A stretch of 64,000 nucleotides of DNA from the NCBI GenBank assembly GCA_037189525.1, contig JBBCJC010000003.1:288001-352000 (forward strand), in the 5' to 3' direction. Of this stretch, positions 1 to 64,000 are shown in pieces; position 1 is the first letter of the stretch; each line of letters begins with the position of its first letter. The notes under the pieces are model-generated. The model was given only the letters and a program-made list of their open reading frames with translations. It did no database searches and was not told where the DNA came from. A program made the translations under genes and the position numbers. Source of the DNA: Gemmatimonadales bacterium. GTDB taxonomy: Bacteria; Gemmatimonadota; Gemmatimonadetes; Gemmatimonadales; GWC2-71-9.

Positions 1-74
1 AGCAGCAGGAGGGCTGGGAACGATCCTCCCAGGCGGTCAACTGGATCCTCGCCTGGTCGGGAGACGCGCCATGA
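1..74 (+). CDS. PadR-family transcriptional regulator, C-terminal fragment (truncated by window edge)
   Basis: Frame from nt 3 reads QQEGWERSSQAVNWILAWSGDAP-stop(72-74), like the C-terminal helix of PadR proteins; PadR genes typically precede ADOP permeases. Confidence 0.55.
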   Translation, partial: QQEGWERSSQAVNWILAWSGDAP

Positions 75-156
75 TTCGGGTCATACAAGGTGCGCACGAC
101 CCATCCTGTCACGACGACCGCGCAGCGCGATCGGCGGAGCACGGAGCGACCATCCC

Positions 157-2850
157 ATGAGTGTCTGGACCGAGATCCGAGCCCGCTGGCGGGCGCTCCG
201 CCACGGTGCCGAGGCCGACGGTGAGACCGCCGAGGAGATTGGCTTCCATCTGGAGATGGAGGAGCGGAAGTATCGCGAGCGCGGTTACGGTGCGGAGGAA
301 GCTCGCCGGCTCGCCCGGGTGGCGTTCGGCGGGGTGACCCAGACCCGCGAGCAGGTGCGCGCCGCGCGTGGCGTAACGCTGCTCCACGATCTGGCGCGCG
401 ACACGCGTCAAGCCTTCCGCCAGCTCCGGATGGCGCCGGGGTTCACCGTGGTTGCCGTTGCCACGCTCGGGCTGGGCATCGGCGCCAATACGGCCGTCTT
501 CAGCGTGTTGAACGCGGTGCTCCTCCGCCCGATGCCCTTCGCGGAGCCGGACCGGCTCGTGATGGTGTGGGAGACCGATCGGCGGAGTGAGACCACGCGG
601 GAGCCCGCGGCCTGGCCCGACTATCTCGACTTCCGCGCCGCGCTCACGAGCACCTTTGCCGACCTGGCGGCGATGACGGGCCGAGCGGTGAGCCACACTC
701 CGGTCGGTGCGGAGCCGGCACGGTTGCGTGGCCTGGCGGTGACGGCCAGCCTGTTCGACGTACTCGGCGTCCGGCCGATTGCCGGCAGGCTCTTCGCACC
801 TGGCGAGGCCGAGCCAGGTGGCCCGCGCGTCGTAGTGCTCGGCGAGCGGTTCTGGCGTGCCCGGCTGGCGGGAGACCCGGCCGTGATTGGTGCTCCCATC
901 TTACTCGACGACGAGCCATATACGGTGATCGGCGTCGCCCCCGACGATGCCAGTGTCGGGATCGATCAGATCCACGGGCGAGCCGCCTATCACTCGACCT
1001 ATCAGCGCGGTGGAGCCGTCGAAGTGTGGCTGCCGCTCCAGGCGAGCGCAGCGGCCTTTCCGCGTTCGACCCATCCGTTCCTCTTGCTCGGCCGCCTGCA
1101 GCCGGGAATGGGACTCACCGCTGCGCAGGAGGCGGCTGCGGCCGTGGCGCTGGATCTCGAACGCCGGTATCCCGTCAACGTGGATCGCGGCGTGTTCATC
1201 GAGCCGCTCGAGCGTGTAGTACTCGGCCCTATCGAGCCCATCGTGTGGCTGCTGGTCGGAGCGGTGGCGCTGGTACTCACGGTTGCGTGCGTCAATGTCG
1301 CCAACCTGCTGCTCGCGCGCGGCACGGTGCGGACCCGCGAGGTCGCTGTCCGTGGCGCGCTCGGCGCCGGGCTCGGGAGGCTCGGCCGGCAATTCGCGGT
1401 CGAGGCCGTCGTGCTGGCGCTCGCGGGTACGGCCGTCGGGCTCGTTCTGGCGTATGGAGGCGTTGCTGCCCTCGTTACGCTAGCGCCCGCCGATGTGCCG
1501 AGACTCGACCAGGTGCGCATCGACGGACGGGTTCTGGGCGTCTCGATTGCCGTGGCAATCGGGGTCGGCCTCATCTTCGGCTTGGTGCCGACGCTCCAGG
1601 CGTTCCGGCTCGACCTGCTGGCCACGCTTCGCGGCGACACGCCCGGAGGCGGTACCCGGCGTACCGGCAACCTGGTCCGTAGCGGCCTGGTGGCGGCGGA
1701 ATTGGCGTTTGCAGTCGTGCTGCTGGTCGGGGCAGGGCTGCTCGTGCGCAGCTTCCAGACCGTGTTGCGGGTCGATCCCGGCTTCCGCGCCGATGGGGTA
1801 CTCAAGGCCGAGTTCGATCTCCCGCCGAGCCGGTATCCGAGAGAATGGACGCGGGTGCCGGACTCGCCGACCATGCGGGCGTTTCACGCGAGCCTGCTTG
1901 AGCGGGCCCGCGCCTTACCGGGCGTCGTCGCGGCATCGATCGCGATGGCGCATCCGCTCGACCGGAGCTTCTCCAACGGCTTTGTCGTCGTCGGCCGCGA
2001 GGGGGAAGCGGAAGATTGGCCCGAGATCGCAACCCGAGTGGTCTCGGATGGCTACTTCGCGACGGTGGGCGTCGGGTTGCGCACCGGGCGGCTCCTCGGC
2101 GCGGCCGACGATGCAGTCGCCCCGCCGGTCGTGCTCATCAACCGGGCAGCGGCGGACCGGTTCTTCTCCGGGCATGACCCGCTAGGTCAGCAGGTCCGGT
2201 TCTGGGGCGCGGCCCGGCGGATCGTCGGCGTCGTCGAGAACGAGCGTATCTTCGGACTCACCGAAACGCCGCCGCCCGCGCTCTATCTGCCGTTGGAACA
2301 ATCGGTCCCCAATACCGGCGTGCTCCTGATCCGGACCGATCGGCCCGCGCACCGGCTCGCCAACCCGGTGCGCCAGGCCGTCTGGAGCATCGATCCCGCG
2401 CTCCCGGTCTTCGGAGTCGAACCCCTGATCGAGACCCTGGCCGACTCCATGGCCGAGCGGCGCTTTGCCATGACGGTGCTCGGGGTGTTTGCGGGGCTGG
2501 CGCTGGTGCTCGCGCTGGTGGGCATCTATGGCGTGGTGAGCTACACCACGGCGCAGCGCACCCGGGAACTCGGCATTCGCTCCGCGCTCGGCGCGAGCCG
2601 CACCGAGCTGATGCAGCTCGTCCTTCGGCATGAGTTCCGCATTGCCTTGGTCGGGGTGGTCGTCGGCGGGGTCGGTGCGCTCGCGGCGACCCGCCTCATG
2701 GCGGGGCTCCTCTTCGGAGTCGGATCGACCGATCTCCTCACCTATGTGGCGGCTGTGGTTCTCGTATTGCTGGCCGCGCTCGGTGCGGCGTGGCTTCCGG
2801 CGCGGAGGGCGGCTCGGGTCGCCCCGGTCGATGCGTTGCTGGCGGACTGA
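157..2850 (+). CDS. ABC transporter permease, ADOP-type duplicated MacB/FtsX permease with N-terminal prefix domain
   Basis: 897 aa; EEIGFHLEM prefix, TLGLGIGANTAVFS, ACVNVANLLLARG, RTRELGIRSALGA, WLPARRAARV motifs. Confidence 0.92.
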   Translation: MSVWTEIRARWRALRHGAEADGETAEEIGFHLEMEERKYRERGYGAEEARRLARVAFGGVTQTREQVRAARGVTLLHDLARDTRQAFRQLRMAPGFTVVAVATLGLGIGANTAVFSVLNAVLLRPMPFAEPDRLVMVWETDRRSETTREPAAWPDYLDFRAALTSTFADLAAMTGRAVSHTPVGAEPARLRGLAVTASLFDVLGVRPIAGRLFAPGEAEPGGPRVVVLGERFWRARLAGDPAVIGAPILLDDEPYTVIGVAPDDASVGIDQIHGRAAYHSTYQRGGAVEVWLPLQASAAAFPRSTHPFLLLGRLQPGMGLTAAQEAAAAVALDLERRYPVNVDRGVFIEPLERVVLGPIEPIVWLLVGAVALVLTVACVNVANLLLARGTVRTREVAVRGALGAGLGRLGRQFAVEAVVLALAGTAVGLVLAYGGVAALVTLAPADVPRLDQVRIDGRVLGVSIAVAIGVGLIFGLVPTLQAFRLDLLATLRGDTPGGGTRRTGNLVRSGLVAAELAFAVVLLVGAGLLVRSFQTVLRVDPGFRADGVLKAEFDLPPSRYPREWTRVPDSPTMRAFHASLLERARALPGVVAASIAMAHPLDRSFSNGFVVVGREGEAEDWPEIATRVVSDGYFATVGVGLRTGRLLGAADDAVAPPVVLINRAAADRFFSGHDPLGQQVRFWGAARRIVGVVENERIFGLTETPPPALYLPLEQSVPNTGVLLIRTDRPAHRLANPVRQAVWSIDPALPVFGVEPLIETLADSMAERRFAMTVLGVFAGLALVLALVGIYGVVSYTTAQRTRELGIRSALGASRTELMQLVLRHEFRIALVGVVVGGVGALAATRLMAGLLFGVGSTDLLTYVAAVVLVLLAALGAAWLPARRAARVAPVDALLAD

Positions 2851-3057
2851 GACGCGGTGCCGCGCCAGGTGTGTATCAGGCAGCGCGGAGAGAACACCGG
2901 ATTGCCGGACAGACGTACGCCGGGACCACCGGGAAGGTCCTCCACGGCGAGCAGGAGGTCCTGGTCGAGGACATGAGTCGGAAGGCTGGTAATCTCGACT
3001 GAGGCGCGCGTCGAGACCGCTGTGCCATTATGCCCAGGTGGCACCCGGAGAACGACA

Positions 3058-3089
3058 AAGGCCGATCCGTCTCGAGACGGATCGGCCTT
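3058..3089 (-). terminator. Intrinsic terminator hairpin, possibly bidirectional, between convergent genes
   Basis: Perfect 32-bp palindrome AAGGCCGATCCGTCTC/GAGACGGATCGGCCTT, followed by T residues on the minus strand, 22 nt after the anti-sigma stop. Confidence 0.7.
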
Positions 3090-3111
3090 GTGAGAGATCG
3101 CGCGAGGATGA

Positions 3112-4140
3112 CTATTCGCGAACGTCGATGGCGCGCGCCATGGCGTTGAGCGAATCGGCCGGGAAGTTGGCGATGACGCTCAGGATCCGGAGCCGCCGCG
3201 GGGTTCCGGCGCCGCTGCTGACGTAATCGGGCGGCGTCAGCGCGGGGGTGCTGGCGCGAACCTGGCCCGGCGTCCGCGCGGCGTAGCGCTCGAGCAGCTG
3301 CTCGACCCGTTCGATCGGGCCCTCGACCGTGCGGATCAACCGGCCGGACGGATGCTGCTGGACGACGACTACGATCGGGCGCTCTTCGCCGCCGATCTGC
3401 TGCAGTTGGATATCCAGAATCGGGAGTCCGCTGATACGGGGCATGTTGCCGCCGGTCTCCGCCCGCGCCTGCTGCCAGTCGACCGACTGCCAGAGGCCTT
3501 CAAACCCGACGCTCTCTTCATCCGGGACCACCGCACTGACTTGGACCACCGGGGTGGCGGCCTGGGGCCGGATCGGGGCGGTGCGCAACGTCCGCGCCTC
3601 CTCACGAACCAGGGGGATCCGATCACCGGTGGGCTCGACGGCCGACGAGTTGTCGACCACGACCGATCCGGTCGAGTCATCGGCCACCAGGGCGACGGGA
3701 CCCGCCGCAACCAGCGTCCGACCCACCGTTTCAGCCGAAGGCTCCGCAACTGCGACCGTCGCAGGAGCAGCTGAGCCGGCCGGTCCGCCGCCCTGCATCC
3801 ACCAGCCCAACCCGACCGCGCCGACCAGGCCGGCCGCGATCAGCCCGACCCGACGCACCCGGCCGATCAGCGCCCGGCGGCGGGCCTGATGCTTCGCGAC
3901 GATCCGCTCATACGAAGGAATCGGGGTGACCCGACGCGGGGCCGTATCCGCCAGGAGGGCGGTGATCCGGTCCCGAACTGCCGCAACGTCATCACGCAGG
4001 TGCCGGCACTGCCGGCACTCCGCCAGATGACATTCGATTTCGACGCACTGCGAACGGCTCAGCGCCTGATCCAGATAGGCGTGGAGCTCGTCCTCAGGAA
4101 TGTGCCGCGGCGCGCCGTCGATCGTGATCCATCCCGTCAT
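3112..4140 (-). CDS. Zinc-finger (zf-HC2) membrane anti-sigma factor
   Basis: ATG at 4140 (MTGWITID); ELHAYLD..HLAECRQC HxxxCxxC motif, one TM helix (VGLIAAGLVGAVGLGWW), extracytoplasmic C-terminus; directly downstream of an ECF sigma. Confidence 0.85.
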   Translation of the reverse strand: MTGWITIDGAPRHIPEDELHAYLDQALSRSQCVEIECHLAECRQCRHLRDDVAAVRDRITALLADTAPRRVTPIPSYERIVAKHQARRRALIGRVRRVGLIAAGLVGAVGLGWWMQGGGPAGSAAPATVAVAEPSAETVGRTLVAAGPVALVADDSTGSVVVDNSSAVEPTGDRIPLVREEARTLRTAPIRPQAATPVVQVSAVVPDEESVGFEGLWQSVDWQQARAETGGNMPRISGLPILDIQLQQIGGEERPIVVVVQQHPSGRLIRTVEGPIERVEQLLERYAARTPGQVRASTPALTPPDYVSSGAGTPRRLRILSVIANFPADSLNAMARAIDVRE

Positions 4141-4612
4141 ATGCGTCCAGGAGTCGTTTGCGGGCTCTTGCCAACGTGGTGCCGATTGCACCGACGGCGA
4201 GCCCGGTTTGCTCTGCAATCTCCGGATAGCTGAGTCCCGCGTCCCACAGCAACAGGACCTCCCGGTCCCGCTCCGACAACGTGGCCAGGGCCTCGTTGAC
4301 CAGCGCCTTCCGTTCGTCGTACTCGACCGCCTCATCCGCCGTCCGCTCCGGCGTGGACATCGGCAGGGGGTCGTTGGTGAGCAGCATCAGATGCTTCTTC
4401 CGACGGACCGCCGCGCGCGCTTCGTCACGAGCCAGATTGGCGGCAACGGCAAAGACCCACGCCCTCGGCTTCTCCGGCTGATGCGACATCGCGCGGATGA
4501 AGACTTCCTGGGCAAGATCTTCCGCGCGGTCCGCATCCCAGACCTTCCGGTACAGGAAACGAACAACGGCGGTGTACGTCGATTTATAGAGGCGCTCCAG
4601 ATCGTCGGTCAT
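4094..4612 (-). CDS. ECF (sigma-70 group 4) RNA polymerase sigma factor
   Basis: ATG 4612 with GGAGAAGG RBS; AEDLAQEVF region 2, LSERDREVLLL..GLSYPEIAE region 4. Confidence 0.92.
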   Translation of the reverse strand: MTDDLERLYKSTYTAVVRFLYRKVWDADRAEDLAQEVFIRAMSHQPEKPRAWVFAVAANLARDEARAAVRRKKHLMLLTNDPLPMSTPERTADEAVEYDERKALVNEALATLSERDREVLLLWDAGLSYPEIAEQTGLAVGAIGTTLARARKRLLDAYDGMDHDRRRAAAHS

Positions 4613-4864
4613 AGGACCTTCTCCTGTGCGTGTCTCCGACAAGGTAATGCGATTACGTGAATGGTAGACGCCTGCCCGGCGCGTCCTTGCACACCAACAC
4701 CTAAACTGTTGTACCAGCGCGGTTTACGGTACGTCGCTTCGTTCGAGCTTTACATGAAGTCGCAAGACCTGAAACTGATATCAACTTGCGACGTAATTGC
4801 CTGGTGCAAAAGTATTTATGTGAAGCAATGTAATGTAATTTCTAGAAAGAATGTGTAAATGGTT

Positions 4865-5617
4865 CTAGAAAGCACACCCGGGATGCCGCGCCTCCTGGCC
4901 CTTGGGCCACTTGAAGCACAGGCCAGGCTTGGCGGGCCGGCCGTCCGGGCGGGTCCGACCGTGCAGGGTACAGAGAACCCCGCCCTCCTCGAGATATCCA
5001 CATGCCGAAATCATCTCGACCCCGAGCGAGTCGGGCGTCTCCCGGCTGACCTTACAGAGATATGGGCTCTTCCGGGTCCGCACCAGGTCTTCCAGATGCT
5101 GGTTCCGTTCGGTGCAGAGGATCTCGACCTGGAGGTCCCGACAGCAGGCGGCGCCTACGGTATGGTCGGAGGTCTGGCACCGGGCGGTCAGGCAAGGCGT
5201 TTTGGGTACGCTCAGGACCGCTAGCTGCCGCTTGGGCGGTGGCGGACCCTTCAGCGTCAGCGGCGTCGGCTGTCCGTTCTGAATGACGATGAAACGGTCG
5301 TTGCCCAACTGCCGAGGCTGTTTGACCTGGCGCGGTTGGGGCAGGGCTGCCCGATATCGGTGGGCGCCGCAGCGAATCTGGCCGTTGTCGATCTTCGCAT
5401 ACCGGCACGGGACATCCAACCGGACCCGAGCCCGCAGTTCGGTGCCGAACCGGAACAGCGACCCGAACTTGATCCGTTGGGTATGACCGTAGAGCCAGGT
5501 GGCCTCGGGGTCCATGGTACGAGCGGTCCGGGGGTTGTCGTCATCCGCAACCCGAAGTGTGACCGACAAGCCGAGGCAGTGGGCGCCGGCACGTTTACAT
5601 TGAGGGACGAGTGGCAT
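4865..5617 (-). CDS. Cysteine-rich protein with two YkgJ/CxxCxxCC-like (putative Zn/Fe-S) repeats
   Basis: Probable ATG 5617 (MPLVPQCKRAGAHC); first unit C..GAHC...PCRY...C, second unit C...C...ACC...CGYL...CTLH...KP.LC..WP. Confidence 0.6.
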   Translation of the reverse strand: MPLVPQCKRAGAHCLGLSVTLRVADDDNPRTARTMDPEATWLYGHTQRIKFGSLFRFGTELRARVRLDVPCRYAKIDNGQIRCGAHRYRAALPQPRQVKQPRQLGNDRFIVIQNGQPTPLTLKGPPPPKRQLAVLSVPKTPCLTARCQTSDHTVGAACCRDLQVEILCTERNQHLEDLVRTRKSPYLCKVSRETPDSLGVEMISACGYLEEGGVLCTLHGRTRPDGRPAKPGLCFKWPKGQEARHPGCAF

Positions 5618-5662
5618 GGGGCGTAAACGTAGACACTGGTAAACCAGTGGCAAGCGCTTATA

Positions 5663-5682
5663 TTTGTGAAGATTTTCACAAA
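5663..5682. promoter_or_regulatory. Palindromic operator matching Rex (TTGTGAA-N4-TTCACAA) and CRP (TGTGA-N6-TCACA) consensus
   Basis: TTTGTGAAGATTTTCACAAA; overlaps a rightward -10-like TATATT (5659-5664) and fills the spacer of a leftward TTGTTT-N17-TATAAG promoter. Confidence 0.8.
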
Positions 5683-5763
5683 CAAACAACGGGCCGTTGT
5701 CGGGGCCGGCGCCGTTGAGCGATTCAACGAGCCCACGAGATGACTTCGGAAGGGGATCTGGAA

Positions 5764-6240
5764 ATGCGTACGATCGGGTGGTTGGTTGGTGCGTCGTTGT
5801 TACTGACGGCCTGTGGCGGTGGCGACAAGGCGCCTGCAGCTAATGCGGCCCCGGCGACGGATGCTCCGGCGACCCCTGCGCCGGTGGCAGGTGCGAACGG
5901 TACGACGCACAACGTGAACATGGTGCTCGAAGGCGCGGACTACAAGTTCGTTCCCGCCGAACTCACCATCAAGGCGGGCGATCGCGTTGTTTTCCACAAC
6001 GTGAGCGGCGGCCCGCACAACGTGCAGTTCTGGGGTGACAGCGTGCCGGCCGAGTCTCGCGCTGCGCTCGACGCCGCCATGCCGGGCGACAAGCTGGGCG
6101 AGCTCAATGGCCCGCTCATGACCGCGCCGAACGAGACCTACGAGATCTCCTTCGCGGGTTTGGTGGCGGGTGAGTACCGGTTTACCTGCACGCCGCACAT
6201 CGCCAACAACATGAACGGCAAGATCACCATCCAGCCGTAA
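5764..6240 (+). CDS. Plastocyanin/azurin-family type-1 blue copper lipoprotein
   Basis: Lipobox LLLTA-C; Ala/Pro linker; GPHNV His ligand and C-x2-H-x4-M (CTPHIANNM) copper site. Confidence 0.9.
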   Translation: MRTIGWLVGASLLLTACGGGDKAPAANAAPATDAPATPAPVAGANGTTHNVNMVLEGADYKFVPAELTIKAGDRVVFHNVSGGPHNVQFWGDSVPAESRAALDAAMPGDKLGELNGPLMTAPNETYEISFAGLVAGEYRFTCTPHIANNMNGKITIQP

Positions 6241-6267
6241 GGCTTGGTGGGTAGCAGTGCGATGGAC

Positions 6268-6296
6268 CAAAGGCCCCGCCGAACGCGGGGCCTTTG
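6268..6296 (+). terminator. Rho-independent terminator
   Basis: CAAAGGCCCCGC-cgaac-GCGGGGCCTTTG 12-bp stem just after the blue copper gene. Confidence 0.8.
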
Positions 6297-6308
6297 TCGT
6301 ATCGGGTA

Positions 6309-6422
6309 GGCTGCTCAGTCAGGTAGGCGATAGGTAAGTAGGCAAGTGGGCAAGTAGGTAAGTCGGTAGGCAGGTAGGCAGGTAGGCGAGCAGGCAGGCA
6401 CGCGTTCAGGTCGGCTGCTCAG
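6309..6422. repeat. Degenerate 4-bp-period purine-rich microsatellite flanked by a 10-bp direct repeat
   Basis: Run of GTAG/GTAA/GCAG/GCAA units (about 6319-6400); GGCTGCTCAG at 6309-6318 and 6413-6422. Confidence 0.7.
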
Positions 6423-6433
6423 GCCGCCTGTCG

Positions 6434-7291
6434 TTACGCTTGCCGAGCAAAGACCGTTCGGGTCAATCCGATGACGACCGCAGCAATCGCGAGGCCTGCC
6501 AGCGCATCGACCGCGTAGTGCATCTGACAGTAGACTACTCCTACCGTGAGCAGCACCGACGGGACGGCGGCCACGACGCCGAGTGCTCGGCTGCTCCGCC
6601 AGGTGGCGACAGTTGCGACCCAGGTGGCGGCAACATGGGAACTCGGGAAGGCCGCGCCGAATGAGCTGCCGCGCTCGAGCACGCCGTACACGGCTCGCGC
6701 GGCCCAGTTATCCAGGAACTGCGAGTCGGGCCTCGGGTACTCGTAGTAGGGGCCGGCCACCGGGGCCAGGATGAAGCAGACGTAGCAGAGGACGAACACC
6801 GCCATCAGCGAAAACAGCGTCCTCGACAGCTCGCCATCATCCCGCCGCTGGAGTGCAATCAGTACGGGGACTGGAACGATGAAATAGTACGAGAAGTACG
6901 CCGCGTGAAAGAGCGTGGACGGGACCCGTTCGTTCCATCGCTGCCACCAGATCCGACTCACTTCCTCACCGAACAGGCCCCGTTCCCAGCCGAGGACGAT
7001 CGCGTCGTAAGTTCGCGCGCTGCCGAATCCGCTCAGGAGGTCCAGGGCGCCATAGAGAGCCAGCAGCAGTACGATCGGGCCGAAGTTGCGGAGCCAGCGA
7101 CCCCGATGGCCCGGGAGGCGCTGAAACATGACGAGGAGCGCGAGGAGCAGGAGGTGCGCAGCGACGGCCCAGACCACCGCGGGGTGGCGGTCGAGTCGCC
7201 CGAGGCCGACGATGGTGACAAACGCGGCATAGCCGGCCAGCAGCCACTCGGCCGGTCGGACGGTTACAGCCACCCTTGCTGGCGATACCAT
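6434..7291 (-). CDS. PAP2-superfamily membrane phosphotransferase, Aur1/Ipt1 (inositol phosphorylceramide synthase)-like
   Basis: Multi-TM; PVAGP, AFPSSHV and HYAVD motifs; lacks the K-x6-RP and SR of classical PAP2 phosphatases; last gene of the spt operon. Confidence 0.75.
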   Translation of the reverse strand: MVSPARVAVTVRPAEWLLAGYAAFVTIVGLGRLDRHPAVVWAVAAHLLLLALLVMFQRLPGHRGRWLRNFGPIVLLLALYGALDLLSGFGSARTYDAIVLGWERGLFGEEVSRIWWQRWNERVPSTLFHAAYFSYYFIVPVPVLIALQRRDDGELSRTLFSLMAVFVLCYVCFILAPVAGPYYEYPRPDSQFLDNWAARAVYGVLERGSSFGAAFPSSHVAATWVATVATWRSSRALGVVAAVPSVLLTVGVVYCQMHYAVDALAGLAIAAVVIGLTRTVFARQA

Positions 7292-8232
7292 GCGGCTGTG
7301 GCGCGGGCGCCGGCTGCGAAGTCATGCCGGGCGGTCCATCCGGTGGCGGTCTCGAGGGGGGCGGGGTCCGCCAGCCAGGCCGGGGCAAAGAACTCCGCCG
7401 TCTTGTCGTAGGAGAGCACGGTCGCCCGACCCGCAAGGCGCGCAGCACGATCGGTTATGGCCAGCAGCCCTTTGCCGACCGGCTCGGGGATGCCGATGAC
7501 GCGCACCCGGCGGCCTACCGCCTCGCCGGCCAGACGGACCATCTCTCGCGTGGTCAGGATTTCCCGGTGGCAGGCATAGTAGACCTGCCCGATCGTCGCA
7601 GGGGTCAACGACGCCGCGATCAGCGCATCGACCAGGTCGGGGCCGTAGACCACCGACAGCTGCTGCTCGCCGCGACCGAACACCGGAGCGACACCGAGCG
7701 TGGCCGCTTTGAAGATCCGGAACATTTCGCGGTCGCCTGGTCCGTAGACGGCCGGCGGGCGGATGATGGTCCAGGGCAGGGGAGAACGGCGCACCAATTC
7801 TTCACCGGCCAGCTTGCTGCGGCCATAGCGGGTCACCGGAGCCGCCGGCTCTGTGCCGACCAAGCGTACGCCGGGCGAGGTAGGCCCTCCGGCCGCGAGC
7901 GACGATATCAGGATGAAACGCGGATTCCCGGCGTGCAGGGCGGCGTCGAGCATCACGCCGGTGCCTTCCCGGTTGACGGCCAGGAACTCTTCTTCGTTCC
8001 GTGCGGCAATCAGTCCGGCAACATGAAAGACGACGTCATGGTTGGCCATCGTGTCGGCCAGGGTCCGCGCCGATCGGATATCGCCCTGGACGAGGGTGGC
8101 GCCCAGGGCGCTCAGCGCGGTGGCGCGCGCCGGGGTGCGCACCAGGGCCGTGACGTCATCGCCGCGGGCCCGGAGTGCTGCAACGAGGTGGCCGCCGACG
8201 AAGCCGGTCGCCCCGGTGACGAACGCTTTCAC
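7264..8232 (-). CDS. NAD-dependent epimerase/dehydratase family; putative ceramide reductase (CerR-like)
   Basis: TGATGFVG Rossmann motif, YGRSK catalytic YxxxK, RPPAVYGPGD; position in the spt operon. Confidence 0.75.
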   Translation of the reverse strand: MKAFVTGATGFVGGHLVAALRARGDDVTALVRTPARATALSALGATLVQGDIRSARTLADTMANHDVVFHVAGLIAARNEEEFLAVNREGTGVMLDAALHAGNPRFILISSLAAGGPTSPGVRLVGTEPAAPVTRYGRSKLAGEELVRRSPLPWTIIRPPAVYGPGDREMFRIFKAATLGVAPVFGRGEQQLSVVYGPDLVDALIAASLTPATIGQVYYACHREILTTREMVRLAGEAVGRRVRVIGIPEPVGKGLLAITDRAARLAGRATVLSYDKTAEFFAPAWLADPAPLETATGWTARHDFAAGARATAAWYRQQGWL

Positions 8233-9365
8233 GCCGGTCGCTCGTAGATGGCGTACCGTTTGTATTGGGTAAAGCCCATTTTGACGAGTCCCGCGTTCAT
8301 GGCAGGATTGTCTTCGAGGACCCAGCCCGCCTCGCCCCAGGTGATCTGGCGCGCAGTCGAATGGGTCCAGATCCAGTGGTACAGCGCGGCATCGACCCCC
8401 TTGCCCCGATACTCGGGCAACACGCCGAGCAGGAGGATGCGCGCCCGGCGGAGGCGTCGAGCCTTGAGTGACCAGAGCAGATTCAGGGCGGCCGGGAACA
8501 TCCGGCCTTTGCGGTTGGTGCGGAGAACCTGATTGAAATCCGGGAGCGCCAGTCCGAATCCGATCGGCTCTCCATCCTTCTCGGCAAACGGCACCATCTC
8601 GGGAACGACGACCGGCCGGAACTGCGCTGCGAGATGATCGATCTCATGATCGGTCATCGGCACCGCGCCCCAGTTGTCTTCCCAGCAGCGGTTGTACAGC
8701 GCCTTGACCCGATCGACTTCGGCCTTGAAGTCAGCCAGGCGCAGCGAGCGGATGGTGACCCCATAGCGCTGCTTGGTGAGCTCGACCGCGCGGGTAATCC
8801 GCTCCGGGGCGGGAACCGCCTGGTCCTCGCGGCCGCCTTCGAACGCCACCAGCGTCTTGACCACCGTGAGGCCGGCCCGCTCGAGCAGCGCCGGGTAGTA
8901 CGGCGGATTGTGCGGCATCATGATCGTGTTGGGCCGGTCGAACCCAGAGATCAGCAGGCCGTATTCGTCGTTGACCGAGGGCGAGGCCGGTCCGCGCAGC
9001 ACGTTAAGTCCGCGCCCGGCGATCCACCGGCTCGCCTCTGCACACAGCGCCTCGGCCACCGCGACATCGTCGATCGATTCGAAAAAGCCGAAGAATCCGA
9101 CCTGGTCCCCGTGGGTTTCGTTATGCAGGCGGTTGTGGATGGCGCCGATCCGGCCCACCACGGCACCGTTCCGCTCCGCGAGGAAATAGGCGGCCTCGGC
9201 GTGTTCGAAGAAGGGATTCTTTTTCGGGGAGAGCAGCAGCTCGACGTCCCGACGCAACGGCGGGACCCATGACAGGTCCCGCGCGTGAAGCCGATAGGGA
9301 AGATCGATGAACCGGTTGAGGTCCGCCCGCGTCAGAACGGGGCGGACCGTTACGTCGGCACTCAG
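8229..9365 (-). CDS. GNAT-fold acyltransferase; putative bacterial ceramide synthase (bCerS-like)
   Basis: FIDLPYRL..WVPPL, NPFFEH, GRIGA, GFFGFFE, MMPHNPPYY, LGVLPEYRGKG, WVLEDN motifs; probable CTG start overlapping the spt stop. Confidence 0.8.
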   Translation of the reverse strand: MSADVTVRPVLTRADLNRFIDLPYRLHARDLSWVPPLRRDVELLLSPKKNPFFEHAEAAYFLAERNGAVVGRIGAIHNRLHNETHGDQVGFFGFFESIDDVAVAEALCAEASRWIAGRGLNVLRGPASPSVNDEYGLLISGFDRPNTIMMPHNPPYYPALLERAGLTVVKTLVAFEGGREDQAVPAPERITRAVELTKQRYGVTIRSLRLADFKAEVDRVKALYNRCWEDNWGAVPMTDHEIDHLAAQFRPVVVPEMVPFAEKDGEPIGFGLALPDFNQVLRTNRKGRMFPAALNLLWSLKARRLRRARILLLGVLPEYRGKGVDAALYHWIWTHSTARQITWGEAGWVLEDNPAMNAGLVKMGFTQYKRYAIYERPA

Positions 9366-10570
9366 ATGACGCCGAGCTCGCGGCCCAGCTTCCCGATCGT
9401 CTCGAGGCAGTAGTCGATCTGGTCCGGGGTGTGCGTGGCCATCAGGCTGGTGCGCAGCCGGCACTGGGACGGCGGCACGGCCGGCGGAACGACCGGGTTG
9501 GTGAAGATGCCGGCGTCGAAGACCTTCCGCCACATGATCAAGGTCCGGTCGAGCGGCCCGATCAGAATCGGAATGATCGGCGTCTCGGTCGGGCCGACTT
9601 CGAAGCCCAGGCTGCGGAAACCGTCGACCAGCCGCTTGGTGTTGGCCCACAGCTGCGCCCGGCGTTCGGGCTCCTGCTGGAGGACTTCCAACGCCGCGAG
9701 GACGCCGGCGGTGTTGGCGGGCGGCAGCGCTGCGGTGAAGATGAGCGGCCGGCTGTGGTGGCGGAGGTAGTTGATCACGGCCTTCGAACCCGCCACGAAT
9801 CCGCCGATCGACGCCAGCGACTTCGAGAACGTGCCCGCGATGATGTCGACCTCGTCGATCATGCCGAAGTGCGCGGCGGTGCCGTCACCGTTCGGGCCGA
9901 GTACGCCGATCGAGTGCGCATCGTCGATGGCCAGCGCCGCGCCGTACTTGCGGCAGACCTTGAGCAGCTCGGGGACGTTGGCGATGTCGCCTTCCATCGA
10001 GTAGACGCCGTCGACCACCACCATCCGGCCGCCGGTTTCCGGCGCGCGGGCCAGCTTGCGATCGAGGTTCTCGAGGTCGTCGTGGTTGAAGCGCTCGGTG
10101 GAGCCGTAGCTCATCTTGGCGCCGTCGACGATCGACGCGTGGTCGAGCTTGTCGAGGAAGACCGTGTCCGACTTGCCCACCAAGCCCGAGATCAGGCCGA
10201 GATTGGCGTTGTACCCGGTCGAGAAGACGATGCAGTCCTCTTTGCCCAGGAACTTGGCCAGTGAATGTTCGAGCTGCAGATGCAGATCGAGGGTGCCGTT
10301 CAGGAAGCGGCTACCGGTGCAACCGGAGCCATAGAGGTGCAACGCGCGCGTCGCAGCCTCCAGCACCTTGGGGTGGTGGGTGAGACCGAGATAGTTGTTC
10401 GAGCCCAGCATGATCCGCTTGAGCCCTTCGATCGTCACCACCGTATCTTCGGATTCCGAGATCGGCTTGAAGTACGGATAGAGCCCCTGCGCTTTGACTT
10501 CGTCCACCTGAGTGTAGCGCCGGCACTTGTCGAACAGCGCGATATCGGTGGTCAGCGTCGATGTCGTCAC
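9362..10570 (-). CDS. spt: Serine palmitoyltransferase (PLP-dependent alpha-oxoamine synthase)
   Basis: GTG 10570; GLYPYF, GSNNYLGL, GCTGSRFLNGTLDLH, DDAH, GTFSKSLASIGG (PLP Lys); resembles Bacteroidetes-type Spt; operon context. Confidence 0.8.
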   Translation of the reverse strand: MTTSTLTTDIALFDKCRRYTQVDEVKAQGLYPYFKPISESEDTVVTIEGLKRIMLGSNNYLGLTHHPKVLEAATRALHLYGSGCTGSRFLNGTLDLHLQLEHSLAKFLGKEDCIVFSTGYNANLGLISGLVGKSDTVFLDKLDHASIVDGAKMSYGSTERFNHDDLENLDRKLARAPETGGRMVVVDGVYSMEGDIANVPELLKVCRKYGAALAIDDAHSIGVLGPNGDGTAAHFGMIDEVDIIAGTFSKSLASIGGFVAGSKAVINYLRHHSRPLIFTAALPPANTAGVLAALEVLQQEPERRAQLWANTKRLVDGFRSLGFEVGPTETPIIPILIGPLDRTLIMWRKVFDAGIFTNPVVPPAVPPSQCRLRTSLMATHTPDQIDYCLETIGKLGRELGVI

Positions 10571-10780
10571 GAGGTAACCCCGCAAGGTAGAAGGGTCGTC
10601 GGCTGAAAGGTGCCGATCCCGTTGCACAGTAACGACTTAAGTTAATATCTGTGCCAGACTGCCACAAGGAGGACGTTTCGACCTGTGACTCCATGCACGG
10701 GACGGGATGCCGGGCGGGGTGGGCGGCCGATTTTCGTGTTATTGTTGTGGCGGGTCTACGAGCCAATCCGGGAGAATGGC

Positions 10781-13090
10781 ATGCGCGTCACGGTCGCGGC
10801 GGCGATGGTGAGTTGGGCGTTGAGCGTCGCGGCTTCGGCCGCCGACGCCCAGGTGCGCCGAGCCGAGCCGGGGCGGTTCGAGGTCGAGGGGATGGAATGG
10901 CGCCCGAACACGGCGTGGCGGCCCCGGGCGGACCTGGTCCGATTCAACCGCTGGGCCGCAATCCGGCGGGGCGACATCATCTCCCTCAATCAGCGCCGTT
11001 CGATGCTGGCCCTGGCGCCCGGGGGCGGTGCGGCGTCGCTGTCGGTAACCGGGACTTTTTATGTCCCCGTTATCCCGCTGTCGTTCACCGATGTGCCGAT
11101 GGCGTTCCCCACGGCGCAATTCCAGCAGGTGTTGTTCGGCCCCACCGCGCCGGCGGGCGCCGCTTACACGCTCAAGACGTACTACGAGCAGCTGTCGGGC
11201 AACCGGATTCAGATGGAGGGGCAGGTCTTCGGCGTCGCCGCGATGGATTCGACGGCTGCGTACTATCAGGACGACTGCAACGGCATCGGTGTGATCCGGC
11301 AGTGCAGCGAAGGGGGGCTGCGACTCGGGCGGATGCTGCTGGCTGCGCTCGACTCGGTTTCCAACGGTCCCAATGCCGCCGAGGTCTGGTCGGCGTTCGA
11401 CAACGACGGTCCTGACGGCATTCCGAACTCCGGGGATGACGATGGCGTGGTCGACTTCGTCACCTTCATCCAGCCCGTCAAGGACGGCGCCTGCCAGCCG
11501 AGTCCGGGGATCTGGGCGCATCGCTTCGAGATCGCGGGATGGAACAACGGATCGCCCTACGTCACCAAGACACCGCGCCGTAACCGGCCGGGCGAGTTCA
11601 TCACCGTCAACAATTACACGATGCAGAGCCAGGTCGGCGGGAGCACCGGTTGTGTCGACGGTGTCATCATGCCGGTCGGAACCGTGGCGCACGAAACCGG
11701 CCATGCCTTCGGTCTGCCCGATCTCTACGATACCGATCAGCAGCGCACGGAAGGGGTCGGTGAATGGAGCCTGATGGGGAGCGGCAACTACAGTCAGGCC
11801 TACAGCCCCGCCAGCTACGACGCCTGGTCGCTCAATGAACTGGGTTGGATCACGGTCGACACGCTTGGTGCGGGTCGCACCATCACCACGCGTGCCCGGC
11901 AGGTGTCCGATACCGTATTCCTGGGCCGGTACGCCGGCAATCAGAGCGAGTTTCTGCTGATCGAAAACCGGCAGGCGGTGCATTCGGACACGGCGATGTT
12001 CAATCCGACGCTGCCGGAGGAAACCAACACGGGGCAGCCCTGCCGGCAGCGGTGTCCCAAGTTGCCCGGGCTTCTGCTCTGGCATATCGATGTCGAGCAG
12101 GTCGACACATGGCGACCGATCAATCGCGTCAATTCCGGCACGACCCGTCCGCACGGCGTGGCGCTGGTCCAGGCGGATGGACTCAATAACCTCCGAGTCC
12201 AAAGCAGCAACCGAAACCGCGGTGATCGCGGCGACTCCTATCCGGGGCGGACGGGAAACACACGTTGGTCGCTCACCTCGTTGCCGTCGGCCCGGTCCAA
12301 CGCCGGGGCCTATACCGGCTTCATTCTCGATCGGATCGAACAACTCGACGGCGGCGTGATGCGGTTTCGGTATCTGCCGCGCGAGCCGACGGTCGTGGTG
12401 GCGTCGGTGGCGGGAATCCGGGTCAACGTGAACGGCCGGAGCTGGGCGCGCTACGAAGAGGCCATCGCCCCCGGCGAACAGTTCGTGATCGAGGCCGATT
12501 CGCTGCAGACCAATCCCGACGGCCGGACCCGGGCTCGCTTCCTGGCCTGGACCATCGGGGGGCCGCGCAGTCAGACGGTCATGAGCAGCGCCAAGCCCGA
12601 TACCATCATCGCGACGTTTGCTGCGGAGCATCGGCTGATGGTCCTGGTGCAGGGCGGGGGACAGGGTGCGGTCACGGTCGGCCCGTCCGGAAGCGCGGTA
12701 TTGCCGGGCGGTGATTTCCTGCCCGCCGGGACGCCCGTCACGGTGACGGCGCAACCGCAGCCCGGGTCGTTGTTCGTCGGCTGGCGTGGCGATACCGTGG
12801 CGACCAGCCAGACGATCACCTTGCCGATGGGGCGGCCGTACGATCTCGAAGCCTCGTTCGTCACGGAGGTCGCGGTTGGTGTGCAGGCGGCGACCTCCGA
12901 GATCCTCGGGACCACGTCGCTCTCGGCCGATCAGCGCACCTTCCTCGATTTGCTGGGAAATCGGAATGGCATCTACGACGTCGGCGACTTCCTCGCCTAC
13001 CTCCGCCATACCGGCCAACCGGTGCCCGCGGCCGCGCTGCATTTGCTGGGGACGGAACGGCGCAGTGCGGCGCCCGGGAGGAACCGATGA
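10781..13090 (+). CDS. Secreted M6-family (immune inhibitor A-like) zinc metalloprotease with C-terminal beta-repeat and dockerin/EF-hand-like tail
   Basis: Signal peptide; HETGHAFGLPDLYD zinc motif; DNDGPDG..DDDGVVD, WSLMGSG, LIENRQ, GLLLWHID; C-terminal VTAQP..FVGW.GD and DLLGNRNGIYDVGDFL. Confidence 0.88.
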   Translation: MRVTVAAAMVSWALSVAASAADAQVRRAEPGRFEVEGMEWRPNTAWRPRADLVRFNRWAAIRRGDIISLNQRRSMLALAPGGGAASLSVTGTFYVPVIPLSFTDVPMAFPTAQFQQVLFGPTAPAGAAYTLKTYYEQLSGNRIQMEGQVFGVAAMDSTAAYYQDDCNGIGVIRQCSEGGLRLGRMLLAALDSVSNGPNAAEVWSAFDNDGPDGIPNSGDDDGVVDFVTFIQPVKDGACQPSPGIWAHRFEIAGWNNGSPYVTKTPRRNRPGEFITVNNYTMQSQVGGSTGCVDGVIMPVGTVAHETGHAFGLPDLYDTDQQRTEGVGEWSLMGSGNYSQAYSPASYDAWSLNELGWITVDTLGAGRTITTRARQVSDTVFLGRYAGNQSEFLLIENRQAVHSDTAMFNPTLPEETNTGQPCRQRCPKLPGLLLWHIDVEQVDTWRPINRVNSGTTRPHGVALVQADGLNNLRVQSSNRNRGDRGDSYPGRTGNTRWSLTSLPSARSNAGAYTGFILDRIEQLDGGVMRFRYLPREPTVVVASVAGIRVNVNGRSWARYEEAIAPGEQFVIEADSLQTNPDGRTRARFLAWTIGGPRSQTVMSSAKPDTIIATFAAEHRLMVLVQGGGQGAVTVGPSGSAVLPGGDFLPAGTPVTVTAQPQPGSLFVGWRGDTVATSQTITLPMGRPYDLEASFVTEVAVGVQAATSEILGTTSLSADQRTFLDLLGNRNGIYDVGDFLAYLRHTGQPVPAAALHLLGTERRSAAPGRNR

Positions 13091-13479
13091 GGCGTGGCTG
13101 GCTGGGCGCGATGGCGCTGCTGCTGTTGACGGGAGCCTGCAAGGACTCTAAACCGCCGGTCGGGCCGACGGCGGGGAACGTGACGGTGTCGTACCAGGGC
13201 ACCGGGAGCAGCGACGGCGCGATCCTGCTCGTCGTGACCGGAGCTGTGACGTCGGTCGAAGCGATCGGCGGCTATCGGGTGGCCTCCGCGCCGATTTCCG
13301 GCGGCGCGGAGACCCGTATCGTGATCACGGGTGATCTGGTGCCCGGCGATCTGGTCCGGCTCGCCATTCCCGACGTGAGCAAGGCCACCGACTACGAGGC
13401 GCACGTCGAAGCGGTGGCGCACCGCACCAGCTATGCCCTGCAGGACCCGCTGACCTACACCGCGTCGATCCGGCGCTGA
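13087..13479 (+). CDS. Hypothetical beta-rich lipoprotein, translationally coupled to the protease
   Basis: ATGA overlap; lipobox LLTGA-C; alternating hydrophobic beta-strand pattern. Confidence 0.75.
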   Translation: MRRGWLGAMALLLLTGACKDSKPPVGPTAGNVTVSYQGTGSSDGAILLVVTGAVTSVEAIGGYRVASAPISGGAETRIVITGDLVPGDLVRLAIPDVSKATDYEAHVEAVAHRTSYALQDPLTYTASIRR

Positions 13480-15465
<1,986 letters not shown>

Positions 15466-18400
15466 GGTGCGAGGGTCGGAAGCGCCGAATCATCTTCTCC
15501 CGCCACTCGAACATAATTTCGTAAAAAGTCGGGATCACCAGCAGCGTGAGGAGCGTCGATGTGATGACTCCACCGATGACCGCCACACCCAGCGGCGAGC
15601 GGAAGGACGAGCCTTCTCCCGTGCTGAGGGCAATCGGCGTCATGCCGGCGATCAGCGCCACGGTCGTCATGATGATCGGGCGGAGCCGAATGCCGCCGGC
15701 CTCGATCAGCGCGTCACGAATCGACAGGTTCCGTTCCTCTCGCGCCCACTTGGCGAAGTCGATCAACAGGATCGCGTTCTTGGCGACCAGGCCCATGAGC
15801 AGGATCACACCCATCAAGCTCATGATGTTGATCGTGTAGTTCGCCAAAGATAAGCCCAAGAGGACTCCGATGAGCGACAGCGGCAGGGACGCCATGATCG
15901 CGATCGGATCCATGAACGACCCGAACTGCATCACAAGCACCAGGTACATCAGCAGTACCGCCGCGGCCAGCGAGAGGCCGATGCTCTGGAACGACTCGTT
16001 CTGGAACTCCTGGTCGCCGCCTTCGGTCACCGTGATCCCGCCGGGGCCGGCCACCCCCAGCTGAATGCCCTGCGCGGCCAGGCGGGCCCGGACGTCGGCG
16101 GAGACCTCGCCGGTCGACCGCCCGGCCACGTTCCATTCCACCATGACGTTGGGCGCCCGGTTCAGATGGTTGATCGCCGCCGGGCCGTCGCTGTGGCTGA
16201 TCTCGGCCACCTGTCCGAGGGGTAGGGTTGCCGGTGCGCCGTTCGCGCCCATCACGACCAGCGGTAGCTGCGCCAGGTCGGTCACCCGGGCCCGGTACTC
16301 CGGCGCGAACCGGATTCGAACGTCCCGCGTTTCGCCGGCCGGGTCGATCCAATCACCCACGTCGATCCCCGCGAACGCGGGCCGGATCGATTGAGCCACC
16401 GCGCCGACGGTAATCCCGAGCGCCCCGGCAATGCCGCGGTTCAGGTCGACGTTCACTTCCGGCTTCTGACCCTTGCTCGAGAGGCCGAGGTCGACGACGC
16501 TCGGCACCTGGGCAATCTCGCCGCGGATCTGTTCCGCCACGACGTTCAGCGCTTCGGCGTCGGCGCCCTGGACGTTGAGCGCGAGCTGTTTCCGGCCGCC
16601 GCTGAAATCGTTGGTAAAGACGGACGTGGTCGACCCGGTGAAGGGAGCCACCCTGGACCGCACTTCGGCTGCGATGGCTTCGACGTCGCGGGCGGGGCGC
16701 TCCTTCTTCGGGATCAATCGGACGTACAGGTCCGCCACGTTGACCGATCCCGACTGGCCGCTGCCCAGCGTGGTGTAGGTGTAGCGCAGCTCCGGAATGC
16801 TGCGGAGCACCTCTTCGACCTGATTCACCTTCTGCCGGGTGTAGCCCATCGTCGAGCCCGGCGGCGTCTCGACTTTGACGAAGAACTCGGAACGGTCGTC
16901 GAGCGGGAAGAACGCGACACCGACCTTCTTCCATTCCGGCGCAATCCGCTCGAGCCCGATGGCCAGGATCAGGCCCCCGATGATGCCAACGGCTTTGAAT
17001 CCGAGGGAACGATTGGTACCCGCGGCCCATGCCATTACGCCGATGCCCACCAGCGCGCCCGCGAGTGCCAGTAATCCCTTACCGGGCAGCACGAACGACG
17101 CGATGAACGTTCCGACCGTCAAGATCACCATCGAGAGCCGGTGGTCCAGCGCCCACGCAATCACGCGCTTATAGGACTCCGCTTGCCGCTCGAACCACAG
17201 GTTGAAGCGGTCCAGTTGGCGGGTAATCCAGCCACGCTCCTCAGGCGGAACATGCGGGTCCGGCCAGTAGGCCGACAGCATGGGGTCGAGGGAGAAGGAG
17301 ACCAGGAGCGAGACCGCGACCGCGCAGGCAATCGTCAGCGCAAACGGTTTCATCCACTCCTCGGTCATCCCTCCCTGGAAGGCAACCGGGATGAAGACGG
17401 CGAGAATGGCGAACGTGGTGGCCGCGACGGCCAGGCCGATCTCGTCGGTGCCTTCGTGCGCAGCGCGTCGATGGTCTTTGCCCAATTCGACGTGGCGCAC
17501 GATGTTCTCTCGCACCACGATGGCGTCGTCGATCAGCACCCCGATGGCCAGCGAGAGACCCAGCAGCGACATCGTGTTGAGCGTGAAGCCGAACCACCAG
17601 ACCGCAATGAACGAGGCCAGAACCGACACCGGCAGCGCCAACCCGGTGATGATGGTGGAGCGCCACGAGTTCAGGAACACGAAGACGACGAGCACCGTCA
17701 GGATCGCGCCCTCGATCAGCGTCTTGCCGACTTCCCAGACCGATTCCTCGACCCGCTCGCCCGAGTTGCGCACCAGGTCGAGCGTGGTGCCTTCCGGCAG
17801 CTGCACTTTGATCGCCTCGATCCGGGCCAGGACCCGCGCGCCAACGTCCGTCGTGCTATAGCCCTTGGCCTTCTTGATGTCGATACCGACGGCCTCCCGG
17901 CCATTGTAGAGCGCGAGCGTCCGGGCTTCGGCAACGCCATCCTTGACGGTGGCAAGTTCGCCGAGTCGGATGACGCGGCCGTTGCGCTCGACCACGGCAA
18001 TGCGCGCAAAGTCGGCTGGACCCTCGGGCCGACCGCGGAGGCGAATCGACCGTTCGACATATTCGCCTTCGATCCGGCCGATCGGCGTGGCGAGGTTCTG
18101 CAGCTGCAGCGCTTGTACCACCTGGCTCACGCTGACGCCGGTTGCCTGCAGGGCGGTCGGGTTGAGCTCGACGGTGAGTTCCCGCTCCAGCTTGCCGGCC
18201 ACCGTGACCTCCGCCACCCCGGCGAGCGAGCGGAGTTCCCGGGTGATGCCGGGGTCGGCCAGACGGGTCAGTTCTCCCGAGGAGAGCTCGTTGGACGACA
18301 GCGCCAGCGACACAATCGGTCGGTCCGCATCATTGAACTTCTTGATGATCGGCTCTTCCAGCTCCGCCGGCAGGTCGTTCCGGATGCCGGAGATCGCGTC

Positions 18401-18742
18401 GCGAATGTCCTGGGTGGCTTCCTGGATCGGTTTGCCGAAGAGGAACTCGACCAGGATGACGCCGAACGCATCTTCCGATGTGCTGGTGGTGCGTTTGACC
18501 CCCGAGATGCCGGCAATGGCCTCTTCGATCGGGTCGACCACGTCCTTTTCGACGCCGTCGGGCGATGCACCCGGGTAGATCAATGCGACCGTCACGAACG
18601 GTGGATTGACGTCCGGAAACTCGTCGGTCTTCAGTTTGAACAGCGCAAAGATCCCGGCCGTGACGAGCGAGAGCATCGTCACGATCGTGATGACCGGGCG
18701 CTTGATGGCAAAATCGGAGATGACCACGGCGCTGTCCTCTCG

Positions 18743-19870
18743 TTACCGCGTAGCTGGGGGCGACGGACGCTCGGCGGAGGCCGAGGCCCGTACCCGGGTG
18801 CCGGGCTGAATGCCGCGGGCTGCACCGGTAATGACCGTATCGCCGGCCGCAATGCCCTCGACGATTTCGATTTGTTCCCGGGCCTGGTCTTCGATGCCTA
18901 ATGTGACCTCGGCGCGCTGAGCCACGCCCGCCACGATCCTGGTCACGATCGGCCGGATCCCGCGCCGGTCGACGGCCGAGATCGGAACCACGACGCCGTC
19001 GCGCTGCGCCGTGCCGACCTGGCCCTGCGCAAAGAGGCCGGCGACCAGGCGTCCCGAACTGTTGGGCAGACCGACCGTGATGCGCACCTGGCGGGTGGCG
19101 GGGTCGACTGCGGGATTGACCCGGGTCACCTTGCCCTCGAACCGGCGGTCGGGGTAGCCGTCGACCACGAAGGGAACCGGCGTGCCCGGCTTGAGGCTTG
19201 CGACGGCCGAGACCGGAACCTGCGCCTCGAGCCGGAGGCTGTTCGGATCGATCACCTCGAATAGCGCGGTACCCGGCGACACGTTGTCGCCGACGTGGAC
19301 GTGCCGCTCACTCACGACGCCGGCAATCGGCGCCCGGAGTTCGGTGTTGGCCAGCTGCTTGTCGGCCGAGGCCTGGCGCGCCTTGGCATCCGCCAGCTGC
19401 GCTTCCGCGTTGAGGGCCAGCTGGCGCGCCTGCTCCAACTCGCTCTCGGCCACGGCGCCGGCTTTGGCCAGCTTGTCGGCCCGTTCCACGTTGCGATTGG
19501 CGAGCACCAGCGCCTCGGTCGCGGTGCGGACACCGGAACGCGCCGAGAGAGCCAGATCGCGGACGCCGTCATCGTTGAGGCGGCCGAGCGACTGACCGCG
19601 CGTCACCGCCTGGCCTGCCTCGACGCTCACCTGCGCAACCGTCGTACTCAGCTCGGCGCGGATGGTGGCAGTCCGTTCGGCCGTCAGCGTACCGGACACG
19701 ACCGGGCCGTCCAGGATCTGGCGTTGCTCGGCGACCGCGAGGTTCTCGATCCCGACCAGCGCAGGAGGCGTCTCGGTGGGCGCTTCCGTCCCGTCCGATC
19801 CCTTCCCGCAGCCCAGCAGAAGGACGCTGGTGAGCGTGGCGAAGACTGCAATGCGCTCGGGGCGACTCAT
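18743..19870 (-). CDS. RND efflux periplasmic adaptor (membrane fusion protein), lipoprotein
   Basis: LLLG-C lipobox; LRAPIAGVV, NPAVDPATRQ, LVAGLF motifs. Confidence 0.92.
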   Translation of the reverse strand: MSRPERIAVFATLTSVLLLGCGKGSDGTEAPTETPPALVGIENLAVAEQRQILDGPVVSGTLTAERTATIRAELSTTVAQVSVEAGQAVTRGQSLGRLNDDGVRDLALSARSGVRTATEALVLANRNVERADKLAKAGAVAESELEQARQLALNAEAQLADAKARQASADKQLANTELRAPIAGVVSERHVHVGDNVSPGTALFEVIDPNSLRLEAQVPVSAVASLKPGTPVPFVVDGYPDRRFEGKVTRVNPAVDPATRQVRITVGLPNSSGRLVAGLFAQGQVGTAQRDGVVVPISAVDRRGIRPIVTRIVAGVAQRAEVTLGIEDQAREQIEIVEGIAAGDTVITGAARGIQPGTRVRASASAERPSPPATR

Positions 19871-21456
19871 GGGAGCCTCTGATTTCCGGTCGGTACGGTG
19901 GCCGCGCGCGGCGCAACCTGAGTTTGTGATGATGCGGGGGCTGCCGTCTGCGGAGCGTTGCCCGCGTCTCCGCTGCCCAGCGGTAAGTCGGCGAGCAGCG
20001 CCAGGCGGACTTTCGCGACCTGGAGATCGCGGGCGGCCTGGGCGCGGTTCGTTTCTGCCTGCTGCAGGGCCAGACGGGCGTCGAGCAACTCCGTCTGGGT
20101 CGAGATCCCCTCGCGGAAGCGGAGTTCGGCAATCTGATAGGCGCGGGCGGCCTGAGTGGCCGTCCCGTCGCTGGCTGCCCAGGCGGCGAGCGCGGCGTCA
20201 CGCTGGGCAACGGCGTTGTAGCCGTCGAGTGCCGCGGCTTTGGTAGCCTGCTGGTACCGCAGTTTGGCTTCGGCCACCGCGGCGCGGGCCTGGGTACGGT
20301 CGCCGCTCAGCCGGCCGCCGGTAAAGATCGGAACTTGCACACCAAGCGCAACGTTCCAGTCGGTCAGGAACTCATCCCAGGCCGGAAATGCCCGCGACGG
20401 ATAGGCGATCCGAGTGTACTGGCTCGACAGCGTCAGCGCCGGGAGCCGCTGTGCGCGGGAGGCCTGATCCAGCCCTTCCTGAGCCCGAACCGCTTCGGCC
20501 GCCTGCCGCACCGTGGCGCGGTTGGCAGCTGCCGTATCGGGGGAGGCGCTGGCCAGGGCGGCCAGGCTCGGCGTCGACGACAGGGCTGTATCGGTCAGCG
20601 CGGTGGTCAGCGTCAGAGGCTCGTCGCCTTTCAGGTCCAGGACCTGGCGGAGCCGGAGGTGTGCCAGGTCGCGGCGGGTCTGGGCCTGGATCACGACGGG
20701 ACGCTGATTGTCCCGAGCCACCGTGGCCCGCAGCAGGTCGAATTCCGCCACGGTGCCCAGCTCATGGCGAAGCCGGGTCTGCGCCAGCGTCGTGTCGGAC
20801 TGCGCCAGGGCCGTCGTGGCGATCTCCACCACACGGTCGCCCAGTGCGGCATCGTAATAGGCGTTGACGACATCGACGATGAGCTGCGCCTCGGCCGCGG
20901 TGACGCCAATCGCTGCGCTGGCGCGGCCCGCGTTGGCCGCGCGGATTTGGCCGAGCGTCCTGCCGCCATCGAAGATCATCTGGCTGGCCGCGAGACCGAG
21001 CGTGTAGGTGTTGCGTTGTCCGAACGGCAGGTTGCTGAACGAGCCGAACGGATTGACGGTCGTGACGCAGGCCACGGAACGCTCCAGCGCCTCGAGCCGA
21101 TCGCCGATTGGCCGGGTCGGATCGGCGGCGAAGGCATCGCAACTCGACGGCGCCGGCACGCTTGCTGTGTCGGGCTCGGTCGAGCCGAAGACATTCTCGA
21201 ACTGGGAGCGCAGCTGCCGCGTGTAGGAGAGCGACCCGGTCAGCTGCGGCAGCAATCCGCTGCGCGCGACCTGGTGCTGTCCTCGGGCGCGATCGACGGC
21301 AACACGGGCCAGCCCGACCGCTTCGCTGGCAGGACGCGCCAGACGGAGCGCCTCTTCGAGCGAGAGCGGCCGGGCCTCGGTCGCTTGGCCGGCAAGGCCG
21401 GAACTGAACGTGATGACCAGCATGGCGCCGGCCAACCACGGAGTCAGACGGTTCAC
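19867..21456 (-). CDS. TolC-family outer-membrane efflux protein
   Basis: Signal peptide; LSLEEAL, LLPQL, LRFREGISTQTELLDA repeats. Confidence 0.9.
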   Translation of the reverse strand: MNRLTPWLAGAMLVITFSSGLAGQATEARPLSLEEALRLARPASEAVGLARVAVDRARGQHQVARSGLLPQLTGSLSYTRQLRSQFENVFGSTEPDTASVPAPSSCDAFAADPTRPIGDRLEALERSVACVTTVNPFGSFSNLPFGQRNTYTLGLAASQMIFDGGRTLGQIRAANAGRASAAIGVTAAEAQLIVDVVNAYYDAALGDRVVEIATTALAQSDTTLAQTRLRHELGTVAEFDLLRATVARDNQRPVVIQAQTRRDLAHLRLRQVLDLKGDEPLTLTTALTDTALSSTPSLAALASASPDTAAANRATVRQAAEAVRAQEGLDQASRAQRLPALTLSSQYTRIAYPSRAFPAWDEFLTDWNVALGVQVPIFTGGRLSGDRTQARAAVAEAKLRYQQATKAAALDGYNAVAQRDAALAAWAASDGTATQAARAYQIAELRFREGISTQTELLDARLALQQAETNRAQAARDLQVAKVRLALLADLPLGSGDAGNAPQTAAPASSQTQVAPRAATVPTGNQRLP

Positions 21457-22040
21457 GTCTCGGTCTCCTTGATGCCGAGGGCCCTGAGGAAAAGCGTGAC
21501 GAACTGATCGACGGTCTGATCAGGAGACGGGCGATGCTGGTCGGGGAAGAGATCGCCCGTCATCGCTTCGGCAAAGATGGCTCCGAGGAGGAGCTTGACC
21601 GACGCCTGGAGGTCGACGTCGGTGGTGATGCGGTCGGCCTGGCGGAGCGATTCGAGATAGCCTTCCAGGGCCCGTTCCGCGCACGCGGCATGGGTTTGAT
21701 TGGCCGGCAGCAGCTCGGGATGCTCTTCGACCTCACCAATGGCCTTTCGAATCAGGCCCCGCTGCTCGTACAGCATCTGAAAGACCGACCGGGCCCAGTT
21801 CCGGATATCCTGACCCGGGGTGTCGGAGTGGGCCGGGAATTGGCAGGTCGGGTCACCGCCGCTGGTACTGGCGCAGACGATGGCCTCACGGAGGAGGCGC
21901 TCCTTCGACCCGAAGTGCCGAAAGAGGGTGATTTCGTTGACCCCGGCGCGCTCGGCGATCAGGCGGGTCGTTGCTCCCCGAAAGCCGGTTTCCGAGTAAA
22001 CCCGGGCGGCGGCGTCGAGGATCCGTTCACGGAGTTCCAT
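21453..22040 (-). CDS. TetR/AcrR-family transcriptional regulator
   Basis: ATG 22040 MELRERILDAA..GFRGATTRLIAERAGVNEITLFRHFGSK. Confidence 0.92.
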   Translation of the reverse strand: MELRERILDAAARVYSETGFRGATTRLIAERAGVNEITLFRHFGSKERLLREAIVCASTSGGDPTCQFPAHSDTPGQDIRNWARSVFQMLYEQRGLIRKAIGEVEEHPELLPANQTHAACAERALEGYLESLRQADRITTDVDLQASVKLLLGAIFAEAMTGDLFPDQHRPSPDQTVDQFVTLFLRALGIKETET

Positions 22041-22070
22041 GGGGCGACAAGCTAAGTAGGACGGGCAGGT

Positions 22071-22094
22071 GCAAGCAAGTGGGTACTTGCTTGC
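22071..22094. promoter_or_regulatory. Probable TetR operator overlapping the efflux operon promoter
   Basis: GCAAGCAAGT-gggt-ACTTGCTTGC perfect 10-bp inverted repeat 31 nt upstream of tetR; minus-strand TTGCTT-N18-TAGCTT promoter candidate overlaps it. Confidence 0.7.
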
Positions 22095-22143
22095 CATCGC
22101 TTGGGAGTGGGGAGATTGACTGAGTGACACCGATTCTGGGGCT

Positions 22144-22379
22144 CACCCCGACGAGGGGTGGCCGGGCGTAGACATTGTCGGGATGTTGACCGATCAGCCT
22201 GCACTCGAGCGGGCGGCACCCCTATGGGGCGTCTCGAGTGCGACCTAATGTCAACCGGGACGGAGGGGAATATCGACGAGGGGCGGGCGGACCTCACGCC
22301 TGCCCCTCGTTGACCCGGGCAATTAAGTCCGAGAGGAATCACTCCACGGAGGAGATGTTCTCGATGCGCTAGCATCGAG
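22144..22379 (+). ncRNA. Candidate structured non-coding RNA (unassigned)
   Basis: Four or more hairpins in 240 nt, including a 17-bp stem (22273-22289/22297-22313) with two G.U pairs that work only on the + strand. Confidence 0.35.
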
Positions 22380-22407
22380 CGACGTGGAAGAAACGGTCCC
22401 GAGCCGG

Positions 22408-22528
22408 GAGGTGAGGTGTCGTGCGGGAGGAGCCGCCAGCGCGTCAGTCGGCGCCCCCGCCGTACGATCAACTCAGCCGTTCACGCGCGACTGCAGCGCC
22501 AGGTTCCTCCCGCACGACACCTCACCTC
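22408..22528. repeat. 24-bp perfect inverted repeat with 73-bp spacer (REP/MITE-like)
   Basis: GAGGTGAGGTGTCGTGCGGGAGGA (22408-22431) and its exact reverse complement (22505-22528). Confidence 0.75.
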
Positions 22529-22580
22529 ACGGCCGAGCACGAACACCTGCCCACCAGCCTCCTGCAAGCTCAACAACCCG

Positions 22581-23912
22581 CTATGAGCCAATCGATGCCG
22601 TATTCGATCGTCGCCACCAGAAGTACACCGGCAGCCCGAGCATGACGCCGCCCAGGCCGATCACACCCTGCATCGGATTGTTGATGACGGTGTTCAGCAC
22701 GATCACCGCCGCCGACAACACGAACAGGATCGGCGTCAGCGGGTAGAGCGGTACCTTGAACGGACGCGGAGCATCGGGCTCCCGGCGCCGGAAGACGATG
22801 ACGCTGAGGCCGCCAAGTCCGTAGAAGATCCAGCCGATGAAGACGACGTAGGTGAGCAGGATACCGAAGGTGCCGCTCATCGCCAGCACGGCACCCCAGC
22901 CCGCAATCGCGATGATGGAATTGGCCGGGGTACCGAACCGCGGGTGGACTTCACCCAGCTTCTTGAAGAAAATCCCGTCCTTGGCCATCGCGTAGAACAC
23001 CCGAGAGGCCGTCAGGATGATGGCATGCGCAGCGCTGATGATCGAGACCAGGACCGGAATGGCGATCAGCCGTGCCGCGGTTGGTCCGAAGGTATTCCCG
23101 ACGGCGTCGGACGCCACGGTCGTCGACGCGGCCAGCTTCGTGGGGCCCAGGCCGGCGGCATAGCCGACATTGGTCAGGACGTAGATCACGATGATCGCCA
23201 GCGTGCCGAACACCAGCCCGCGCGGGAAGTTGCGCTGAGGATCTTTGACCTCGCCGCCGATGAAGGTGGCGTACTGCCACCCCTCGTAGGCCCAGAGCAC
23301 GCTGATCATGGCCATCAGTCCGCCGCTCAGCAGCGTGGCGTTCCAGTTGGTCGGCATCGGCTCGGTCACCTCGGAGAGTCCCGAGCCGAACATCGGCAGC
23401 GCCACGATCAGGAACACCAGGGCCAGAGCCTTGGCCGCGGTTGCCACGGTCAGGACGGTGGCGCTCTGCTTGGTGCCCCGCAGGTTGAGGAACGCGAGCG
23501 TGCCCAGCACGACCAGAGCCACGACCTTCTTGCCGAGTCCGGAGAGTCCCGGGAAGAGGGCCGCCATGTTGTCGCCCGTTGCCACCGCCAGCGCAGCCAG
23601 CGACCCGCTCGCGATCACGACGAAGAGCGTCCAGCCGTACATGAACGCCCAGATCGGTCCGAACGCATCACGGATATAGGCATAGAGGCCGCCCGCGCTG
23701 GTACGAGTGCAGCCGAGTTCCGCGTAGGTCAGCGCACCGAGGAGCGTCAGGGTGCCGCCGATGATCCAGACCCCGATGGCCACGCCCAGATAGCCGCCGG
23801 AGTTGGCCATCACGCCGCCCGGGGTGAGGAAGATACCCGAGCCGATGATGGTGCCCATCGTGACGACGGCAACATCCTTGGCGGTGAGGGTTCGTTTGAG
23901 TTCGTCAGACAT
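22581..23912 (-). CDS. APC-family amino acid permease (LAT/SteT-like)
   Basis: IIGSGIF, YAELG, WAYEGW, EVKDPQRNFPR, SRVFYAMAKDG, HPRFGTP motifs. Confidence 0.93.
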   Translation of the reverse strand: MSDELKRTLTAKDVAVVTMGTIIGSGIFLTPGGVMANSGGYLGVAIGVWIIGGTLTLLGALTYAELGCTRTSAGGLYAYIRDAFGPIWAFMYGWTLFVVIASGSLAALAVATGDNMAALFPGLSGLGKKVVALVVLGTLAFLNLRGTKQSATVLTVATAAKALALVFLIVALPMFGSGLSEVTEPMPTNWNATLLSGGLMAMISVLWAYEGWQYATFIGGEVKDPQRNFPRGLVFGTLAIIVIYVLTNVGYAAGLGPTKLAASTTVASDAVGNTFGPTAARLIAIPVLVSIISAAHAIILTASRVFYAMAKDGIFFKKLGEVHPRFGTPANSIIAIAGWGAVLAMSGTFGILLTYVVFIGWIFYGLGGLSVIVFRRREPDAPRPFKVPLYPLTPILFVLSAAVIVLNTVINNPMQGVIGLGGVMLGLPVYFWWRRSNTASIGS

Positions 23913-25248
23913 CGCTCACTCCGCGCGGAGAAGGAGATGACGGCGTCTGCCGTCGCCAGAAGTAGTAGACGGGAAATGCCAGCAGCGTCGCGCCGATCCC
24001 GATCAATCCCTTTCGAGGGTCCTGCACCACGGTATTCACCACGATCGCGAATCCCGCAATCACGAACAGCAGTGGGGTGACCGGGTAGCCGGGAACCTTG
24101 AAGGGGCGGGGCAGGTCGGGCTGCTTGCGGCGGAGCACCAGGACGGCCAGGCCAACCAGCGAGTAGAAGATCCAGCCGACGAAGACGACATACTCGAGCA
24201 GGACATCGAACGTGCCGGAGGCCGCGAGGATGGCGGACCAGACGCCCGCCGCCACCAGCGCAACGGCCGGTGTACCCCAGCGCGGATGCACTTTGGCCAT
24301 CTGCTTGAAGAAGATCCCGTCGTTGGCCATCGCGAAATAGACCCGGGAACTAGTCAGCGAATTCGCCTGCGCAGCTGTCAGCATCGAGATGATGATCGGA
24401 ACGGCAATCAGCGTCCCGGCGGTCGGGCCGAGGACCCGGTTGGTGGCATCGATCGCGACTCGGCTCGAGGCCATCATATCGGCGGGACCGAGCGCTGCCG
24501 TGTAGGCCAGGACGGCGGCGACATAGATCAGCACCAGTGCCAGGGTACCCAAGGCCAGACCTCGGGGGAAGTTCCGTTGCGGATCGATCGTTTCGCCGGC
24601 GACGAAGGTCACGTACTGCCAGCCTTCGTAGGCCCAGAGCACCGCGATGACCGCGAGTCCGGCAGCCGTGAGCAGGCTGGCATCGAAAGTTGCCGGCCAG
24701 ATCTGGTCGACCTGCGCGAAACCGTTGCCGAGCAAGGGGAGCGCGACGACCAGCACCACGATGGCACCGATCTTGAGAGCGGTGCCGATGCTGAAGATGG
24801 TCGCGCTCCGGGAGGTGCCCATCGTATTGATGGCGGTAATCAGCAGCGCGAGCGCCACGGCGAGCACCTGCTGCGTCGAACTGCCCATCGGAATCAGCCC
24901 GGCAATGTACGTCGCCGACGCAACCGCGAGCGCCGCGACCGTACCGGAAGCGATCACCACGAAGAGGGTCCAACCGTAGGCGAACGCCACGGCAGAGCCG
25001 AAGGCGTCGCGCAGGTAGACATAGAGGCCGCCGGCCGTCGGATTGGCGGCCGCAAGCTCCGCATAGCTCAGGGCACCCACGAACGAGAGCAGGCCGCCCA
25101 GGATCCACACCGTCGTGGCCATGCCGATGGTGCCGCCGGACGCTTCGAGTACCCGCCCCGGCACCAGGAAGATGCCCGAGCCGATCACGCCTCCGACGGT
25201 CAGCAGCGCGACCGTCTTGGCGGTGAAGACACGTTTGAGTTCCGCCAT
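23905..25248 (-). CDS. APC-family amino acid permease (tandem paralogue)
   Basis: VIGSGIF, YAELA, WAYEGW, ETIDPQRNFPR, SRVYFAMANDG motifs. Confidence 0.93.
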   Translation of the reverse strand: MAELKRVFTAKTVALLTVGGVIGSGIFLVPGRVLEASGGTIGMATTVWILGGLLSFVGALSYAELAAANPTAGGLYVYLRDAFGSAVAFAYGWTLFVVIASGTVAALAVASATYIAGLIPMGSSTQQVLAVALALLITAINTMGTSRSATIFSIGTALKIGAIVVLVVALPLLGNGFAQVDQIWPATFDASLLTAAGLAVIAVLWAYEGWQYVTFVAGETIDPQRNFPRGLALGTLALVLIYVAAVLAYTAALGPADMMASSRVAIDATNRVLGPTAGTLIAVPIIISMLTAAQANSLTSSRVYFAMANDGIFFKQMAKVHPRWGTPAVALVAAGVWSAILAASGTFDVLLEYVVFVGWIFYSLVGLAVLVLRRKQPDLPRPFKVPGYPVTPLLFVIAGFAIVVNTVVQDPRKGLIGIGATLLAFPVYYFWRRQTPSSPSPRGVSDV

Positions 25249-25970
25249 TACCAGCGCCCCCGATCCCCGACTCGCTCGATGACGCGCCCCAGCCGGTCGG
25301 CTGCGTTGCGCCAGTTGATTTCCACCGCTTCCTTCGCCGTTTCCGCGTCGCCGGCTGCGATGGCGTTGATGATTGCTTTGTGCTCGGCCGCCGAGGTGGC
25401 AATTTCGCCCGTCAGATAGCTCACATAGAGACGTTCGTAGCGTTCCGCCTGCGGTTTGACTGAGCCGTGGAGCAGCAGCAGTCGCGGCCCGCCGGCCACC
25501 TGAACGGTGAGATTGTGGAAACGCTCGTCCAGATCCCAGAGACGATTGTGATCGGGGCGGTTGGCCTGCGCCGCTTTCCTGAAGTCGTTGTTGATCGCCG
25601 TCAGATCCTTGACCAGGGCCTGTCGTTGCGCGGCCGGCAGTTCGGCAGCGCTGGCCGCGGCAAGCGCTTCGAGTTGTCCGACGATGTTGAACAACTCATG
25701 CGCGTCCTCGCCCGTTAGCGGCGCGACCGTGGGCCGGGATTGCCGCATGGCCGGCGAGTCGATGATGTAACCCTCCTGCTGCAGACGCTGCAGCGCCCCG
25801 CGTACGGGGGTGCGGCTCACACCGAAGCGGCTGGCAATGTCCGTTTCGACCAGCCGGCTGCCAGGGGCCAGCCGTCCCAGGACGATCAGTTCCCGGAGCT
25901 GTTCGTAGACTTGTTTCGGTCGGGCCGCGCGCCGACTCGGTCGGGTGGTGCTCTTCTTGGCGGCGGTCAT
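25248..25970 (-). CDS. GntR-family (FCD domain) transcriptional regulator
   Basis: LAPGSRLVE..FGVSRTPVRGAL wHTH; DERFH and EHKAII FCD residues. Confidence 0.92.
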   Translation of the reverse strand: MTAAKKSTTRPSRRAARPKQVYEQLRELIVLGRLAPGSRLVETDIASRFGVSRTPVRGALQRLQQEGYIIDSPAMRQSRPTVAPLTGEDAHELFNIVGQLEALAAASAAELPAAQRQALVKDLTAINNDFRKAAQANRPDHNRLWDLDERFHNLTVQVAGGPRLLLLHGSVKPQAERYERLYVSYLTGEIATSAAEHKAIINAIAAGDAETAKEAVEINWRNAADRLGRVIERVGDRGRW

Positions 25971-26204
25971 GAGGCGGACCCTCCAGAGCGCCGCAGAGCG
26001 GCGCCAGCCACAGTCGAATGAATTGCGTCGAATGCCACGGCAACTCCGTCGAAACGGGTGTCAGGATACCGCCGGCGCAAGCCACGGGCAGCGCGGTGAG
26101 CACCGGCAGTGCATCGCTACGATAAATTCCTCGTGGTCGCGGTGTTGAGCAACATGATACTGGAAAACGGCGGTCGCGGGATAGGAGACGCGACGCGGAT
26201 CGGA

Positions 26205-26216
26205 TTTGTATACAAA
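26205..26216. promoter_or_regulatory. Probable GntR/FadR-type operator
   Basis: Palindrome TTTGTATACAAA between gntR and the divergent acylase, next to a minus-strand TAAGTT -10 candidate. Confidence 0.6.
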
Positions 26217-26333
26217 CTTACGGGCAAGGTCGGCAGTTCCGCCAGCCCCGAACGAAGCCAGTAGGGCCGATTGGCCCTACCTCCGGGTGCTTGACAATGC
26301 AACCGGTTGCGCGGACCTTGTGCGCCACACGCT

Positions 26334-28835
26334 ATGAACCGTCGAATCCTTTCCGCCGTGGGCGGCGTCCTGCTGCTCGGCTTGGCCGGCATTGCTGCCG
26401 TACGAGGGGCAGGGCCGTTGCCGCCGCTTGGCCCGCTACTCGATCCGGCTCACGGAGTCTGGGCCACGGCAAGGGCCGCGCTGCCGCTCGGCAATCGCAC
26501 CATCAAGGCCCGGATCTTCGAGGGCGAGGTCCAGGCTGTCGTGGACCCGCGTGGTGTGCCCCACATCTATGCCGAACACGAGCTGGACGCGTACCGCGCG
26601 CTCGGATATCTGGTGGCGCGGGATCGCCTGTTTCAGCTCGAACTCCAAACCCGCGCGGCCGCCGGCACCCTGACGGAACTGGTCGGCGACCGCGCCCTCT
26701 CGGCCGATCGCGAATCGCGGCGATTCGGCTTCGGACGCCTGGTCGAGCGCCGTCTGGCGGCGGTCGACAGCCAGAGCGGGGCGTTCCGCGCCATGACGGC
26801 CTACGCCGAAGGGGTCAACGCCTGGATCGGATCGATGCGCCCGGGAGACATCCCCCTGGAGTATCGCTTGCTGGGCAAGACGCCGGCTCGATGGGACACC
26901 CGGAATACCTACTTCCTGTTGGCCCGGATGGCGCTGATGCTCGCGTATAACGATCCGTCGATCGTGAAAACGCGCGCTGCGGCACGAATCGGCTGGCCGG
27001 CTGCGGAGGCGTTGTTTCCGGTCGAAGCGCCGATCCAGGAACCGATTCAGCCCAACCCCGGCGATACGACCCGGGCCCGGTTCGATCCGATTCCACCACC
27101 GGGTCTCCCGGACTCGGCCGCGCGAACCCTGCTGGCCGGGTTCGACGCGCTGCCCCGATGGCTGGCCGGTGTACGCGGCAACGCCGAGGACGCCATCGGA
27201 AGTAACAACTGGGCGGTGGCGCCCTTCCGATCCGCCTCGGGCCGCGCACTCCTGGCCGGCGATCCGCACCTGGAGTTGTCACTCCCTTCGATCTGGTATC
27301 AGGCGCATCTGGTCGTTCCGGGCCAGCTCGACGTGGCGGGGGTGACCATGCCGGGTGCGCCCTGGGTCATCATCGGATTCAATCGCGATATTGCCTGGTC
27401 GTTCACGAACACCGGCGCCGACGTCAACGATTTCTATCGCGAAACCGTCGATGATGCCGGCAGCCCGACGACCTACCAGTTGGATGGGACCTGGCATCCG
27501 CTCGAGCTCCGGGTCGAAACCTATCGGTCGCCCGCCGGGGCAGTGCTGGCCACCGATACGGTGCGGTTCACCCATCGCGGTCCGCTCTGGCGGGTCGATG
27601 GCGGCTGGCTCTCGATGGCCTGGACGGTCTACCGCTCCGAAATGAACGGCGCCGAATTCCAGGCGATCGAGCGGGTGCGGTCGGTTCCGGAGTTCCTGGC
27701 GGCCACATCGGGGTTCTCGGTACCTGCGCAGAATATGCTGGTGGCCGATCGGCACGGCTCGATTGCAATCCGGTCGACCGGGACCTATCCGATCCGGCCG
27801 TATTCGGGGCGGGGCGATGTGATCCGCGACGGATCGCAGTCCGCGGCGGATTGGACCGCCAACCTACCGCCGGCTGAATATCCCTTTGCCCAGGATCCGC
27901 CGCAGGGGTTCCTCTCGTCGGCCAATCAGCAACCGGTCGATCCAGCCGCCAACGCGCGGTACTTCGGCGCCCACTGGTACAGCCCGTGGCGCGCCATGCG
28001 GATCAACGATTTGCTGCGCGGCGACCCCGCCGTGACGGCTGACGCGATGCGGCAGTGGCAGGTCGATCCCGGGAGCGCCCGGGCCGATGCATTCATGCCG
28101 TTCCTGCTTGGCATCGGCATGCCCGCTACCCGGCTTGCGGCGGCGCCGTCCAAGACGCAGGATGCGCGTGCGCTCCTGGCCGAGTGGGATCGGCGGTACA
28201 CCCTGACCAACACCGGTGCCGTCCTGTTCGAAGCGGTCATGGCGGAGCTGGCACGCCGGACCTGGGACGAACTCGCTGGCCCCGACAGTGTGGCTCGAGT
28301 GCCGGACGAGGCGCCCGTCAGGCCGGCCGACGCCCTCCTCCTGGGTCTCCTCAGGCAGCCGCAAAACAGCTGGTGGGACGATCGGCGCACCGCGGCCGCG
28401 GTCGAGACCCGGGACGAGATTCTCGAAGCGTCACTGGCCGCCGGCCTCGATTCGGTTGTCGCAAGGTACGGAGCCCCCGGCGACGCGTGGCAGTGGAACA
28501 AAGTGCATCATGCCAACATCAACCACTTGCTGCGCATTCCCGCCCTTTCGGCCCTGGGACTCGGCGTGGCTGGCGGCCCGAGCACGCTGAGTCCCACCAG
28601 CGGTCGCGGCACGTCCGGAGCTAGCTGGCGTATGGTGGTGGAGTTGGGGTCGGAAGTGCGTGCCTGGGGGATTTATCCGGGGGGACAATCCGGCAACCCG
28701 GTCAGCCGTCACTACCGGGATCAGCTGCCGGCGTGGCTGGGCGGACAGCTGGATTCCCTGGTCGTACCGGCCACGATCGATCAGTTCCCGGCCGAAGTGC
28801 CGAGTCGCCTGGTCTTCACGGGAGGCAGCCGATGA
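26334..28835 (+). CDS. Penicillin acylase family (peptidase S45, Ntn-hydrolase)
   Basis: GVPHIYA, ARDRLFQLEL, GSNNWAV (nucleophile Ser), LAGDPHL, PGGQSGNP motifs; TTGACA at 26291 upstream. Confidence 0.93.
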   Translation: MNRRILSAVGGVLLLGLAGIAAVRGAGPLPPLGPLLDPAHGVWATARAALPLGNRTIKARIFEGEVQAVVDPRGVPHIYAEHELDAYRALGYLVARDRLFQLELQTRAAAGTLTELVGDRALSADRESRRFGFGRLVERRLAAVDSQSGAFRAMTAYAEGVNAWIGSMRPGDIPLEYRLLGKTPARWDTRNTYFLLARMALMLAYNDPSIVKTRAAARIGWPAAEALFPVEAPIQEPIQPNPGDTTRARFDPIPPPGLPDSAARTLLAGFDALPRWLAGVRGNAEDAIGSNNWAVAPFRSASGRALLAGDPHLELSLPSIWYQAHLVVPGQLDVAGVTMPGAPWVIIGFNRDIAWSFTNTGADVNDFYRETVDDAGSPTTYQLDGTWHPLELRVETYRSPAGAVLATDTVRFTHRGPLWRVDGGWLSMAWTVYRSEMNGAEFQAIERVRSVPEFLAATSGFSVPAQNMLVADRHGSIAIRSTGTYPIRPYSGRGDVIRDGSQSAADWTANLPPAEYPFAQDPPQGFLSSANQQPVDPAANARYFGAHWYSPWRAMRINDLLRGDPAVTADAMRQWQVDPGSARADAFMPFLLGIGMPATRLAAAPSKTQDARALLAEWDRRYTLTNTGAVLFEAVMAELARRTWDELAGPDSVARVPDEAPVRPADALLLGLLRQPQNSWWDDRRTAAAVETRDEILEASLAAGLDSVVARYGAPGDAWQWNKVHHANINHLLRIPALSALGLGVAGGPSTLSPTSGRGTSGASWRMVVELGSEVRAWGIYPGGQSGNPVSRHYRDQLPAWLGGQLDSLVVPATIDQFPAEVPSRLVFTGGSR

Positions 28836-29203
28836 TGCTGCTGTTCTTCTGGCTGCTGGTCACCGCCAACGCCGCCGGGTTCGGGACGCTGGCGGTAGGG
28901 TGGTGGGCGCTGGTCATCGTCGCGATCGTCGCGGGATTTGCGGCGCCCGAGCGGGCCCGGCCGCTGATGGCCGTTCCGCTCGGTGCGCTGCTGGGATGGG
29001 GTGTCCTGCTGGTTCGGAGCGCGCGGGTCGACAACTTCTCAACGCTGACGGGTCTGCTCGATCAGTTGCTGCCTGTTCCGAGTCCGGTGCTTGCCGTCAC
29101 GACGCTGCTGCTTGCCGTCGTGCTTGGCATCGGTGGAGCGCTGGTTGGGGCGGCCCTGCGTCGGGACGCCCCTTCGACCGGGCCGTCGATCAGCGCGTCG
29201 TGA
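28832..29203 (+). CDS. Hypothetical small membrane protein
   Basis: ATGA overlap with the acylase stop; 3-4 hydrophobic segments. Confidence 0.7.
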   Translation: MMLLFFWLLVTANAAGFGTLAVGWWALVIVAIVAGFAAPERARPLMAVPLGALLGWGVLLVRSARVDNFSTLTGLLDQLLPVPSPVLAVTTLLLAVVLGIGGALVGAALRRDAPSTGPSISAS

Positions 29204-29621
29204 CCAGGATGGCGCCGCCGCCGTAATCGGTGCCGAACTTGGTGGTGGCGTTGGCGCCGTTCAGGTAGCGAATCTCCTTGATGGAAATCGCGCTGATCTG
29301 GCGCAACGTCTCGAGTTCGCCGTGCGGGCTCCCATCGAGGACCACCATCGGCTTGGGCGTGGCGTTGGCCGACGTGCCGCCCATCATGGTCGTCGCGCCG
29401 CGGGTCCGCAGGAAGGTGGGTCGCAGCCGCTGCACGATATCCATTCCGTTCGACGCCTGATTGCGAACCCCTTCGATCTCCTCGAGCGAGATCACGTCCG
29501 GATTCCGCTTCGGCTTTTTTTCTTCCTTGGCCTTCTGAGGTTGATCCTGCGCGACCGCCGGAAGAGCCGCCGCTGATGCGGTGAGGGCGGTGAGAACGAG
29601 GAGTGCGGCAAGTCGTGCCAT
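29190..29621 (-). CDS. Secreted stand-alone TonB-dependent-receptor plug-like domain protein
   Basis: Signal peptide; VISLEEI, PMVVLDG, IKEIRYL.G..AT.KFG....GAILVTTR plug signature; stop directly after the plug. Confidence 0.75.
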
Positions 29622-29657
29622 GACGGACCTCCGAGGTCGAGACTGAAAAACGTGACG

Positions 29658-30083
29658 TCAGGTCTTGGGAACGAAGAAGAGACCCGACACCCTATTTTGG
29701 CCGTCATAGGCGATTTGCGCAACAAGTTCGGCCTGCTCGAACGTCAGGGGGACCAGCACGACCCGCGCCGGGCCTTGTTCGACCACGCTGGCCGCCCCCG
29801 CGCTCTTGAATGCCCCGACTTGTGCCGTCAGCTGCTTCCAGGCCTCGGCGAGCTTGGCCGCCGGCAGGTGCACGGCCATGGTGGAATCCCAGGACGTCGT
29901 CGCCTGCTCGAACTCGCCGGTTCGAAGCTGTTCCACCAGGCGCTTGGCGCGTTCGATGAGATCCGGGTCCTGTCGGCTGACGGCCGCGGCTGGCCTGATG
30001 GGCTCGTGGCCCGCGAACGCGGCGGGGGAGACGGCCGCGCCGAGTCCGATGATGAGTGCGGCGGCAAGGATCGAGACGTTCAT
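29658..30083 (-). CDS. Secreted DUF3887-like protein
   Basis: Signal peptide; [25 protein letters not shown]....VSGLFF pattern. Confidence 0.7.
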
Positions 30084-30280
30084 GACGGCTCCGGCGATGA
30101 AGGGTCTGGCTCCGACGTTTCCTGCCCGCGCGGTCGCCCGCGCCCTGCCTGTGCAAGTGCCTGCTTAAGGGCGTATTCGATCTGCCCGTTCAGGCTGCGG
30201 AACTCATCCGCTGCCCAGCGCTGCAGACTTTCATGCAGCGCCGGGTCGATGCGGATCAGGACCGATTTGCGCTCCGCCAC
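30080..30280 (-). CDS. Arc/ribbon-helix-helix DNA-binding protein
   Basis: [35 protein letters not shown]; typical partner of SPFH genes. Confidence 0.85.
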
Positions 30281-30289
30281 GATCGACGA

Positions 30290-31162
30290 TCAGTTGTACA
30301 GTGTGCCTGCGTTGACGACGGGCTGGGTTGCCCGTTCGCCGCACAGCACGACCAGCAGGTTCGACACCATGGCGGCCTTGCGCTCGTCGTCCAGCTCGAC
30401 CACCCCCCGCGCGGAGAGCATCTCGAGGGCGTTCTCGACCATTCCGACGGCACCTTCGACGATCTTGTACCGCGCCGCGACGATCGCCGCCGCCTGCTGC
30501 CGCTGGAGCATGGCCTGCGCAATTTCCTGGGCATACGCCAGGTGGCTGATCCGGGTTTCGAGGACATGCACCCCGGCCTTTTCGAGCCGGTCCTGCACGT
30601 GCGTCTCGAGCAGCTTGGCCACCTCGGCGGGACTGCCACTCAGCGACGCTTCGTCGCCGTGGGAGTCGTAGGGATACGAGGACGCCAGTTGCCGCAGCGC
30701 GGCTTCACTCTGGACCCGGACGAAGTTCTCGTAGTCGTCGACCTCAAACAGGGCATGGGCCGTTTCGACCACCTGCCAGACGACCACCGCGCCGATTTCG
30801 ATCGGGTTGGAGTGGCTGTCGTTCACCTTGAGCTTGGCGGTCTCGAAGTTCCGAACCCGGAGCGACAGCTTGTGTTTGACCGCAAAGGGATTGGTGAACC
30901 AGATCCCGGCAGTCTTACTCGAGCCGGTGTACCGGCCGAACAGGGTCAGCACGCGGGCCTCGTTCGGGTTCACCACGAAGATGCCGCCCATCAGGATCAG
31001 GGTGATTACGAACCCGATGACGCCGACCACCACGAGGGGTATGTTCGCCCTGGTAATCCCGGACACGAACGCCCAGCCAGCCCCACCGAGGGCCGCCAGC
31101 AACAGGACCAGCATGAGAAGTCCGGATGGAAGGTGTACTTCGCGTTCTTCGAATGTCGCCAT
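30290..31162 (-). CDS. SPFH (band 7) domain membrane protein
   Basis: 2 [45 protein letters not shown]. Confidence 0.92.
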
Positions 31163-31182
31163 ATCGGGCGTCCAGGTTGGGG

Positions 31183-31211
31183 TGATACCGATATGATATC
31201 ACTTTGCTATC
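31183..31211. promoter_or_regulatory. Triple phased operator, probable RHH protein binding site
   Basis: TGATACC (31183), TGATATC (31194), TGCTATC (31205) at exact 11-bp spacing upstream of the SPFH operon. Confidence 0.6.
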
Positions 31212-31344
31212 CGAAGGTCAATCGAGCTGGTTTCCAACGTTTCAGGCCGTTTCCGAGTCCAAATGGTCCGAATACCTCGATGGGGACCTTTGTCTGGCTG
31301 CTGCCACTTTGCCTGTTAAGCCTGCGGTGTCGCTGCACCCTGCA

Positions 31345-31860
31345 GTGAACCCGACCGACGACGTGGCGCTGGCCGCGCGGGGAGACGCCGAGGCGTTCGA
31401 GCGGCTGTATCACGCGCATGTGGCCCGGGTCCATGCGCTGGCGCGGTGGCTGGTCGACGCGGGCGAGGTGGAGGACGCCGTGCAGGAAGTTTTCATCCGG
31501 GTCTGGCAGAAGATCGGCACCTTTGCCGGGCAGAGCGCCTTTGGGACCTGGCTCCACCGGGTGGCGGTCAACGCGATGCTCCGGCGCCGGCAGGTCGCGG
31601 GACGCCATCGGTCGCGCCACACCGGCGACGAACTGGTGCTCGACTCGATTGCCGCGCCGGCGCACCATCCGGATCTGCGGGTGGCTATCGAGCGGGCGGT
31701 GGACACCCTGCCTGCCGGAGCGCGAGAAATCTTCGTCCTCCATGACATGGAGGGGTTCAAGCATGATGAAATCGCGTCGCTCCTGGGGATCGACCCGGGA
31801 ACGTCGCGATCCCAGTTGCACCGGGCGCGCATGATGTTGCGTCGCGTCCTGGCGGCGTGA
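31345..31860 (+). CDS. ECF RNA polymerase sigma factor
   Basis: GDAEAFERLY, EDAVQEVF, FGTWLHRVAVN, GFKHDEIA..GTSRSQLHRAR; start approximate (GTG). Confidence 0.92.
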   Translation: MNPTDDVALAARGDAEAFERLYHAHVARVHALARWLVDAGEVEDAVQEVFIRVWQKIGTFAGQSAFGTWLHRVAVNAMLRRRQVAGRHRSRHTGDELVLDSIAAPAHHPDLRVAIERAVDTLPAGAREIFVLHDMEGFKHDEIASLLGIDPGTSRSQLHRARMMLRRVLAA

Positions 31861-31874
31861 GTGAGGAGGAACTG

Positions 31875-32546
31875 ATGAATGAATCGTTGCATGCCGAGTG
31901 GACCGACCTGTTGTCGGACTATCTCGACGACGAACTCGATGCCGTGACGCGACGTCGGGTGGCCGACCACTTGGCGGGGTGTGCCGCGTGCCGGGATGTG
32001 CTCGCCGATCTCGAGCAGATCGTCGTGGCCGCACCGCACTACCGCGGTACCGCGCCGGGACGGGATCTCTGGGCGGGTATCGCGAGTACCATCGAGGCCG
32101 ATCGGGTGCGGCCGCTTCCCGTCGGCCGGCGCTGGTTCGGTGCTTCGACCCGTCGCCTGCTGGCGGCCGGGATCACGCTGGCGGTGTTGGGCGGCGGCGG
32201 GGGATACTGGCTGGCGCAACGGGGGCAGCCGGTCGCCGCCGTGCCGACGCCCGCAGAGCCGGTAGCCGGGCATGTCATGCCGGCCGGCTTCGACAGTGAG
32301 GCCTATGACCGCGCGGTGGCCGAGTTGGAGGACGTGCTCGTGGCCAACCGGGATCGTCTCGATACGGCAACGGTGCGGGTCGTCGAAGAAAGCCTGCGCA
32401 CCATCGACGCGGCCATTGCTGATGCGCGCCTGGCAATCCAACGCGACAGCGCGAACGCGTATCTCAACGGTCAGATCGCGGCGCATCTGCGGAAGAAGGT
32501 AACGGTCCTCCGGCTGGCCGCCCGAGCACTCGGCTCGGAAACTTAA
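31875..32546 (+). CDS. zf-HC2 anti-sigma factor
   Basis: GAGGAGG RBS; LSDYLDDEL..HLAGCAAC; TM helix; helical C-terminus. Confidence 0.85.
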   Translation: MNESLHAEWTDLLSDYLDDELDAVTRRRVADHLAGCAACRDVLADLEQIVVAAPHYRGTAPGRDLWAGIASTIEADRVRPLPVGRRWFGASTRRLLAAGITLAVLGGGGGYWLAQRGQPVAAVPTPAEPVAGHVMPAGFDSEAYDRAVAELEDVLVANRDRLDTATVRVVEESLRTIDAAIADARLAIQRDSANAYLNGQIAAHLRKKVTVLRLAARALGSET

Positions 32547-32552
32547 GGACGG

Positions 32553-33542
32553 ATGATGGTCATGATTCCATTGACGATGGTGCTTCTCTCGACGCTTGCG
32601 GCGCAACAGCCGCGCTTCGATACCGATACCACGGTTGCGGTGCCGCAAGGTGCGCGACTGCGATTGCAGAACCAGAACGGAGACATCGTGATCCGTACCT
32701 GGAATCGGCAGGAAATGCGGATTCAGGCGATGCACGCGGCTCGTGCCCGGGTCGAAGTCGACGTTCGGGGCCAGTCGGTCGACCTCCGGGTGCGCGACCG
32801 GATGGGAATGCCGCGCGCGGTGGACTACGAACTCACGGTGCCGGTATCGATGGCGCTCGATGTCGGCGGGATGAGTACGGAGATTTCGATCGACGGGATT
32901 CGGGCGCCGGTCAAAGCCAATACCCTGGACGGCAACATCACGTTGCGGGGCGGTGCCGAGTCGATCCAACTGACGGCGTTGTCCGGTCGAATCGACGTTT
33001 CCGGCTCGCGCGGCCGGCTCGAGGTGCGGGCCGTCTCGAACGATGTGGCGGTCAACGACGCGGAAGGCGAACTGATCGTGGAGAGCGTCAGCGGCAATAT
33101 CGACATGCGCAACATCGTGTCCCGATCGGTCGATGCGCAGGTAGTGAGCGGCAATGTGATCTTTCAGGGGCCGATCGACGATCGCGGCACCTATACGATG
33201 GTGTCGCACAGCGGCAACGTCACCCTGGGCCTGCCCGACAACACGAATGCCACGATCTCCGCTCTGGTATCGAGCGGAACCGTGCGATCGAGCTTCACGA
33301 TTTCGGGCGAGCGTCAGAGCCGCCGGATGACCCGGTATCGGTTGGGAGCGGGCACCGCATCCATCGACGTCGAAACCTTCAGCGGCAATGTTCGGTTGCT
33401 GCGGACCTCGGAACTCGACCCGCCTCGCGCCAGTCGCCGCAATCGGGATCGGGGCCGGCCGGATCACGAGGGGTATGGTCATGATGCGGAGGGTCCTTCG
33501 GCAAACATGTGGGGCGTCGACAACGGGAGAAATGAGCCATGA
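32553..33542 (+). CDS. DUF4097 beta-strand-repeat exported protein
   Basis: Signal peptide; repeated SG[N/R]I/V motifs; DYELTVP. Confidence 0.82.
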   Translation: MMVMIPLTMVLLSTLAAQQPRFDTDTTVAVPQGARLRLQNQNGDIVIRTWNRQEMRIQAMHAARARVEVDVRGQSVDLRVRDRMGMPRAVDYELTVPVSMALDVGGMSTEISIDGIRAPVKANTLDGNITLRGGAESIQLTALSGRIDVSGSRGRLEVRAVSNDVAVNDAEGELIVESVSGNIDMRNIVSRSVDAQVVSGNVIFQGPIDDRGTYTMVSHSGNVTLGLPDNTNATISALVSSGTVRSSFTISGERQSRRMTRYRLGAGTASIDVETFSGNVRLLRTSELDPPRASRRNRDRGRPDHEGYGHDAEGPSANMWGVDNGRNEP

Positions 33543-34450
33543 GAGTCGGAGTCGCGTTGGTTGCGATGGGCACCCTGGGGGCCGCGGCCAACCTTGGTGC
33601 GCAGGATTTTACCTTCAGTCGGAACCTGGCGGAAGGACAGCGGTTTGCCCTCCGGAACATCGTCGGAGATGTCCGGGTGGAAGGGACGAGCGGCCGGACC
33701 GTTCAGGTCGAGGCGGTCAAGCGTGAGGGCCGGTATGGCGACCCTGCGGATGTCGAGATCCGAACCGTCGATATCGAGGGTGGCGTCGCCATCTGTGTCT
33801 ACTACCCCGGGCAATATTCGCGGAACGATCGGGGCCGGAATGATCGCGATGATCGCGATGATCGTGACGACCGTCGCAATCGGAACCGGGATAACCGGGA
33901 TAACAACGTCTGCAGCCGGGACGGGCGTTGGGGTGGCAATGATCGGAACGACACCCGGGTCGACTTCGTGATCAAGGTGCCCGCCGGGCTCCGGCTCGAT
34001 CTCAAGACGGTCTCCGGTGACGTCTGGGGTCGCGGTCTGCGCGGCAACCTCGATCTCTCCACCGTCTCCGGGCATCTGGAATTGGTCGATGCCACGGCCG
34101 ATGTGCTGGAGGCCTCATCGGTGAGCGGCAGCGTCGACCTCGAACGTGTCACGGCACGAGAGGTGAGCGCCGAGACGGTCAGCGGCAACGTGAGCTTTAC
34201 CGGCTCGATCGAGGGGAAGGGGAGCTACGATTTCAAAACGCTGAGCGGTAACGTCCTGTTGACGCTGCCTCGGCAGCCCGACGCAAGCGTCACCGCGAGA
34301 ACCTTCAGCGGCCGGGTGCGCTCGGAGTTTCCGCTCGAGCAGGAAACCCGGCGCCGCCGGAATCGAGCCACCGGAACCTGGGGCAACGGTGGCGCGCAGC
34401 TTGATCTGGAATCGTTCTCGGGTAACATCACCATCCGTACTGCCCGCTAA
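33539..34450 (+). CDS. DUF4097 beta-strand-repeat exported protein with R/D/N low-complexity insert
   Basis: ATGA overlap; TVSGD/SVSGS/TFSGR repeats; DFVIKVP. Confidence 0.82.
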   Translation: MRVGVALVAMGTLGAAANLGAQDFTFSRNLAEGQRFALRNIVGDVRVEGTSGRTVQVEAVKREGRYGDPADVEIRTVDIEGGVAICVYYPGQYSRNDRGRNDRDDRDDRDDRRNRNRDNRDNNVCSRDGRWGGNDRNDTRVDFVIKVPAGLRLDLKTVSGDVWGRGLRGNLDLSTVSGHLELVDATADVLEASSVSGSVDLERVTAREVSAETVSGNVSFTGSIEGKGSYDFKTLSGNVLLTLPRQPDASVTARTFSGRVRSEFPLEQETRRRRNRATGTWGNGGAQLDLESFSGNITIRTAR

Positions 34451-34469
34451 CGTCTGCCGGTGGGCTCGC

Positions 34470-34499
34470 TCCGGTCGTCCGCCTCGGCGGGCGGCCGGA
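34470..34499. terminator. GC-rich hairpin between convergent genes
   Basis: TCCGGTCGTCCGCC-tc-GGCGGGCGGCCGGA; no clear U-tract. Confidence 0.35.
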
Positions 34500-34619
34500 C
34501 GCCACACCGGGCTCCGAAGTGACATTGCGAAGCAAGAGACCAATCGCGTGCGCCCATCGCCTCGAGGTGAGGCGAAGCCCATTGCACAATCGACATGACG
34601 GTTGCTGCGTAACGGGCCC

Positions 34620-35717
34620 TCAGCGCGGTGTGATCAATGCCTTGAGCACCGTTTGCTGCTCGACCGCCCGAAGCGCCTCGCCCGCCCGCGTCAGATCGTA
34701 GCGGGCCGACACCATCTCCGCCCACGGCACCCGATCCTGAAACCGGGCGGCAATTCTCACTGCGCGATGGAAGTGCGAGAAATCGGATCCCCAGCAGCCG
34801 CGGATCTCGACGTGCTTCCGATTGATCTGCGTGTGCGGATTGATCGCCACCGGGCCATGGTCGGTGTACTGTCCCACGACGACGACTCGGCCCCCGTCGC
34901 GCACCAGGTCGAGCGCCTGCGGTACGGCTTCGGGGCGTCCGGCTGCTTCGATGACCACATCCACGCCTCGGCCGCCGGTCAGCGCGCGAACCGCCTCCAT
35001 CCGCTCCTCGGGCGTGTGCGAGAGGCTCAGCGTGTGGGTCGCCCCCATCCGGCGGGCAAACGCGAGGCGATCGTCCGGCGCGCCGACGGCGATGATGGTG
35101 TCCGCCCCCGACAGCGCAGCCAGCGCCACGACCGATTGCCCCACCGGTCCCACGCCCAGCACCGCGACGCTCTGCCCCAGCCGAAGCTCGGCGCGGTCGA
35201 GCGCATGGATCGAGGTGGTCAGTCCGCAGCCGCCGCCGATGAAGGTCTCGGGGGCCAGGGTCTCGGGCAGGCGGATCATCTTGACGCCGGGCTTCATCCA
35301 CAGATTGTCGGCCCAGCCGCCTAACGGTCCGTCGTGGGCGCCATAGGTGATGCCGTAGACTTTCCGATGCGGGCATCGGGTGGTCTGCTTGGCTACCAGG
35401 CACTGATAGCAGGCGTTGCAGGTTTCGTGGACATCGAGGAACGTCACCACGTCACCCTCGCGGAAGGGCATGCCGTCGAGATCGGCAATCGGGCCGCCCA
35501 GGTCCACGATCCGGCCGACCGATACATGCCCGGGAATCAGGGGATAGGGTACCCCGGCCAGGCGTCCATGGTGCAGGTGGACATCGGTGCCGCAGACCTC
35601 GGAATACAAGGTTTCGAGGAGAGCCGCTCCCGGCGCGAGCGCCGGAATCGGGATCTCGGTTAGTTCGACTGCTTGGTCTGGAGCGGGGATGACGGCGGCA
35701 CGACAGAATCGGGACAT
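34620..35717 (-). CDS. Zinc-binding medium-chain alcohol dehydrogenase
   Basis: VCGTD, GHV, structural CNACYQC..C, GVGPVG NAD-binding motif. Confidence 0.9.
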   Translation of the reverse strand: MSRFCRAAVIPAPDQAVELTEIPIPALAPGAALLETLYSEVCGTDVHLHHGRLAGVPYPLIPGHVSVGRIVDLGGPIADLDGMPFREGDVVTFLDVHETCNACYQCLVAKQTTRCPHRKVYGITYGAHDGPLGGWADNLWMKPGVKMIRLPETLAPETFIGGGCGLTTSIHALDRAELRLGQSVAVLGVGPVGQSVVALAALSGADTIIAVGAPDDRLAFARRMGATHTLSLSHTPEERMEAVRALTGGRGVDVVIEAAGRPEAVPQALDLVRDGGRVVVVGQYTDHGPVAINPHTQINRKHVEIRGCWGSDFSHFHRAVRIAARFQDRVPWAEMVSARYDLTRAGEALRAVEQQTVLKALITPR

Positions 35718-35719
35718 GA

Positions 35720-36553
35720 TCAGGCTGCTAGCAGTTCGAGGTGGACGCCATGGGCTTCGCTATCGGCAATCAGCACCGACCGGCGGCCAAAGACCGTATG
35801 GGGCACGGACTGCTCGTCGAGCAGGCGCCGCGCGGCGTCGAGGCTGCGCACCGCGACCGTCAGGCCCAGTCCCCGTGTCTCGGCCAATGACTCGACCGGC
35901 CGGTCCAGCCGATGCGCAGCATAGGCCGGGGAGACGACCCAGATGCGGGTGCCCAGGAGATCGAGCGCAATTCCACCGGGGTGCGGATGCATGCTGGCCC
36001 GGCCCAGCAGGCGATCGTAGATCGGAGAGATCGCGGCGGGGTCGGGGTGAACGACGGTGAGGGCCACGACCTCCGTTGCGGTGTTGGCGTGTCGCTGCCA
36101 CTCCGGCCGCCAGACGAATTCGGGGGTATGATGCTGGCAGATGAATCCCGGCAGCGCCGGCGTTGCCTCGGGTGGCAGCTGGGTGATGGTGAACTTCGCC
36201 TCGACGGTCGACTGACCGAGCCGGACCGGGCGGCTGAAGTCGAGCAGGTCCGCCGCCGCGATCCCTCGGCTGCGGAGGGTGGTTCGGGTATGCGCCGCAT
36301 CCCGGGAGCCGTAGGCAATGCCCGCCAGCTGCTCCCCCGCGGCCAACATGTTCTGCCACCGCTGATTCTCGGCCCGCGGCTCGACCACGGTCAGCAACTC
36401 GAAGTACGTCCGCCCCAGCATGACGGTGTGATTGGCGGTGCCAAGTTTCGGGTGGCCCCCGCGCGCGGTGAGCGTAAAGCCGAGCCGGCGATAGGCCGCG
36501 GCGGCCCGATCGAGGTCCCGGACGGCGAGCACGGCATGATCGAAGTGGAGCAT
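35720..36553 (-). CDS. VOC / glyoxalase-like (Glyoxalase_3) family protein
   Basis: DHAVLAVRDL..LGF...GGHPKLGTAN..YFELL; WQRHANTA. Confidence 0.85.
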   Translation of the reverse strand: MLHFDHAVLAVRDLDRAAAAYRRLGFTLTARGGHPKLGTANHTVMLGRTYFELLTVVEPRAENQRWQNMLAAGEQLAGIAYGSRDAAHTRTTLRSRGIAAADLLDFSRPVRLGQSTVEAKFTITQLPPEATPALPGFICQHHTPEFVWRPEWQRHANTATEVVALTVVHPDPAAISPIYDRLLGRASMHPHPGGIALDLLGTRIWVVSPAYAAHRLDRPVESLAETRGLGLTVAVRSLDAARRLLDEQSVPHTVFGRRSVLIADSEAHGVHLELLAA

Positions 36554-36657
36554 CGTGGTCGTATTATTGAGGTGCCGGGCAATCTATCCCCGGCGGTCGT
36601 GGCTTGATACCGTGATCGAGCCCGCCGACCTTTCGGCTCCCGTTCTGAGGAGGCAGC

Positions 36658-37017
36658 GTGACTCGGCATTTGGCCAATCCCCACAAGATTCAGCACAAGA
36701 TGACAACGACCGCCCTGGTGCTCGAGGGCTATCGGGTCGTCGAGACCCTCGGCGTCGTGCTTGGCATCACGGTTCGATCGCGGTCGATCGTCGGGTTTGC
36801 GCTCGCCTCGTTCGAAACGATCCGGGGCGGTCGGATCAAGCGCTTCGTCGAACTGTGTGAACGCACTCGCGCCGAAGCCTTCGAACTGATGATCGAGCAC
36901 GCGGAACAGCACGGTGCCAACGCCATCCTGGCGGTGCGCTACGACGCCACCGAAGTGATGCACGGTGTCACGGAAGTCCTCTGCTATGGCACGGCAGTGC
37001 TCGTCGAGCCCGAGTAA
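36658..37017 (+). CDS. YbjQ/UPF0145 family protein
   Basis: GAGGAGG RBS; TTT..LEGYRV...LGVV.G, GANAILAVRYD, LCYGTAV. Confidence 0.9.
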   Translation: MTRHLANPHKIQHKMTTTALVLEGYRVVETLGVVLGITVRSRSIVGFALASFETIRGGRIKRFVELCERTRAEAFELMIEHAEQHGANAILAVRYDATEVMHGVTEVLCYGTAVLVEPE

Positions 37018-37117
37018 GACGTGTGCGTTCGTTTGCTCCGGATTGGGGTGATTCTGGTACCGCTGGCCTGACCGGGGCAGAATATCATGGACGTATTCCC
37101 GGGCGTGGAGTGCGTCG

Positions 37118-38656
37118 GTGTTGTCACGGATTCGGTCAGCAGCAGTGCTCGGCATCGATGCGTATCCGGTGGAGGTGGAAGTGCACCTCGCGCCGGGGCT
37201 GCCTTCCTTCACGACGGTCGGGCTGCCCCAGGGCGCCGTCAAAGAGGGCCGTGAGCGGGTCGCCTCGGCCATCGTCAACTCGGGATTCGAAGTTCCCCTC
37301 AAGCGGATCATCACGAACCTTTCGCCCGCCGACGTGCCAAAAGCGGGGTCGGCATTCGACCTGCCCACGGCGTTAGGCATTCTCGCTGCCAGCGGGCAGA
37401 TCAACCCGATCGACCTTTCCGAAGGTCTCTGCTTCGGTGAATTGGGCCTCGAGGGCGACTTGCGACCGTTGCGCGGCACCCTCTCACTCGTGGCATGCGC
37501 CAAGCAGGTCGGTGCGCAATGGGTCGTGTTGCCGGAACCGAACCAGCATGAGGGGGCGCTGGTCGACGGCATCCGAATCCTCGGCGCTCGAACCCTGCGC
37601 GACGTGGTTGCGTACCTGGAGGGCGGCCCGGAGTCGATGCCGGTGGTGGAGGCGGCCGCAACTCCGATGGTTCGGTCGCCCGACGATGCCGATTTTGCCG
37701 AGGTACGCGGCCAGCGTGCCGCCAAGCGGGCTCTGGAGGTGGCGGCCGCTGGCGGTCACAACGTTCTCATGGTCGGGCCGCCGGGCAGCGGTAAGACGAT
37801 GCTGGCGCGCCGGCTGCCCAGCGTGCTGCCGGCACTCGATTCGGAGGAAGCGCTGGAGGTCACCAGAATCCACAGCGTGGCCGGACTGCTGCCGGCCTGG
37901 GGAGGTCTGGTAACCGCGCGACCGTTCCGGGCGCCGCACCACACCGTCAGTGATGCCGGGATGTCGGGTGGTGGCCAGCACCCGCGCCCGGGAGAGGTGA
38001 GCCTGGCCCATCACGGCGTTCTGTTTCTGGATGAACTGCTCGAGTTCCGCCGCAACGTGCTCGAAGTGCTGCGGCAGCCGCTCGAAGACGGCCACGTCAC
38101 GCTGTCTCGCGCCGCGATCAGTGTGAACTATCCCGCCCGGTTCATGCTGGCTGCCGCCATGAATCCGTGCCCTTGCGGGTTTCTGGATGATCCTGTCAAA
38201 ACGTGTCTCTGCTCACCGGATCGGATCCGATCGTACCGGGCCAGGCTCTCAGGGCCGCTCTACGACCGGATCGACTTTCACGTTCCGGTGCCGGCGCTGG
38301 CTTGGCACGACCTGGCCGACGCGACCCCGCAGGAGTCGAGCGCTGCGATTCGTTCCAGGGTCGAGGCGGCTCGCGTCCGCCAGCGGGAACGGTTGCGGGG
38401 CAGGCGAGGGGTGCGCACCAATGCCCACCTGCACGCCCGGGACATCGATCGCTGGTGTCGTCCCGATGTAGAGGGGCGACGGCTGCTCGAGGCCGCCATG
38501 CATCGGATGGGGTGGTCGGCCCGGGCCTACACCCGGGTACTCAAGGTCGCCCGAACCATCGCGGACCTCGAAGGAGAGGACACGGTCCGGGCGCCACACG
38601 TTGCGGAGGCAGTGCAGTACCGGGTGCTCGACCGAGCACCCCGGCCCGACGCCTAA
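37118..38656 (+). CDS. comM: YifB/ComM family Mg-chelatase-like AAA+ ATPase
   Basis: NLSPADVPKAGSAFDL, GPPGSGKT, RPFRAPHH, PGEVSLAHHGVLFLDE, NPCPCG. Confidence 0.93.
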   Translation: MLSRIRSAAVLGIDAYPVEVEVHLAPGLPSFTTVGLPQGAVKEGRERVASAIVNSGFEVPLKRIITNLSPADVPKAGSAFDLPTALGILAASGQINPIDLSEGLCFGELGLEGDLRPLRGTLSLVACAKQVGAQWVVLPEPNQHEGALVDGIRILGARTLRDVVAYLEGGPESMPVVEAAATPMVRSPDDADFAEVRGQRAAKRALEVAAAGGHNVLMVGPPGSGKTMLARRLPSVLPALDSEEALEVTRIHSVAGLLPAWGGLVTARPFRAPHHTVSDAGMSGGGQHPRPGEVSLAHHGVLFLDELLEFRRNVLEVLRQPLEDGHVTLSRAAISVNYPARFMLAAAMNPCPCGFLDDPVKTCLCSPDRIRSYRARLSGPLYDRIDFHVPVPALAWHDLADATPQESSAAIRSRVEAARVRQRERLRGRRGVRTNAHLHARDIDRWCRPDVEGRRLLEAAMHRMGWSARAYTRVLKVARTIADLEGEDTVRAPHVAEAVQYRVLDRAPRPDA

Positions 38657-39057
38657 CGATCGGTCAAGTCGACTGTCAGGCGGAGTCGGTACTGATCCGG
38701 TCCGATCGATCCGGAAACGGTACGGAGCGGAAGGAGGTCGAGCAGGCGGATCCGATAGTTGTCATCGGCCCACGCCGTCGGCAGCGGACTGTTCACCAGA
38801 ATCGGGTCCGGCGCCCCGCCGCCGAAAATCTCGAGTTCGATCCCGGCTTGTCCTTCGGTAACGCAGGCGGCATCGATCGGGCACCGCGAGTCGGCGACGA
38901 CGCGCCGAAACCCGATGATCAGCGGAGTGCCCGCCACGCGAACACTCTGGTTCGGGGTCAGTTCGAACTCCTGGCCGAGTGCAACTTCCTGCGATTCGGT
39001 GCCGAGGCAGGCGCCAAGAGCGAGCGTTGCAGCCAGAATGAGGGTCGTGAACTTCAT
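38653..39057 (-). CDS. Hypothetical lipoprotein
   Basis: MKFTTLILAATLALGA-C; DSRCPIDAACV..G.A motif seen in small secreted proteins. Confidence 0.75.
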   Translation of the reverse strand: MKFTTLILAATLALGACLGTESQEVALGQEFELTPNQSVRVAGTPLIIGFRRVVADSRCPIDAACVTEGQAGIELEIFGGGAPDPILVNSPLPTAWADDNYRIRLLDLLPLRTVSGSIGPDQYRLRLTVDLTDR

Positions 39058-39341
39058 GGGCCTGCAATATCCTTCTCGAATGAAAACCGGCCACTGATGC
39101 TCGAGGGCCGGTTCTCTTGGGCATTGAGCTGAGAACTGCATGGTTACGAGGGTACGTAATAGCAACGACCGTACCAGGTTTGGCGGGGCCTAAGTTCATG
39201 TCAGGACACGGCGTTAGGCCGAAACTGTGTTGTTCTGACATACGGCCGCGACACGGGTGTGCGGCGGCCGCGGCCTTTGCAGATTTTCCGACCAACGGGG
39301 CGCCCCAAATTGGCTCTGACGCTACCTAACGAAGGGACCGC

Positions 39342-39860
39342 TCAGGGCGCCTCGGAGAATGCCGTCCGCATCCGTTCGACGATCGCCAGCTCGAGGTTCC
39401 CGGTCGTCGCGCAGACGACGCGATCGTTACGCCCGCCCGGCACATCCACGGCGTCGGCGGTAACCTCGAGGCTGAGTTGTGCTTTGTCGGGGCCGGCCGA
39501 CGTGATCCGGCTGTGGAAGTTCAGATACACGTACCAACCGTCGGCGTTAGGCCCCGTCAGACCCATGCCGCAGGAGAAGTAGCGGGACAGCGGTGCCTTG
39601 CCCATCCGGCGCACGAGACGGTGACGCACCATGGCCACCTGCCGGGGCGCCGTCTGGTCGTCTTTGACCTTGAGGCCCAGGTCATCCAGGGTCTTGAGCA
39701 GGACTTTATGGACCGAGTCCGCCGGACCATTGACGGCACCGCTGGTCCGACCCAGGTCACGGTTGAAGTTGAAATTGCCCCACTCGGTCCGAGCCGTTTC
39801 CTGAGCGGCCAAGGTGCCGGCCGTCAGCAGGGCCGCGCCAGCTGCAATGAGTCCACGCAT
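39342..39860 (-). CDS. Hypothetical secreted protein
   Basis: GGAGGGAG RBS; signal peptide; YFSCG and CATTGNLE Cys pair. Confidence 0.7.
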   Translation of the reverse strand: MRGLIAAGAALLTAGTLAAQETARTEWGNFNFNRDLGRTSGAVNGPADSVHKVLLKTLDDLGLKVKDDQTAPRQVAMVRHRLVRRMGKAPLSRYFSCGMGLTGPNADGWYVYLNFHSRITSAGPDKAQLSLEVTADAVDVPGGRNDRVVCATTGNLELAIVERMRTAFSEAP

Positions 39861-39998
39861 CGGTGATGTACTCCCTCCGTGTCGGTCAGGGGCGGAACTG
39901 TGCCCTCGCGAGCAGCGCGAATCCGCGTTCGTCATACGACCTCCGGGCACTCCGCGGACGCTGATAGATTTGCACCCGTCATACGCACGGGGCTTGCT

Positions 39999-40922
39999 GT
40001 GGATCCGATTTGTCATACCCTCGCCGGCGGTGCGCTGGCCCAGACCGGCCTGCGATCACTGACCACCCGGGCAACCATCACGTTGGTCCTTGCGGCCAAC
40101 ATCCCGGATATCGATATCATCGCGGCGTTCCTGGGCCGCAACCTCGAATTGCGGCGCGGCCTGACCCATGGCGTGCCCGCCCTGCTCATCTGGCCGTTCA
40201 TCGTTGCCGCTTTGATTTTACTCTACGATCGCTGGCGTGCCAAACCCGGGGAGGATCGGGCCTCGTATCGCGGTCTCCTGATCCTGGCGGCGATTGGTAC
40301 GGTCTCCCATCCCTTTCTGGATTTTCTGAACAGCTACGGCATGCGGTGGCTGATGCCGATCGTCAACCGCTGGTACTATGGCGATACGCTCTTCATCATC
40401 GACATCTGGATGTATCTCATCCTGGGCTCGGGCTGGTGGCTCGCCTCGCGGGCCAGGCGTAAGGGCCTGCCTCGCCCGGCGCGGGTGGCGCATCGGGCGG
40501 TCGGCGCGGCGGCGCTTTACATCGCGCTCATGTCGGGTACGACCTGGATCGGTCGCCGGGCGGCCAGAGCGGAGTTTGGAGAAACCAGGCGATTGATGGT
40601 GGCGGCCGTGCCGATCAATCCGTTCGTCAAACAGGTCATCGCGGACTACGGCGACCGGTTAGTCGTGGGCACCGTGCGATTGCTCCCGACGCCGACCGTG
40701 CAGCGGGATCGCGAAGTCGTGCGCGACCCGCTCTTTCCGGCCGCGATCCTGGCGGCGGCGCGAACCCGGGAAGGGCGCGCCTTTCTCAGCTGGGCGCGCT
40801 TCCCGGCCGCCGTCTCACTTGGTGCGGACGATCAGGTGCGCATCTACGACCTGCGCTATTCGGACGGCGCCGAGCCTTCGTGGGCCAGCGTTACCGTCCA
40901 ATGGAGTCTGGGCGGGATATAG
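39999..40922 (+). CDS. Membrane metal-dependent hydrolase (YdjM-like)
   Basis: MDPICH, PDID, RRGLTH, SHPFLD..NSYG motifs. Confidence 0.85.
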   Translation: MDPICHTLAGGALAQTGLRSLTTRATITLVLAANIPDIDIIAAFLGRNLELRRGLTHGVPALLIWPFIVAALILLYDRWRAKPGEDRASYRGLLILAAIGTVSHPFLDFLNSYGMRWLMPIVNRWYYGDTLFIIDIWMYLILGSGWWLASRARRKGLPRPARVAHRAVGAAALYIALMSGTTWIGRRAARAEFGETRRLMVAAVPINPFVKQVIADYGDRLVVGTVRLLPTPTVQRDREVVRDPLFPAAILAAARTREGRAFLSWARFPAAVSLGADDQVRIYDLRYSDGAEPSWASVTVQWSLGGI

Positions 40923-41844
40923 CGCGAATGAGGCGGTCGAGCGCCGTGTGCGCATCGCGCGCGGCGCGTTCGGCGCTGGCAGCGGAAACCCAGGCGAATC
41001 GAATGCTCCCGCCGAGTGGCTGCTGGGCAAAACGGTCGAGATCGGCGCCGATGACTGCACCGATCTTGGGATACCCGCCGACTGTCGGTCCATCGTGCAG
41101 AATCACGATCGGCTGGCCATCGTCGGGGATCTGGATCGCCCCGAGGCAGGTGCCTTCCGAGGGCAGCGTCGCGCGGATCGATGCGCGAACGGCCGGCCCG
41201 GCCAGTCGTGACCCCATCCGGTCGGATTGCGGCAGGAGGCGATAGGGCGCCGCGGTGAGCGCTGCCGCCGCATTACCGTCGAACCACTGATCATGTCCGG
41301 CGCCGGTGATTCGGATCGGCTCTTCGACCGACCCACCCAACGGCTTGGCGGCAGTCCCGGTCGGTGGTGGCGCACTTGCCTCGCCCAGCGGCAGGACATC
41401 GTCGCGGCGGAGCCCGCGGCCCTGCCACCCGCCGAGTCCCGTCGGCAGATAGGTAGCTCGGCTGCCCAGTAGTTCCGGAACCGCCAGTCCGCCCGACACC
41501 GCGAGATAGCAGAACCGTCCCTGCGGACCTGGCGTGAGCCGGACCGGCGTTCCCGGAGCCAGCGCGACGGTGGTTGCCGGCGGCAACGACTCCGAGCCGC
41601 ATCGCCATTCGCCGATGGCTCCGGTCGCTGCGATGACTACCGGCCGGCTCGTCTCAATCTCGATCGGGCCGAGGGTGACTTCGATGCCCGCAGCCGTGGG
41701 GTCGTTGCCCACCAGGGCGTTCGCGATGCGCAGCGAGCGTTGATCGAGGGCGCCCGCGGGCGGCAGGCCGATCGATCGCTGGCTGACTCGGCCGAGGTCC
41801 TGAATCGTGGCGAGGCCCGAGACGCTGCGGATCCGAACGGTCAT
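40891..41844 (-). CDS. pxpC: 5-oxoprolinase subunit C (carboxyltransferase / allophanate hydrolase subunit 2 family)
   Basis: TIQDLGR, ANALVGN, SDRMG, GAIQIP.DGQPIV, TVGGYPKI. Confidence 0.88.
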   Translation of the reverse strand: MTVRIRSVSGLATIQDLGRVSQRSIGLPPAGALDQRSLRIANALVGNDPTAAGIEVTLGPIEIETSRPVVIAATGAIGEWRCGSESLPPATTVALAPGTPVRLTPGPQGRFCYLAVSGGLAVPELLGSRATYLPTGLGGWQGRGLRRDDVLPLGEASAPPPTGTAAKPLGGSVEEPIRITGAGHDQWFDGNAAAALTAAPYRLLPQSDRMGSRLAGPAVRASIRATLPSEGTCLGAIQIPDDGQPIVILHDGPTVGGYPKIGAVIGADLDRFAQQPLGGSIRFAWVSAASAERAARDAHTALDRLIRAISRPDSIGR

Positions 41845-42491
41845 GCGCCGATCGCCTCGAACCGGACCCGGTCGCCCACGGCCAGGAGCGCGGGCGGCTG
41901 CCGGTACGGATCGAACAACGCGAGGGAGGTCGTGCCGAGGATCAACCAGCCGCCAGGCGTTTCGGCCGGATACACGCCGGTCTGCGCACCGGCAATCGCC
42001 ACCGATCCCGCCGGAACCCGACTGCGCGGGGTCGCCCGGCGCGGCAGGACGAGGCGAGGATCGAGAGGTTCGAGGTATGCGAAGCCCGGCACGAACCCCA
42101 GCAGAGCCACCTGATATTCCGGCGCCGTGTGCCGATCGATGACCTCGGCGACAGAACACTCCGTCGCGCGCGCGACCTCCTCGAGATCCAACCCGTCGTA
42201 GCGGACCGGAATGATCACGGTCTGGCCGGGACGTTCGGCCGGGGTTGGCGGGGCCAGCGCGAGGAGGGTTGGAATCCGGTCGCGGAGGAGCGCGAAGGAC
42301 GTGTCGCGCGGATCATAGTGCACCACCAGGGACACATACCCGGGAACGATGTCCACGACCCCTGGAAGCTGGGCAGCCCGGAGGATCGACGCATGATGGC
42401 GGACCACGCCGTCGAGTCCGGGAACCACCTGCGTGCCGTACCGGATCACGAGCCCTGCGTCGCCGTGCGGAGCTAAGCGCGGCCGTGTCAG
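41841..42491 (-). CDS. pxpB: 5-oxoprolinase subunit B (KipI-like)
   Basis: PHGDAGLV N-terminal motif (needs a CTG start at 42491), IPVRY, GFVPGFAYL, TPGGW. Confidence 0.85.
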   Translation of the reverse strand: MTRPRLAPHGDAGLVIRYGTQVVPGLDGVVRHHASILRAAQLPGVVDIVPGYVSLVVHYDPRDTSFALLRDRIPTLLALAPPTPAERPGQTVIIPVRYDGLDLEEVARATECSVAEVIDRHTAPEYQVALLGFVPGFAYLEPLDPRLVLPRRATPRSRVPAGSVAIAGAQTGVYPAETPGGWLILGTTSLALFDPYRQPPALLAVGDRVRFEAIGA

Positions 42492-43249
42492 GGTGCGAAT
42501 GGCGCGACCTCTATCCCTAAGACGTCGAGGCGCTCGCGAATGGCGCGCAGCACCGCGACCGCTGCGGAGCCGTCGCCATGGACGCAGAGTGAATCGGGGC
42601 GGACGATCCGGCGGGTGCCGTCGGTCGCGATGACGTACCGATCGGTGATCATCCGGACGGCGCGTTCCACCATGGCGGGAATGTCGACCAGCACCGCGCC
42701 CGGCTGATCGCGCGGCACCAGGCGTCCGTCCGGTCGGTAGGCACGATCGACGAAGGCCTCGCGCGCGACGGTGACACCCTCCGCTTCGGCCGTAGTCAGC
42801 ATCGTGGTTCCATCCAGACCGAGCAGGACCAGATCGGGGTCGACGCTACGAATGGCGCGCGCCACGGCGCGGGCGGCGTTGTCGTCACGGGCGGCGCGGT
42901 TGTAGAGCGCGCCATGCGGTTTGACGTAGCGGAGCCGCGCGCCGTGCACGGTGCAGAACGCGGCCAGGGCGCCCACCTGGTAGATGACGTACGCTTCGAT
43001 TTCTTCGGTGGAGGCGTCGAGATCGCGGCGGCCGAATCCCTGGAGATCGGGGTACCCGGGATGCGCACCGATCGCGACCCGGCGGGCCGTGGCGCGGGAG
43101 ACGGTTTCCCGCATCACGATGGGGTCGCCGGCGTGGAAGCCGCAGGCGACGTTGGCGGAACTCACCAGACTCAACAACTCGGCGTCGGCGCTCAGACGAT
43201 AGCGTCCGAAGCCTTCGCCCAGATCGGCATTGAGGTCGATCGTGGTCAC
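42488..43249 (-). CDS. pxpA: 5-oxoprolinase subunit A (LamB/YcsF family)
   Basis: GTG 43249; DLNADLGEG, ANVACGFHAGDP, KPHGALYN, CVHGD. Confidence 0.92.
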   Translation of the reverse strand: MTTIDLNADLGEGFGRYRLSADAELLSLVSSANVACGFHAGDPIVMRETVSRATARRVAIGAHPGYPDLQGFGRRDLDASTEEIEAYVIYQVGALAAFCTVHGARLRYVKPHGALYNRAARDDNAARAVARAIRSVDPDLVLLGLDGTTMLTTAEAEGVTVAREAFVDRAYRPDGRLVPRDQPGAVLVDIPAMVERAVRMITDRYVIATDGTRRIVRPDSLCVHGDGSAAVAVLRAIRERLDVLGIEVAPFAP

Positions 43250-43929
43250 ATCGAGTCGGGAGGCGTCACCGCCGGCCGGACGATCCGGAACGCAAAATTC
43301 TGCTGGACCCATTGGCGAACCGGCCTGTTGGCCTGGATCGCCGGGCGGAAGTACATCGCCGCGAGCGCATTGCGGACCGAGTTGGTGAACTCGGGGTGAG
43401 TCGACTGAATCACCCGAATCGACATGCTGTCGACCCGCCCGGTCGAATCCACGACGTAGTTCACGAAGGTGGTGCCTTCCACGTTGTTGGCGAGCAGTTG
43501 AGCCGGATAGATCGGCGCGGCACTCCGCGGATCCCGGACCACCGCCGAATCCACCTCGATTTCCGTCAGGGCGGTTTCCGCTTCGATCAGCGCGCCCGGC
43601 GGCAGCTCCGAGGGCAGGGGATTGAGCAACTCACCCGGCGGACCGAGCGGAATGGTTGCTTCGGGTTCCGCATGGGCCAACGCCTCCTCCGTCGCGCCCG
43701 ACTGCTCCACCAGACCGGACCAGTCGACGCCACCGGCCCCCGCCGAACCGCCGGGGCGATCGGGTGCAATGAAGAAGGTAACCAGCTGATCGAGTCGGTT
43801 CACTTCGTTCGACTCCGCGCTCCGGGGCAGGACCAGTGGCGACACCACCAGCGCGTGGAGTACCAGGCTTGCCGTCGCGCCTACGTCCCAAGGACGCGCG
43901 GACGGCGGAAGCAAGCAAAATTCGGCCAT
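43246..43929 (-). CDS. TonB-family energy transducer (TonB_C domain)
   Basis: SLVLH TM anchor; PIYP....VEG....YVVDSTG, FRPA...RPV. Confidence 0.82.
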   Translation of the reverse strand: MAEFCLLPPSARPWDVGATASLVLHALVVSPLVLPRSAESNEVNRLDQLVTFFIAPDRPGGSAGAGGVDWSGLVEQSGATEEALAHAEPEATIPLGPPGELLNPLPSELPPGALIEAETALTEIEVDSAVVRDPRSAAPIYPAQLLANNVEGTTFVNYVVDSTGRVDSMSIRVIQSTHPEFTNSVRNALAAMYFRPAIQANRPVRQWVQQNFAFRIVRPAVTPPDSM

Positions 43930-44018
43930 GGACGAAGTCCTCAGCGTCAACACTATGTAACCTATCCTGACGGGGGCAAGGGGGACCGGGTTTCGCCACG
44001 GTTATTTCCGACAGTTAG

Positions 44019-44053
44019 TTTTATTTGACAAATAAAAGTATATCTCCTAGTGT
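44019..44053 (+). promoter_or_regulatory. Sigma-70 promoter with overlapping MarR operator
   Basis: TTGACA (44025-44030)-N17-TAGTGT (44048-44053); palindrome TTTTATTTG-A-CAAATAAAA (44019-44037). Confidence 0.75.
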
Positions 44054-44059
44054 TGATGC

Positions 44060-44539
44060 ATGGTTCGTGATGCCGTCGCCCAACTGATGACTGCGTACCC
44101 GGTGCTGTACCACGCCCTGCGGCAACGCGAGCAGGTCGGGCGGGGCGGAGCGCGGGTCAGTGCGCATCAGGCCACCGTGCTGGCGCACCTCAGCGCGGAG
44201 GCGGGCCAAACCCTCACCGAGCTGGCCACGGCGCTCGGCGTCGCGCTGCCGACCATGTCGTTGCTGATGGATCGGTTGGTGCGCGCTGGGCTGGTGCTCC
44301 GCGAGCGCGACCCGGTCGACGGCCGGCGGGTGGCGCTCCGGTTGACGGAGGCCGGGGCCTCGATCGTTCAGGGCCAGTCGATGCTCGATCCGGGCCGGGT
44401 TCGGGCGCTACTGGCCACTCTATCGGCCCGGGAGCGGGCGGCGGGTGTGGAAGGGCTCATCACCTTGGCGCGAGCTGCGCGCCGCATGGCGGACGGGGCG
44501 GCCGAGTCGCCGCCGTCCTCGAAGCGAGGTGGTACATGA
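44060..44539 (+). CDS. MarR-family transcriptional regulator
   Basis: TLTELA..LGV..PTMS..MDRLV..GLV.R..DP.DGR...L.LTEAG. Confidence 0.9.
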   Translation: MVRDAVAQLMTAYPVLYHALRQREQVGRGGARVSAHQATVLAHLSAEAGQTLTELATALGVALPTMSLLMDRLVRAGLVLRERDPVDGRRVALRLTEAGASIVQGQSMLDPGRVRALLATLSARERAAGVEGLITLARAARRMADGAAESPPSSKRGGT

Positions 44540-45114
44540 CGAGGTCCTATATGAATCGTCGTCAACGTCGCCGGCGGGCCAGGATGATGCGTATCCTGGC
44601 ACTGCTGCCGTTACTCGCGGCCGTCGGGTTGTGGGGAGTGGGGTCCCGGCTTTCTCCCCGCCACGTCGAGGAATCCGTGGCCTGGATCCCGGCGTCTCCG
44701 GAATCGGTCTGGCTGGTGTTGACCGACCTGGATGGCATGCCGTCCTGGCGCCGCGACCTGACCAGCGTGGAGCGGCTGCCCAACGGGCCGCGAGCGGAAC
44801 TGATCCGCTGGCGTGAAGTGAGCGCCGGTGGGCGGCAGACCGCGATGGAGCGTCTGGAAGCGCTGCCGCCGGAGCGGCTCGTGATCCGGCCTGCCGGCGC
44901 GGCAGACTCGACGCGCCGGTGGGTCTACCGGCTGGCGCCCAAGGATCAGGGAACGGAAGTGGTGCTGCGTGACGAGCGCGACGTCGCACACCCCGTGCGC
45001 CGAGTCTTGGTGGGCATCTTCGGAGCCGATCGCTCGCGGATCGAGGGGTTGGCGGAAGATCTCGAGCGCCGTCTCGTCGGGCGGGCCGGTCAGCTGGCGG
45101 CGCGCGGCCTCTGA
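44536..45114 (+). CDS. SRPBCC/START-like domain protein with N-terminal TM
   Basis: IPASPESVW..LTD...MPSW, LEALPPERLV, W.Y.L....GT.V. Confidence 0.75.
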   Translation: MTRSYMNRRQRRRRARMMRILALLPLLAAVGLWGVGSRLSPRHVEESVAWIPASPESVWLVLTDLDGMPSWRRDLTSVERLPNGPRAELIRWREVSAGGRQTAMERLEALPPERLVIRPAGAADSTRRWVYRLAPKDQGTEVVLRDERDVAHPVRRVLVGIFGADRSRIEGLAEDLERRLVGRAGQLAARGL

Positions 45115-45124
45115 GGCTCGCCGG

Positions 45125-45424
45125 TCACCTCTCGCCGGGCGCCGGGATCTGACCGCAGAGGATCAGGGCGCGCTCGCGGTAGATCTCGATCAGGTCGAAG
45201 TGTGGCGTCCGGCTCCGGTGGAACCATTCGTCGCGGCAGCCCAGCAAGCGGGCTGCCCGGAAGAGCGCCGGTTCGTCTTGCGCGAGCAGGTGGCAGGTGA
45301 GCCGGCCGCGGAAGCGGAAGATGTTCTCGTGTACGGCAATTCCGCCGGAGTCGGCCCAGAGACGTGCTGCCACTACCTCGCGTGACCTGAAGTAGCGCCA
45401 TTCGGTCACGCGCGATTCACTCAT
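45125..45424 (-). CDS. DUF4031-like small protein
   Basis: CHLL..D...L...A..LG....WF.....PHFDL....R..AL pattern; overlaps the arfB stop. Confidence 0.65.
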   Translation of the reverse strand: MSESRVTEWRYFRSREVVAARLWADSGGIAVHENIFRFRGRLTCHLLAQDEPALFRAARLLGCRDEWFHRSRTPHFDLIEIYRERALILCGQIPAPGER

Positions 45425-45836
45425 CGGGACCGGGCCGGCGGCGCTGGCGTTTGGTGTCGCCGCGTTTCCGCTTGGTGGCCAGACGCCGGAGCTTCTCGCT
45501 TCGCGGTACTCGTGTCGCGTGCCTGACGCGGGGTGGCCGGCGTGCCTGGTCGACCAGTTCCGTCATCCGCGCTTCGGCCGCAATGCGATTGTGGAACTGG
45601 CTCCGCGAATCGCTGGCGACGATCCGGAGCCATCCGTCGTCGTCGATCCGGCCGCGCAGAATTTCGAGGACGCGGGCCTGTTCGTCGTCGTCGAGCGCCT
45701 TGGTGGTGCGCACGTTCCATCGGAGCTCGACCCGGGTCGAACTGGTATTGACGTGCTGGCCGCCCGGGCCGCCGGATCGGCTGGCACGGAACTCGAGTTC
45801 GTCAGGCGGAATCCGAAACTCCGGCGGTTGCATCAT
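45417..45836 (-). CDS. arfB: Alternative ribosome-rescue peptidyl-tRNA hydrolase ArfB
   Basis: RSGGPGGQHVN, RSQFHNR, basic C-terminal tail RRLATKRKRG..K..R. Confidence 0.92.
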   Translation of the reverse strand: MMQPPEFRIPPDELEFRASRSGGPGGQHVNTSSTRVELRWNVRTTKALDDDEQARVLEILRGRIDDDGWLRIVASDSRSQFHNRIAAEARMTELVDQARRPPRVRHATRVPRSEKLRRLATKRKRGDTKRQRRRPGPDE

Positions 45837-45941
45837 CGAAGTATAGGGGTGCGGTCCCGGGGGAGGGAAACGTGTTTCCCGAACTCCGGCGGACCGTTAC
45901 GTTTCGGACTGGGACTGTATCAGGGTCGACGTCAGGGGACT

Positions 45942-46493
45942 ATGCGACTTTTCATGGCTGTACCACTGCCGCCCGAGGCGGAGCGCGCGACGGTCGAGAC
46001 GATGCGTCGGCTCAAAACGGCCAACTGGCCGGTTCGCTGGGTCGGGGAGGACGGTTTGCATGTCACCCTCAAATTTTTTGGCGAAGTCACGCGCGATCGG
46101 GTCGACGCCTTGGCCGAGTTGCTGGAGCGTTCGACGCGGGACATGGCGCCCGTCGGGATGTCGTTGACCGGGCTCGGCTGTTTTCCGAACACGGCGCGGC
46201 CGAAAGTGCTGTATTCGGAAGCCGAAGCCGAGTCGGGGTTGGAGCTGTTGCAGGATCGGATCGAGCGCGGGGCCGATCAGTTGGGCTTTCCGCCGGAAGG
46301 TCGTCCCTTTCGTCCGCATGTGACACTCGGCAGGGTACGGGAAGGGCATCGGCTGCCCAGCGGCTGGCACGAGGTGGCGGCGGACATACCGCCGGTGGAG
46401 CCGTTTCTGGTCGATCGGGTGGTACTGTTCGAGAGTGAACTGGGCGACGGTGCGCCGCGGTACGTGCCGCGCGCCGAGGCGCGGTTGGCCTGA
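45942..46493 (+). CDS. thpR: RNA 2',3'-cyclic phosphodiesterase (2H family)
   Basis: MRLFMA; two HxT motifs LHVTLKF and FRPHVTLGR. Confidence 0.9.
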   Translation: MRLFMAVPLPPEAERATVETMRRLKTANWPVRWVGEDGLHVTLKFFGEVTRDRVDALAELLERSTRDMAPVGMSLTGLGCFPNTARPKVLYSEAEAESGLELLQDRIERGADQLGFPPEGRPFRPHVTLGRVREGHRLPSGWHEVAADIPPVEPFLVDRVVLFESELGDGAPRYVPRAEARLA

Positions 46494-47131
46494 TGCTCGG
46501 CTGCCTTTCTCTTCCGGCTCGTCTGCTCGGCGCGGCGCTGGTAATCGGCGCCGGCTATCTCGCGTGGCACAATCAGGATGCGATCCGGCGCTGGATTCAT
46601 CGGGCAACGGCCGAGACGCCGCGGCCCGTGGAAGCGGTTGCTCCGGAGGCCCGTAAGGCGCGCATCGTGGCCCGGTTCGATTCCCTGGCGACACGGCGCC
46701 TCGATTCTGTCAAGCTGAGCGAAGTCGATGTCGAAACGCTGGTGGCCGACGAGCTGACCCGCCAGGCGCGGGGGTACGCCGACAGCCTGCGGATCGAATT
46801 CGGCAACGGCACGGTGGCGGTGCGTGCGCAGGTCGACGCCGACCGCCTACCGCCCGGCGCGCTCGGTGCGCTGTCGGAATGGATCAAGGGACGGCAGACC
46901 GTCGAAGTTCGCGGCGGGCTGGGCCTGCTCCGGCTCGGCTCGGCCGAATGGCGGATCGAGCAGGTCCTGGTCCGTGGGGTGCCGCTGCCCAAGGCGCTGT
47001 GGGAGAAATACATCGGCGTCCTGGTGGCGGGGGCCTCGTCGTCGCTGGTCTTCCCGGTCGATGACTGGATCACCGGCCTTCGGGTCGCACCCGGTTCGCT
47101 GACGCTCTACGGGCGCGGGGTGCAGCGATGA
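46493..47131 (+). CDS. Hypothetical membrane-anchored protein
   Basis: TGATG overlap; N-terminal TM; fills the operon gap. Confidence 0.7.
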   Translation: MLGCLSLPARLLGAALVIGAGYLAWHNQDAIRRWIHRATAETPRPVEAVAPEARKARIVARFDSLATRRLDSVKLSEVDVETLVADELTRQARGYADSLRIEFGNGTVAVRAQVDADRLPPGALGALSEWIKGRQTVEVRGGLGLLRLGSAEWRIEQVLVRGVPLPKALWEKYIGVLVAGASSSLVFPVDDWITGLRVAPGSLTLYGRGVQR

Positions 47132-48489
47132 AGCCCAAGGTCCTGGTCATCGATGACGAGACGGGGGTGCGCGAAGCACTCCGTCAGGTGCTCGACTACG
47201 AGGGGATGGACGTTCGCTTGGCGGCGTCGGGCGGAGAGGGCCTCACGCTCTTCGAGTCGTTCGAACCGCATGTCGTGCTGCTCGACGTCAAGATGGCGGG
47301 ACTCGATGGTCTCGAGGTCCTGTCGCGGCTCCGGGTGGTCGATCCGGCGGCCACGGTGGTCATGATCTCGGGTCATGCGACGATTGCGACTGCCGTCGAA
47401 GCGACCCAGCAGGGCGCCTTCGACTTCCTCGAAAAGCCGCTCGACACCGATCGGTTGCTGGTGACGCTGCGCAACGCCATGGCGCACATCTCGCTCGCCG
47501 GCGAGAACGAGCGGCTCAAGGTCGCGCTCGATACCAAGTATCCGATGGTCGGGTCGAGTGATGCCCTGCGGGGCGTCCGCGATCTGATTGCCCGGGTCGG
47601 ACCGACCGATGCGCGGGTCCTCATTACGGGAGAAAACGGCACGGGTAAGGAACTGGTGGCGCGCGCGATCCACGAGGCGTCACCGCGCCGAGACCGGACC
47701 TTCGTCGAGGTCAACTGCGCCGCCATTCCGACCGAACTGATCGAGAGCGAACTGTTTGGCCATATGAAGGGCAGCTTTACCGGGGCGGTCAACGATCGGC
47801 CCGGCAAGTTCGAACTGGCCGACGGCGGGACCCTGTTCCTCGATGAGATCGGGGACATGTCGCTTTCTGCGCAGGCCAAGGTGCTGCGGGTATTGCAGGA
47901 GGGCGTGGTGACCCGGATCGGCTCGGCCCGATCGAGCGAGGTCGACGTGCGCGTGCTGGCGGCTACCAATAAACTGCTCGAAACGGAGATTGCTGAAGGG
48001 CGATTCCGCGAAGACCTCTTCTACCGGCTCAACGTGGTGCCGATCCGGGTGCCGTCGCTGCGTGATCGGCGCGACGACATCGGAGAGCTGGTTGCGCATT
48101 TCGTCGAGCAGCTAGGCGGCCGCGCCGGGATGACGGCCAAGGTGTTTGCTCCGGAGGCGGTCGAGCGGCTCGAGACCCGCAGTTGGCCGGGCAACGTCCG
48201 GGAACTGCGGAACGCGGTCGAGCGGCTCCTGATCCTGTCGGGCCGGGTGGTGACGGCGGCGGATGTCGACCGCCTGTTGCCGGGGTCGGTGAGTCAGCCG
48301 CTCGAGGTCCCGGAGGCCATCGAGGGCAGTTTCGAGAACTTCCGCCAGGATGCGGAGCGGCTCTTCCTGCTGCAGAAGTTGCGAGAGAACGACTGGAACG
48401 TGTCCGAAACGGCGCGGGCGCTGGCCATGCCGAGATCCAATCTTTACAAGAAAATCGAGAAGCATCAGCTAACGCGGGAGTCACGATGA
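47128..48489 (+). CDS. NtrC/NtrX-type response regulator (REC-AAA+-Fis HTH)
   Basis: VIDDE, LLDVKM, GENGTGKE, ESELFGH..GSFTGA, WPGNVREL. Confidence 0.92.
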   Translation: MKPKVLVIDDETGVREALRQVLDYEGMDVRLAASGGEGLTLFESFEPHVVLLDVKMAGLDGLEVLSRLRVVDPAATVVMISGHATIATAVEATQQGAFDFLEKPLDTDRLLVTLRNAMAHISLAGENERLKVALDTKYPMVGSSDALRGVRDLIARVGPTDARVLITGENGTGKELVARAIHEASPRRDRTFVEVNCAAIPTELIESELFGHMKGSFTGAVNDRPGKFELADGGTLFLDEIGDMSLSAQAKVLRVLQEGVVTRIGSARSSEVDVRVLAATNKLLETEIAEGRFREDLFYRLNVVPIRVPSLRDRRDDIGELVAHFVEQLGGRAGMTAKVFAPEAVERLETRSWPGNVRELRNAVERLLILSGRVVTAADVDRLLPGSVSQPLEVPEAIEGSFENFRQDAERLFLLQKLRENDWNVSETARALAMPRSNLYKKIEKHQLTRESR

Positions 48490-48950
48490 CGTCGAATCAG
48501 CCGCGCGACTGGGACAAAGAAATGGCGGAGATCGATAAGATCATTGCGCAGGCGCCGCCTCCGCAGGTCGGGAGCGGTAGTGCGGCTCCGGCTGCGCGTT
48601 CTGCGCCGGCGCCGACACGCGCGCAGGCGCCTGCCGCATCATCCGTCGTCGGGCGCGGCGCGCGGTTCTCCACCTGGCTCCGGGTCGGGCTCGGTGTTGC
48701 GCTGGCGGCCGCCATGACGCAGTGGCCCTACATTCATGCCTGCGGTGTGCCCTTGATGCTCTATCTGGGCGCCGTCGGGGTGGTGCTGATCAGCGGCGCC
48801 TGGGGCATGGTCTCGAGCTGGCATCGCCGGATGGCTGCTGCGCACATCATCTCGCTTGCCGTGCTGATCTGGGGCGGTATTCTGCTGGCCGCGACGCTGC
48901 TGCCCCGTGTGGGGTACGCAGGGCAGGTCGCCACCTGGTTCTGTTCCTGA
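48486..48950 (+). CDS. Hypothetical membrane protein
   Basis: ATGA overlap; RDWDKEMAEIDK N-terminus, 3 TM, WPY...CG motif. Confidence 0.72.
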   Translation: MTSNQPRDWDKEMAEIDKIIAQAPPPQVGSGSAAPAARSAPAPTRAQAPAASSVVGRGARFSTWLRVGLGVALAAAMTQWPYIHACGVPLMLYLGAVGVVLISGAWGMVSSWHRRMAAAHIISLAVLIWGGILLAATLLPRVGYAGQVATWFCS

Positions 48951-49068
48951 CCCCTCGCCCGGTGGTCCGGGGTTGGCCGAGCCGCGGAATCGACTAGCTT
49001 GCGCATGATCGCAGACGGCCGATTCGTCCGGTCACCACCGGTTCACCTTCTTTCTGACGCAGACTTCG

Positions 49069-50556
49069 ATGGCCAAGAACTTCAAGAACTTCATTGCCGG
49101 CGCTTGGACGGTACCGTCCACCGGGACCTACTTCGAGAATCGTAACCCCGCCAATACGCGCGACCTGATCGGCCGGTTCCCGGAGTCGTCGGCCCGCGAT
49201 GTTGCGCGCGCGGTTGCGGCAGCCAAGCAGGGTTTCGAACGCTGGTCTCGGGTTCCCGCGCCGGCGCGCGGCGATATCCTTCGTCGGATCGGTGACGTAC
49301 TGGTCGACCGTAAGGAAGCCTTGGCCAACGCGATGACGCGCGAGATGGGCAAAGTCCTGGCCGAGACGCGCGGCGACGTTCAGGAAGCGATCGACACGGC
49401 CTACTATGCGGCGTCCGAAGGGCGGCGCCTGTTCGGACACGTGGTGCCGTCGGAGCTTCGACGGAAATGGGCCATGAGCTATCGGCGGCCGATCGGCGTG
49501 GTCGGGCTCGTGACGCCGTTCAATTTCCCGCTCGCCATTCCGACCTGGAAAATGTTCCCGGCGCTGCTCTGCGGAAATTCCGTGGTGCTCAAGCCCTCCG
49601 AAGACGTCCCCCATACGTCGAGCCTGCTGGTCGAAATCCTGCTCGAGGCGGGATTGCCGCCCGAGGCGATTCAGCTGGTGCATGGCAAGGGCGCTGCAGG
49701 ACAGGCCCTGGTGGAACATCCCGACGTCGCGGTCGTCTCCTTTACCGGTTCGACCGATACCGGCGCGCTGGTCGGCGAAACCTGCGGCCGGATGCACAAG
49801 CGGTTGTCGCTCGAGATGGGCGGCAAGAACGCGATGATCGTGATGGATGACGCCGATCTCGATCTGGCACTCGACGGCGTGCTGTGGGGGGCGTTCGGTA
49901 CCACCGGCCAGCGCTGCACCGCGACCAGTCGGTTGCTGCTGCACCGGAAGATTCACGATCGCTTCGTGCGGCGGCTGGCCGAAGCGGCCGAAGGTCTCAT
50001 TGTCGGCGACGGCCGCGTGCCCAAGACCCAGGTCGGGCCCTTGATTCACGAGCGGTCGCGCCAGAAGGTCGAACGGTACGTCGCGATCGGCGTGGAGCAG
50101 GGCGCTGAAGTCGTCGTGGGTGGCCGCAAGCCGCGTGGAGCCAAGTATCAGAACGGATGGTTCTACCGGCCGACCATTCTGACGGGTGTGAAGCCCAGCC
50201 ATCGGGTGGCGCAGGAGGAAATTTTCGGTCCGGTGCTGAGCGTCATTCGCTTCAGCAACTTCGATGAAGTGGTGCGGATCAACAACGGGGTCAAGTACGG
50301 ATTATCGAGTGCGCTCTATACCCGCGACGTGAATCAGGGTTTCCGCGCGCTCGAAGAGCTCGACAACGGGATCACGTACATCAATGCGCCGACCATCGGG
50401 GCGGAGGCGCATCTCCCGTTCGGCGGGATCAAGCAGACCGGCAACGGTCATCGTGAAGTCGGCTGGGAAGGGTATGAGTTCTTCTCGGAAACGAAAGTGT
50501 GCTATGTCGATTACTCGGGGACGCTGCAGCGCGCGCAGATCGACAACTACGACTGA
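49069..50556 (+). CDS. Aldehyde dehydrogenase family protein
   Basis: PFNFP, LKPSE, FTGS, LEMGGKN, GQRCTA, EEIFGP. Confidence 0.95.
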   Translation: MAKNFKNFIAGAWTVPSTGTYFENRNPANTRDLIGRFPESSARDVARAVAAAKQGFERWSRVPAPARGDILRRIGDVLVDRKEALANAMTREMGKVLAETRGDVQEAIDTAYYAASEGRRLFGHVVPSELRRKWAMSYRRPIGVVGLVTPFNFPLAIPTWKMFPALLCGNSVVLKPSEDVPHTSSLLVEILLEAGLPPEAIQLVHGKGAAGQALVEHPDVAVVSFTGSTDTGALVGETCGRMHKRLSLEMGGKNAMIVMDDADLDLALDGVLWGAFGTTGQRCTATSRLLLHRKIHDRFVRRLAEAAEGLIVGDGRVPKTQVGPLIHERSRQKVERYVAIGVEQGAEVVVGGRKPRGAKYQNGWFYRPTILTGVKPSHRVAQEEIFGPVLSVIRFSNFDEVVRINNGVKYGLSSALYTRDVNQGFRALEELDNGITYINAPTIGAEAHLPFGGIKQTGNGHREVGWEGYEFFSETKVCYVDYSGTLQRAQIDNYD

Positions 50557-50653
50557 TCCTGTCCTGGCCCCGACGGTGTCCCCCGTTGCGGTCGCCCGAC
50601 CGCGCGGGGTAGCTTGGACCCTACTCCGATCCGCGAGTTGAGGCCAACAGCGT

Positions 50654-51523
50654 ATGCGTGCAATTCGGGTCGGCCCCGGTAAAGGCGGGTCGTCATCCGA
50701 TGAAGGGTCTCTGGACCTCTACCTGCGGGAAATCAGCCGGTATCCGCTGATCCCGCAGGAAGAGGAGATTCGGCTTGCCCAGCGGATTCGTGGCGGAGAG
50801 GAAGAGGCGCTCGACAAGCTCGTGCGCAGCAATCTCCGTTTCGTGGTTTCCGTCGCCAAGAAATATCAGAACCAGGGTGTCTCCCTCTCCGATCTCATCA
50901 ACGAGGGCAACCTGGGTCTCATTCGCGCTGCGCATAAGTTCGACGAAACCAAGGGCATCAAGTTCATTTCCTACGCGGTCTGGTGGATTCGCCAGGCCAT
51001 TCTGCAGGCTTTGGCGGAGCAGAGCAGGATCGTGCGGGTCCCGCTCAATCGCGCCGGCGCGCTGCATCGGATTACCCGTCGGAGCGCGGCACTCCAGCAG
51101 GAACTCGGCCGGCAGCCGACCGCGGCCGAAGTGGCGGAGGGAATGGATATCGAGGTCGAGGAGGTCGAGAAGACGCTCTCCATCTCGCAGAACCATGTCT
51201 CCCTCGATGCGCCGCTCGCTCCCGGCGAGGATAACCGCTTGCTGGATTACCTCGCCGATACCCAGAACCCCGGTCCCGACGCGGAAACGTTCGAACGGGC
51301 GTTGACCCAGTCGATCGAGGATGTGCTCAAAGGGCTCAAGGAACGGGAAGCCAAGATTCTTCGGCTTTATTTCGGACTCGATGGTCCGGAGCCGATGACC
51401 CTGGAAGAGATCGGAGCGGAACTCGGTATTACGCGGGAACGGGTTCGGCAGATCAAGGAAAAGGCCCTGAGCCGCTTGCGCCACGTCAGCCGCTCCAAAG
51501 CGCTCGAAAGCTTTCTGACTTAA
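50654..51523 (+). CDS. RpoD/SigA-family sigma factor, short form without region 1.1
   Basis: LDLYLREI, NLRFVVSVAKKY, KFISYAVWWIRQ, TRERVRQI. Confidence 0.92.
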   Translation: MRAIRVGPGKGGSSSDEGSLDLYLREISRYPLIPQEEEIRLAQRIRGGEEEALDKLVRSNLRFVVSVAKKYQNQGVSLSDLINEGNLGLIRAAHKFDETKGIKFISYAVWWIRQAILQALAEQSRIVRVPLNRAGALHRITRRSAALQQELGRQPTAAEVAEGMDIEVEEVEKTLSISQNHVSLDAPLAPGEDNRLLDYLADTQNPGPDAETFERALTQSIEDVLKGLKEREAKILRLYFGLDGPEPMTLEEIGAELGITRERVRQIKEKALSRLRHVSRSKALESFLT

Positions 51524-51529
51524 GACATC

Positions 51530-52033
51530 ATGGCAACGAACAGTTCATTCGATATTTCGACCGGCGCGGACCTGCAAGAGGTCGACAACGCCGTCAATCA
51601 GGCCATCAAGGAGATCGGGCAGCGGTACGACTTCAAGGGTACCAACTGCACCATCGAGTTCGATCGCGACAAGGCCTTCATCAAGCTCATGGCCGACGAC
51701 GAATTCCGGATGCAGCAGCTGATCGATGTGCTCGAAACCAAGTGTGCCAAGCGCCAGGTGCCGGCCAAGAACCTGAAGCGCGGAGATTTCGAGCCCGGCA
51801 CCGGAACCACGGTCCGTTGTACCCTGACGCTGACGCAGGGGATCGACCAGGACACGGCCAAGAAGATTTCCAAAGGGATCAAGGAGAACGGCTTCAAGAA
51901 AGTCCAGACCCAGATCCAGGGGGACGAGGTACGCGTCATCAGCCCCTCGCGTGACGAGCTGCAGGCTGTCATTGCCTTCCTTCGCTCGCAGGACTTCGGC
52001 ATCGAACTCAAGTTTGGCAACTACCGCGGCTGA
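51530..52033 (+). CDS. yajQ: YajQ-family nucleotide/c-di-GMP-binding protein
   Basis: SFDI....DLQEVDNAV...RYDFKG; KVQ.QIQGD; F.NYR C-terminus. Confidence 0.9.
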   Translation: MATNSSFDISTGADLQEVDNAVNQAIKEIGQRYDFKGTNCTIEFDRDKAFIKLMADDEFRMQQLIDVLETKCAKRQVPAKNLKRGDFEPGTGTTVRCTLTLTQGIDQDTAKKISKGIKENGFKKVQTQIQGDEVRVISPSRDELQAVIAFLRSQDFGIELKFGNYRG

Positions 52034-52034
52034 G

Positions 52035-53255
52035 ATGCGGCTGGCCGGCCTACTGGTGGCCGCGCTGGCGCTCGGTGGCTGTCCCCGGGTCGAGGTTGCG
52101 GCCTTGCCCGAGACCGAAACGGCCGAGCCCGCGGTGCGCGTGGGGCTCGGCCTTCCCGCGGCCGATGTCGCCATCGGGGGCGGCGGGGCCTTGCTCCTGA
52201 CCGGTCGCGACGGCGGGGGATTGGCCGAGATCCCGGCTGGAACGACGGGCGTCGTGGCCGGCAACGGGACTGCCGTCTGGGCGCGGGTCGGCGGGGTGCA
52301 GACCTCGGCGGCCTCCGCGCTCACGATCCGCGCCGTGGATACGGCCGGCACCGTGCGCGTGAGCGGGCGTGACTATCGCGGCGAGGTGTTGGTCACGCCC
52401 TCGCCGGCCGGACTCCTGGTCGTCAATCTGGTCTCCCTCGAGGCCTACGTAGCCGGCGTCGTCAATGCGGAAATGGGGCGACGGGGGGCGCAGGATCTGG
52501 CGGCGCTCTACGCCCAGGCCGTCATCTCGCGAACGGTGGCGATGCGCGCGCTGGGACGCTACCGGGTCCGCGGGTATGACCTGATCAATACCATCGCCGA
52601 TCAGGCCTATGCCGGGGTCGGGTCCGAGACGGATCTGGGCTGGGAGGCCGTCCGCGGCACTCGGGGTGAGGTGCTCACCTACAACGGGACGGTCATCGAA
52701 GGCTTTTTCCACTCGACCTGTGCCGGGCAGACGGAAAACGTCGAGTCCGTCTTTTCCGGCGGGCCGCAGGCCTATCTCCGATCCATCGACGATCGCGGCC
52801 CGGACGGGCGCCCGTACTGCGCGATCTCGCCTCGGTACCAATGGCGCGAGGAATGGACCGGTCCCGCCCTGCAGGAGCTGCTCCGGCGCCAAGCGGGAAG
52901 CGGCGCGGCGGCGTCGCCCCCGTCGGATGTGCGGATCGCGACCCGTTCGGGCACCGGGCGGGTGACCGAACTCGCGTTTACTCGGCCCGGGGCGAACGTG
53001 CCTGTGGCCGGGCAAAATGCCGTCCGGCAGGCGCTCCGGCTGAGCGACGGGGGATGGCTTCGTAGCACCCGTTTTACCCTGCAGGCCACCCGGACCGGCG
53101 GTCGTTTGGTCCGTCTGGTGGCCGAGGGCGGAGGGAACGGGCACGGCGTCGGGATGTGCCAATGGGGGGCGCTCGGCCGGTCCCGGGCCGGGGCATCGTA
53201 TCAGGACATCCTGTTCGCTTATTTTCCCGGGACGGAAATTCGCCGCTTTTTCTGA
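52035..53255 (+). CDS. SpoIID/LytB-domain lipoprotein (lytic transglycosylase)
   Basis: LALGG-C lipobox; LEAYVAGVV.AEM, AQAV..RT, G.GHGVGMCQWGA. Confidence 0.88.
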   Translation: MRLAGLLVAALALGGCPRVEVAALPETETAEPAVRVGLGLPAADVAIGGGGALLLTGRDGGGLAEIPAGTTGVVAGNGTAVWARVGGVQTSAASALTIRAVDTAGTVRVSGRDYRGEVLVTPSPAGLLVVNLVSLEAYVAGVVNAEMGRRGAQDLAALYAQAVISRTVAMRALGRYRVRGYDLINTIADQAYAGVGSETDLGWEAVRGTRGEVLTYNGTVIEGFFHSTCAGQTENVESVFSGGPQAYLRSIDDRGPDGRPYCAISPRYQWREEWTGPALQELLRRQAGSGAAASPPSDVRIATRSGTGRVTELAFTRPGANVPVAGQNAVRQALRLSDGGWLRSTRFTLQATRTGGRLVRLVAEGGGNGHGVGMCQWGALGRSRAGASYQDILFAYFPGTEIRRFF

Positions 53256-53265
53256 GGTCATTGAT

Positions 53266-54348
53266 ATGACGGGTCCTCGCCGATCCGGCCCGCACCCCCG
53301 GCCCACGCCGGGTGGTCACGTGGTCGAGCAGGAAAGCCTCCAATCGCCGGTGCGACTCGGGATCATCGGGGGCGGAGCCATCGTGCAGGTTGCGCACCTG
53401 CCGGTGCTGCGCAAAACCCGGGGCGTCAAGGTTGCCGCGCTCTGCGATGTCGATTTGAGTAAAGCGCGTGCATTGGCGCAACGCGGCGGGATCCCGAGCG
53501 TCTACGACGATTTCGAAGATCTGCTGGCGCACGAAGAACTCGACGCCGTGCTGATTGCCACGCCTAATCATCTCCACGAATCGCATATCCTCGCGGCCCT
53601 CTCGGCCGATCTCGACGTGCTGGTCGAAAAGCCGCTGGCGCTCACCTCGGCCAGTGCGCAGCGCGTGGCGCGCGCGGCCGAGAAGCGCGACCGGGTCGTG
53701 ATGACCGGGATGACCCATCGGTATCGCCCGGACGTGCAGGCAGTGCGCAGCTTCGTCCAAGCGGGAGAACTGGGCGAGATCACCAGCGTGCGCGCCAGCT
53801 GGCATCTGGCCCGGCCGGAACGGGCGCAGCTCGGGTGGCGTCAGAAGCTGAGCCAGGCCGGTGGAGGCGCCATGCTCGACCTGGGGCTCACCATGCTCGA
53901 TCTGGGCCTCTGGCTCGGCAACAACCCGGTTCCCGCCCGAGTCAGCGCCAACCTGAGCCGGCCCGGCGGCGAGCGGAACGTGGAGCAGTCCGGCAGCGCC
54001 TTCCTCGTCTGCGAAAACGGAGCAGCGATTTTCGTCGACGTGACCTGGCGCCACATCGGAGAAGGCGAGCGGTTCGGCGCCGGGATCCGAGGCTCGAAGG
54101 GCACCGCTGGGATCAACCCGCTGCAGGTGTGGAAAGAGTTGCACGGCGTGGCCCACAATGTTTCCCCGACCGGATCGTTCAGCCGGGACAACGCGTTCAT
54201 CGCATCGTTCCGGGCGCAGTGGGCGCATTTCCTCGCCGCGGCCGGGCGCCGCGTGCCGGCGCCGTCGCTCGATGAGCAAGTGCAGGTGCTCCGCGTGCTT
54301 GAAGCGATCTACGAATCGGACGCCAAGGGGCGAGACATCGCGCTGTGA
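53266..54348 (+). CDS. Gfo/Idh/MocA-family oxidoreductase
   Basis: GIIGGG, IATPNHLH, VLVEKP, GGGAMLD; start may be GTG at about 53300. Confidence 0.9.
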   Translation: MTGPRRSGPHPRPTPGGHVVEQESLQSPVRLGIIGGGAIVQVAHLPVLRKTRGVKVAALCDVDLSKARALAQRGGIPSVYDDFEDLLAHEELDAVLIATPNHLHESHILAALSADLDVLVEKPLALTSASAQRVARAAEKRDRVVMTGMTHRYRPDVQAVRSFVQAGELGEITSVRASWHLARPERAQLGWRQKLSQAGGGAMLDLGLTMLDLGLWLGNNPVPARVSANLSRPGGERNVEQSGSAFLVCENGAAIFVDVTWRHIGEGERFGAGIRGSKGTAGINPLQVWKELHGVAHNVSPTGSFSRDNAFIASFRAQWAHFLAAAGRRVPAPSLDEQVQVLRVLEAIYESDAKGRDIAL

Positions 54349-55595
54349 GTTGGCTGGCGTCGTTTTTCCTCGCGGCCGGCATAGCCGCGTCGCCGATCCA
54401 GGCCGGACCTGCCGATTCCGTTCCGGGCAGTGAACTATCCGTCTATCTCCTGACCTTCGATCCCGGCGATCTGGTCTGGGAGCGTTTCGGGCACAACGCC
54501 ATTCGGATCATCGACCACCGGACCGGCGCGGATATCGCCTACGACTACGGCCGGTTCGATTTCGGACGGACCTGGCGGGAGCAAGTCGGGTTCGTTGCCC
54601 GGTTTGCGCAGAAAGACCTCCGCTATTCCATGGGCGAGGCTGATGGGGCCCGCACCCTGGCCGCCTACCAGCGGTTGGGGCGCTCGATCTGGTCGCAGGA
54701 ACTCGATCTCGAACCGGCTGCCAAGCTGGCGATGTACGATTTCCTTCGCTGGAACATCCGCGACGAAAATCGCTACTACGACTACGACTACTACCTCGAC
54801 AACTGTTCGACCCGCCTTCGCGATGTGATCGACCGCGCGGTAGATGGGCAACTCAAAACCTGGGCCGAAAGTCTCCGGACCGACCACACCTACCGCTTCC
54901 ATACCCGCCGGACCACCGAGAACTCGGTCGCGACCTACACGGCTCTCATGTTCGGGCTCGGCCAGCCCGTCGATCAGCCGCTCTCGGCGTGGCAGGAAAT
55001 GTTTCTGCCTATCATGCTGCGGCCGTATCTCAATCAGCTGGTGGTTCGCGATGCGGCGGGAGTCGCCCGGCCGCTCGTCAAGGAGGAGCGGCACCTGGTC
55101 ACCACCACACCGTATTCGGTGGCGGAGGTGCCGTCGTCGTGGCGCGAAGGATATCTGCTGGCCGGATTGATCGGGCTGGCCGTCCTGGTGGGGCTCGGGC
55201 TGATCGGCCGGCGGCGCGCATGGGCCCGGACCGGGTTTGGCGCTCTGGCCACGCTGTGGAGCTATCTGGCAGGTCTGGGCGGCGTCGTGCTGGTGTCGCT
55301 CTGGGCGTTTACCGCGCATGCGGTCAGCTATCGGAATGAGAACGTGCTCCAGCTGAGTCTGCTCTCGATGGCCCTGGCCTTGATACTTCCGGCCGCAGTA
55401 TGGCGACAGGGCCCCCGGCATCGGGTGGCGCTTCGGCTTGCAGCTCTGGTCGTATTGCTCAGCGTTGCCGGGGTGGTGCTCAAAATCCTGCCGGCCTTCG
55501 ATCAGGCCAATCTCGATCTGATCGGGTTCGTGCTCCCGCTGCATCTGGGCCTGCTTGCGGGGCTGGCGGCGGTGGGACCTCGCCGGACGGTATGA
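54345..55595 (+). CDS. DUF4105-domain membrane protein (Lnb-like lipoprotein N-acyltransferase candidate)
   Basis: PG..VWERFGHNAIR, YDYG.FDF, Y.YDYYLDNCSTR, MFLP; C-terminal TM bundle. Confidence 0.78.
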   Translation: MSWLASFFLAAGIAASPIQAGPADSVPGSELSVYLLTFDPGDLVWERFGHNAIRIIDHRTGADIAYDYGRFDFGRTWREQVGFVARFAQKDLRYSMGEADGARTLAAYQRLGRSIWSQELDLEPAAKLAMYDFLRWNIRDENRYYDYDYYLDNCSTRLRDVIDRAVDGQLKTWAESLRTDHTYRFHTRRTTENSVATYTALMFGLGQPVDQPLSAWQEMFLPIMLRPYLNQLVVRDAAGVARPLVKEERHLVTTTPYSVAEVPSSWREGYLLAGLIGLAVLVGLGLIGRRRAWARTGFGALATLWSYLAGLGGVVLVSLWAFTAHAVSYRNENVLQLSLLSMALALILPAAVWRQGPRHRVALRLAALVVLLSVAGVVLKILPAFDQANLDLIGFVLPLHLGLLAGLAAVGPRRTV

Positions 55596-55641
55596 GGGCC
55601 CGGTTGCTCTGCGGAGCGACCGGGGCTCTCGGAGAAACCAA

Positions 55642-56340
55642 TCAACCCGCGTTGAGACGCTTGAGTCCTTCCTGGGCTTCGGTATACTGCGGAAAAGCCT
55701 TGATGGCGGCGCTGTAGAACTCCGCTGCCTTCTTGCTGTCGCCGCGGTCCTGGTAGAGCAGGGCGCGGCTGTAGAGGCCCAGCGCTTCGGTCGGCACATC
55801 GCGGGCACGAGACGCCTGGGCGGCCGCCGCCGGCAGCGCAGGAAGCGAGGTGCCCTCGGTGATCCGGTCGGCGACGGATTGGATGATCCGGAACATCTGC
55901 TTCCGGTCGGACAGCTTGGGGTCGCTGCGCACGACCTTGAGGATCTCGCCGGTTTCGACATCGATGATCCGGGCATCGACCCGGAAGTCTCCGTACAGAT
56001 CGATGAACGTGCCCGCCACCATGTACCGGGCGCCGACCAGCTTACCGATCCGCGCGGCAGTGCGCGCGTCGACCCGCTCGGCGGCGGCGAGACCCTGTTC
56101 GTCCAGGAGCTTCTGAATCTGCTCGCGCTCCACCAGACGCATCGCCGGATTCCGTGCCAGTTCCGACAGCACCATCGCGGCAATGCCTCGGCGCAAGGCG
56201 TCGAAGTCTTCCTTGTCGCGGCCGTAGCTGCCGCCGTTTTCGAACGGCAGAACCGCAACGCCGGGGCGGTTGTCTTGCGCCGCGGCCACCGTCGTACCGA
56301 GCAGCAGGGCGGTGCACAGGGCCAGCATCAAACGGAACAT
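55642..56340 (-). CDS. Secreted CsgG/FlgO/TolB-N-like protein with C-terminal TPR
   Basis: GGAG RBS, signal peptide; VAVLPFEN, LVERE.I..LL.EQ, IGKLVGA, RIIDVETGEI; TPR-like C-terminus. Confidence 0.8.
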   Translation of the reverse strand: MFRLMLALCTALLLGTTVAAAQDNRPGVAVLPFENGGSYGRDKEDFDALRRGIAAMVLSELARNPAMRLVEREQIQKLLDEQGLAAAERVDARTAARIGKLVGARYMVAGTFIDLYGDFRVDARIIDVETGEILKVVRSDPKLSDRKQMFRIIQSVADRITEGTSLPALPAAAAQASRARDVPTEALGLYSRALLYQDRGDSKKAAEFYSAAIKAFPQYTEAQEGLKRLNAG

Positions 56341-56354
56341 GGCGGTCTCCTCAT

Positions 56355-57200
56355 CTAGCAGGACCAGGTCGAACCTTCGATGGCGAGGGCGACGTCGAAG
56401 CGACCACCGAGTTGCACCCGTCGCGTCTCCGCTTCGTCGAGCAACCGCTCCAGATCGTCGTCCGTATGGCTCGGGTCGTGATGGAACAAGATCACCCGAT
56501 CCACGCCCGCCTCGGCTGCCAATTCGATCACCTCGCTGGCGGTCGAATGGCCCCATCCGGCTCGGCTGGCGCGCTGCCGATCGAAATACATGGCATCGTG
56601 CACCAGCGTGTGAGTATGATGCAAAAATCGTACGAGTCTGGCCCAGTCACCGGTGCTTCGGGCGATGGCTAACTCGTTGTCCGTCATATAGCTGAAGCCG
56701 CGATGGCCGGCTTCCAGGCGGATCGAGTATCCGAGTGTCGCCCCAGGGTGACAGAGCGGTGTGGCCTCGACCAGAAATCCGTCCAGGACGCGTAGCGCAT
56801 TGCCGAACGCGGCGGCAGAAATCGATCCGGCCATGGCAGAGCGCGGCACCGGAAACACGGCGGGGTCGAGCAACCGGTCGATCACCTCGTCGAGGGTCGG
56901 CGCGGTCCGCTCCGGGCCGAGGATCGTCAGACGGAAGCCGGGGTGGTGGAGCGGCGCGAAAAAGGGCAGCCCCTGGATATGGTCCCAATGGGTGTGGGAC
57001 AACAGTAGTGTCAGGGCATCGACGGCCGGGTCGAGTGTCTGGCCGAACAGGCGAATGCCGCTGCCGGCATCGAGGACCAGCTGGTGGCCCCGGCCGTCAT
57101 CGACGGAAAGGCAGGGCGTATTCCCGCCGACGCGCGCCGTGCTGCTGCCCGGTGCGGGGATCGACCCGCGCACGCCCCAGCAGCGCACCGTCAGGGGCAT
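56355..57200 (-). CDS. Metallo-beta-lactamase-fold hydrolase (RNase Z-like / cyclic nucleotide phosphodiesterase-like)
   Basis: WGVRGSIP.PG...GGNTPC, DAGSG, SHTHWDHIQG, HPG, TDNE, GWGHS, FHHDP. Confidence 0.88.
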   Translation of the reverse strand: MPLTVRCWGVRGSIPAPGSSTARVGGNTPCLSVDDGRGHQLVLDAGSGIRLFGQTLDPAVDALTLLLSHTHWDHIQGLPFFAPLHHPGFRLTILGPERTAPTLDEVIDRLLDPAVFPVPRSAMAGSISAAAFGNALRVLDGFLVEATPLCHPGATLGYSIRLEAGHRGFSYMTDNELAIARSTGDWARLVRFLHHTHTLVHDAMYFDRQRASRAGWGHSTASEVIELAAEAGVDRVILFHHDPSHTDDDLERLLDEAETRRVQLGGRFDVALAIEGSTWSC

Positions 57201-57203
57201 GGC

Positions 57204-57881
57204 TCAGGCCCGTTGCGCAGCGTTGCGCAGCTGGTCGGGCTCGAGCAGGACGATCTCGCGCCGATTGACGGAGATGACCTTCTGCACGGCAAGGCTCCGC
57301 ATCGTCCGCGACACCGTCTCCCGGCTCGACCCCACCATCTGGGCGATCGTGGCATGAGTCAGCTTGCGGGTAATCCGCTGGCCGTCTTCTTCCCGCGCCA
57401 GCTCGAGCAGCAGGTGGGCAATCCGGCCGTTGACGTCGAGCAGCGCCATGCTGGCGATCGTTTCGTCGGCGCGGCGCAGGCGGCGGGTCAGTTCCTTGAG
57501 GAGTGCCACGCCCAGTTCCGGCGAGGCACGGAGCCTCGCCTGGAAGTCCTCACGCCGGAGCTGCAGCAGGGTCGCATCCGTCATCGCAATGACGTGGGCC
57601 GAGCGCGGTTCGTCGTCGAGCAGCGCCATTTCACCGAAGAAGCCGCTGCTCGCGAGCACCGAGAGGATGACCTCGCGTCCGTCTTCGGCAAAGACCGCGA
57701 CTTTGACCTGACCTTGGGCGATCAGGAACATGGCGTCGCCCGGATCGCCCTGGGTGACGATGACGGCGCCGCGATGGAACTGCCGCTCCCTGAGCAGACC
57801 GGCGAGTGCTTGCGCTTCCGGGTCGCTCAGGTGCCGAAACAACGGGACCGTGCGGAGCACGTCGATCGGTGCGATGGTCAT
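57204..57881 (-). CDS. Crp/Fnr-family transcriptional regulator, CRP-like
   Basis: FFGEMAL....RSA cNMP pocket; HTH with SRETVSR recognition helix. Confidence 0.92.
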   Translation of the reverse strand: MTIAPIDVLRTVPLFRHLSDPEAQALAGLLRERQFHRGAVIVTQGDPGDAMFLIAQGQVKVAVFAEDGREVILSVLASSGFFGEMALLDDEPRSAHVIAMTDATLLQLRREDFQARLRASPELGVALLKELTRRLRRADETIASMALLDVNGRIAHLLLELAREEDGQRITRKLTHATIAQMVGSSRETVSRTMRSLAVQKVISVNRREIVLLEPDQLRNAAQRA

Positions 57882-57936
57882 GTGCCGTGCAGCATAGGAC
57901 AAATCGGGACCCGAAGCAAGCGACCGATCGCGGGGG

Positions 57937-57952
57937 TGTGATGCAGATCACC
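57937..57952. promoter_or_regulatory. CRP-type binding site upstream of the crp-like gene
   Basis: TGTGA-TGCAGA-TCACC (9/10 match to TGTGA-N6-TCACA), 56 nt upstream of ATG 57881. Confidence 0.65.
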
Positions 57953-57977
57953 ATCCCGGTACGGCCAAGGGGTCGGC

Positions 57978-58006
57978 TTGCCTCAACCGGGGCCCGCTGC
58001 TAACTT
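57978..58006 (+). promoter_or_regulatory. Sigma-70-like promoter of the rpmE operon
   Basis: TTGCCT-N17-TAACTT. Confidence 0.5.
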
Positions 58007-58070
58007 TAGAGGCTTTCCCGGAGCTGAGAAGTCGTTACCGGGTAACGCTTTAGCCAGTAGGGAGTTGCTT

Positions 58071-58292
58071 GTGAAGCCGAATCTTCATCCCCTCTACAAC
58101 AAGATCGTCGGCAAGTGCGCCTGCGGGAACGAGTTCGAAGTTCGTTCGACCGTCGCGACGATCAACGTCGAGGTCTGCTCGGTCTGCCATCCGTACTACA
58201 CGGGTAAGCAGCGCCTGGTCGATACTGCCGGTCGGGTCGATCGCTTCCGCCGCAAGTACGGTGGGGGGGCGGCAGCAGCGCCCAAGGAGTAA
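58071..58292 (+). CDS. rpmE: 50S ribosomal protein L31, Zn-binding type
   Basis: GTG start [31 protein letters not shown]. Confidence 0.95.
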
Positions 58293-58295
58293 GCC

Positions 58296-59354
58296 GTGGA
58301 GGCCAAGCTCCGCCAGGCGTTGGGGCGGGCGGAGGTGGTCTCTCGCGAGCTCACCGATCCGGATCTCGCCAAAGATCCGACCCGCATTTCCGCCCTTGGG
58401 CGCGAGCACGCTCGGCTCGCGCCCATCGTGCGTTTGGGCGAGCAGTACCTCCGACTGCAGGAAGACCTTCGCCAGGCTCGTGAACTCGAGCAGGCCGAGG
58501 ATCCCGATCTGGCCGACCTGGCCCGATCGGACATCGAACGGGTCGAGGCCGAGTTGGCGCATATCGAACCCGTCCTGGGCGACCTCCTCGTCCCCCGTGA
58601 TCCCCTCGAAGACCGCAACACCATCGTCGAAATCCGCGCCGGTACCGGCGGGGACGAAGCCGCCCTTTTTGCCGGCGATCTGCTGCGGATGTACACCCGC
58701 TTTGCCGAACGGCACGGGCTCAAGGTCGAAACGATCTCGTTGAGCGACGCAGCCCTGGGCGGCGTGCGGGAAGCCGTGATCGGCGTCAAAGGCGCCGAAG
58801 CGTATGGCTTGCTGCGCTGGGAGTCGGGAGTCCACCGGGTCCAGCGTGTTCCCGCCACCGAAACCCAAGGGCGGATCCATACCTCGGCCGCGACGGTTGC
58901 TGTGCTGCCCGAAGCGGAGGAGGTCGACGTCAGGATCGACCCGCAGGATCTTCGCATCGATGTCTTCCGGTCGAGCGGCCCCGGGGGACAGAGCGTCAAC
59001 ACCACGGACAGCGCGGTGCGGATCACCCACCTGCCCACCGGCATCGTCGTGTCGCAGCAGGACCAGAAATCGCAGTTGCAGAACAAGATCAAGGCGATGG
59101 AAGTGCTGCGGGCCCGGCTGCTCGATCGGATGATCGCGGAGCAGGAAGGCGCCCGGGCCCGCGAGCGGAAGGCGATGGTCGGCACCGGCGACCGATCCGC
59201 CAAGATCCGGACGTACAACTATCCGCAGAGCCGGGTCACCGATCACCGGATCAATCTGTCGGTGCACAATCTGAGCGACGTGATGGACGGTGACCTCGAC
59301 GACCTCGTCAAAGCGCTCCGATTGGCGGGTCGGCAGGAAGCGGATCAGGGCTGA
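58296..59354 (+). CDS. prfA: Peptide chain release factor 1
   Basis: EIRAGTGG, PAT (PxT) anticodon mimic, GGQ, IRTYNYPQSRVTDHR. Confidence 0.96.
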   Translation: MEAKLRQALGRAEVVSRELTDPDLAKDPTRISALGREHARLAPIVRLGEQYLRLQEDLRQARELEQAEDPDLADLARSDIERVEAELAHIEPVLGDLLVPRDPLEDRNTIVEIRAGTGGDEAALFAGDLLRMYTRFAERHGLKVETISLSDAALGGVREAVIGVKGAEAYGLLRWESGVHRVQRVPATETQGRIHTSAATVAVLPEAEEVDVRIDPQDLRIDVFRSSGPGGQSVNTTDSAVRITHLPTGIVVSQQDQKSQLQNKIKAMEVLRARLLDRMIAEQEGARARERKAMVGTGDRSAKIRTYNYPQSRVTDHRINLSVHNLSDVMDGDLDDLVKALRLAGRQEADQG

Positions 59355-59357
59355 TCC

Positions 59358-60212
59358 GTGGTGGCCGAACCACCCACGCTGCAGCGTGCGCTTTCGGCCG
59401 CGACCGCGATTCTGGCAGGCGCCGGGGTGTCCGAGCCACGCCGGGAAGCGCTCCGCCTCTTCAGCGACGTGCTCGATCAGCCGGTGCCGGCGTTGCTGCT
59501 CGACGACCGGCAGGTGCTCGCCCCCGAGATGGCGGCGCATCTCGACGCGCTGGTGCGCCGGCGCGCGGCCGGCGAACCGCTGGCCTACGTGACGGGTGTC
59601 GTCGGCTTTCGTCACCTGGTCTTGCGGAGTGACCGGCGGGCGCTGATTCCTCGCCCCGAAACGGAAGGGTTGGTCGACCGGGTCCTGGCGACCGGCTGCC
59701 GCGGCACGGTGGTCGACATCGGAACCGGAACCGGATGTATTGCCCTGGCGCTGGCCAGCGAGGGCGGCTTCGAGCGGGTGGCCGCGGTCGATCGGTCGGC
59801 GGATGCTCTGGCGCTTGCCGCCGAGAACCGGCGCCGGACCGGGATCGGGATCCAGCTCATTCAGGGTGACCTGACGGGGGCGGTGCGCTCCCGGTGTGTC
59901 GAGGTCGTGGTATCGAACCCGCCGTATCTCACCCAAGCCGAGTATCTTGCGGTGGCGGCATCGGTTCGGGACTACGAACCGGTCGAAGCGTTGAGCAGCG
60001 GTGCCGACGGGTTGAGCGCGACGCGGTTGCTGGCCCGGGATGCCGGGCGGGTCGTTGTGCAGGGGGGCTGGCTCGTCATCGAGATCGCGGCAGACCGGCC
60101 GGCGGAGTCCGCTGCGCAGGTGGCGGCGGCGGGATGGTCGGACATCCGGATCGAATCGGACTTATTCGCGCGCCCGCGATATTTGATGGCGCGATGGAGG
60201 AAGCATGATTGA
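59358..60212 (+). CDS. prmC: Release factor glutamine methyltransferase
   Basis: GEPLAY, LIPRPETE, DIGTGTG, NPPY; follows prfA. Confidence 0.94.
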   Translation: MVAEPPTLQRALSAATAILAGAGVSEPRREALRLFSDVLDQPVPALLLDDRQVLAPEMAAHLDALVRRRAAGEPLAYVTGVVGFRHLVLRSDRRALIPRPETEGLVDRVLATGCRGTVVDIGTGTGCIALALASEGGFERVAAVDRSADALALAAENRRRTGIGIQLIQGDLTGAVRSRCVEVVVSNPPYLTQAEYLAVAASVRDYEPVEALSSGADGLSATRLLARDAGRVVVQGGWLVIEIAADRPAESAAQVAAAGWSDIRIESDLFARPRYLMARWRKHD

Positions 60213-60558
60213 GGAACGTGCGCTCGACCTGGGCCGCCTGATCGGCCAATCGACCGAGTATCAGGCGCTGCGTCGCGCGGAAGCGGCGCTCAAAGACGAT
60301 ACCGAGACGGTCGCCAAGCTCGACCAGATCCAGACGCTGGCTCGGCAGATCGACCAGCTCGTGTCCCAGGGCCAGATGCCCGATGAGGCGATGACGCAGT
60401 CGTACGAGGAAGCCGTGCGGGCGCTCGAGTTGTCGGTGGTGGGGCAGGCGTACGTCGTGGCCCGCTCGAACTTCGATAAGCTGATGGCCCGGGTCAATCA
60501 GCAGATGTCGACCGGGATCGAGCGCGGCGCGACCAGCAACATCATCACGCTGGGCTGA
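60205..60558 (+). CDS. YlbF/YmcA (Com_YlbF)-family helical protein
   Basis: A..LG..I..S.EY..L..A...L..D pattern; all-helical 117 aa. Confidence 0.7.
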   Translation: MIEERALDLGRLIGQSTEYQALRRAEAALKDDTETVAKLDQIQTLARQIDQLVSQGQMPDEAMTQSYEEAVRALELSVVGQAYVVARSNFDKLMARVNQQMSTGIERGATSNIITLG

Positions 60559-61190
60559 TGACCGGCGTGTTCGTCGTGCTGGAAGGTCCGGAAGGCGCCG
60601 GGAAGACCACCCTGGCGCGCTACCTTGCGGAACGCCTTCGCACGGCGGGTATCGAACCTGTCCTGGTTCGTGAACCCGGAGGGACGACCGCGGCCGAGGC
60701 GTTGCGCGCCGAGCTGCTGCACGACGACCGGGAATGGACGCCCGAAGCGGAGTTGCTCTACATCGCCGCGGCTCGGGCGGATCTCGTAGCCAAGGTGATT
60801 CGGCCCGCGCTGGCTGCCGGCCGAATGGTGCTGTCCGATCGCTACGATCTGTCGACCCATGCGTACCAGGTGGCGGGCCGGGGCTTGCCCGAGCCGCAGG
60901 TAGCCTGGGTCAATCGGGCGGCCACCGGGGGACTCACGCCGCGTTTGACGCTGGTGCTCGACGTCCCGCCCTCGGTCGGTCGAGAGCGCCAGCTGGGCAG
61001 CGGGAAAGCGCGCGATCGGCTCGACCGAGAAGGTGAAGCGTTTCACGAGCGGGTGGCTCGAGCGTACCGCGCGGCAACCGGTCCAGGCATCGTCCACCTC
61101 GATGCCACCGAGGGACCGGAGCAGTTGGGTGAAGCAGCATGGCAGGCCGTGGTGCGCGCCTGTCCTGACCTTGTCGGAGGAACGGTGTGA
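60558..61190 (+). CDS. tmk: Thymidylate kinase
   Basis: EGPEGAGKTT, REPGGT, DRY..ST.AYQ. Confidence 0.95.
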   Translation: MTGVFVVLEGPEGAGKTTLARYLAERLRTAGIEPVLVREPGGTTAAEALRAELLHDDREWTPEAELLYIAAARADLVAKVIRPALAAGRMVLSDRYDLSTHAYQVAGRGLPEPQVAWVNRAATGGLTPRLTLVLDVPPSVGRERQLGSGKARDRLDREGEAFHERVARAYRAATGPGIVHLDATEGPEQLGEAAWQAVVRACPDLVGGTV

Positions 61191-62488
61191 CGCGGTTCAA
61201 GACGTTCCTGGTGGGCCTGGTCGCAATCGGCGCCTTCTTCCTGGGCGGATGGTTGCTCCGCAAAGGACTCACGCCGGTGGCTCCTCCCCCGGCCCCGGTC
61301 GCTTCGGTTGGCGGTACCCGCCTCTTCAATTCGGTGGTGCAGACGGTTCGGGCCTATGCGGTCGACTCGCTCGACGAGTCGGGCGTCTATCGCCTGGCCG
61401 CTTCCGGCGTGCTTGGCGAGCTGGGCGATCCCTACGCGGGCCTGGTAGCGGATCGGGACACCGCCGCGGCGCGGGAGCGGATCGGTCCGGCGCCGGTCCA
61501 GGGTCTCTACCTCGATCTGGCCGACGGGTTCGTTACCACGGTGTCCGTGGTTCCGGGGTCGCCGGCTGCGGTTGCCGGGATTCGGGCCGGCGACGCGGTC
61601 CTCCGGGTCGGCGAAACGAACATCCGGATGCAGTCGGCCGACGAGGTCGCTGCACTGATCGATGGCAAGCGGGGCACCACGGTGTCGTTGCGACTCGGCC
61701 GCGAAGGTGCCACCGCGGCGCTTCGGATCGAGCTGACGCGGGGGCCGGTGCCGGCCATCCCGGAGCCCAGCCTGCAGACTCTCGACGATGGCACTTCGCA
61801 TTTGCGCGCCTACCGTATCGATCGGACCGCCATCGGTATGCTCGATCAGGCGCTGCGGAATGGCGGCCAGGGGCGTCCGGGTCTGGTCATCGATCTGCGC
61901 GGCGCGGTGGAAGGCACCCTGGCCGATGCGGTGACCTTTGCCACCCGGTTGCTCGATCGAGGGCAGTCCGTCGTGATCGTTCGGCGGCGCCCGGCGGATG
62001 ATTCGACGGCGGCGGCCGGCGAGGTGGAACTCCGGCATGTGGAAACGCCGGTCGTGGTACTGGTCGATCGCGGCACCGCCGGCGCTGCGGAGGTCGTAGC
62101 CGGTGCGCTGCAGGATCACGATCGGGCGGCCATCGTCGGCGAAACGACGTTCGGGCGCGCCGGCCGATCCTCCTTCTTCCCGTTGGGCGACGGGCTTTCC
62201 CTGCGTCTCACCACCGAACTGTGGGTCACGCCGAGCGGACGGGTGATTCAGCGCACCTTGCCGTTGCAGCAGACCGAGGCCTCGGTCGACACCGCCGAAG
62301 TGCGTCCCGAGTTCCGCACCGAGGGCGGCCGGGTCGTGCTGGGCGGCGGCGGCGTAGTCCCCGATCGCGAAGTGACCAACGTCGGTGAAGTGAGCGACCA
62401 GACCGATCCCGCCATGCTTGCTGCGCGCCAACTGCTGGCCCGCGCGCCGGACCGGAAATCGCTGATCGCTGCGCTGACCAGCAACTGA
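61187..62488 (+). CDS. S41/CtpA-family PDZ protease homologue, catalytic residues substituted
   Basis: LGDPY, PGSPAA.AGI..GD PDZ, IDLRG, TAGAAEVVAGALQDHDRA, TFGRA, TPSGR.I, GGV.PD. Confidence 0.85.
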   Translation: MTRFKTFLVGLVAIGAFFLGGWLLRKGLTPVAPPPAPVASVGGTRLFNSVVQTVRAYAVDSLDESGVYRLAASGVLGELGDPYAGLVADRDTAAARERIGPAPVQGLYLDLADGFVTTVSVVPGSPAAVAGIRAGDAVLRVGETNIRMQSADEVAALIDGKRGTTVSLRLGREGATAALRIELTRGPVPAIPEPSLQTLDDGTSHLRAYRIDRTAIGMLDQALRNGGQGRPGLVIDLRGAVEGTLADAVTFATRLLDRGQSVVIVRRRPADDSTAAAGEVELRHVETPVVVLVDRGTAGAAEVVAGALQDHDRAAIVGETTFGRAGRSSFFPLGDGLSLRLTTELWVTPSGRVIQRTLPLQQTEASVDTAEVRPEFRTEGGRVVLGGGGVVPDREVTNVGEVSDQTDPAMLAARQLLARAPDRKSLIAALTSN

Positions 62489-62490
62489 TC

Positions 62491-63357
62491 GTGCCTCCCA
62501 TCCCGACGACCATCATCGTCGGCGCCGGCCGAATGGGCCGGGGCCTCGGCCAGTTGCTGGTCGATCGCGGGGCGTCGGTGCGCTTTGCCGTTCGGGCCTC
62601 GCGCAGTGAATTGCCGGCGCCGTTCGGTCTGCGCACCGACCCTGCGACCTATCGAGGAGGGCGCTGGATCATCCTCGCCACGCCCGACGATGCCATTCGG
62701 CCCACGGCGGCGGATCTCGGCGCCCTGGGTGTGGTGAGCCGGACCAGCGTCATTTTCCATCTCTCCGGCGCGCGGAGCACTTCCGACGTCCTCAAACCGC
62801 TTCGGTTGACCGGTGCGGCGCTCGGATCATTCCATCCGCTCCAGAGTCTGGCGGTCCCGGCAACGGCGGTCGAACGCCTTCCGGGCTCGTTCGTGGGCAT
62901 CGAGGGCGATCCGCGGGCGGTTCGCGCGGCGCGGCGACTGGCTCGTTTTCTCGACATGACACCGGTGGCCATTCCTGAAGACGGGCGGGCAGCCTACCAC
63001 GCCGCCGCTACGTTCGTATCGGGCTATGTGACGGCGTTGTATGCGACGGCCGTCGAAATTGCCGTCGAAGCTGGCGTCGAGGCGCGGGCTGCTCGCCGGA
63101 TGTTTCGCCCGTTGCTCGAGGGGACGGTGGCGAATCTGGGGTTGTTGCCGCCGGCGCGTGCCATGACGGGCGCGGTGCCCCGAGGCGATCTGGCGACGGT
63201 GGAAGCGCATCTGGATGCGCTGCGCGGCGAGCATCGCGACGTGTATGCGGCGTTGGGACGCCGGGCCGTTGCGCTGGCCCGGACGCTTCCTGATCCGTCC
63301 CCTCGTCTGGACGCGATTCTCCGAACGCTCAGCGGCAAGCCTCGCAGCCGGCGTTAG
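62491..63357 (+). CDS. Rossmann-like and DUF2520 domain oxidoreductase
   Basis: GAGRMG, TPDDAI, HLSGA, FHPLQS, YHAAA, TG...RGD..TV..HL. Confidence 0.88.
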   Translation: MPPIPTTIIVGAGRMGRGLGQLLVDRGASVRFAVRASRSELPAPFGLRTDPATYRGGRWIILATPDDAIRPTAADLGALGVVSRTSVIFHLSGARSTSDVLKPLRLTGAALGSFHPLQSLAVPATAVERLPGSFVGIEGDPRAVRAARRLARFLDMTPVAIPEDGRAAYHAAATFVSGYVTALYATAVEIAVEAGVEARAARRMFRPLLEGTVANLGLLPPARAMTGAVPRGDLATVEAHLDALRGEHRDVYAALGRRAVALARTLPDPSPRLDAILRTLSGKPRSRR

Positions 63358-63378
63358 TGCGGCCGGCGTTAGGCGTCG

Positions 63379-64000
63379 TCAGGTCGGCGGGGCGACCACT
63401 CGGACCCCCGACGGAACCGCGAAGGTGAAGGTGCCTGCCGGGGTCGGGGCGTTCGGTCTGAGCCGGCTCAGATCCAGGACCCGCCTGAGGCCCGCGCCCT
63501 CGATCAGCTCGATCCGGCGCGGCAATGCATCCTCCACACCGAGCCAAATCCGCGCCCGGCTGAACGGCACACTGGCCACGCGCGGGACCAGATCGATCAC
63601 GTCTACCCGCCGGCCGTCGGCGGTTTCCTGCCCGACATAGGTGGCCGTGTAACGCTCGCGGGGGCGATCCAGCAGCTGCGCAAGGAAGTTGGCGCCGTAG
63701 ACCGGGTCACTCGGCACCGGCGAACGGTAGACCACGTTCGGGGCGGTGCTCGGCGTATAGGTCCAGATGTGGTTTCCGTCGATGACGATGGCCTCGCCGG
63801 CCGGATCGGTGAACCGCATGGCAAACCGGTTGGCGCCGGCCTGAATCACGGTGCCGCGGCTGGTCAGCGTATCGCCCTGCGAGCGGTCTTCGATGGTCTG
63901 GACGAAGTTGGCCTGGAGCGAATTCAAGCCACGATAGATTCGCCCGGCGCGCCCGACGATATCGGCCGGGTCCTGGGCCGAGGCCTGATTGGCGGCCAGG
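63379..64000 (-). CDS. lolA: Outer-membrane lipoprotein carrier LolA family (5' end outside window)
   Basis: Frame open to the window edge (..ASAQDPADIVGRA..); ANFVQ, IVIDG..IW.Y.P, F.F.VP.GV.V. Confidence 0.8.
   Translation of the reverse strand, partial: LAANQASAQDPADIVGRAGRIYRGLNSLQANFVQTIEDRSQGDTLTSRGTVIQAGANRFAMRFTDPAGEAIVIDGNHIWTYTPSTAPNVVYRSPVPSDPVYGANFLAQLLDRPRERYTATYVGQETADGRRVDVIDLVPRVASVPFSRARIWLGVEDALPRRIELIEGAGLRRVLDLSRLRPNAPTPAGTFTFAVPSGVRVVAPPT

Follow-up and report, generated by a model that had tools for sequence, protein, structure and literature searches.

The question raised by the four adjacent genes found in this 64,000-nucleotide stretch of Gemmatimonadales DNA (the window) is whether they constitute a sphingolipid pathway and, if so, what the fourth of them contributes. 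The initial annotation had described them as a complete putative ceramide operon, made of four minus-strand genes with overlapping stop/start junctions. This layout was borne out (Table 1), although the overlap between spt and cerS is real only if cerS starts at a CTG codon, as the sequence makes probable. The term "complete" calls for a qualification, since the operon has no dedicated ACP gene, acyl-ACP synthetase gene or transporter gene; the Caulobacter pathway needs a dedicated ACP and an acyl-ACP synthetase.

Table 1. The putative ceramide operon and the hairpin that follows it (positions in the window).
Feature	Position	Strand	Length	Start codon	Predicted product or context
spt	10570-9362	-	402 aa	GTG	serine palmitoyltransferase, Bacteroidota-like
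cerS	9365-8229	-	378 aa	CTG (probable)	bacterial ceramide synthase, GNAT fold
cerR	8232-7264	-	322 aa	GTG	ceramide reductase, extended SDR
gene 4	7273-6434	-	279 aa	GTG	membrane protein, candidate Aur1-fold lipid phosphotransferase
strong hairpin	6268..6296	.			between the operon and a convergent cupredoxin gene

The cassette spans 4.1 kb, and its products match, from spt to gene 4, the Pfam families Aminotran_1_2, Acetyltransf_1, Epimerase and PAP2_3. The stop of spt and the start of cerS meet in the sequence CTGA, those of cerS and cerR in GTGA, and cerR overlaps gene 4 by 10 nt, an in-frame ATG at 7291 being an alternative start for the latter. The CTG start of cerS is supported by the fact that homology begins right there, together with the presence of an in-frame CTGA or TTGA (23 and 15 cases, respectively) at this junction in 38 of the 39 spt-bearing loci of the organism's own family and of family f3. 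The hairpin has a z value of -5.2 on one strand and -5.3 on the other, none of 200 shuffles being equally stable, and is likely a terminator common to the operon and the cupredoxin gene; it is absent from the list produced by a consensus terminator scan. A promoter scan gave none. As for RNA, two wastewater metatranscriptome contig sets from one study cover, at low depth, parts of spt only, a coverage that is no evidence of co-transcription or habitat.

The best PDB matches of the first protein are the serine palmitoyltransferases 8guh and 3a2b (434.7 bits), compared with 291 bits or less for BioF and Kbl. It is 46-51% identical to Bacteroides and Parabacteroides Spt (51% to the Parabacteroides protein) and about 42-43% identical to that of Caulobacter. 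The Sphingobacterium/Bacteroidota enzymes (8guh, 3a2b and the model NF047600) are thus its closest match in sequence, with G.YPYF, GSRFLNGT and GTFSKS in common. The protein scores below the cut-offs of all three NCBIfam Spt models (527.5 bits for 640 in the best one, NF047600 SerpalmtaseCFB, 419.2 for 500 and 352.6 for 670); these models are lineage-specific, and for this protein they rank above those of BioF and Kbl. In a phylogenetic tree, it formed a Gemmatimonadota clade of its own within a clade containing Caulobacter Spt and two Bacteroidota proteins (support 95/90), both scoring over the NF047600 cut-off, with BioF, Kbl and HemA outside, as the initial annotation had anticipated. The genome also encodes separate Kbl and BioF proteins, each over its NCBIfam cut-off. 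The three motifs on which the Spt assignment had been based, GLYPYF (29), GCTGSRFLNGT (83) and GTFSKS (246), are all present; however, GTFSKS was rejected as an Spt marker because a BioF encoded in a bioA-bioF-bioD operon carries it as well. Membership in the Spt clade is no proof of serine use, because an uncharacterised Priestia AOS, devoid of cerS or cerR neighbours, has a similar score and falls inside the same clade.

The assignments of the GNAT protein as a bacterial ceramide synthase and of the SDR as CerR also stood. The cerS product aligns at full length with C. vibrioides bCerS (37% identity over 381 aa, E 4e-70), and the two proteins are reciprocal best and only matches in both genomes. 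The cerR product is 35% identical to C. vibrioides CerR over 323 aa (E 4e-35), is the best match both ways (E 1e-34, the next C. vibrioides SDR being at 4e-18), and contains the NAD(P)H-binding TGATGFVG at residue 6 and the YxxxK motif, YGRSK, at 136. A PDB sequence search with the GNAT protein gave nothing significant, and for this protein and gene 4 the ESM Atlas returned no more than generic GNAT and PAP2 cluster names. The window, therefore, contains three full-length orthologues, all reciprocal best matches, of the Caulobacter crescentus/vibrioides Spt (CCNA_01220), bCerS (CCNA_01212) and CerR (CCNA_01222) (PMC11087976, PMC11324152), the reference genes having been delimited by published primers. 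Caulobacter CerR is reported as periplasmic, with its Rossmann motif starting at residue 12; here, this motif starts at residue 6, leaving no room for a signal peptide. The organization differs as well: cerS lies directly after spt in one operon, which contradicts the published generalisation that cerS is always in another operon than spt (PMC11324152), and in Bacteroidota, unlike here, spt does not adjoin cerS. Furthermore, no gene 4 homologue was found in C. vibrioides, where CpgABC makes the head group.

The synteny survey proposed with the initial annotation was carried out on 151 genomes of the phylum, 88 of them bearing spt, and it substantiated the linkage. In all 88, spt is directly followed by cerS; cerR is the gene immediately downstream of cerS in 82 of them and immediately precedes spt in another 3, is linked in G084, and is cut off at contig ends in the remaining two. 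Gene 4 is linked to the ceramide genes in 71 of the 88 and unlinked in 17 (nine with no homologue found and eight with a homologue elsewhere, some of these being contig breaks). Since the gene order is conserved across the phylum, it is not due to chance. Both spt and cerS are carried by 71 of the 72 sampled genomes of the organism's own family, and the operon by only 4 of the 31 from the other large family of the order; close homologues of its proteins are labelled Gemmatimonadales. The spt-cerS-cerR order is the same in Rubrobacter and Streptomyces, and members of the gene 4 family lie beside ceramide genes in Nonomuraea and in G075. This three-gene arrangement is widespread in other organisms, which makes the operon less novel than initially rated: it is real and mostly known, its three-gene core is a known pathway, and its value resides in the putative fourth enzyme. 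A 38-phylum survey may already include Gemmatimonadota. TLC descriptions of cultured Gemmatimonadota, strains that may or may not carry the operon, list no sphingolipid, and PE is a major lipid of these cultures.

As the operon matches all three known bacterial ceramide-making enzymes, sphingolipids are likely made, and dihydroceramide very probably so. Gene order, overlaps, the orthology of genes 1-3 to those of Caulobacter, the gene 4 triad described below and the conserved linkage are direct observations; the four activities are predicted. Briefly, the condensation of serine with acyl-CoA would fall to Spt and the attachment of the amide-linked fatty acid to bCerS, after which CerR would reduce the 3-keto group, yielding dihydroceramide. 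The gene 4 product would then pass the phospho-head group of a glycerophospholipid to this lipid; phosphoethanolamine, taken from PE, is the likeliest one. The choice of acyl-CoA as a donor is suggested by the Bacteroidota type of Spt and by the lack of an ACP in the operon, and the order of reactions is borrowed from Caulobacter, where it is disputed. Taken together, the four genes probably form one phosphosphingolipid operon, composed of a ceramide core plus a transferase. The replacement of LPS by sphingolipids was considered and rejected, lpxC being present in the genome.

The likeness of gene 4 to Aur1 was supported by the agreement of fold and triad. The protein matches PAP2_3 with 76.8 bits, and its triad (H213, H252 and D256) is invariant across 119 aligned sequences. 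The two His are 39 residues apart, with the Asp four residues further on, and this spacing, together with S211, matches H255, H294, D298 and S253 of Aur1. The predicted structure (pLDDT 94.6) has yeast IPC synthase (9vj4 and 9ivc) as its best fold matches, with a Z of 19.0 against 9ivc (262 of 279 residues aligned, rmsd 4.2, TM 0.60-0.63) and Foldseek E values of 8e-5 and 2e-4. The phosphatases LpxE and PgpB rank behind (Z of 16.1 and 15.0, 162-167 residues aligned) and lack the N-terminal helices preceding the PAP2 core, which are spanned by the Aur1 match. Canonical PAP2 phosphatases contain the motifs Kx6RP (C1) and SRx5Hx3D (C3), whose RP and SR residues bind phosphate. Both are replaced in all 119 members of the gene 4 family, where PVAGP(YY) and VYCQMH(YAVD) are found instead, and both are visible in a canonical PAP2 phosphatase encoded elsewhere in the genome. 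Sequence and profile searches of the PDB found no Aur1 and nothing significant, the profile giving only weak matches to LpxE and PgpB, and a fold in common, read from a model, shows no function. Moreover, Saccharomyces cerevisiae Aur1 (PMC13133130) needs Kei1, and at 16-19% identity, with no sequence match, its donor specificity is not transferable to gene 4. On balance, gene 4 probably encodes a head-group transferase, which, by analogy with Aur1, might work by a ping-pong phosphohistidine mechanism at the periplasmic face and release diacylglycerol.

A clue to its donor came from Bacteroidota. The cerR-gene 4 pair recurs in Prevotella F0039 and in B. finegoldii (WP_237923849.1 after WP_022274854.1), where a gene of the same family follows a cerR-like SDR. 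These PAP2 proteins have the motifs PV[AV]GP..Y, AAFPSSHV and Y.Q.HY.ID in common with gene 4, score 87-100 bits with its profile and, like their SDR partners, are reciprocal to the window genes, although they are only 27% identical, spt-cerS is not beside them in the fetched flanks, and no published function was found. B. thetaiotaomicron BT_1522 is a bacterial Aur1-like transferase that also acts on dihydroceramide, but it is located in an inositol cluster, whereas gene 4 and its Bacteroidota homologues come after cerR. The loss of BT_1522, responsible for nearly all IPC in this organism, removes PI-ceramide but not PE-ceramide, and the EPC synthase of Bacteroides was not found by BLAST in the 2022 literature (PMC9246714, PMC8791184). 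A BLAST with BT_1522 in B. finegoldii gave no match (E 0.65; PMC9246714 supplement), in another strain than the one with the gene 4 homologue. Judging from this BLAST result and from the gene locations, which are indirect evidence, the gene 4 family is probably not the inositol-ceramide synthase BT_1522. The ino1 loci of B. finegoldii, Runella and P. nigrescens contain no BT_1522-type gene. The pair and the BLAST data, therefore, make gene 4 a candidate ethanolamine-phosphoceramide synthase, and it is tentatively proposed as the missing bacterial enzyme of this kind, cerR-adjacent from Gemmatimonadota to Bacteroides/Prevotella and distinct from BT_1522. Within the transferase reading, PE is the leading donor, although at less than even odds, PI comes close behind, and PG or a mixed donor is quite unlikely.

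Should gene 4 be an inositol-phosphoceramide synthase, the same operon would use the other donor and yield PI-dihydroceramide, as happens in yeast and in B. thetaiotaomicron. Doubtful as it is, this possibility is favored by the strict PI specificity of Aur1, the closest of the solved folds (PMC13133130), which counts against PE, and by a separate PIP synthase-Ino1 pair at G000 C3:377210-379272 that would feed gene 4, the PIP synthase gene (best PDB matches at E 5e-26; NF045883, 159.9 bits for a cut-off of 170) lying directly before ino1. In addition, B. finegoldii has an alternative inositol cluster with a putative IPC synthase. Of the 81 genomes in which gene 4 has a homologue, 80 have ino1, but such co-occurrence says little because 142 of all 151 genomes have this gene. 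Also on the side of inositol, G041, from the organism's own family, and G095 both lack gene 4, ino1 and PIP synthase, psd and the core being kept in G041, and G073 (96% complete, 90 contigs) has a linked gene 4, ino1 and PIP synthase with no psd match. In favor of PE, pssA-psd is present in the window's genome, and G027 has a linked gene 4 and psd with no ino1 or PIP synthase match; hence, one genome argues against each donor. Further points against inositol are that the Bacteroidota homologue is linked to cerR and not to ino1, that the genome gave no match for a PIP phosphatase of the PgpA type, and that the surroundings of 20 unlinked or paralogous copies of gene 4 contain neither ino1 nor PIP synthase and give no donor clue.

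A different role for gene 4 beside a dihydroceramide-making core, that of a lipid phosphatase or of an enzyme resembling phospholipase C that would recycle ceramide-phosphate, PIP or PGP, is unlikely. The H-H-D triad also serves phosphatases, the weak PDB matches of the profile are phosphatases, PgpA is absent, and homologues carry the automatic name "phosphatase PAP2 family protein"; nevertheless, the replaced RP and SR residues, the additional helices matched in Aur1 and the canonical phosphatase elsewhere speak against it, and the genes next to the operon include no recognisable ceramide kinase. Still less probable is that the product is another sphingolipid-like amide, made from alanine or glycine (1-deoxy bases) or from cysteate (sulfonolipids). 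The scores below the curated cut-offs, the Priestia protein and the ability of Spt to use alanine (PMC11334938) agree with it, but cysteate-C-fatty acyltransferase 28eh reaches 244 bits with Spt versus 435 for SPT, and a 1-deoxy base would lack the C1 hydroxyl for gene 4, which is nonetheless linked in most spt genomes.

The putative phosphosphingolipid operon leads one to expect sphingolipids in a phylum that is common and has hardly been cultured. If PE is indeed the donor, the main sphingolipid of Bacteroides would be made by the cerR-adjacent gene, and the Gemmatimonadales of soils and waters would contribute large, so far unrecognised amounts of phosphosphingolipids. The cerR-PAP2 pair is also available in genetically tractable Bacteroides. 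A 2025 paper reportedly deals with Bacteroides CerPE. A plasmid search with gene 4 gave nothing and no relative was found in viral contigs. The family is wide, with 1558 matches at E 1e-10 in a profile search of 1.84 billion representatives, which are without names.

The four minus-strand genes that the initial annotation had described as a sphingolipid operon were found as open reading frames where claimed, and their junctions are coupled. The serine palmitoyltransferase gene (spt) and that of the GNAT-fold bacterial ceramide synthase (cerS, encoding bCerS) meet at CTGA, from which the CTG start of cerS follows, while cerS and cerR (the SDR ceramide reductase) overlap by GTGA, and cerR and gene 4 by 10 nt. 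Among 39 spt-bearing loci of the window's own family and another family of the phylum sample (f3), 38 have CTGA or TTGA in frame at the spt/cerS junction. The proposed Gemmatimonadota origin agrees with gene 4 homologues of 80-82% identity labelled 'Gemmatimonadales bacterium'.

Features of the operon and its flanks (window positions)
Feature	Position	Strand	Remarks
spt	10570-9362	-	ORF
cerS	9365-8229	-	ORF, probable CTG start
cerR	8232-7264	-	ORF
gene 4	7273-6434	-	ORF
Degenerate tandem repeat, GTAGGCAA-like	6323-6400		~10 copies, 69% matches; between operon stop and hairpin
Strong hairpin	6268-6296		Between operon and convergent cupredoxin gene; z about -5
Cupredoxin gene	5740-6240	+	Convergent to operon
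Cys-rich 274-aa ORF	4865-5689	-	Without Pfam match
ECF-sigma-like ORF	4094-4642		Judged by eye
zf-HC2 anti-sigma-like ORF	within 3112-6240
M6 metallopeptidase, immune inhibitor A-type, InlB-B-like repeat	10685-13090		Divergent, upstream neighbour of spt

Of 60 related loci, 13 to 22 have counterparts of the cupredoxin, Cys-rich, ECF-sigma-like and anti-sigma-like genes (3112-6240) beside the operon, and M6-protease-like ORFs are found upstream of spt in many own-family loci, in an ORF cluster whose count also includes antisense ORFs.

By sequence, the first enzyme is of the Spt type. Among PDB entries it best matched the bacterial SPTs 8guh and 3a2b (434.7 bits), compared with about 308 bits for the Sphingomonas-type SPT and 291 or less for BioF/Kbl, and its top NCBIfam model was SerpalmtaseCFB (527.5 bits, below the cut-off of 640). 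In a tree of 34 proteins (the window's, 17 from Gemmatimonadota loci, the rest being reference sequences taken from E. coli K-12, C. vibrioides and plasmid records), it clustered with Caulobacter Spt, a long branch, and two Bacteroidota proteins over the Spt cut-off (support 95/90). BioF, Kbl and HemA fell outside this clade, which also contains an uncharacterised Priestia enzyme with no adjoining ceramide genes. The motif argument of the initial annotation stood only in part, because GTFSKS occurs in a BioF too and is not Spt-specific. Two further alpha-oxoamine synthases of the same genome, 98% complete, exceed the Kbl and BioF cut-offs. The orthology of the next two enzymes was borne out by reciprocal searches against C. 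vibrioides DSM 9893, whose locus was located via a published spt primer and whose bcerS and cerR were bounded by exact matches to their published primers. The GNAT protein and bCerS (37% identity over 381 aa) were each other's sole match, and the SDR and CerR (35% over 323 aa) each other's best; the remaining proteins of the 20-kb Caulobacter locus had only distant matches (24-30%) in the window's genome.

The arrangement was surveyed in 151 Gemmatimonadota genomes, each at least 85% complete, related genomes not being independent. At E 1e-100, spt was detected in 88, including 71 of the 72 other genomes of the window's family and 4 of 31 in the order's other large family. It is directly followed by cerS in all 88, of which 71 carry gene 4 no more than 1.4 kb downstream (frameshift-split matches, cerS in G132 and gene 4 in G125, were scored as present). 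cerR follows cerS in 82, precedes spt in three and is linked in G084 too, its position being cut by contig ends in G061 and G145. Plasmids of Rubrobacter and Streptomyces share the spt-cerS-cerR order, so that the compact core is not special; it contradicts the rule, stated in PMC11324152, that cerS is always in a different operon. The cultured actinomycete Nonomuraea gerenzanensis (NZ_LT559118.1, 5687.7-5694.6 kb) has a matching enzyme set: spt in two frames, ACP, cerS, cerR, a gene 4 homologue and an MMPL transporter.

The operon is real, and its pathway is a known one, here encoded by a new lineage. Literature searches on the phylum and its lipids yielded, in the text accessible, no paper on sphingolipids in Gemmatimonadota; a Black Sea survey (PMC11334938) predicted Spt-like genes in 38 phyla, its text not naming Gemmatimonadota, which the full phylum list may include. 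The part that merits work is the candidate head-group enzyme family of gene 4.

PAP2 phosphatase motifs include RP and SR residues, both missing from gene 4. H213, H252 and D256 are invariant among 119 aligned sequences (the window's and 118 of the 120 homologues found), with the spacing of the essential Aur1 residues H255/H294/D298 (PMC13133130). Sequence searches from gene 4 did not reach Aur1. In Foldseek, yeast IPC synthase gave the only matches under E 0.001 to the predicted structure (pLDDT 94.6); it also ranked first in VIA, with Z 19.0 (rmsd 4.2, 262 aligned) compared with Z 16.1 (162 aligned) for LpxE. Triad spacing and predicted fold therefore bear out the Aur1-like assignment.

We infer all the reaction steps of the pathway. 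Spt would condense serine and acyl-CoA to 3-ketosphinganine, the operon having no ACP gene and acyl-CoA being the presumed donor because Bacteroidetes Spt uses it (PMC11324152). N-acylation and reduction would follow, in an order that is disputed in Caulobacter (PMC11087976). Gene 4 would then transfer a phospho-head group through a phosphohistidine at H252, releasing diacylglycerol, and would do so on the periplasmic side if the luminal site of Aur1 is a guide; the operon contains no flippase gene. The chains are likely iso-branched, since iso-C15:0 reportedly dominates in cultured relatives, and the predicted sphingolipid would accompany LPS, as lpxC is present.

As to the donor, phosphatidylethanolamine (PE) is our tentative choice. 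In Prevotella F0039 and B. finegoldii, a gene 4-family gene with the same motifs directly follows a cerR-like SDR gene, and the best matches of both in the window's genome are cerR and gene 4. The B. thetaiotaomicron Aur1-like PI-dihydroceramide synthase BT_1522 (PMC9246714, PMC8791184) is a precedent for phosphatidylinositol (PI) as donor; it has no match in B. finegoldii (E 0.65, a different strain; PMC9246714 Supplementary Table 5), so the gene 4 family is probably distinct from that of BT_1522. According to the same two papers, PE-dihydroceramide stays intact after BT_1522 loss and BLAST found no EPC synthase, so that the cerR-linked gene becomes a candidate for the PE-ceramide synthase, although a CerPE synthase may have been named since 2022. 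The 1.77-Mb Prevotella record, part of a genome, contains the PE-synthesis gene psd and lacks ino1.

Use of PI is an only slightly less likely alternative, favoured by a PIP synthase gene directly before ino1 80 kb away, outside the window (C3:377210-379272; L078:7211-9273). These genes, mostly adjacent, occur in 137 and 142 of the 151 genomes, respectively, and predict phosphatidylinositol(-phosphate) across Gemmatimonadota; no such lipid is named in two TLC-based descriptions of cultured strains, and no PgpA-type phosphatase was found in the window's genome. Donor-gene co-occurrence with gene 4 is split between PE and PI: G027, with psd and a linked gene 4, has no ino1 or PIP synthase match; G073 carries gene 4 together with the inositol genes and has no psd match; G041 retains psd but neither gene 4 nor the inositol genes. 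That gene 4 is a phosphatase seems unlikely, and that it uses PG or mixed donors more unlikely still.

Other genes occupy the slot after the core elsewhere: a GT4 glycosyltransferase and an LPG-synthase-TM protein in G095 (L050), an LTA-synthase-family protein in Rubrobacter (L083) and a condensation-domain protein in Streptomyces (L091). A second cluster type in G075 (C9:328000-346000; L102) combines a cerR-like SDR, a gene 4 homologue, cerS, MBOAT and a 1647-aa protein that fuses acyl-AMP ligase, acyl-CoA dehydrogenase, ACP and oxoamine synthase, and several genomes carry, remote from spt, a paralogous SDR-PAP2-SDR cassette (L108, L113, L114) whose first SDR is cerR-like (33-36%).
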